Below the pieces are notes generated by a model. The model did no database searches, had not been told where the DNA came from, and saw only the letters and a list, made by a program, of their open reading frames with translations. Positions 1 to 24,141 of a DNA stretch of 24,141 nucleotides are shown piece by piece; position 1 is the stretch's first letter; every line of letters starts with the position of its first letter. The translations under genes were made by a program, and so were the position numbers. The stretch spans positions 1-24,141 of the forward strand of contig JBBDLY010000306.1 of assembly GCA_040878585.1 (NCBI GenBank), given 5' to 3'. The DNA comes from Pirellulales bacterium. GTDB taxonomy: Bacteria; Planctomycetota; Planctomycetia; Pirellulales; UBA7805.

Positions 1-4
1 CGGC

Positions 5-2629
5 CTACTCGCTGGTCGCCAGCACGATTTGTTCGTCGCCGACTTGGCAATAGACGCGGAAGTGAATTTTGCCTTCCCCATTGAGCGCGTTGTAATGTTG
101 CTTGAGCAGATTGAACTGGTCGAGCGCCCGGTTGGCGATCACCTGTTGTTCCTGCAGGAACTTGACTTGCGGTTCCAGTGCTTTTTTCCGATTGGCGTCT
201 TTTACAGCTTTCATGGTAGTAATCTGTTGCGTCAACTTCGTATTGGCGTTGAGCACCTCGGTGGCCCGTCGTTCGGCAACGGTTTTGGAAAACGCCAGCG
301 GCTGCTGCTCGGAATCGACCTTGAAGAATGAAGCCAGTTCGAGCTGCAATCCGCGGCGCACGTCGGACCGCAACTGAAACTGCAACACGCGGTCGGCGTT
401 GGTTCCCAGGTTCAGTGCGGCGCGGCCGCCGTCGGCGGCGATCGTGGCGCCGGGATCCCAGGTGGCATCCGAAAATTCACCTTCCAGATTGGTGAACTCG
501 ATCATCACCGATTCCTTCTCCGGCAGCCAATCGAGATCGATATTAGTTCGCATCCGCGGTTTATCCAGATCGAGCGTGATTGGCGCCGCCTGTAACGGTT
601 CTCGCAGACGGAAGCGATGCGAAACGTCTTCCGATTGCAAGGAGACCGCACAATTACGCAAATAGTTGGCCGCGCGATTCTCCTGTGCTTGCAAAAGCCA
701 CTGAAAACTCAGGTCCCCTTCGGTTAAGCCCATTTCCGCCAGCGGCGTTTCCGATCCGTCGGGCTGCATCAGATAAATCTGCCATTTGCGCGCCGGCTCT
801 GCTTCGTCGCTGGTCCGCGCGGCAAACTGAAGGTTGCCCGGCGCGGCCGAGTCTCCTCCGAGCAGGCTAACATACAGATTCGCGTCCGCCGGCAGCTCGA
901 CCGAACCCAAAGCGACCGCTGGGGCGGGACTGACTTCGTCGGCCGAACCCACCTCCGGCAAGCTGACCGCCGCGGGGAAGTTCTTGAACGGCTCCACAGC
1001 TTTCGGCTGTTGCGGCTCCGGTTCGGGTTGTTCGTTCTCCGGGGGTGTGTCGGTTTCTTCCGGCGCTGGGTCGCCGTTGTCAGTAGGGGGATCGTCCACT
1101 TCCGGCTCGGCAGGGGGAGCGTCTGGATCCGGCTTAGGCATTGGGTCGGGTGCCGCTGGTTCTTCGTCTTTAGGATTCGCCGGTACTTCGGGCGGGGCTG
1201 GCTCGTCGGCCCCATTCGGGCCGCCTTCGCCGTCGGGCTTGCCTCCGCCGGCCAATTGTCCCGGTTCGGGAAATTCCTCGTCCAACGGGTTGTTATCCTC
1301 AGTGGCTCTTGCTGCGTCTGCCCCGGGCGGCTGATCTCCCATTGGCGCGTCGGCTGCCGATCCGTCGACCACCTCTGAGCGGTTATTTTGGGCCAACTCG
1401 GCGTCTTGGCCGGAAAGCAACATCACGGCGACGACGCCTATCAGCAGCAGCATCGCGGCCACGCCACTTGCCGCCGCGATCGCGATCTTCTGCTGTTTCG
1501 TGAGCGACTCGAAAAAAACGGGCTTGCGCGTCGGCTTGAGACGATCGACCGGCGACGTTCCCGTAGCCTCGATGCCGCTGACCGCGGCCACCGGCGGCTT
1601 GCGCCGAATGGTTGTCGCGCGACGTGTTTCCTCGAACTCGTTCAACCACTGGTCAAGTTCCACCGCGACCTCGTCCGCACTCTGGTAGCGGGCTTGCGGA
1701 TCCTTGGCCATCATCCGTTCGCAAACCTCGATCAGCGGCGGCGGCGTCTGAAGGGCCAACTGGCTGATCGGCGTGGCGACGGAAGTTTGGTGCGCCTCGA
1801 GTCGGGCGGCGACCGAGTCCGCCGCATACGGCGGACGCCCTGTCAGTAGGTGGTAAAACACGCATCCTAACGAGTAGACGTCGGAGCGGTGGTCGATCTT
1901 GCCACGGCCGGAGGCTTGTTCCGGCGAGATGTAGTCGACCAGTTCCAACGGAAGCTGCTCGATCTTACTGCCCGCCTCGCTCACCATCTCGGTGGGACGA
2001 GCGGCGTCGAGATTGAGAATCTTCACCACGCCTTCGTGATCCACCATCAGGTTGCCGGGATGAATCTGGCGATGGACGATGCCACGACCATGCGCATGCG
2101 CCAGCCCCAAGGCGGCCTGATACATGTAGGCGGCGCTGTTTTCCGGCGGAGGCTTGGCGCCGTCGCTGAGAATGTGCGCTAGATCGATTCCTTCGACAAA
2201 CTCCATCACCAGGTAGTATTTGTCGTTCTGATGATCGATGTCATATACGTGGACCAGATTGCGATGATCGAGTTGAGCAACCGCCCGCAATTCCCCACGA
2301 CTTGCCTGCGCCTCGGTAAGAATTTTGAGCACCACGCGGCGCTCCATCTGCGTATGCTCGGCCAGGTAGACGGGCGAGTTCAACTCCTTGCCAATCTGGT
2401 CGATGAGTTGGTATTTGCCCCATCGTAGCGATCGGCCCTTGAGAAACTGGCTCGCCGCCCAACGGGAGATGATTCCCGCCCGGATCAACTTGCGGGCGAT
2501 CGTTTCGGCTTCCTGCTCGTTGCCGATTTCCGCCTGGGCTTTCCGCAGCGCGGCCCCTTGTAGCAGGCTCAGCTTTTGGGCCTGCTCAAAAAATTGATCT
2601 GCCGACGTGTTGGTAGTAGACATAGGCAT
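5..2629 (-). CDS. Membrane-anchored Ser/Thr protein kinase-fold protein, probable pseudokinase
   Basis: Hanks-type fold motifs (VVLKIL, YYLVMEFVEG, YISPEQ, DHRSDVYSLG, RYQSA), one TM helix (IAIAAASGVAAMLLLIGVVAVMLL), a Pro/Asp/Glu-rich linker and a C-terminal domain. The ORF-track start at 2677 is TTG; ATG at 2629 (or 2623) is preferred. Stop TAG at 5-7. Confidence 0.85.
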   Translation of the reverse strand: MPMSTTNTSADQFFEQAQKLSLLQGAALRKAQAEIGNEQEAETIARKLIRAGIISRWAASQFLKGRSLRWGKYQLIDQIGKELNSPVYLAEHTQMERRVVLKILTEAQASRGELRAVAQLDHRNLVHVYDIDHQNDKYYLVMEFVEGIDLAHILSDGAKPPPENSAAYMYQAALGLAHAHGRGIVHRQIHPGNLMVDHEGVVKILNLDAARPTEMVSEAGSKIEQLPLELVDYISPEQASGRGKIDHRSDVYSLGCVFYHLLTGRPPYAADSVAARLEAHQTSVATPISQLALQTPPPLIEVCERMMAKDPQARYQSADEVAVELDQWLNEFEETRRATTIRRKPPVAAVSGIEATGTSPVDRLKPTRKPVFFESLTKQQKIAIAAASGVAAMLLLIGVVAVMLLSGQDAELAQNNRSEVVDGSAADAPMGDQPPGADAARATEDNNPLDEEFPEPGQLAGGGKPDGEGGPNGADEPAPPEVPANPKDEEPAAPDPMPKPDPDAPPAEPEVDDPPTDNGDPAPEETDTPPENEQPEPEPQQPKAVEPFKNFPAAVSLPEVGSADEVSPAPAVALGSVELPADANLYVSLLGGDSAAPGNLQFAARTSDEAEPARKWQIYLMQPDGSETPLAEMGLTEGDLSFQWLLQAQENRAANYLRNCAVSLQSEDVSHRFRLREPLQAAPITLDLDKPRMRTNIDLDWLPEKESVMIEFTNLEGEFSDATWDPGATIAADGGRAALNLGTNADRVLQFQLRSDVRRGLQLELASFFKVDSEQQPLAFSKTVAERRATEVLNANTKLTQQITTMKAVKDANRKKALEPQVKFLQEQQVIANRALDQFNLLKQHYNALNGEGKIHFRVYCQVGDEQIVLATSE
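1000..1340 (-). repeat. Low-complexity Pro/Glu/Asp-rich linker within the kinase-like CDS
   Basis: Translation such as PAPPEVPANPKDEEPAAPDPMPKPDPDAPPAEPEVDDPP...EQPEPEPQQP. Boundaries approximate. Confidence 0.7.
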
Positions 2630-2751
2630 TTTGCCCGAGCGGCAAATGGCCGCCGCATGAACCGACTTCAGTGTCAATTCGCTGCATCAATTTGATACTC
2701 GTCGAGACCGGCCGCGCACTGTTCGCGGGGATCGGTCGACTCCGTTCATTT

Positions 2752-2799
2752 ATTGTAACGAGCGGCTCGCATAATGCACGCAAATAACCAGCAAATAAC
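2752..2799 (-). promoter_or_regulatory. Putative promoter of the kinase-like gene: -10 TACAAT plus tandem direct-repeat site
   Basis: Minus-strand TACAAT at 2752-2757 with no good -35. GCAAATAAC occurs at 2780-2788 and 2791-2799 (11-bp period), abutting the expected -35 position. Confidence 0.35.
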
Positions 2800-2886
2800 T
2801 GGTTGGGCCATTTGTCCAAGTCCGCCCGTTTCGCCTGACCCGTACCCCTGGCGGCAACAGACACGGTTCAAGTGCTTCTGCAGCCC

Positions 2887-4275
2887 CTAGCGATCGACAC
2901 TTAGGTCCGCCGCGGGCAACTGCCGCTCAATGGCATCGTTTCGATACCCAAATCCGGTTGAGCCGATCGTGGAAAGTTCGACCACGCCGTTGCGCCGTCG
3001 ATAGAGGCCGCCGTGGACCTGGCACTCCGGCTCCGAGGCGTCCGGATAGAACTGCATCGCATTGCACTCGACCCCCATTATGGTGGATGCCGCGGCCGCC
3101 AGCCTCACGTGCGGGATCATGGCCAGCATGGGATTCGTGAGATCCTGGACCATCAACGGCATGCCATGGGCCTTCGCCCAGCAGAGGCTCAGTATCGCCC
3201 CCGACTGGGTCTTGCAGGTTTTTAGCGCCACACCGGACCATCCCAGTTCGCGTCCGAGTCGCACGTAAGACCAGTCGTGGGCGCTTTCGTCCAGGAACAA
3301 AGGCTTGCGGGCGGAGAGGCCGTGGACGTCGATGCGGTGGGCCGACAAATCGTAGGGAAACGGTTGCTCGACGTAAAGCAGCATGCCGTAGATCCGCGGC
3401 GCGTCGTCGCGCAATTGATCTAGTATCTCATTGACGTAACTTGGATCGGTGACCGTGCAGTTGAAGTCGGTCGACAGCCATTGTACTCCCTCTTCGACGC
3501 CCAGTCGCCCGACGCGCAGAATGCGATCGTAGTCCCACGCGCGGTCGTTGCCACGCAGCTTGATTTTGAGGCAGGTAAGCCCGTCGGAACGAATCCAGTC
3601 CCGCAGCAATACAGGAAAACCATCGCGGGGCGCGTCTGCGGATAGTTCCTTTTCGTCGAGCGGATCAAGTCCGCCCACTAGATGCCAACACGGCAGACGC
3701 GAGGGCGGGGGCTGGACGAGAAAATCGGCCGGGTAGAGGCCGCGAAAATCGACGTCGCAGCCGGCGGCCGGTTCGAGATACGCCGATAGATCCTGCTCAA
3801 AAAAGTCCTTGCTGTAGGTTTGATAGACGTCCAGCCCGTGCAGTTCGGCGAAGGCGTCGTGCAAGGCGATATCAAAGACGCTGCAAACGATCAGAGCCGC
3901 CAGCAGGGGTATCGGCTCGGGCAACTGCAATGACTCGGCTGTTTCGGCCATCACCGAGGGGAGGACTTCGCGCTGAAAGCGGTGGCCGATCTCCAGCGGG
4001 TGCCCGGTCGCCGCAAAGTCGTGCCAGGCGACCGCCAGTCGCCGACTGAGGTGCAATAAGGCTTCGTGCCTTTGCGTGTAGGGCAATCGACTGGGCCAGC
4101 CCCACTGCACCGACAACGGCGTCTCTCCCCAACCGGTCCCGCGTCGATACTGGCTATCTTCCACGGTCATCGCCACCCGCAGGCAGGTTACCGTGGTCAA
4201 CGTCTCGCTGCCGAACTTGAGCGGCACGCGGGTCTGCACCGGAAGCAGGTAGTTTTGGACGGCGAGGATTCTCAT
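2887..4275 (-). CDS. Enolase-superfamily enzyme (mandelate racemase/muconate lactonizing-like), substrate unknown
   Basis: GETPLS N-domain motif, DIALHD, KxK (LKIKL), metal-ligand pattern TDFN / VEQP / LDES, and LKTCK. ATG at 4275 (MRILAVQNY) is preferred; the extension to 4392 runs through a repeat element. Confidence 0.8.
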   Translation of the reverse strand: MRILAVQNYLLPVQTRVPLKFGSETLTTVTCLRVAMTVEDSQYRRGTGWGETPLSVQWGWPSRLPYTQRHEALLHLSRRLAVAWHDFAATGHPLEIGHRFQREVLPSVMAETAESLQLPEPIPLLAALIVCSVFDIALHDAFAELHGLDVYQTYSKDFFEQDLSAYLEPAAGCDVDFRGLYPADFLVQPPPSRLPCWHLVGGLDPLDEKELSADAPRDGFPVLLRDWIRSDGLTCLKIKLRGNDRAWDYDRILRVGRLGVEEGVQWLSTDFNCTVTDPSYVNEILDQLRDDAPRIYGMLLYVEQPFPYDLSAHRIDVHGLSARKPLFLDESAHDWSYVRLGRELGWSGVALKTCKTQSGAILSLCWAKAHGMPLMVQDLTNPMLAMIPHVRLAAAASTIMGVECNAMQFYPDASEPECQVHGGLYRRRNGVVELSTIGSTGFGYRNDAIERQLPAADLSVDR

Positions 4276-4322
4276 GAGAATGCAGGTTGGCGCGAGCTTC
4301 GGGGGGCATGCCGCCGGCTTGC

Positions 4323-4388
4323 TTGCCGAAGCTGGCAGCTTCGGCAACGATGACCGGCAGCTTCGGCAACGATGACCGGCAGTTTCGG
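4323..4388. repeat. REP-like palindrome with tandem 22-bp duplication
   Basis: TTGCCGAAGCTG (4323-4334), 1-nt spacer, CAGCTTCGGCAA (4336-4347) form a perfect 12-bp inverted repeat. GGCAGCTTCGGCAACGATGACC occurs at 4334-4355 and 4356-4377, with a partial third copy GGCAGTTTCGG at 4378-4388. Confidence 0.8.
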
Positions 4389-4477
4389 GCACGGGCGGTG
4401 TGGTTATAACTGGTGGAATGCGTGTTCATGGTACACGGCCCGACGCGGGTTGCAAGCGTCACTACCTTCATACAGCA

Positions 4478-4506
4478 TTGGCAGTACGATTGAGTTGCGA
4501 TATCAT
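4478..4506 (+). promoter_or_regulatory. Putative sigma70-type promoter of the mrp operon
   Basis: TTGGCA (4478-4483), N17, TATCAT (4501-4506); 5/6 match to each consensus hexamer, about 50 bp upstream of the GTG at 4559. Confidence 0.55.
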
Positions 4507-4558
4507 CGGGCATACTCAATTTTGCCCACCCGACGAACTCGCAGCCGAGAGCCACTCC

Positions 4559-6877
4559 GTGCTTCAGGTGATCCTCGCATTTTTTGGCCTCGGCCGCACC
4601 GATGCGCGTTCGCGCAAGCAGTTCCGGCTGGTGCTGCGATGGCTGGCGCCGTTGATTGCGCTGGGACTGTTTATTTACTTTGCCCGGTTTGTTCCCCTGG
4701 TGGCCGCCGGGGAACGATTCGTGGTACCGTTGCCCTGGGAGGCGACCGTCGGCGGGGTCGCGGTCTCGCTCGATCTGCTGATTGATGGACTGTCTTTGTT
4801 ATTCGCCCTGATCGTCTCCGGGATCGGCTGCCTGGTATTTCTATATGCTGGCAGCTACATGGGGGACGACGAACGTACTTCGCGGCTATTTCTCTGGTTG
4901 CTGGCGTTCATGGCCTCCATGTTGGGATTGGTGCTGTCCAGCAACCTGTTCGGCATGTTCCTGTTCTGGGAACTCACCGGCATCACCTCCTACATGCTCA
5001 TCGGATTCAATCAAGACGAGGAAAGCTCGCGCGCCTCGGCGCTGCAAGCGCTGCTAGTGACCGGCGTGGGCGGTTTAGCATTGTTGGCCGGTTTCACCAT
5101 GCTGGCGGTAATCGGCGGTGGCTCCGACGTGGTGGACCTACGGCAATCGACGGCGGCGATTGCCGCCTCGCCGCTGTACATTCCGATGATCGCCTTGATC
5201 CTGCTCGGCGCTTTCACCAAGAGCGCCCAGTTCCCGTTTCATTTCTGGTTGCCTGGGGCGATGGCCGCACCCACGCCGGTGAGCGCCTATCTGCATTCGG
5301 CGACCATGGTCAAGGCCGGCATCTTTCTTGTCGCCCGCCTGACTCCCGTCACAGGCGACACGACCGTCTGGATTGCGACCATTACCCTCGTCGGCACGGC
5401 CACCGCCCTGGTCGGCGGCTGGCTTGCCTGGCAGCAGAGCGATTTGAAACGGATCCTCGCCTACTCGACCGTCAGCGCCTTGGGTATGATCATGGCGCTG
5501 CTGGGCGTCGGCTCGCCCCTTGCGGTCAAGGGAGCACTCACGTTCCTGCTGGCCCACGCCTTGTATAAGGGCGCGTTGTTCATGGTTGCCGGCAGCGTCG
5601 ACCATGGCAGCCACACTCGCGACATCAACGAACTTGCCGGATTGCTCAAGAAGATGCCGTGGACGTTCGCCGCCGCCGCAATGGCCGCGGTGTCGCTCGC
5701 CGGATTGCCTCCAACAATGGGTTTTCTTGGCAAGGAAGTTGATTTCGAGGCCGCGCTGGAAAGCGAGTATGCCCTATGGCTGACCTCCGCCTTGATGGCG
5801 GCCAGCTTCGGCTTTGTCGTGGTGGCGTCGTTGGTGGCGATTAGGCCGTTCTTCGGCGCCGCGACTGCCGCGGCGGAAGACGCCCACGAATCGCCCCCGA
5901 CGATGCTGGCGGGGCCGCTTCTATTGAGCATCGCGGGACTCTGTCTGGCGTTCTATGCGGGTTGGTTCGGAGAAACATTTATTTCCGCCGCGATGAGCGA
6001 GACGCTCGGCACGCCGCACGTCGCCAAGTTGGCGCTGTGGCACGGCGTGAACACGCCGTTGTTGCTTAGCGCCGGCTCATTCGCGGTCGGACTGGTGCTC
6101 TACGCGATGCGCGATCGGCTGTTGTCGGCGGCCGCCCCCTTCGGAGTGCTCGCCGCGATCGGCCCCGCAGCCGTTTATCGGGGGTTGCTCGCCGGGCTGA
6201 AATGGTTTGCCAACGCGCAAACCCGAGTGATTCAGAACGGTCGGTTGAGCATCTATATTCTTTGCACCGGCATAACATTAATCACGCTGTTGGCCGCCTC
6301 GTGGTGGTTCCGCGTCGGTACGATCGAAACGGCCGATGGTCCGCGAGTGAAACTCTACGAGCTGATGATTTGTGGCATGATGCTGGCCGCGGCAATTTTT
6401 GTTACCAAGACAGGTTCCCGACTGGCGGCCATCTGCCTGCTTGGTTCGGTCGGCTACGGCATCTCGATCTTGTTTCTGCTGTTCGCGGCGCCCGATCTGG
6501 CCATGACTCAATTGGCCATTGAAACCTTGACCGTCATCTTGTTCGTCTTCGTGCTGTACCGCTTACCGCGTTTCAAGCGATACACCTCCACCCTCGTGAG
6601 GGCGCGGGACGGCTTGATCGCGATCGGGTTCGGCACGATCATGGCGGTGCTGGCGTTCAGCGTGGCCGAACACGCCATCGACCCGTCCGAGAAGGAACTG
6701 ACGGACGGCATTAATCGGATGGCCTATCCCGAGGGGCGCGGTCGCAACGAAGTAAACGTGATTCTGGTTGACTTTCGCGCGCTCGATACGCTTGGCGAAA
6801 TCACCGTGCTCTCAATCGCCGCCATTGGCATTCTCGCGCTGTTGCGGCTGCGATTGGGAGAGGAGCGCGAAGCATGA
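4559..6877 (+). CDS. mrpA: Na+(cation)/H+ antiporter subunit A (MrpA/MnhA)
   Basis: NuoL/MrpA motifs [49 protein letters not shown] and [10 protein letters not shown]; C-terminal APDLAMTQ and [10 protein letters not shown]. In-frame GTG at 4559 is preferred over 4400 because it lies downstream of the promoter; start uncertain. Confidence 0.93.
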
Positions 6878-7281
6878 ATTCCTTGATACTTTCCACAGCG
6901 GCACGACTGCTACTGCCGCTGCTGTTGATTTTCTCGGTGTTTCTCCTGCTCCGCGGCCACTACGAACCGGGGGGCGGCTTCGTGGGCGGTTTGACCGCCG
7001 CGGCGGCGTTCCTGTTGTGCCTGTTCGCCTTCGGCCTGCCCGAGGCGCGGCGCATCCTGTGGATTTCCCCGCTCTCCTGGATCGCCGCCGGTCTGACGTT
7101 GGCGCTGACCGCCGGCCTATTGCCGATGCTGTTTCGCAAGCCATTCCTGACCGGCCTGTGGCCGGAATGGGACTTGCCCATCGTGGGCAATCTCGGCAGA
7201 CCGTTGCTATTCGATATGGGCGTCTACGCCGTCGTCGTGGGTGTCGTTACGCTGATTGTTTTTGAATTGGCGGAGGAATGA
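6874..7281 (+). CDS. mrpB: Na+/H+ antiporter subunit B (MrpB)
   Basis: [16 protein letters not shown] and [13 protein letters not shown] motifs; ATGA overlap with the mrpA stop. Confidence 0.92.
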
Positions 7282-7282
7282 G

Positions 7283-7714
7283 ATGGAACTTCCTATCAGT
7301 CTCTCCTTGGTCATGGCCGTTACCATTGGCGGATTGTTCGCCTGTGGACTGTACATGGTGTTGCGCCGCAGCGTGGTCAAGCTGATCATCGGCCTCGCAT
7401 TGTTCACGCATGCCACCAACTTGTTGATTTTCAATTCCGGCGGACTGACTCGCGGTAGGCCGCCCTTGATTCCCGCGGACGCGACCAGCATCGAGCCGCC
7501 GTTCGCCGATCCGATCCCGCAAGCGCTGATTCTCACGGCGATCGTAATCGCCTTTGGCCTGCAAGCCTTTGCCTTGGTTCTGTTGAAACGGACCTATCAG
7601 TTGCTCAAGACCGAGGATTTGGACGAGCTGAACGTTACCGATCGGTTGGCGCCGCATCTATCCAAGCCTTCCGATCAGCCGGCAGCAATCTCCGGCGGGG
7701 AGAGCGAACCGTAA
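7283..7714 (+). CDS. mrpC: Na+/H+ antiporter subunit C (MrpC)
   Basis: [18 protein letters not shown] motif; ATG at 7283, 1 nt after the mrpB stop, preceded by GGAGG. Confidence 0.92.
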
Positions 7715-9243
7715 TGGAATGGCTGCCGATATTGCCGATCTTGATACCGCTGGCGACCGCAGTCGGTTGCTTGTTGGCCTGGGGGCGCGTCGGCGCTCAG
7801 CAAACGATCAGCCTGGCCGGATCGCTCTTGCTGTTTGCCGCTTCGGTGTTGCTGCTGCTGGTGGTCGACCGAGACGGTATTCAAGTGCTCGGGGTGGGAG
7901 ACTGGCGTCCGCCGTTTGGAATCGTGCTGGTCATCGATCGCCTAAGCGCACTGATGGTCTTGCTGGCTGGCGTGCTGGCGCCCTGCATAGTGACCTACGC
8001 CGTGGTCGCCATCGACGACAGGCGACAGCATTTCGGCTTTCATGTGCTGCTGCAAACGCTGTTTCTGGGTGTTTGCGGCGCATTCACCACGGGCGATCTG
8101 TTCAATTTGTATGTCTGGTTCGAGGTGCTGCTGATCTCGTCGTTCGTGCTGGTCGCCCTCGGCGGCGAACGGGCGCAATTGGAAGGCGCCATCAAATACG
8201 TGACGCTCAACTTGCTCTCTTCGATTACATTTCTGGCTGCCGTCGGCATTATCTATGCCGTGACCGGCACGCTGACCATGGCCGACATCGCCCGCTCGAT
8301 TACCGCCGGATCGCCGCAACCGATGGCCACCGTCGCCGCCAGCATGTTGCTGGTCGCCTTCGGGATTAAAGCGGCCGTATTTCCGGTTTTTTACTGGCTG
8401 CCGGCTTCGTATCATACGCCGCCGATCGCGGTCGGGGCCGTGATGGCCGGCCTGATGACCAAGGTTGGCGTCTACTCCCTGGTCCGCGTGTACACCTTGA
8501 TCTTCTCGCACGAACAACCGTACGCCGGTCCGCTGCTCGCCTGGTGCGCGGCACTGACCATGATCGTCGGCGTGCTGGGGGCGGCCGCGCAGGGAGACAT
8601 CCGCCGTATTCTGGCGTTTCACAGCATCAGCCAAGTAGGCTACATGATTCTTGGCCTGGCGATCTTTACTCCGCTGGCGCTCGCCGGCACGATGGTCTAC
8701 ATCGTCCATCACGGGCTGGTGAAGACCAACTTGTTTCTCATCGCCGGTCTGATTCATCGCGTCGGCGGCAGCTATCAGCTCAATCGGCTGGGTGGGTTGT
8801 ATACGAGCTTTCCGGGGCTGGGATTGTTGTTTCTAGTGGTTGCCATGTCGCTGGCCGGAATACCGCCGTTGAGTGGCTTCTGGGCTAAGTTGGCACTGGT
8901 CATTGCCTCCGTCGAGACGCACCATTGGTGGCTGCTCGCCTCCGCCTTGGGCGTGAGCTTGCTGACACTGTTCTCGATGGTCAAGATCTGGGCGGAAGCA
9001 TTCTGGAAGCCCATGCCCCAGATGACGCCGGCCGACAACGAGTTTCCCGAGGCGTATGACGATGAACCGGATATTCCTCCCACCAGGGTCTCCTGGCTGG
9101 CGATGACGCTCCCTTGCGTGGTGTTGGCGGCGGCGATGATCGCCGTCGGCGTATTCGCCGGACCGGTGTTTGAGTTTGCCGAGCGGGCGGCCGAGGAACT
9201 GTTAAATCCGCAAGTCTATATCGAGGCGGTCTTTCCCGTATGA
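7714..9243 (+). CDS. mrpD: Na+/H+ antiporter subunit D (MrpD)
   Basis: [37 protein letters not shown] and [14 protein letters not shown] motifs; TAATG overlap with mrpC. Confidence 0.93.
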
Positions 9244-10070
9244 ACCCAACACACGACTATTTGCAACTGGCGGAAAAGACGATCGTCGTGTTTGGCGTTG
9301 CCAACCGTAAGAGCGTCGCCTGGCATGTCGCCATGCAACTGGAGCAGGTCGGCGCAACGGTGCTGTATGTTGTTCGCAACGCGCAGCGGAGGCAATCGAC
9401 CGCCAAGTTGCTCGCCGGCCGCGAGGTATTCGAGTGCGACGTCGAGCACGAGGATCAAATCGCGCGGGTGCGCGACGAAATCGCACAACGGCATCCGGTC
9501 GTCCACGGCCTGGTCCATTCGATCGCCTTCGCCGAATATGAGGGTGGCGTGAAGCCGTTTCACGAGACTCTCAAGCGAGAGTTTCTTCGCGCGGTCGATA
9601 TATCCTGCTACTCGCTATTGGCGATTAGCAATGCATTTCAGGGATTGCTCGACAAGCAAGCCTCGGTGGTGACGATCTCTATCTCAACCACGCGGATGGC
9701 GAGCGAGAACTACGGCTATATGGCGCCAGTCAAGGCGGCGCTCGATTCGTCGCTGGCCTTTCTCACCAAGTCGTTCAGCAATTTCTCCGAAGTGCGCTTC
9801 AACGCCGTTGCTCCCAGCTTGCTGAAAACGTCCGCCTCGGCCGGAATTCCAGGCTACGTCGACTCGTATCTGCATGCTGAGAAAGTCATTCCCCGCAAAC
9901 GGGCAGTGCAAACCGAGGAGGCCGCCAGTACGGCCGTGTTCCTGCTCAGTCCGCGATCCAGCGGCATCACGGCGCAAAGCATTGTGGTCGACGCCGGGAT
10001 GTCGATCAACTATTTTGATCGGGACGTGATAGGCGATTCGTCCGTCCGTGGAGAGTCGTCGGCGGACTAG
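9240..10070 (+). CDS. fabI: Enoyl-ACP reductase FabI-like SDR
   Basis: [13 protein letters not shown]-binding loop, VHSIAFA, DISCYSL, catalytic Y-x6-K (YGYMAPVK), and VDAG near the C-terminus. ATGA overlap with mrpD. Family is clear; orthology to the housekeeping fabI is not. Confidence 0.75.
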
Positions 10071-10100
10071 TCCAGATTATCCATGAACAATCCGGACTAG
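10067..10100. repeat. CTAG-bounded hairpin between convergent stop codons (possible bidirectional terminator or element remnant)
   Basis: CTAGTCC-A-GATT (10067-10078) pairs with AATC-C-GGACTAG (10089-10100) around a 10-nt loop. No poly-U tract. Confidence 0.45.
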
Positions 10101-11272
10101 CCACTCGCTGCGGCGATTTCTTCGACCGCCGCGGCCAACTGCTCTAGATGTTCCCGCGTGTTGAATGGCCCTAGGCTGACGCGGACGGTTCCACCCAGCG
10201 GGAGCGAGCAGATCGACTGGTGAATCAGCGGCGCGCAGTGCAAGCCGCTGCGGACCTCGATGCCGTACTGGCTATCGAGTAAGGCGGCAACTTCCTGCGG
10301 GTCGAAACCGGCGATGTTGAAACTCAACACCGCTACCGATTGACTGGGGTCTTGCGTGCCATACAGCGTAACGGCGTCGATCGACCGCAGTCGCTCGATC
10401 AACTCGCCCAGTAGAGAGCGCTGCCGGTCGCGCAGCGCCTCGACCCCTTGCGACTCGAGCCAGGCGATCCCCGCCGCCAGGCCGGCCAGGCCGGGGACGT
10501 TGTGATTCCCCGCCTCGAACTTGAACGGCATCGTTTGGGGATGTCGGGGCGACTCGCTCTCCGTGCCCGTGCCTCCGAAACGGCTGGGAGTGAGGTGGTC
10601 CTCCAAACCGGGCCGCAGATAGAGCACGCCGGTTCCCAGCGGCCCCAACAAGCCTTTATGACCGCTGCCGACAACGACGTCGAACGGCAGTTGCTGGACG
10701 TTTAACGGTTCGTGGCCAAGAGTCTGCGCGGCGTCGAGAATGGTCCGCACGTCGTATTGCTGAGCCATTTCTAGAATCTGCTCCAGCGGCTGGATCGTGC
10801 CGGTCACGTTGGAGGCGTGCGTGACGACCAGCAGATCCGCCCCCCGAGCAAAGGCGCTCTCTAGTTTATGGAGTTTGACGCGGCCCTCGACGTCGCAGCC
10901 GACCGCCTCGAGCATTTTGGCTTGCGGATGGGTTTCGTACCACCACTGCAACGGCCGATGGACCGAGTTGTGATCGGCGGCCGTGGTGGCTACGTACTCG
11001 GCATGGGGAATCATGCCGCTGATGGCGAGATTCAGCACGTCGGTGCCGTTGAAGCCGAATGCAATGCGGGCCGGTTGCTCGGCGCCAATCAGTTTCGCCA
11101 TGCGACGCCGGGCGTCCTCCACGATTTGTGCGGCAGCGAGCGAGCTATCGTACGAGCCTCGGCCGGCCGAAGCGCCGTTGTCGCGCATCGTGGTCAACAC
11201 CGCCTCCAGCACGCTGGGCGGCTTGGGCCAACTTGTGGCGGCGTTGTCGAGGTAGATGCGATCCGGTTTCAT
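10097..11272 (-). CDS. PLP-dependent cysteine desulfurase family protein (class V aminotransferase, group II-like)
   Basis: IYLDNAATSWPKP, HASNVTG, DAAQ, SGHKGLLGP (PLP Lys) and RSGLHCAP (catalytic Cys). ATG at 11272; the extension to 11551 overlaps moaA. Confidence 0.88.
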   Translation of the reverse strand: MKPDRIYLDNAATSWPKPPSVLEAVLTTMRDNGASAGRGSYDSSLAAAQIVEDARRRMAKLIGAEQPARIAFGFNGTDVLNLAISGMIPHAEYVATTAADHNSVHRPLQWWYETHPQAKMLEAVGCDVEGRVKLHKLESAFARGADLLVVTHASNVTGTIQPLEQILEMAQQYDVRTILDAAQTLGHEPLNVQQLPFDVVVGSGHKGLLGPLGTGVLYLRPGLEDHLTPSRFGGTGTESESPRHPQTMPFKFEAGNHNVPGLAGLAAGIAWLESQGVEALRDRQRSLLGELIERLRSIDAVTLYGTQDPSQSVAVLSFNIAGFDPQEVAALLDSQYGIEVRSGLHCAPLIHQSICSLPLGGTVRVSLGPFNTREHLEQLAAAVEEIAAASG

Positions 11273-11325
11273 TATGATGCCGAAGTGAAGCTGATCGTAA
11301 TAGAGCGCCCGCGCCCTGCCTTGGA

Positions 11326-12321
11326 TTATCCGCCGATTTGATACATCGCTCGATCTGGTCGCAAGAAGTCCGGCTCGTCGATGCCGTGGCCAGGCTTCTT
11401 GGCGGCGATGCTCTCGCGGACCGCCCGCACGAGTTCCGCGTCGCTGCCGCCCTCGCGGAGCAGTTTGCGCAAATCCCACTCGGCCAGCGAGAACAAGCAG
11501 TTTCGCACCTTGCCGTCGGCCGTTAAGCGAAGCCGGTCGCAGTTGTGACAAAACGGCTGCGTCACGGGATTGATGAAGCCAATCCGGCCCCGGCCGTCGC
11601 GAAACACATAGTCGGTCGCCGGCTGGCTGGGATCGGTCACGGCAACCGGATCGAGAGGCCCGAACTCCGCTTCCAGCATTGCCCGCAGGTCGCCGCCGGA
11701 GATTACCTGCTCATACTTCCATTTCCCCTCGGCATCGAGCGGCATGAACTCGATAAACCGCATTTCCATTCCGTGCTCGCGAGCAAAGCGGCCCAGCGGC
11801 ACGACCTCGCATTCGGTGATGCCGCGAATCGCCACGGCGTTGAGCCGGATGTTTGTAAAGCCCGCCTCGCGAGCGGCGAAAATACCGGCTAAGACTCGTG
11901 TCAGTCCTTCGCGGCGGGCGATGGCGCGGAACGTTTCTTCGCTTAACCCATCGAGGCTGATATTCAACCGCCGCAGGCCGGCTCGTTTCAACTCGGCCGC
12001 TTGTTCCGCCAGCAGGATGCCGTTGGTGGTCAGCGCCAGGTCTTCGATTCCCGGAATTCGGCTCAATTGGGCAATCAACTTGGGCAGTTCCTGACGAACC
12101 AGCGGCTCGCCGCCTGTGAGACGGAGTTTACAAACGCCCAGCGGCGCCAACAAGCGGACGACTCGCACGATTTCCTCGAACGTGAGGATCTCGGAGCGCG
12201 GCTTGAATTGCACGTTCTCGTTCGGCATGCAGTAAAAGCAGCGGATATTGCAGCGGTCGGTGACACTGATCCGCAGGTTGCGGTGTATGCGTCCAAAGCT
12301 ATCGATCAACGGCTCGTTCAT
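11326..12321 (-). CDS. moaA: GTP 3',8-cyclase (radical SAM)
   Basis: LRISVTDRCNIRCFYC (CxxxCxxC), LTGGEP, RFIEFMP, FCHNCDRLRLTADGKVRNC and C-terminal MYQIGG. ATG at 12321 overlaps the moaE stop. Confidence 0.95.
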   Translation of the reverse strand: MNEPLIDSFGRIHRNLRISVTDRCNIRCFYCMPNENVQFKPRSEILTFEEIVRVVRLLAPLGVCKLRLTGGEPLVRQELPKLIAQLSRIPGIEDLALTTNGILLAEQAAELKRAGLRRLNISLDGLSEETFRAIARREGLTRVLAGIFAAREAGFTNIRLNAVAIRGITECEVVPLGRFAREHGMEMRFIEFMPLDAEGKWKYEQVISGGDLRAMLEAEFGPLDPVAVTDPSQPATDYVFRDGRGRIGFINPVTQPFCHNCDRLRLTADGKVRNCLFSLAEWDLRKLLREGGSDAELVRAVRESIAAKKPGHGIDEPDFLRPDRAMYQIGG

Positions 12322-12776
12322 GTTGCATCCTCCGCAGTATCCGCCAGGTTCTCGCCGGGGCCGTCCAAGCCAGGATGCACCCACTGCGAGCTGCCGTCGG
12401 CCCAGTTTTCCCGCTTCCAGATCGGCGCCTGCTGCTTGATCTCGTCCATCAGCCAGCTCGCCGCCGCGAAGGCGTCCGCCCGATGGGGCGAGGAAACGGC
12501 TACGGCAATGCTCGCCTCCCCAATTTCGACCCGTCCGATTCGATGAATCACGCCGCACTGTAGAATCGGCCACCGCCGAGTTGCTTCCTGGCGAAGCTTC
12601 TCGAACTGCCGCAGCGTCATCGATTCGTGACATTCATAATCGAGCGAAGCGGTTTCTCGGCCGTCGGTGAGTTGCCGCGTCGTGCCAACAAACAAAACGA
12701 CTGCCCCGGCCAATGGCGACTGAACGTCGGCCAGCAGCTTGTTCGTATCGATCTTGTGGTTGGTGACCTCGATCAT
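12318..12776 (-). CDS. moaE: Molybdopterin synthase catalytic subunit
   Basis: GAVVLFVGTTR, LDYEC, HRIG, VSSPHRADAF and KQQAPIWKRE motifs. Confidence 0.93.
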   Translation of the reverse strand: MIEVTNHKIDTNKLLADVQSPLAGAVVLFVGTTRQLTDGRETASLDYECHESMTLRQFEKLRQEATRRWPILQCGVIHRIGRVEIGEASIAVAVSSPHRADAFAAASWLMDEIKQQAPIWKRENWADGSSQWVHPGLDGPGENLADTAEDAT

Positions 12777-12782
12777 ATTAGT

Positions 12783-13028
12783 TCAACCGCCGCTGACCGG
12801 CGGAATAAGGGCAATGCTGTCATTCTCGTGGAGCTGCTGGTGGTCGGCGGCGAACTCGTCGTTTACCGCGATCCGAAATCGGACGCCGCTTTCGGCCAAC
12901 CGCGGAACCACTCGATCCAGTTCCCGCCGCAGCCGCTCCACCGTGGCATCCGCCGGCAGTTCGAGTGGTATCTGGTCGCGGCCGGCCCAATCCCGCGCAA
13001 CGGCGAATAGTTGAACGTTGAGATTCAT
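12783..13028 (-). CDS. moaD: Molybdopterin synthase sulfur carrier subunit
   Basis: 81 aa ubiquitin-like protein with VQLFA, AVNDEF and C-terminal IPPVSGG; adjacent to moaE. Confidence 0.92.
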   Translation of the reverse strand: MNLNVQLFAVARDWAGRDQIPLELPADATVERLRRELDRVVPRLAESGVRFRIAVNDEFAADHQQLHENDSIALIPPVSGG

Positions 13029-13030
13029 TT

Positions 13031-16003
13031 CTAGGTGGTCACCAAATCTTGACCTCGTCGCGTCAGCAGGGCGGCGCCTTCTGGTAGCAATCCGTAAGCC
13101 AAGGCCAGAACTTTCAAGGGATGGAAGGTCGGCTTGGTCGTGCCTTGCTCCATTTGCATTTTACACGCGGTGCATTCGGTCGTGCCGGCCTGATAGCGGG
13201 GATCCCGCACTGCGCCGATCAAATCGAATCCGGCCCGCAAGCTGCTACGATAGTTCTGCTTGCGAACGCCGTACAGGCCGGCCATGCCGGAACAGCCGCA
13301 TTCGGCTCGCGTGACCTTCATGCCCGGAATCAGGCGCAACAGATGCTCGCCCGGAGCGCCGAAGCCGAGTGCCTTTTGATGGCACGGTAAGTGGTAGAGT
13401 AAATTGGCGTTGACCGGCTTGAAGTCTAGTTGCAGTTTGCCTTGTTGGTGCATTCGCCACAGGTAGTTGCAAGCCTCGCTGGTGTTCTCGGCGACCAGCC
13501 GCGCTTCGTCGTCGTCGAGCAGCGCTAAGTATTCGTGCGTCAAGGCAAGCGCGGCCGAAGGCTCCGTCGCGACGACGTGGTAGCCCAGGCGAACCGCTTC
13601 GGCAAGAATCTCCACGTTGTGGGCGGCCAGACGCTTGGCGCGGTCGACCGCGCCCTCGGTAATCAGGGCCATGCCCGATTCGCCCAGGCCGGGCGGCACG
13701 TAAACCGAGACACCGTGATGTTCCATGATCGCGACGAACGCTTCGGCTAGTTGCGGATCGAAGTAGTTGGCGTAGGTATCGGTAAAATAGACCACCTTGG
13801 CCTCGCTGCCGCGTGACAGCCGATTGAGCCGCCGGCGCGCCGCTTGCCGCGCAAAGGGGCGGGGGGCGAACCGCGGCAGCTTGCGACCTTGAGCGATGCC
13901 CAGAAACCGTTCCAGCAGCCAGCGGGCGGTACGATTACCCAGCGCCCAATTCGACAACGGACTGACCGCACTGCCCCACTTGCCGACGCTCCCCAACCGA
14001 ATCAGCAAACTGTCGCGGGGACGGAGACCGTTTACCGCCACGTAGGCCGCCTTGGCCTCGGCCATCAGTCTGGGGATGTCGACGTTGGCGGGACACTCGC
14101 TCCGGCATTGATGGCAGTTGACGCATAAGTCGGCCAACGCCTTGAACTCTTCGCTGGCAACCGCTTCGGGCGGGAGTTCGCCGCTGAGGACGCCTCGCAT
14201 CAGGTTGGCCTTGGCGCGGGGAGACGCTTCCTCGCGCGGGGACGCCCGGAAGATGGGGCACATTCGCACGTCGGACAACTGTGAGCGGCAGGCCCCGCAG
14301 CCGTTGCAGTTGCGCGCCGCGCTCGATACCTCATTGAGATTCCAGTTCAATTGCAGTTCGACTGTTCCCAGCAACTCGCGACCGGCCGGCGTCCCCCCCG
14401 AGTCCGGGGCCGATTCTTTCTCGCCGACGAATGTCACGGGGCGCAAGTGTTTGGTCAACGCATCGGTTTCTCCGCCGATCACCTTACCCGGATTGAGCAG
14501 ATTGTTCGGATCGAAGATCTGTTTCAAGTCGCGAAACGAATCGTAAAGCGGACCGTACTGGCGGCGAATGAACTGGGTGCGGCTGAATCCGTCGCCATGT
14601 TCGCCGCTGATCGTGCCGCCCGCCAGCCACACTTGCTCGTACAGTTCGGCCGCAATCTGCTCCATCCGCCGCAGGTCGGCCGACGAGGCCAGATCGAGAA
14701 ACGGCCGCACGTGCAACTGCCCGTGGCCGGCGTGTCCGAACAGCGAGAAGGTCGCTTGATGTTTCTTGAACACGTTCTGCATGGACGTCAAGAAGGAGGG
14801 CAGCGCCGCCGGCGGAACCGCCAGGTCTTCCACAAACGGCAGCGGTCGCGACGATCCCTTGAGCCGGTAGAGCGTGGGCACCACATGACGAGCCAAGCCC
14901 CAATAAAGCTCAACTTCTGTGGGATCGATTGTATGCCGTGCGCCGAATGCCAGCTTCTTGCGCCGCCAGAGCCGATCGATCATTCGCCGCAGCGAATCGC
15001 GCACCTCGTCCATGTCGTCGCCGGCAAACTCGACCAGCAACACTGCCTCGGTCTCCGCGGGAATCAGCAGATCGAACCGCACGTCGTGCTCGCGAGCGAG
15101 ACTGACGTGCCGACGATCCATCAGGTCGCAGGCGGTGGGCGAAAAAGCGACGACCTCCGTTACGGCGCGGGCGGCGTTCTCCATGCTGCCAAACAACAGC
15201 AATGCGACGGCCCGATACCGCACATCCGGCTCGATTCCGACCGTGGCTTCGGTCGTTAGCGCCAAGGTTCCGGCGGAACCGGTCAGCAACTTTGCCAGAT
15301 CGAGATGCGTGTCGGTAAGCACGTCGTTGAGTTGATAGCCGCAACGGTTGACCGGCGAGCGGGGCGAATGCTCGGCTAGCAAGTCGCCGGAGCGGCGAAT
15401 CAACGAAGCAACCTCACGAACCAACCGCCGGCGCTGCGGGAAAGGATCATCGGCCCGTTCCAGGGGTTCGTTGCCCAGTTCCAGACGCGTGCCGTCGGCC
15501 AGCACCACTTGCAGAGATTCGACGTGCCGCCGGGTGGAGCCGTATTGCAGCCAATGGCTGCCGGCTGCGTCGACGCCGATCACTCCCCCCATGGTTGTAA
15601 CGGCCGACATGGCCGGATCGGGTCCAAAAATCATGCCGCGCTCGGCCAGCGCGCGATTGAGCCGCGCATGCACCACGCCCGGCTGAAGCCTTACGCGTTG
15701 ATCGTCCACCCGCTGGATCCGCTGCATGAATCGCGAAAAATCGAGTACCAGCCCGCCACCGAGCGATTCGCCCGCCAGGCCGGTCCCAGCCCCGCGGGCG
15801 TGAATCGGCAGACCGTTTTCGGCGGCGTACTGCATGCAGGCCATCACGTCGTCGGAGTGGCTCGGACAGACTACCGCCATTGGCCGTACCTGATAGATGC
15901 TGGCGTCGCTGGCGTAGAGCTGCAAAAACAGATCGTCGCAGCGCACCAGCCCGTCGATCAGGCCGCGCAAGTCGTCGAGAATTCGTTCTCGTTGGTGATC
16001 CAT
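13031..16003 (-). CDS. FAD-linked oxidase fused to 4Fe-4S dicluster and GlpC-like CCG domains
   Basis: YASDAS, RGAGTGLAG, GPDP, GHAGHGQLH and SGEHGDG; CNGCGAC..MCP and CVNCHQCRSECP; C-terminal HLPCHQ, CSGMAG and TECTACKMQ. Confidence 0.88.
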   Translation of the reverse strand: MDHQRERILDDLRGLIDGLVRCDDLFLQLYASDASIYQVRPMAVVCPSHSDDVMACMQYAAENGLPIHARGAGTGLAGESLGGGLVLDFSRFMQRIQRVDDQRVRLQPGVVHARLNRALAERGMIFGPDPAMSAVTTMGGVIGVDAAGSHWLQYGSTRRHVESLQVVLADGTRLELGNEPLERADDPFPQRRRLVREVASLIRRSGDLLAEHSPRSPVNRCGYQLNDVLTDTHLDLAKLLTGSAGTLALTTEATVGIEPDVRYRAVALLLFGSMENAARAVTEVVAFSPTACDLMDRRHVSLAREHDVRFDLLIPAETEAVLLVEFAGDDMDEVRDSLRRMIDRLWRRKKLAFGARHTIDPTEVELYWGLARHVVPTLYRLKGSSRPLPFVEDLAVPPAALPSFLTSMQNVFKKHQATFSLFGHAGHGQLHVRPFLDLASSADLRRMEQIAAELYEQVWLAGGTISGEHGDGFSRTQFIRRQYGPLYDSFRDLKQIFDPNNLLNPGKVIGGETDALTKHLRPVTFVGEKESAPDSGGTPAGRELLGTVELQLNWNLNEVSSAARNCNGCGACRSQLSDVRMCPIFRASPREEASPRAKANLMRGVLSGELPPEAVASEEFKALADLCVNCHQCRSECPANVDIPRLMAEAKAAYVAVNGLRPRDSLLIRLGSVGKWGSAVSPLSNWALGNRTARWLLERFLGIAQGRKLPRFAPRPFARQAARRRLNRLSRGSEAKVVYFTDTYANYFDPQLAEAFVAIMEHHGVSVYVPPGLGESGMALITEGAVDRAKRLAAHNVEILAEAVRLGYHVVATEPSAALALTHEYLALLDDDEARLVAENTSEACNYLWRMHQQGKLQLDFKPVNANLLYHLPCHQKALGFGAPGEHLLRLIPGMKVTRAECGCSGMAGLYGVRKQNYRSSLRAGFDLIGAVRDPRYQAGTTECTACKMQMEQGTTKPTFHPLKVLALAYGLLPEGAALLTRRGQDLVTT

Positions 16004-16091
16004 GGGAAAGCCGAGATTAAGTTGAACCGCAGGGAGCAGTCCAGGATGATGAGTCGAATTCCCTGCCGTTGTTGCTTGCCGAGGGACATTG

Positions 16092-16613
16092 TTAGCCCGA
16101 TCTCGGCGCCGAGGCGGATTCGGTCGTCGTGTGGGCCGCGGCCGCCGACTCCTGTTGCCGAGCTGCCAACTGTCGATAGCGCTCGTGCGTTTCCAGATTG
16201 AAACCGGCGTGGTCGTCGAGGTTGCTCAGTCCGCGGTAATGGGCGTTGCAGCGATAGCAGACCAGCGCCTCGCCCATCGTGATATACAACAGCACATCGA
16301 TTCCGGCCGTAAGGAACAGAATCGCATACGCCCACAGCGGGCGGCTGTCGTACCACGCAATACTGCTGAGGACAAACCCCGCGACTACGATCGCAATGCC
16401 CAGGCGTTGGGGGAAATCCTTCCGTATGAATAGTTCGCGACTCGGGCAGACCAGGCAATGGTGCAATTGCTGCTCGCCGTCAACTTCGCTGACGGCGTCG
16501 GGCGGTAACTCCACGGCAAGGCCGCAGTTATCGCAGGAAAACGCGTCGGTCGCGGCGTCGATTTCGGCGCGAATGGTCGTGTCGCAGGTGGGACAGGCGC
16601 AGGTTAGGTTCAT
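16092..16613 (-). CDS. Hypothetical Zn-ribbon membrane protein
   Basis: CxxC pairs CPTC, CDNC, CLVC and CYRC flank two hydrophobic helices; 7 nt downstream of the preceding CDS. Confidence 0.75.
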   Translation of the reverse strand: MNLTCACPTCDTTIRAEIDAATDAFSCDNCGLAVELPPDAVSEVDGEQQLHHCLVCPSRELFIRKDFPQRLGIAIVVAGFVLSSIAWYDSRPLWAYAILFLTAGIDVLLYITMGEALVCYRCNAHYRGLSNLDDHAGFNLETHERYRQLAARQQESAAAAHTTTESASAPRSG

Positions 16614-16620
16614 GCCTCTA

Positions 16621-17436
16621 TCATAATGGATAAAGGGTTTGCGCCGACAGTAGTTGCGCGCTCAGTTCACCAGTGAAAGTGGTAATCACCGCCACATAGA
16701 GGATTCCGGTTGCGCTCTGCGTATTGGGGATTTTCAGCGTTCGCCAAGCCATCCAGGTCAGCAATAGCGGGGCTGCCAGTCCCGAGAGCCAACGAATCGC
16801 CAGAAAGGCCGACTGCAGCCCGTCGAACGAGAGACCGCGTTGCCATTCCAATCCCAGGCCAACCAAACTGATCACCGCCCGGATAGACAGGGCGACCGCC
16901 ATCCAGGCGAGCAATCGCACCAACGGTGCAATCTGCATGGTGGGGCTGTTGAGGTACCAATGCCCTAGCAGCATGGCCGCCATCGTAAAGCCCAGCACCG
17001 CGCCCCCGGCGGGGGCGTCGGCGTGACGCAAGAACGCGTTCGTATGGTTCACCGGTACGTCGCTGATCGAGGTCTCATCGGGAGGTGGCGACGATGGCGG
17101 AGTAGCCAAATATTCGGGTGTAGCAGTCCATGCCGCGGCCAGAGCCAGGATTGCGACCACGATTAACACGATCCTGCCGCTTCGTTGCTGCTCGTAAAGC
17201 CACATGACCGAACCGACGTAGCTGGCTACCACGACTGAACCTGAAAGCCAGGCGGCCAGTTTGAGGGATTCGGTAAAACAAATCAGCGTGCTAAATGCAC
17301 TCAGCCCGAGAATGACGTACAACGTGTTGCGGAAGTATCCGCTAGTAACTTGCTTGGGCGATACCAGCGCCATGCCGAGCGCCAATCCGAACGCGAGGCG
17401 CAACAGAAACTGAAGTAGTTGAAGTAGCAGGTCCAC
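16621..17436 (-). CDS. Hypothetical polytopic membrane protein (AMLLGHWYL motif)
   Basis: About 7-8 hydrophobic segments, GTG start 18 nt after the folE stop, tight operon spacing. Confidence 0.78.
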   Translation of the reverse strand: MDLLLQLLQFLLRLAFGLALGMALVSPKQVTSGYFRNTLYVILGLSAFSTLICFTESLKLAAWLSGSVVVASYVGSVMWLYEQQRSGRIVLIVVAILALAAAWTATPEYLATPPSSPPPDETSISDVPVNHTNAFLRHADAPAGGAVLGFTMAAMLLGHWYLNSPTMQIAPLVRLLAWMAVALSIRAVISLVGLGLEWQRGLSFDGLQSAFLAIRWLSGLAAPLLLTWMAWRTLKIPNTQSATGILYVAVITTFTGELSAQLLSAQTLYPL

Positions 17437-17454
17437 GAGAATACTCCCGCCACT

Positions 17455-18105
17455 TTACGTGCGATTGCCGTAGATGAGCGTCATGATCTCCGAGCGGCTC
17501 GATAAGTGGGAGCGGAAGATTCCCTTCATCGCCGAAGTGACACACAGGCTGCCCGGCTTACGAATGCCGCGCACAGTCATGCATGTATGGGTCGCTTCCA
17601 GCACCACGGCCACCCCCTTGGCGTCAAGTTCCTCCATCAGCAGATTGGCGATCTGTTGTGTCATCCGTTCCTGCACTTGGGGCCGCTTGGCAAAGCCTTC
17701 CACCACCCGGGCCAACTTGCTCAGTCCCAGCACCTTGCCGGCCGGCAAATAGCCAATATGGGCCTTCCCCATGAATGGCAGCAGATGATGCTCGCAGGTG
17801 CTGTTGAAACTGATGTCGCGCACCAGTACGACTTCGTCGTATTCCTCGGTGAATACCTTCTTCAGGTGGGCGGCCGGATCCTCGTGAAGTCCGGCGAAGA
17901 TCTCCGCGTACATCCGCGCGACCCGTGCGGGCGTTTCCAATAATCCCTCGCGGTCGGGATCTTCGCCGACCGCCGCCAGGATCTCACGCACCGCCCTTTC
18001 AATCCGCGGCAGATCGACCTGGCCCGTCGCCGGCGGCAGCGGATCGTCTAACTCGCCCATCAGGCTTCCTGCCAGCCGATCGGTGGATTGCTCATTCTGT
18101 GCCAT
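17455..18105 (-). CDS. folE: GTP cyclohydrolase I
   Basis: [39 protein letters not shown] and THTCMTVRG. An alternative ATG lies at 18060. Confidence 0.96.
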
Positions 18106-18118
18106 GAAGTACGCCTGA

Positions 18119-18256
18119 GAGGCTGTGAAAATATGTGATTAACGCTTGGGGTCGCTCCACAACATCAGCCGCACCGCGCTAGCGGCCGGTTATTCGGCGC
18201 TAACCGGGGGCTAGCGCCCTGCGGCTGATGTTTGATGTCGATCGTTTCACAGCCCC
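18119..18256. mobile_element. MITE-like non-autonomous element with internal long hairpin
   Basis: Ends GAGGCTGTGAAA (18119-18130) and TTTCACAGCCCC (18245-18256) are 11/12 complementary and are flanked by direct TGA (18116-18118, 18257-18259). Internal stems: 18161-18173/18220-18232 (13 bp), 18176-18183/18210-18217 (8 bp), 18186-18192/18201-18207 (7 bp). Confidence 0.65.
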
Positions 18257-18286
18257 TGACTATTTGCGGGACTGCTGAATCTGTTG

Positions 18287-18316
18287 ATGGTAACGGCGAG
18301 CCGATGGATCGGTCAA
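18287..18316 (-). promoter_or_regulatory. Putative sigma70-type promoter of the folE-moa operon
   Basis: Minus-strand TTGACC (18311-18316), N18, TACCAT (18287-18292). Confidence 0.45.
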
Positions 18317-18429
18317 GTTGCCAAATCGTGTAGTCGAAGTCGCCGAAACGTCCGCGCAGCGGAGATGCCCATCGCCAGCGAGCCAGCCGCCAATTTAAGC
18401 GGGCCTATCGACAGGTAGCGAAATCGCGT

Positions 18430-19158
18430 CTAATTCGCGCTAAAGTCGGGCGGGAACCTGCCACGCGTCCGATCTTGATCGCTTTCGTCCAACTCCGCGA
18501 TGCACTTTATCAGGCGTCTCGCTCGGCGATCGACATGAATCTCCTCCAGCAGCGTTTCCTTGATCTCCGTCGGCAAACTGAGCGTGTAGGCGACGATGTC
18601 CGTCAACGGCCCTAGCCCGACGTCGCCGTCGAGCAGCGGCGCCAGATGCTCGCGCGCCTCGCTAAGCCCTGACAGCGCCGTGCGAAACGCCTCGATTAAC
18701 TCCTCGTGCAACACTGCGATCGCTTCGTGTCCGCCGGCGGGATGGCAGTCCTCGACCAGCAGCGCTTTCGCTTCTCGATACGCCCGCGTTGGCGGCAGTT
18801 CCTCGACGAGCTGAATTCGAGACAGCCCCACCAGCAACAGATTGAACCGGCCGTCGGGCATGCGATGGTGGGTGACAATCTTGCCGAGGCAGCCAAACGG
18901 TTTTAGCGCCGGGCGGCCGTCGTAGTCCGCCTCCCAGCCTGGTTCAAACTGCGCCGTAGCGATCAGTCGGTCACCTGCGAGTGCATCCTCGGTCATTTCA
19001 CGATAACGCGGTTCGAAAATATGCAACGGTTGCATCACGTGCGGAAACAATACCAGGTTCGGCACTGGAAACAACCGCACGACGCCGCGGAAATCGGCTG
19101 GCACAAAGTGAGGTTCGTCCTGAATCGGCATGCGAGTCCTTGGCGGGGAAGTGGTCAT
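18430..19158 (-). CDS. Stand-alone Lon peptidase N-terminal (substrate-binding) domain protein
   Basis: VRLFPVPNLVLFPHVMQPLHIFEPRYREM, DGRFNLLLVGLSR and ETLLEE; no Walker motifs or protease domain. Confidence 0.85.
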   Translation of the reverse strand: MTTSPPRTRMPIQDEPHFVPADFRGVVRLFPVPNLVLFPHVMQPLHIFEPRYREMTEDALAGDRLIATAQFEPGWEADYDGRPALKPFGCLGKIVTHHRMPDGRFNLLLVGLSRIQLVEELPPTRAYREAKALLVEDCHPAGGHEAIAVLHEELIEAFRTALSGLSEAREHLAPLLDGDVGLGPLTDIVAYTLSLPTEIKETLLEEIHVDRRARRLIKCIAELDESDQDRTRGRFPPDFSAN

Positions 19159-19553
19159 CAGGTGCGAGCGGGCGGATCGAGATGGATCTCGGGAATTAGC
19201 TCCGGGTCAATCGTCAGCTTGGGAAACTCTTCGGTACTGGCGAGTACTTCGGCAAAGCATTCTTCAAATTGCTCGAACAGTCGCTCCAGGTCGACGCCCA
19301 TGTGATGGGGGCGAAAAGACTCCAAATGGTTGCGGCTGCTGACATACACTTTGCGAGCACCGCGAATGTTCTCGTTGACAAAGTGGTGCAAGGCGACCGC
19401 GACTTGGATCAATCCCTGATAAAACTCTCGGGAGGGGCCGCGATACTCGGTCCATACTTCTTCCCACGCCTCGTGGGCCTCGAAGAACTCACAGTCGTTG
19501 AAATAGCGGATCCCGACGAGATACAACTGGGGATAATCGGTAGTTTCATCCAT
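19158..19553 (-). CDS. DUF309-like protein
   Basis: FNDCEFFEAHEAWEEVW and YQGLIQVAVALHH, typical of DUF309; TGATG overlap with the Lon-N gene. Confidence 0.8.
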   Translation of the reverse strand: MDETTDYPQLYLVGIRYFNDCEFFEAHEAWEEVWTEYRGPSREFYQGLIQVAVALHHFVNENIRGARKVYVSSRNHLESFRPHHMGVDLERLFEQFEECFAEVLASTEEFPKLTIDPELIPEIHLDPPART

Positions 19554-19783
19554 CGGCGAGACTCTTTCGGCTGGAGGGACTATAGGCGCGCCCCATTGCG
19601 GACGGCCAGCGGCATTCGTTCCATTAGCATGGTAACCGGTCGCCCCCGACGAGGCGAGCGTGGCCGGCCAGTCGGCGAAGTTGCCGCCCCGGACGATGCC
19701 CCGTTATGTCGCTTCGCGGCATTTGCTACCATGAGTGGGTTGTCGGATCGGTTACGCAATCCACCCAATCGAGTCATCGAATC

Positions 19784-20626
19784 ATGAGTCATGGACACCC
19801 GCAAGCGGCCGAAACGCCCATCTCCCTGCAGCCGCGGGAGGGCTGGCATTGCCTGCATATTTACTATGCCTTCGACCGCGCAATGCTCAACGACTTCGCC
19901 GAGTACGAGATTGCCTCCGGACGGATGGACCTGATCGACATTCTCGATCCCCAGCAGGAGTTGTCTCCAGCGCGGCTGCAAACCTCGATCGTCTCGGGAC
20001 ATAAGGCCGATTTCGGCCTGATGATGATGGACCCCGACCCGCTCAAGCTCGATCGCGTCCATCAACGCCTGATGGCCAGCCCGTTGGGTTTGACACTTGA
20101 GCCGACCTACTCCTACGTTTCGATCAGCGATATCTCGGAATACGTGCCGAGCGTCGAGCAATATGGCAAGCGATTGGTCGAAGAGGGGGAGGCCGAAGGG
20201 AGCGCCGCGTACCTGGCGAAGCTCAAAGCCTACGAGCAGCGCGAAACGATGATGCGCAAACAGCGGCTGACGCCCGACTTTCCCGACTGGCCCGCCACCT
20301 GCTTTTATCCCATGAATAAAATGCGCCTACCGGGCGCGAACTGGTTCATGCTCGACTTTGAAACTCGCAATAAACTAATGGCTGAGCACGGCCGCAGCGG
20401 CATGAAGTTCGGCGGCAAGGTCACCCAGTTGATCACCGTCGGCGTAGGGCTTGACGATTGGGAGTGGGGCGTCACGCTGTGGGCCAAGAACCCGGAGTAT
20501 CTCAAGGAGATCGTCTACACCATGCGGTTCGACGAGGCGAGCGCCGCCTACGCCGAGTTTGGACCGTTCTATACGAGCTACGTCAGCACCGCTGAAAAAA
20601 TTCTCGACCATTGCGAGATTCGGTAA
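19784..20626 (+). CDS. chdC: Coproheme decarboxylase (ChdC/HemQ)-like, chlorite dismutase superfamily
   Basis: EGWHCLH, YSYVS, CFYPMNK, NWF, LMAEHG (proximal His), KVTQLIT (distal Gln), GLDDWEWGVTL and MRFDEASA. ATG at 19784 is preferred over 19706. Confidence 0.78.
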   Translation: MSHGHPQAAETPISLQPREGWHCLHIYYAFDRAMLNDFAEYEIASGRMDLIDILDPQQELSPARLQTSIVSGHKADFGLMMMDPDPLKLDRVHQRLMASPLGLTLEPTYSYVSISDISEYVPSVEQYGKRLVEEGEAEGSAAYLAKLKAYEQRETMMRKQRLTPDFPDWPATCFYPMNKMRLPGANWFMLDFETRNKLMAEHGRSGMKFGGKVTQLITVGVGLDDWEWGVTLWAKNPEYLKEIVYTMRFDEASAAYAEFGPFYTSYVSTAEKILDHCEIR

Positions 20627-20632
20627 AGCACC

Positions 20633-21205
20633 TCAGCCGACCTTCATTCGCTCGACCAATTGACGCCAGTTTTTACAGGACCATTCCAGTGACGGCGGGA
20701 GAGGGGGGTTCGATTGCATTCGTGCACATCGCTCGGCGAGTTTGTTGGCGGCATCGGCAACGGCTTTATTGTGCTTTACGCGTGGCCCTTCTACGCTTTC
20801 ATCTGTGGCGCCGTCGTTGAGATATTGAATCCAATTCTCCAGTCGGTCCTTGGCAAAAATAAAGACAACACCATCGAACTGTTCTTGGGTAATGCCTTCG
20901 GCCTCGGCTATTTCCCAAAACTTCGCCTTTAGTTGATCGCCGTTCTTCATGTCGTCGTCGAGGTCCGCCCAAACCAACAGGGCCGTCTTTGCGCCCGCAT
21001 TCAAACATGCTCTCAACTCTTGAGGCATTCTTGCCATCAATTCCTTACGGCCGCCACAATCAACCGGTCTCAACAGGTTGCTTCCCTTGAACGGCCTGAT
21101 CCAAGCCGGCTTGAGCGAGCGAATGAGTCGGTTAATGAAGACGGGGTCGATACTGCGCCCTTTCTTCCCCTCGTGAAGGCAGACAATTTGGGTTCGACTA
21201 GCCAC
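20633..21205 (-). CDS. Hypothetical TOPRIM-like protein, partner of the ATPase
   Basis: GTG at 21205 overlaps the ATPase stop (GTGGCTAG). Pattern: IVCLHEG...D, CGG, LLVWADLD (DxD), RLENW. Confidence 0.7.
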   Translation of the reverse strand: MASRTQIVCLHEGKKGRSIDPVFINRLIRSLKPAWIRPFKGSNLLRPVDCGGRKELMARMPQELRACLNAGAKTALLVWADLDDDMKNGDQLKAKFWEIAEAEGITQEQFDGVVFIFAKDRLENWIQYLNDGATDESVEGPRVKHNKAVADAANKLAERCARMQSNPPLPPSLEWSCKNWRQLVERMKVG

Positions 21206-22310
21206 CAACCCACCCCCGGGCAATCGCTTCTCCTGCTGAAATGCCAGCCGGAAACTTTAGCGGTCCAATTCGAGTTGGAGAAGTATGATTGTCGCGCCAC
21301 AGATAGTTGCCGCACTCTGCGCCAGCGCTTCCAAGGATCTCTGGATGATGTGAGATCAAAATCGCTTGATGCTCTGTGTCGAGCAATTCGCGCATTGCGA
21401 TTACCCATGGCTGCAACTCTGGCAAACCAACGTAATTGTCCGGCTCGTCGATCAAAACAATGTCGGCCGCACTGGTTTCGGCTGCAGCACGAATCATATA
21501 AAGGCCAACCAGCATTTTCTCACCATCCGAAAGCTGATGAAAGTAAAGTGGTTTTGTCTCATGTCCCAGCGCAGCGTCGAACCGAAGTTGTAGTGCTTTC
21601 GCATTCAAGCCAACATCAACGAGCTTAAACGACTTGAAATCCGGCCATACATTTTGCAGGGAATCTCGCAATACGTCGGTCCACTCTTGTTCCTGCGAAA
21701 GTGAACGATACCAGGAAAGTAAATTAGAGAGGTTCAGCGATGGTTGCCGCGACTCGCTTCTGCTTTCCGATTCCATGCCGAGCGGGTTCGGACGCAGGAT
21801 GAGAATCTTAGCCAGCGCCTCCTGTAAAATCTGAATGTCACTCGACGCGCCTGTTGGTTGAATCGCTCCTAAGGCTGCTTGTCGCCAGTCGAGTGGAAAG
21901 CCCGATTGAGTTCCGTCGGGTCGCGTAAAGGTCACGCCATCCAGATCACGAAAAAATAGTTGGCGACTATCACAGGTAGCGCTTTCCTTGATGATGCGCG
22001 GCTTCACGTCGTCGCGAACTTGTTCGAGGTGGAGTTTGTACTCAAACTCGTGTCCTCTTGCCTGAATCGTAAGCTCGAACTCCTGAGTTGTACTATTTAT
22101 CCAATTGCTAAACTCAAGCTCGGCGACGTCCTGTGGCCCGCCGCCGCCTAAGTTTGCTTTTGATGTTCCTAGATCGCGGATCAGTTTCAATACGTCGAAT
22201 ACGGAACTCTTGCCGGAACCATTCGGTCCGCAAAGTATTCCGAACGAGTCGAATGTCGCCTCGAATGCCACGAGGCATCGAAAGTTGTTTGCGTATAGTC
22301 GTGTAATCAT
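21198..22310 (-). CDS. ABC/AAA-type ATPase (AAA_15/AAA_21-like)
   Basis: MITRLYANNFRCL N-terminus, Walker A GPNGSGKS, signature LSDGE, Walker B IVLIDEPD and H-loop ISHHP; no TM segments. Confidence 0.9.
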   Translation of the reverse strand: MITRLYANNFRCLVAFEATFDSFGILCGPNGSGKSSVFDVLKLIRDLGTSKANLGGGGPQDVAELEFSNWINSTTQEFELTIQARGHEFEYKLHLEQVRDDVKPRIIKESATCDSRQLFFRDLDGVTFTRPDGTQSGFPLDWRQAALGAIQPTGASSDIQILQEALAKILILRPNPLGMESESRSESRQPSLNLSNLLSWYRSLSQEQEWTDVLRDSLQNVWPDFKSFKLVDVGLNAKALQLRFDAALGHETKPLYFHQLSDGEKMLVGLYMIRAAAETSAADIVLIDEPDNYVGLPELQPWVIAMRELLDTEHQAILISHHPEILGSAGAECGNYLWRDNHTSPTRIGPLKFPAGISAGEAIARGWVGG

Positions 22311-22425
22311 GAACCTACGCTTTTAAGCGTTCCCGTCGTTCAAGAAGCCATAGACGTCACCATCAGTTTATCGCACAGCGGTTGTCTATGCTACTGGCTG
22401 ATTGCTGCGAGCGCCGGGCCGCGGA

Positions 22426-24141
22426 TCATTCGGCGGACGATGACTTATTGTTCGTTTTGCGGTTGGATGTTTTTTCAGCGTTGCCACTAGGGCTGCTGCT
22501 ACCACGCCGTCCGCCGTTGTCGCTAGGCTCGATCAGCGGCTCGCCGCCACTGTCGTCGATGAGGATAATCGGTCCGCTGCTTGCTGACGACGCAGTGGGC
22601 TTCGCTTCCGGCAGCGGCTCGCTCGGCTGCGGGTTCTCGGATTCGGCTGAGTAAAACAGCACGCTCGAAATGCGTCGCTCTGTTTTCTCAATCAACGGAC
22701 TGTAGGCCAGACTGTACAGCACTGGCACCACCACCAAGGTCAGCAGCGTGGCCATTGCCAGTCCGTACACGACCGCCGCGCAAAGCGGTTGCCAAAACTC
22801 CGCGCCGCCCGACCAGTTTCCCAGCAGCGGCAATAGCCCCCCCATGGTCGTCACGGTCGTTAGCAGCACCGGTCGCAGGCGATTGACCCCCGCTTCGACA
22901 ATGGCGTCGTTGATCGCCATGCCGCGACGCCGCGCCCGATTGGCGAAATCGACCAGCACGATCGAGTCGTTGACGACGATGCCGGTCAGGCTGACCAATC
23001 CGATAAACGACGCTAAAGAGAAGGGAAAGCCCATGATCCAGTGGCCCACGATCACGCCAATGAAGCTCAACGGCACCGCCGACAGCACGATCATGGTTTG
23101 GCGAAAGCTGTTGAACTGCAACACCAAGATCGCGAAGATCAGAATCACGGCGATGGCCATCGCGTTGAGCAAGTAGGCAAAGTTCTTGTCCCGTTCCTCG
23201 TTCTCGCCGGTGAAAATGGCGCGGACTCCGTCGGCTTCCGTGCCGGGTGCGCCGAGAAAGGCAATCGCGTGGGCCTCCTGCGGATCTTTGCCCAGCAGGC
23301 TTAATATCCAGTTCCGCGTATTTTGCACGACCGCCATCACCCCGACCGGCCGTGGCGGCGGAACCGGGCGAAAGCCGAGTTCGGGCAGGATCTCCGCGCG
23401 CAACTGTTGGAACACGTCGTCCGGCTTCAGGCCGTTCTTCACGTCGCACTTGGCCAAGACCGCACGGCTTCGGTCGCGGCGATTAACGGAAAACAGGCCC
23501 ATATCGCGATGGATTTCGGTTAAGGTTCCAATCGGCGCCCGCTGCCCGCTGGGACTGACGATCATCAGCCGTTCCACGTCCTCCTTGGACCGCTGGAACT
23601 CCGGCGCCACTTGCAGCCGCACCGTCACATCTTCCTTTTCCAGTGGCAGTTCGATTGTCGTATCTCCAAGAATCGCCGTGGCGACCGATTGGGCGACCTG
23701 CGCCTCGGTCATTCCGTACAGACCGACCACCGCGGCGTTCGGCTCGACGACGATCTCGGGACTATCGGGGCGGTAGTCGGTCCGCGCGTCGGCGACGTTT
23801 GGGATTTGGGCGAATCGCGCTGTGATCTGTTCGGCATATCGGCCCAACCGTTCCACGTTGTCGCCGGTCAGGCGCACCGCTACGTCAGCGCCGCCGGGTG
23901 GCCCGTCTTGCGGTTGTTCAATCAGGATCTTGATGCCCGGCCATGGCTTCATGTTGGCGCGAATCTGCTTCTCGACGTCGTTGATATGTCGCTTTCGATC
24001 CAACGGTGAAGTGAGCTGCACCATCACGGTGCCAAACTCCGGCCCAGCCGCGGAGTCTCCCTCGAGGCGGCTGGCCAGTCCTTCCGAGGAGCCGATCGAG
24101 GTCACGTAGTGCAGCACCTCGCCCGATTGTTGTAAGTCGCG
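22426..24141 (-). CDS. RND efflux permease (AcrB/CzcA-like), 5'-truncated by the window edge
   Basis: LQFNSFRQTMIVLSAVPLS, GIVVNDSIVLVD and RLRPVLLTTVTTMGGLLPL. The frame stays open to position 24141. Confidence 0.9.
   Translation of the reverse strand, partial: RDLQQSGEVLHYVTSIGSSEGLASRLEGDSAAGPEFGTVMVQLTSPLDRKRHINDVEKQIRANMKPWPGIKILIEQPQDGPPGGADVAVRLTGDNVERLGRYAEQITARFAQIPNVADARTDYRPDSPEIVVEPNAAVVGLYGMTEAQVAQSVATAILGDTTIELPLEKEDVTVRLQVAPEFQRSKEDVERLMIVSPSGQRAPIGTLTEIHRDMGLFSVNRRDRSRAVLAKCDVKNGLKPDDVFQQLRAEILPELGFRPVPPPRPVGVMAVVQNTRNWILSLLGKDPQEAHAIAFLGAPGTEADGVRAIFTGENEERDKNFAYLLNAMAIAVILIFAILVLQFNSFRQTMIVLSAVPLSFIGVIVGHWIMGFPFSLASFIGLVSLTGIVVNDSIVLVDFANRARRRGMAINDAIVEAGVNRLRPVLLTTVTTMGGLLPLLGNWSGGAEFWQPLCAAVVYGLAMATLLTLVVVPVLYSLAYSPLIEKTERRISSVLFYSAESENPQPSEPLPEAKPTASSASSGPIILIDDSGGEPLIEPSDNGGRRGSSSPSGNAEKTSNRKTNNKSSSAE

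Follow-up and report, generated by a model that had tools for sequence, protein, structure and literature searches.

A horizontally acquired gene pair in a sediment Planctomycete, encoding an ABC ATPase and a predicted TOPRIM-fold partner, is a divergent branch of the candidate pair HEC-01

The window (the whole stretch of 24,141 nucleotides of Pirellulales DNA that was analysed) harbors a cassette of ~1.8 kb that is foreign to its host, a sediment Planctomycete, and was acquired horizontally. The cassette holds two genes (Table 1) and is, in our view, probably a self-contained conflict system of the 'ABC ATPase + TOPRIM nuclease' kind, with HEC-01 as the nearest catalogued form and Mad3/Mad4, AbiL, PARIS and the fused OLD/GajA proteins as architectural relatives. 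It represents a divergent branch, not modelled until now, of HEC-01, a candidate pair that is catalogued but unproven, and not a new kind of system. We consider it a real accessory ATPase-nuclease pair of the defence type, for which we infer an anti-phage function.

Table 1. Features of the cassette, in positions of the window.
Feature	Position	Strand	Description
ABC-type ATPase gene (Rad50/PtuA-like, AAA_21/AAA_15)	22310->21198	minus	370 aa, ATG start; presumed sensor/regulator subunit
Small gene (predicted TOPRIM fold)	20633..21205	minus	190 aa, GTG start 21205-21203, stop 20635-20633; presumed metal-dependent nuclease effector
Gene overlap GTGGCTAG	21198..21205	minus	8 nt, read directly from the sequence
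Upstream spacer	22311..22425	minus	115 nt, from the AcrB-family stop to the ATPase start; within the inserted DNA; presumed to supply promoter and RBS for the cassette, or else to be read through from the gene upstream
Inserted DNA	20627..22431		both genes and ~120 nt ahead of the ATPase; limits accurate to ~10 nt; by comparison with a same-genus genome

Insertion site and gene organization

The gene order FolE-LonN-DUF309-HemQ-AcrB is found without the cassette in a genome of the same genus (G401, locus L050), with DNA flanks that are 94.8% and 94.4% identical to those in the window; the site measures 1805 nt in the window and 19 nt in this relative. The cassette also stands out by its composition, with a GC content of 52.1%, compared with 60.8% in the remainder of the window, and a GC3 of 52-60% for its genes versus 75-76% for the neighbours, a HemQ-like gene on one side and an AcrB-family gene on the other. 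The filled and the empty site together show that a bare 1.8-kb cassette, devoid of any mobility gene, was gained recently. Positions 20360-23001, and with them the junctions of the cassette, are also spanned by an independent contig of another sediment sample, so that the junctions are no assembly artefact; the empty-site form was seen on no contig. The search for flanking repeats or target duplications around the cassette returned only matches of 10-15 nt, at chance level, and a 15-nt inverted pair (20586-20600 / 22470-22484) lies inside the flanking genes.

Both reading frames proved to lie where a preliminary description of this DNA had placed them, with the named motifs all present. The GTG of the small gene is located 2 nt ahead of the TAG of the ATPase gene, so that the two genes overlap by 8 nt, which implies translational coupling; the identical offset was found in at least 20 related loci. 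An alternative TTG start at 21223 would yield a longer product of the small gene, but its homologues measure 187-191 aa and share the N-terminus MA(S/N)RTQIVCLHEG. The preliminary description had taken the lack of a transporter membrane subunit as an argument against transport, and we concur: there is no ABC permease, and the adjacent AcrB-family gene, an RND gene, also occurs in the cassette-free relative and predates the insertion. An ABC transporter function was rejected on these grounds.

The two encoded proteins

The larger protein contains a Walker A motif (G28-PNGSG-K34-S), a Q-loop (Q76), the signature L260-SDGE, a Walker B motif ending in D288-E289 and an H-loop (H321-H322). These catalytic motifs are all invariant across 19 homologues, down to 31% identity, and the same holds for a C-terminal element (E361..A364-R-G-W367; 19 sequences); no obvious hypervariable sensor segment was seen in the 19-sequence alignment. 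Pfam matches were obtained to AAA_21 (7.8e-14), AAA_15 and SMC_N, and the best PDB folds for the AF2 model (pLDDT 88) are Rad50 heads (Foldseek E 6e-13 versus Rad50) and the retron/Septu PtuA. On the basis of its motifs, the protein can be assigned to the ABC ATPases (SMC/Rad50-like clade), and its catalytic site is complete.

The small protein gave zero matches against Pfam and NCBIfam. It carries the motifs E12-G13...D20, G51-G52, D81-L-D83 and L122-E123, and the acidic site that had been proposed earlier is indeed conserved: E12, D81, D83 and E123 do not vary among 66 close relatives, and neither do E136, C160 and C177; among 47 sequences down to ~22% identity E12 and D81 remain invariant and D83 and E123 are at least 90% conserved. 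A C-terminal two-helix region adds invariant residues of its own (C160, P170-x-S-L, W175-S-C177 and W180). In the AF2 model (pLDDT 91.6) the order of the strands along the chain and the acidic residues are TOPRIM-like, with strand 7-11 leading into E12 and strand 75-82 terminating in D81-x-D83. An exhaustive PDB search recovered OLD from Thermus (6p74, Z 8.3) and from Burkholderia (6nk8, Z 7.2), PH0156 (2p62, Z 6.8) and AriB (8v46_D, Z 5.7); Z-scores of 7-8 against solved TOPRIM nucleases are modest, and the aligner warns that this range can be generic. The Foldseek check suggested in the preliminary description had a divided outcome, as the search of the PDB brought up flavodoxin-like folds only (lumazine synthase, E about 1e-2), whereas the ESM Atlas yielded TM scores of 0.81 for a 'DUF4276 family' cluster, 0.64 for a PF14103 cluster and 0.57 for a DUF3226 cluster. 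In fact, it took the exhaustive aligner and the libraries of AFDB and Atlas to bring up the TOPRIM link, and an HMM of the family found nothing meaningful among PDB sequences. The modelled structure predicts a TOPRIM fold with an invariant Glu, DxD and Glu. Such a fold and such residues do not prove nuclease activity, and the protein is presumed to be a nuclease, i.e. a putative one. Considering the AAA_21 match and Rad50-like fold of the first protein and the OLD TOPRIM matches of the second, the original reading of an ABC-type ATPase with a TOPRIM-fold partner has held.

Relation to known systems

The ATPase matches the PADLOC model PDLC04178 of HEC-01A with an E-value of 3.4e-21 (73.8 bits; residues 2-352 on profile positions 9-357 of 399) and two more HEC-01A models with values of 1e-19 to 1.9e-18. 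The match of the small protein to HEC-01B is marginal and concerns one model (PDLC04202; 1.6e-3, 16.6 bits, residues 57-131), and the protein is probably not called by PADLOC; around half of its homologues (23/47) match HEC-01B models, at best with 1.6e-7. HEC-01 stands for Hma-embedded candidate 01 in PADLOC-DB v2 (Payne et al., bioRxiv 10.1101/2024.01.29.577857). It combines an ABC ATPase with a TOPRIM protein that has an OLD-like metal site, and in E. coli it protected against none of the phages tested (10.1101/2024.01.29.577857). Common to both is a layout of two genes in which a small TOPRIM-like protein (HEC-01B) comes after an ABC ATPase (HEC-01A). HEC-01 occurs within larger defence systems, but the hosts here are type I restriction-modification (R-M) systems or none, and not Hma, the pair of the window being flanked by the HemQ-like and AcrB-family genes. 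The label 'unclassified', given to the module in the preliminary description, has to be withdrawn, as the architecture had already been catalogued as HEC-01. The accompanying argument that a match to an existing model would make the system known applies to the ATPase, with its strong match, but hardly to the small protein, whose match is marginal and which is missed by Pfam.

The ATPase-TOPRIM systems have been taken to include AbiL and MADS3-4 (PMC11464382), and in published ATPase trees the HEC-01 architecture has its place beside Mad3/Mad4 and AbiL (PMC11464382). Mad3/Mad4 of MADS, the methylation-associated defence system (an ATPase and a DUF4276 protein), likewise consists of an AAA_15/21 ABC ATPase and a TOPRIM-like partner and has a methylation-based system association. 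The N-terminal part of the ATPase matches PADLOC mad3 (5.4e-16) and NCBIfam MAD3 (2.9e-12), and 12 of the 47 small-protein relatives match mad4 (best 2.5e-7). Nevertheless, the NCBIfam MAD3 score of the ATPase is 46.5 bits against a cut-off of 420 bits, the small protein of the window is without a mad4 match, and other MADS genes are absent from the window. AbiL (AbiLi/AbiLii) has the same combination of an ABC ATPase and a small TOPRIM-like protein; the ATPase matches AbiLi (3.3e-14) and one small-protein relative matches AbiLii (8.4e-5), and no direct match in sequence to an AbiLii or RloB model was obtained for the small protein of the window.

ABC ATPase-TOPRIM pairs rank with the commonest candidate immune modules of bacteria, and a mechanism has been worked out for PARIS only. 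PARIS is the best-studied mechanistic analogue, in which an ATPase scaffold frees the nuclease once a trigger is sensed. It shares with the cassette the separate genes for an ABC ATPase and for a TOPRIM effector, and AriB appeared among the structural matches. However, AriB is a ~35-kDa DUF4435 protein as opposed to a protein of 190 aa in the window, and AriA has about 53-55 kDa and insertion sequences building a hexamer, the ATPase of the window 370 aa. DUF4435 had no match in the small protein of the window and one, at E 0.023, among its 47 relatives. The matches of the ATPase to AriA models (about 4e-14 to 9e-14) are weaker than the one to HEC-01A; one of them is split in two stretches, best at residues 1-60, and another spans residues 25-326. 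Given the lack of a DUF4435 match, the Z-score of only 5.7 for AriB and the better match to HEC-01A, membership of PARIS, for which the pair had been put forward as a candidate, was rejected. OLD and the Gabija protein GajA have the Glu / DxD / Glu arrangement, and OLD TOPRIM regions are the best solved matches of the small protein, but ABC ATPase and TOPRIM are fused there and separate polypeptides here, the small protein has its own C-terminal two-helix region, and the OLD-like_TOPRIM match is marginal (2/47 relatives, best 0.0078).

With DUF4276 (PF14103) and DUF3226 (PF11536) the small protein shares the fold class. A phmmer search in 1.8 billion proteins recovered relatives at 22-32% identity (E 1e-13 to 1e-4), which chain the small protein to HEC-01B, mad4, DUF3226 and DUF4276; matches to DUF3226 and DUF4276 were found in 11 and 7 of the 47, respectively. 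The protein of the window (Pfam search at E <= 1) and its close family had no match to either model. Where DUF4276 has its signature H-E-F-E-A-L-L-F, the small protein has F-A-K-D-R-L-E-N-W, after strand 4, and a whole-genome PF14103 search of G000 gave nothing at 1e-8, versus 38 positive genomes out of 301 for the phylum. The comparison by hhalign with 13 bona fide DUF4276 proteins of the same phylum was weak (probability 1-9%), and therefore the small protein was not filed in Pfam DUF4276; membership was rejected. Pfam misses the clade as a whole and PADLOC nearly does, so that it is undercounted in current defence censuses of Planctomycetes and Verrucomicrobia. The HEC-01/DUF4276 branch is without demonstrated activity; the pair is very compact and highly conserved, which suits biochemistry and structure work.

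Linkage, distribution and decay

Homologues of the small gene are strictly linked to the ATPase gene, as had been anticipated. Wherever a locus includes sequence upstream of the small gene (about 30 loci), the ATPase gene is the immediate neighbour there, and this also holds for remote pairs at about 31-34% identity. Identity values of the one protein rise and fall with those of the other (r = 0.87, n = 24, for rows that are not independent). Relatives of the pair are sporadic across at least four phyla and decay freely. The clade comprises ~900 proteins, mainly of PVC-group bacteria, and the 26 loci at 56-78% identity are distributed in a patchy way over Planctomycetota, Verrucomicrobiota, Acidobacteriota and one Thiocapsa. 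Within its own phylum the pair is present in less than 1% of the genomes sampled (3 close matches in 401 genomes, own genome counted). Across phyla the proteins are 56-83% identical, an unusual conservation for a defence system. The cassette is dispensable: the ATPase gene is frameshifted next to an intact small gene in L002/L024, the small gene is frameshifted, stop-interrupted or IS-interrupted next to an intact ATPase gene in L036, L023 and L037, and L039 is a remnant.

Association with type I restriction-modification

The defence association claimed in the preliminary description is supported: five of 25 related loci are embedded in type I R-M operons (hsdR intact in four, truncated in L035). 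The pair has housekeeping genes, and not defence islands, as neighbours in the window, as it does in most of the Planctomycete loci. The relatives inside type I R-M are L021, L028, L031, L033, L034 and L035, and the commonest flanking families are HsdS and HsdR (each 5 of 127 flanking ORFs, 25 loci). Among the Verrucomicrobial relatives the pair has hsdS on one side and hsdR on the other and is framed by copies of the hsdS 3' end in direct repeat. The reading frame of an hsdS tail adjoins the ATPase start in 13 loci; in L031 and L034, with the pair between hsdS and hsdR, the ATPase ATG abuts the hsdS stop, and 11 further loci have shorter hsdS tails directly upstream of the pair. Shortened, degenerate tails survive at other sites, and at the window locus (L007) no hsdS-tail remnant was found. 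In the tree, of which the basal nodes are unresolved, the tail-bearing copies form a grade (support 81-85 SH-aLRT) from which the tail-less clade of the window emerges. The lineage of the window seems to go back to ancestors that were embedded in R-M and to work by itself today.

The position of the pair inside type I R-M loci presumably parallels that of the restriction-linked rlo genes (rloA/rloB). RloB has been counted among the Toprim proteins and connected with type I R-M (PMC12065111). The relatives embedded between hsdS-tail repeats suggest both a trigger, the loss of restriction, and a route of cassette movement. Tentatively, and with more doubt than conviction, we propose that the hsdS 3' end of Verrucomicrobiota (encoding ...AAVTGKIDVR) may act as a repeated docking and translational-coupling site, at which defence cassettes, the ATPase-TOPRIM pair among them, would be stacked, exchanged for one another and passed on through homologous recombination, much as in an integron but without an integrase. 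The clade of the window would then be an escaped, tail-less autonomous cassette, and the pair originally a restriction-enzyme guard.

Proposed mechanism and alternative explanations

As a self-contained conflict system, which is the reading we favour, the pair could work as follows. The ATPase would dimerise around ATP, bind the small nuclease and either keep it inactive or target it. An infection-linked cue, such as a phage protein, foreign DNA ends or the loss of restriction (as for PrrC and PARIS), would alter the state of the ATPase, upon which the Mg2+-dependent TOPRIM nuclease would cleave nucleic acid, with DNA (as OLD/GajA) or tRNA (as AriB) as candidate substrates, and phage replication would be halted, probably with the sacrifice of the infected cell. 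Following the logic of PrrC and PARIS, the pair might instead be a guard of restriction with a functional tie to a type I R-M enzyme, which would keep it latent, or it would sense anti-restriction proteins, and it would fire when restriction is blocked; stand-alone copies would be orphaned or paired with an R-M system elsewhere. The location between hsdS and hsdR with the abutting ATG, the shorter tails upstream in the 11 further loci and the grade of tail-bearing copies all argue for this, and there are parallels in PrrC, which is 'almost exclusively embedded in type I RM' (10.1101/2024.01.29.577857), and in PARIS, which senses the anti-restriction protein Ocr (PMC11464382). We nevertheless regard it as unlikely, considering that G173, 99% complete on one contig, has an intact pair without HsdS or HsdR/HsdR_N matches, that HsdS and HsdR_N were not found in the window's own assembly (77% complete) either, that both genes are intact with zero hsdS remnants in a Planctomycete clade of nine rows, and that the grade has a support of only 81-85 above unresolved basal nodes.

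Very improbable, by our estimate, is a selfish addiction cassette of the toxin-antitoxin kind, with the small nuclease as toxin and the ATPase as its neutraliser, that would persist by post-segregational killing and not by phage defence. The tightly coupled layout of two genes, the mobile and patchy distribution and the lack of defence-island context in Planctomycetes would suit such an element; the Pfam label of AAA_21 ('putative AbiEii toxin, type IV TA') points the same way, but it is a family name and not evidence. The decay in either order, with the ATPase broken in L002/L024 and the small gene in L036, L037 and L023, is a poor fit to a strict toxin/antidote asymmetry, and an upstream, larger and enzymatically complete ABC ATPase would be atypical as antitoxin. 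RecF and RecR also constitute an ABC ATPase paired with a small TOPRIM protein, which the pair of the window mirrors, and a housekeeping pair for DNA repair or maintenance, loading onto or processing DNA structures and having no conflict role, would agree with the high sequence conservation, with the Rad50 heads as best solved folds of the ATPase and with the weak match of its N-terminus to RecF (TIGR00611; 9.8e-6, residues 2-40 only). That match is, however, confined to the P-loop region and reaches 25 bits against a cut-off of 172 bits. With a presence in less than 1% of the sampled genomes of the phylum, a same-genus genome that lacks the pair at the same site, a foreign composition, repeated pseudogenes and embedding in R-M operons, a repair function is hardly credible.

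Expression signals

The 115-nt spacer upstream of the ATPase gene contained no sigma-70-like site beyond shuffle expectation, and nothing else in the promoter/terminator scan exceeded that expectation. Conservation of the non-coding ends across the Planctomycete copies is limited to a GGAG-type RBS, the spacer being otherwise not conserved. The locus was recovered from two DNA runs only (sediment metagenomes), and RNA runs with the locus were not found. A single minus-strand hairpin, at 20618-20602, belongs to the flank DNA that is common to the empty site.

The two genes and their products

Both minus-strand reading frames that the preliminary description had called were found exactly where it had placed them, and the two genes are translationally coupled: the GTG of the small gene lies 2 nt ahead of the ATPase TAG, resulting in an 8-nt overlap (GTGGCTAG) that recurs in at least 20 loci. 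Homologues of the small protein have 187-191 aa and begin with MA(S/N)RTQIVCLHEG. Given this length and N-terminus and the shared overlap, the GTG was taken as the start and not the upstream TTG at 21223. The junctions of the cassette are real and not an assembly artefact, since 20360-23001 is also spanned by an independent contig, which comes from a second sediment metagenome.

Coordinates of the features discussed (positions in the window, or in the related locus, L, that is named)
Feature	Position	Strand	Remarks
ABC ATPase gene	22310 to 21198	-	370 aa; upstream of small gene
Small gene (predicted TOPRIM fold)	GTG 21205-21203, end 20633	-	190 aa; downstream of ATPase gene
Inverted repeat, 15 nt	20586-20600 / 22470-22484		14/15 complementary
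Transposase-like ORF, 478 aa	L037:8482-9918	-	Pirellulaceae bacterium SH449 chromosome; ~1.5-kb insert
hsdS-tail repeats	L021:1272-1376, 3348-3452, 5182-5286		three 105-nt copies, two identical
hsdS-tail repeat	L031:2307-2378, 4182-4253		72 nt, 89% identity
hsdS-tail repeat	L034:8216-8256, 10571-10611		41 nt, 98% identity
Second ATPase gene, AAA_15/AAA_21	L021:5297-7024, L028:6828-8555		575 aa

No ABC ATPase motif is missing from the ATPase: Walker A (G28-PNGSG-K34-S), Q76, the signature (L260-SDGE), a Walker B that ends in D288-E289, and H321-H322 are all present and are invariant across 19 homologues with a lowest identity of 31%. Judged from these residues, the ATPase site looks catalytically competent. 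Conservation is unusually high, and no variable sensor segment was found in the alignment of the 19 sequences. The protein matches AAA_21, AAA_15 and SMC_N in Pfam and, nearly over its full length, HEC-01A of PADLOC (E 3.4e-21), followed in order by PDC-M25A, mad3, AbiLi, AriA and PtuA. Its AlphaFold model (pLDDT 88) resembles the heads of Rad50 and the PtuA of retron/Septu systems.

The motifs in TOPRIM order that had been noted in the small protein are real: none of E12, G13, D20, D81, D83, E123 and E136 varies among 66 close relatives, and in an alignment of 47 sequences (to ~22% identity) E12 and D81 remain invariant, while D83 and E123 are conserved to at least 90%. The protein itself has no Pfam or NCBIfam match and only a marginal one to HEC-01B (E 1.6e-3). 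A HMMER search over 1.8 billion representatives recovered a tight family and, beyond it, a tail of 175-190-aa proteins with 22-32% identity (E 1e-13 to 1e-4). When the relatives were scanned, HEC-01B was matched by 23 of 47 (best 1.6e-7), mad4 by 12, DUF3226 by 11, DUF4276 by 7 and the OLD-like TOPRIM by 2. In the confident AlphaFold model (pLDDT 91.6), E12 stands at the end of strand 1 and D81-x-D83 at that of strand 3. In an exhaustive alignment to the PDB the two best matches were OLD TOPRIM regions, from Thermus (Z 8.3) and Burkholderia (Z 7.2); PH0156 came third (Z 6.8) and AriB lower (Z 5.7). In the ESM Atlas the model matched a cluster auto-named DUF4276 with TM 0.81, a true PF14103 cluster with 0.64 and DUF3226 with 0.57; resembling AFDB clusters included DUF4276, DUF4435 and Toprim proteins. 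On the basis of these family matches, model and resemblances, the assignment of the small protein to the TOPRIM fold is upheld, its metal-binding acids being conserved.

Membership of DUF4276 was rejected, as hhalign against 13 bona fide DUF4276 proteins of the same phylum gave a probability of at most 9%. Where DUF4276 has its signature, after strand 4, the small protein reads F-A-K-D-R-L-E-N-W, and beyond this lies a two-helix tail peculiar to its family, in which C160, P170-x-S-L, W175-S-C177 and W180 are invariant. We read the protein as a separate family inside the DUF3226/DUF4276/OLD TOPRIM-like group. Canonical DUF4276 (PF14103) is common in the phylum (38/301 genomes, often in several copies per genome), and the divergent family coexists with it: one genome, G210, has four PF14103 matches besides the divergent pair.

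Relation to known systems and possible function

The candidate pair HEC-01 has the same architecture, and this architecture has been placed with Mad3/Mad4, AbiL, PARIS and OLD (PMC11464382, PMC12065111). PARIS was rejected on two grounds: the effector does not belong to DUF4435, and HEC-01A gives the ATPase a stronger match than AriA does. Of the initial proposal, a PARIS/OLD-like but unclassified module, the OLD-type TOPRIM fold and the pairing with an ATPase are retained, while PARIS is ruled out and the HEC-01 architecture was already catalogued. New is the divergent subfamily, which present models largely miss.

By analogy with PARIS, OLD/Gabija and PrrC, an ATPase dimer would bind the small nuclease and restrain or direct it, an infection cue would switch the complex, and the nuclease would cut DNA or tRNA, whereby infection is aborted. 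The one HEC-01 representative that was assayed protected against 0 of the phages tried (10.1101/2024.01.29.577857). An arms-race sensor would hardly be expected to be so highly conserved and to have no variable sensor segment; these features keep alive the readings of the pair as an R-M guard, as an addiction module or as a RecF/RecR-like pair, to each of which we assign a low to moderate probability.

Linkage, spread and insertion

The preliminary description had made a two-gene module depend on linkage among homologues, and in all related loci with upstream sequence the gene immediately before the small one is indeed the ATPase, four remote pairs included, whose ATPase is ~31-34% identical to that of the window. 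The pair is co-inherited, and accessory and mobile in its behaviour. Identities of the two proteins covary (r = 0.87; 24 loci, rows not independent). It occurs sporadically: 401 genomes of the phylum yielded 3 close matches (the window's own counted), yet there are 26 loci at 56-78% identity in Planctomycetota, Verrucomicrobiota (including Akkermansia), Acidobacteriota and one Thiocapsa. Decay proceeds in either order: the ATPase is frameshifted next to an intact small gene in L002/L024, and the small gene is frameshifted in L036, stopped at codon 56 in L023 and, in L037, split by a transposase-like ORF with residues 20-38 duplicated on both sides and the ATPase intact. In L039 a stump of both genes is left.

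The window's cassette is a recent insertion among housekeeping genes. Its GC content is 52% versus 61% in the rest of the window, and its GC3 52-60% versus 75-76% in the neighbouring genes. A same-genus genome without the cassette (G401) has the same gene order (FolE-LonN-DUF309-HemQ-AcrB), with flanks of 94.8% and 94.4% DNA identity, and 19 nt in place of the 1805 nt of the window (20627-22431). This clean filled/empty site is new. The insert holds the two genes and ~120 nt upstream; no mobility gene, convincing target duplication or conserved non-coding ends were found in it.

The AcrB-family protein has at its C-terminus a low-complexity tail (22426-22528, minus strand) that is unlike its counterpart in G401. 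In the window the gene stops right at the edge of the insert, and high-identity homology restarts only at 22529; therefore the insertion, or later indels, reshaped the last ~30 codons. A 15-nt inverted repeat, ~40 nt outside each cassette end, lies within the flanking genes, has a right arm unlike the homologous G401 sequence, and is probably due to chance. The strain variant of the second sediment shows 14 differences in ~105 nt of the AcrB-family gene (22816-22921) and just 4 over the 1.68-kb cassette, the cluster suggesting a recombination patch in the flank.

Association with type I R-M operons

It is relatives of the pair that supply the defence context. Pfam families were counted for 127 ORFs around 25 related loci. 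The commonest were Methylase_S (HsdS; 5) and HSDR_N, SWI2_SNF2 and ResIII (HsdR; 5 each), followed by N6_Mtase, TIR_2, Peptidase_M78 and a second AAA_15/21 ATPase (2 each). L033 has the pair between an FRG-domain gene, which follows hsdM and hsdS, and a gene for an M78 peptidase, after which come a small ORF and hsdR. In 13 loci an HsdS C-terminal sequence (...AAVTGKIDVR...) runs in frame up to the ATPase ATG, as a full-length HsdS in L031 and L034 and elsewhere as a 25-147-aa or degenerate stub; stubs also occur at sites without any R-M genes (L003, L018, L025). At the DNA level these tails are direct repeats that bracket the pair. The repeats flanking embedded copies are new, and a text search of the Payne et al. 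preprint (10.1101/2024.01.29.577857) returned no mention of hsdS or such repeats; docking at hsdS tails is the idea that merits a dedicated survey.

Embedding in R-M operons holds for part of the family. The pair can do without a resident type I R-M system: one genome that carries it intact, 99% complete and in a single contig, has no match to HsdS or HsdR. The window's own assembly (77% complete) gave none either. In a tree of both proteins concatenated, with the root on the remote pairs, the clade of tail-less Planctomycete copies to which that of the window belongs (SH-aLRT 98) is nested in a grade of tail-bearing Verrucomicrobial copies, the grade having a support of just 81-85 and two tail-less Planctomycete copies falling in an unresolved basal polytomy. 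The most economical reading, moderately supported and not proven, is that the clade once resided in type I R-M operons and later escaped.

In the Verrucomicrobial type I R-M loci (L021, L031, L034) direct repeats of the hsdS 3' end (76-100% identity) stand on both sides of every gene or cassette between hsdS and hsdR; they encode ...AAVTGKIDVR, and their stop codon abuts the start of the downstream gene. A second ATPase gene, embedded beside the pair in the type I R-M operons of L021 and L028, likewise has an hsdS-tail repeat ahead of it.
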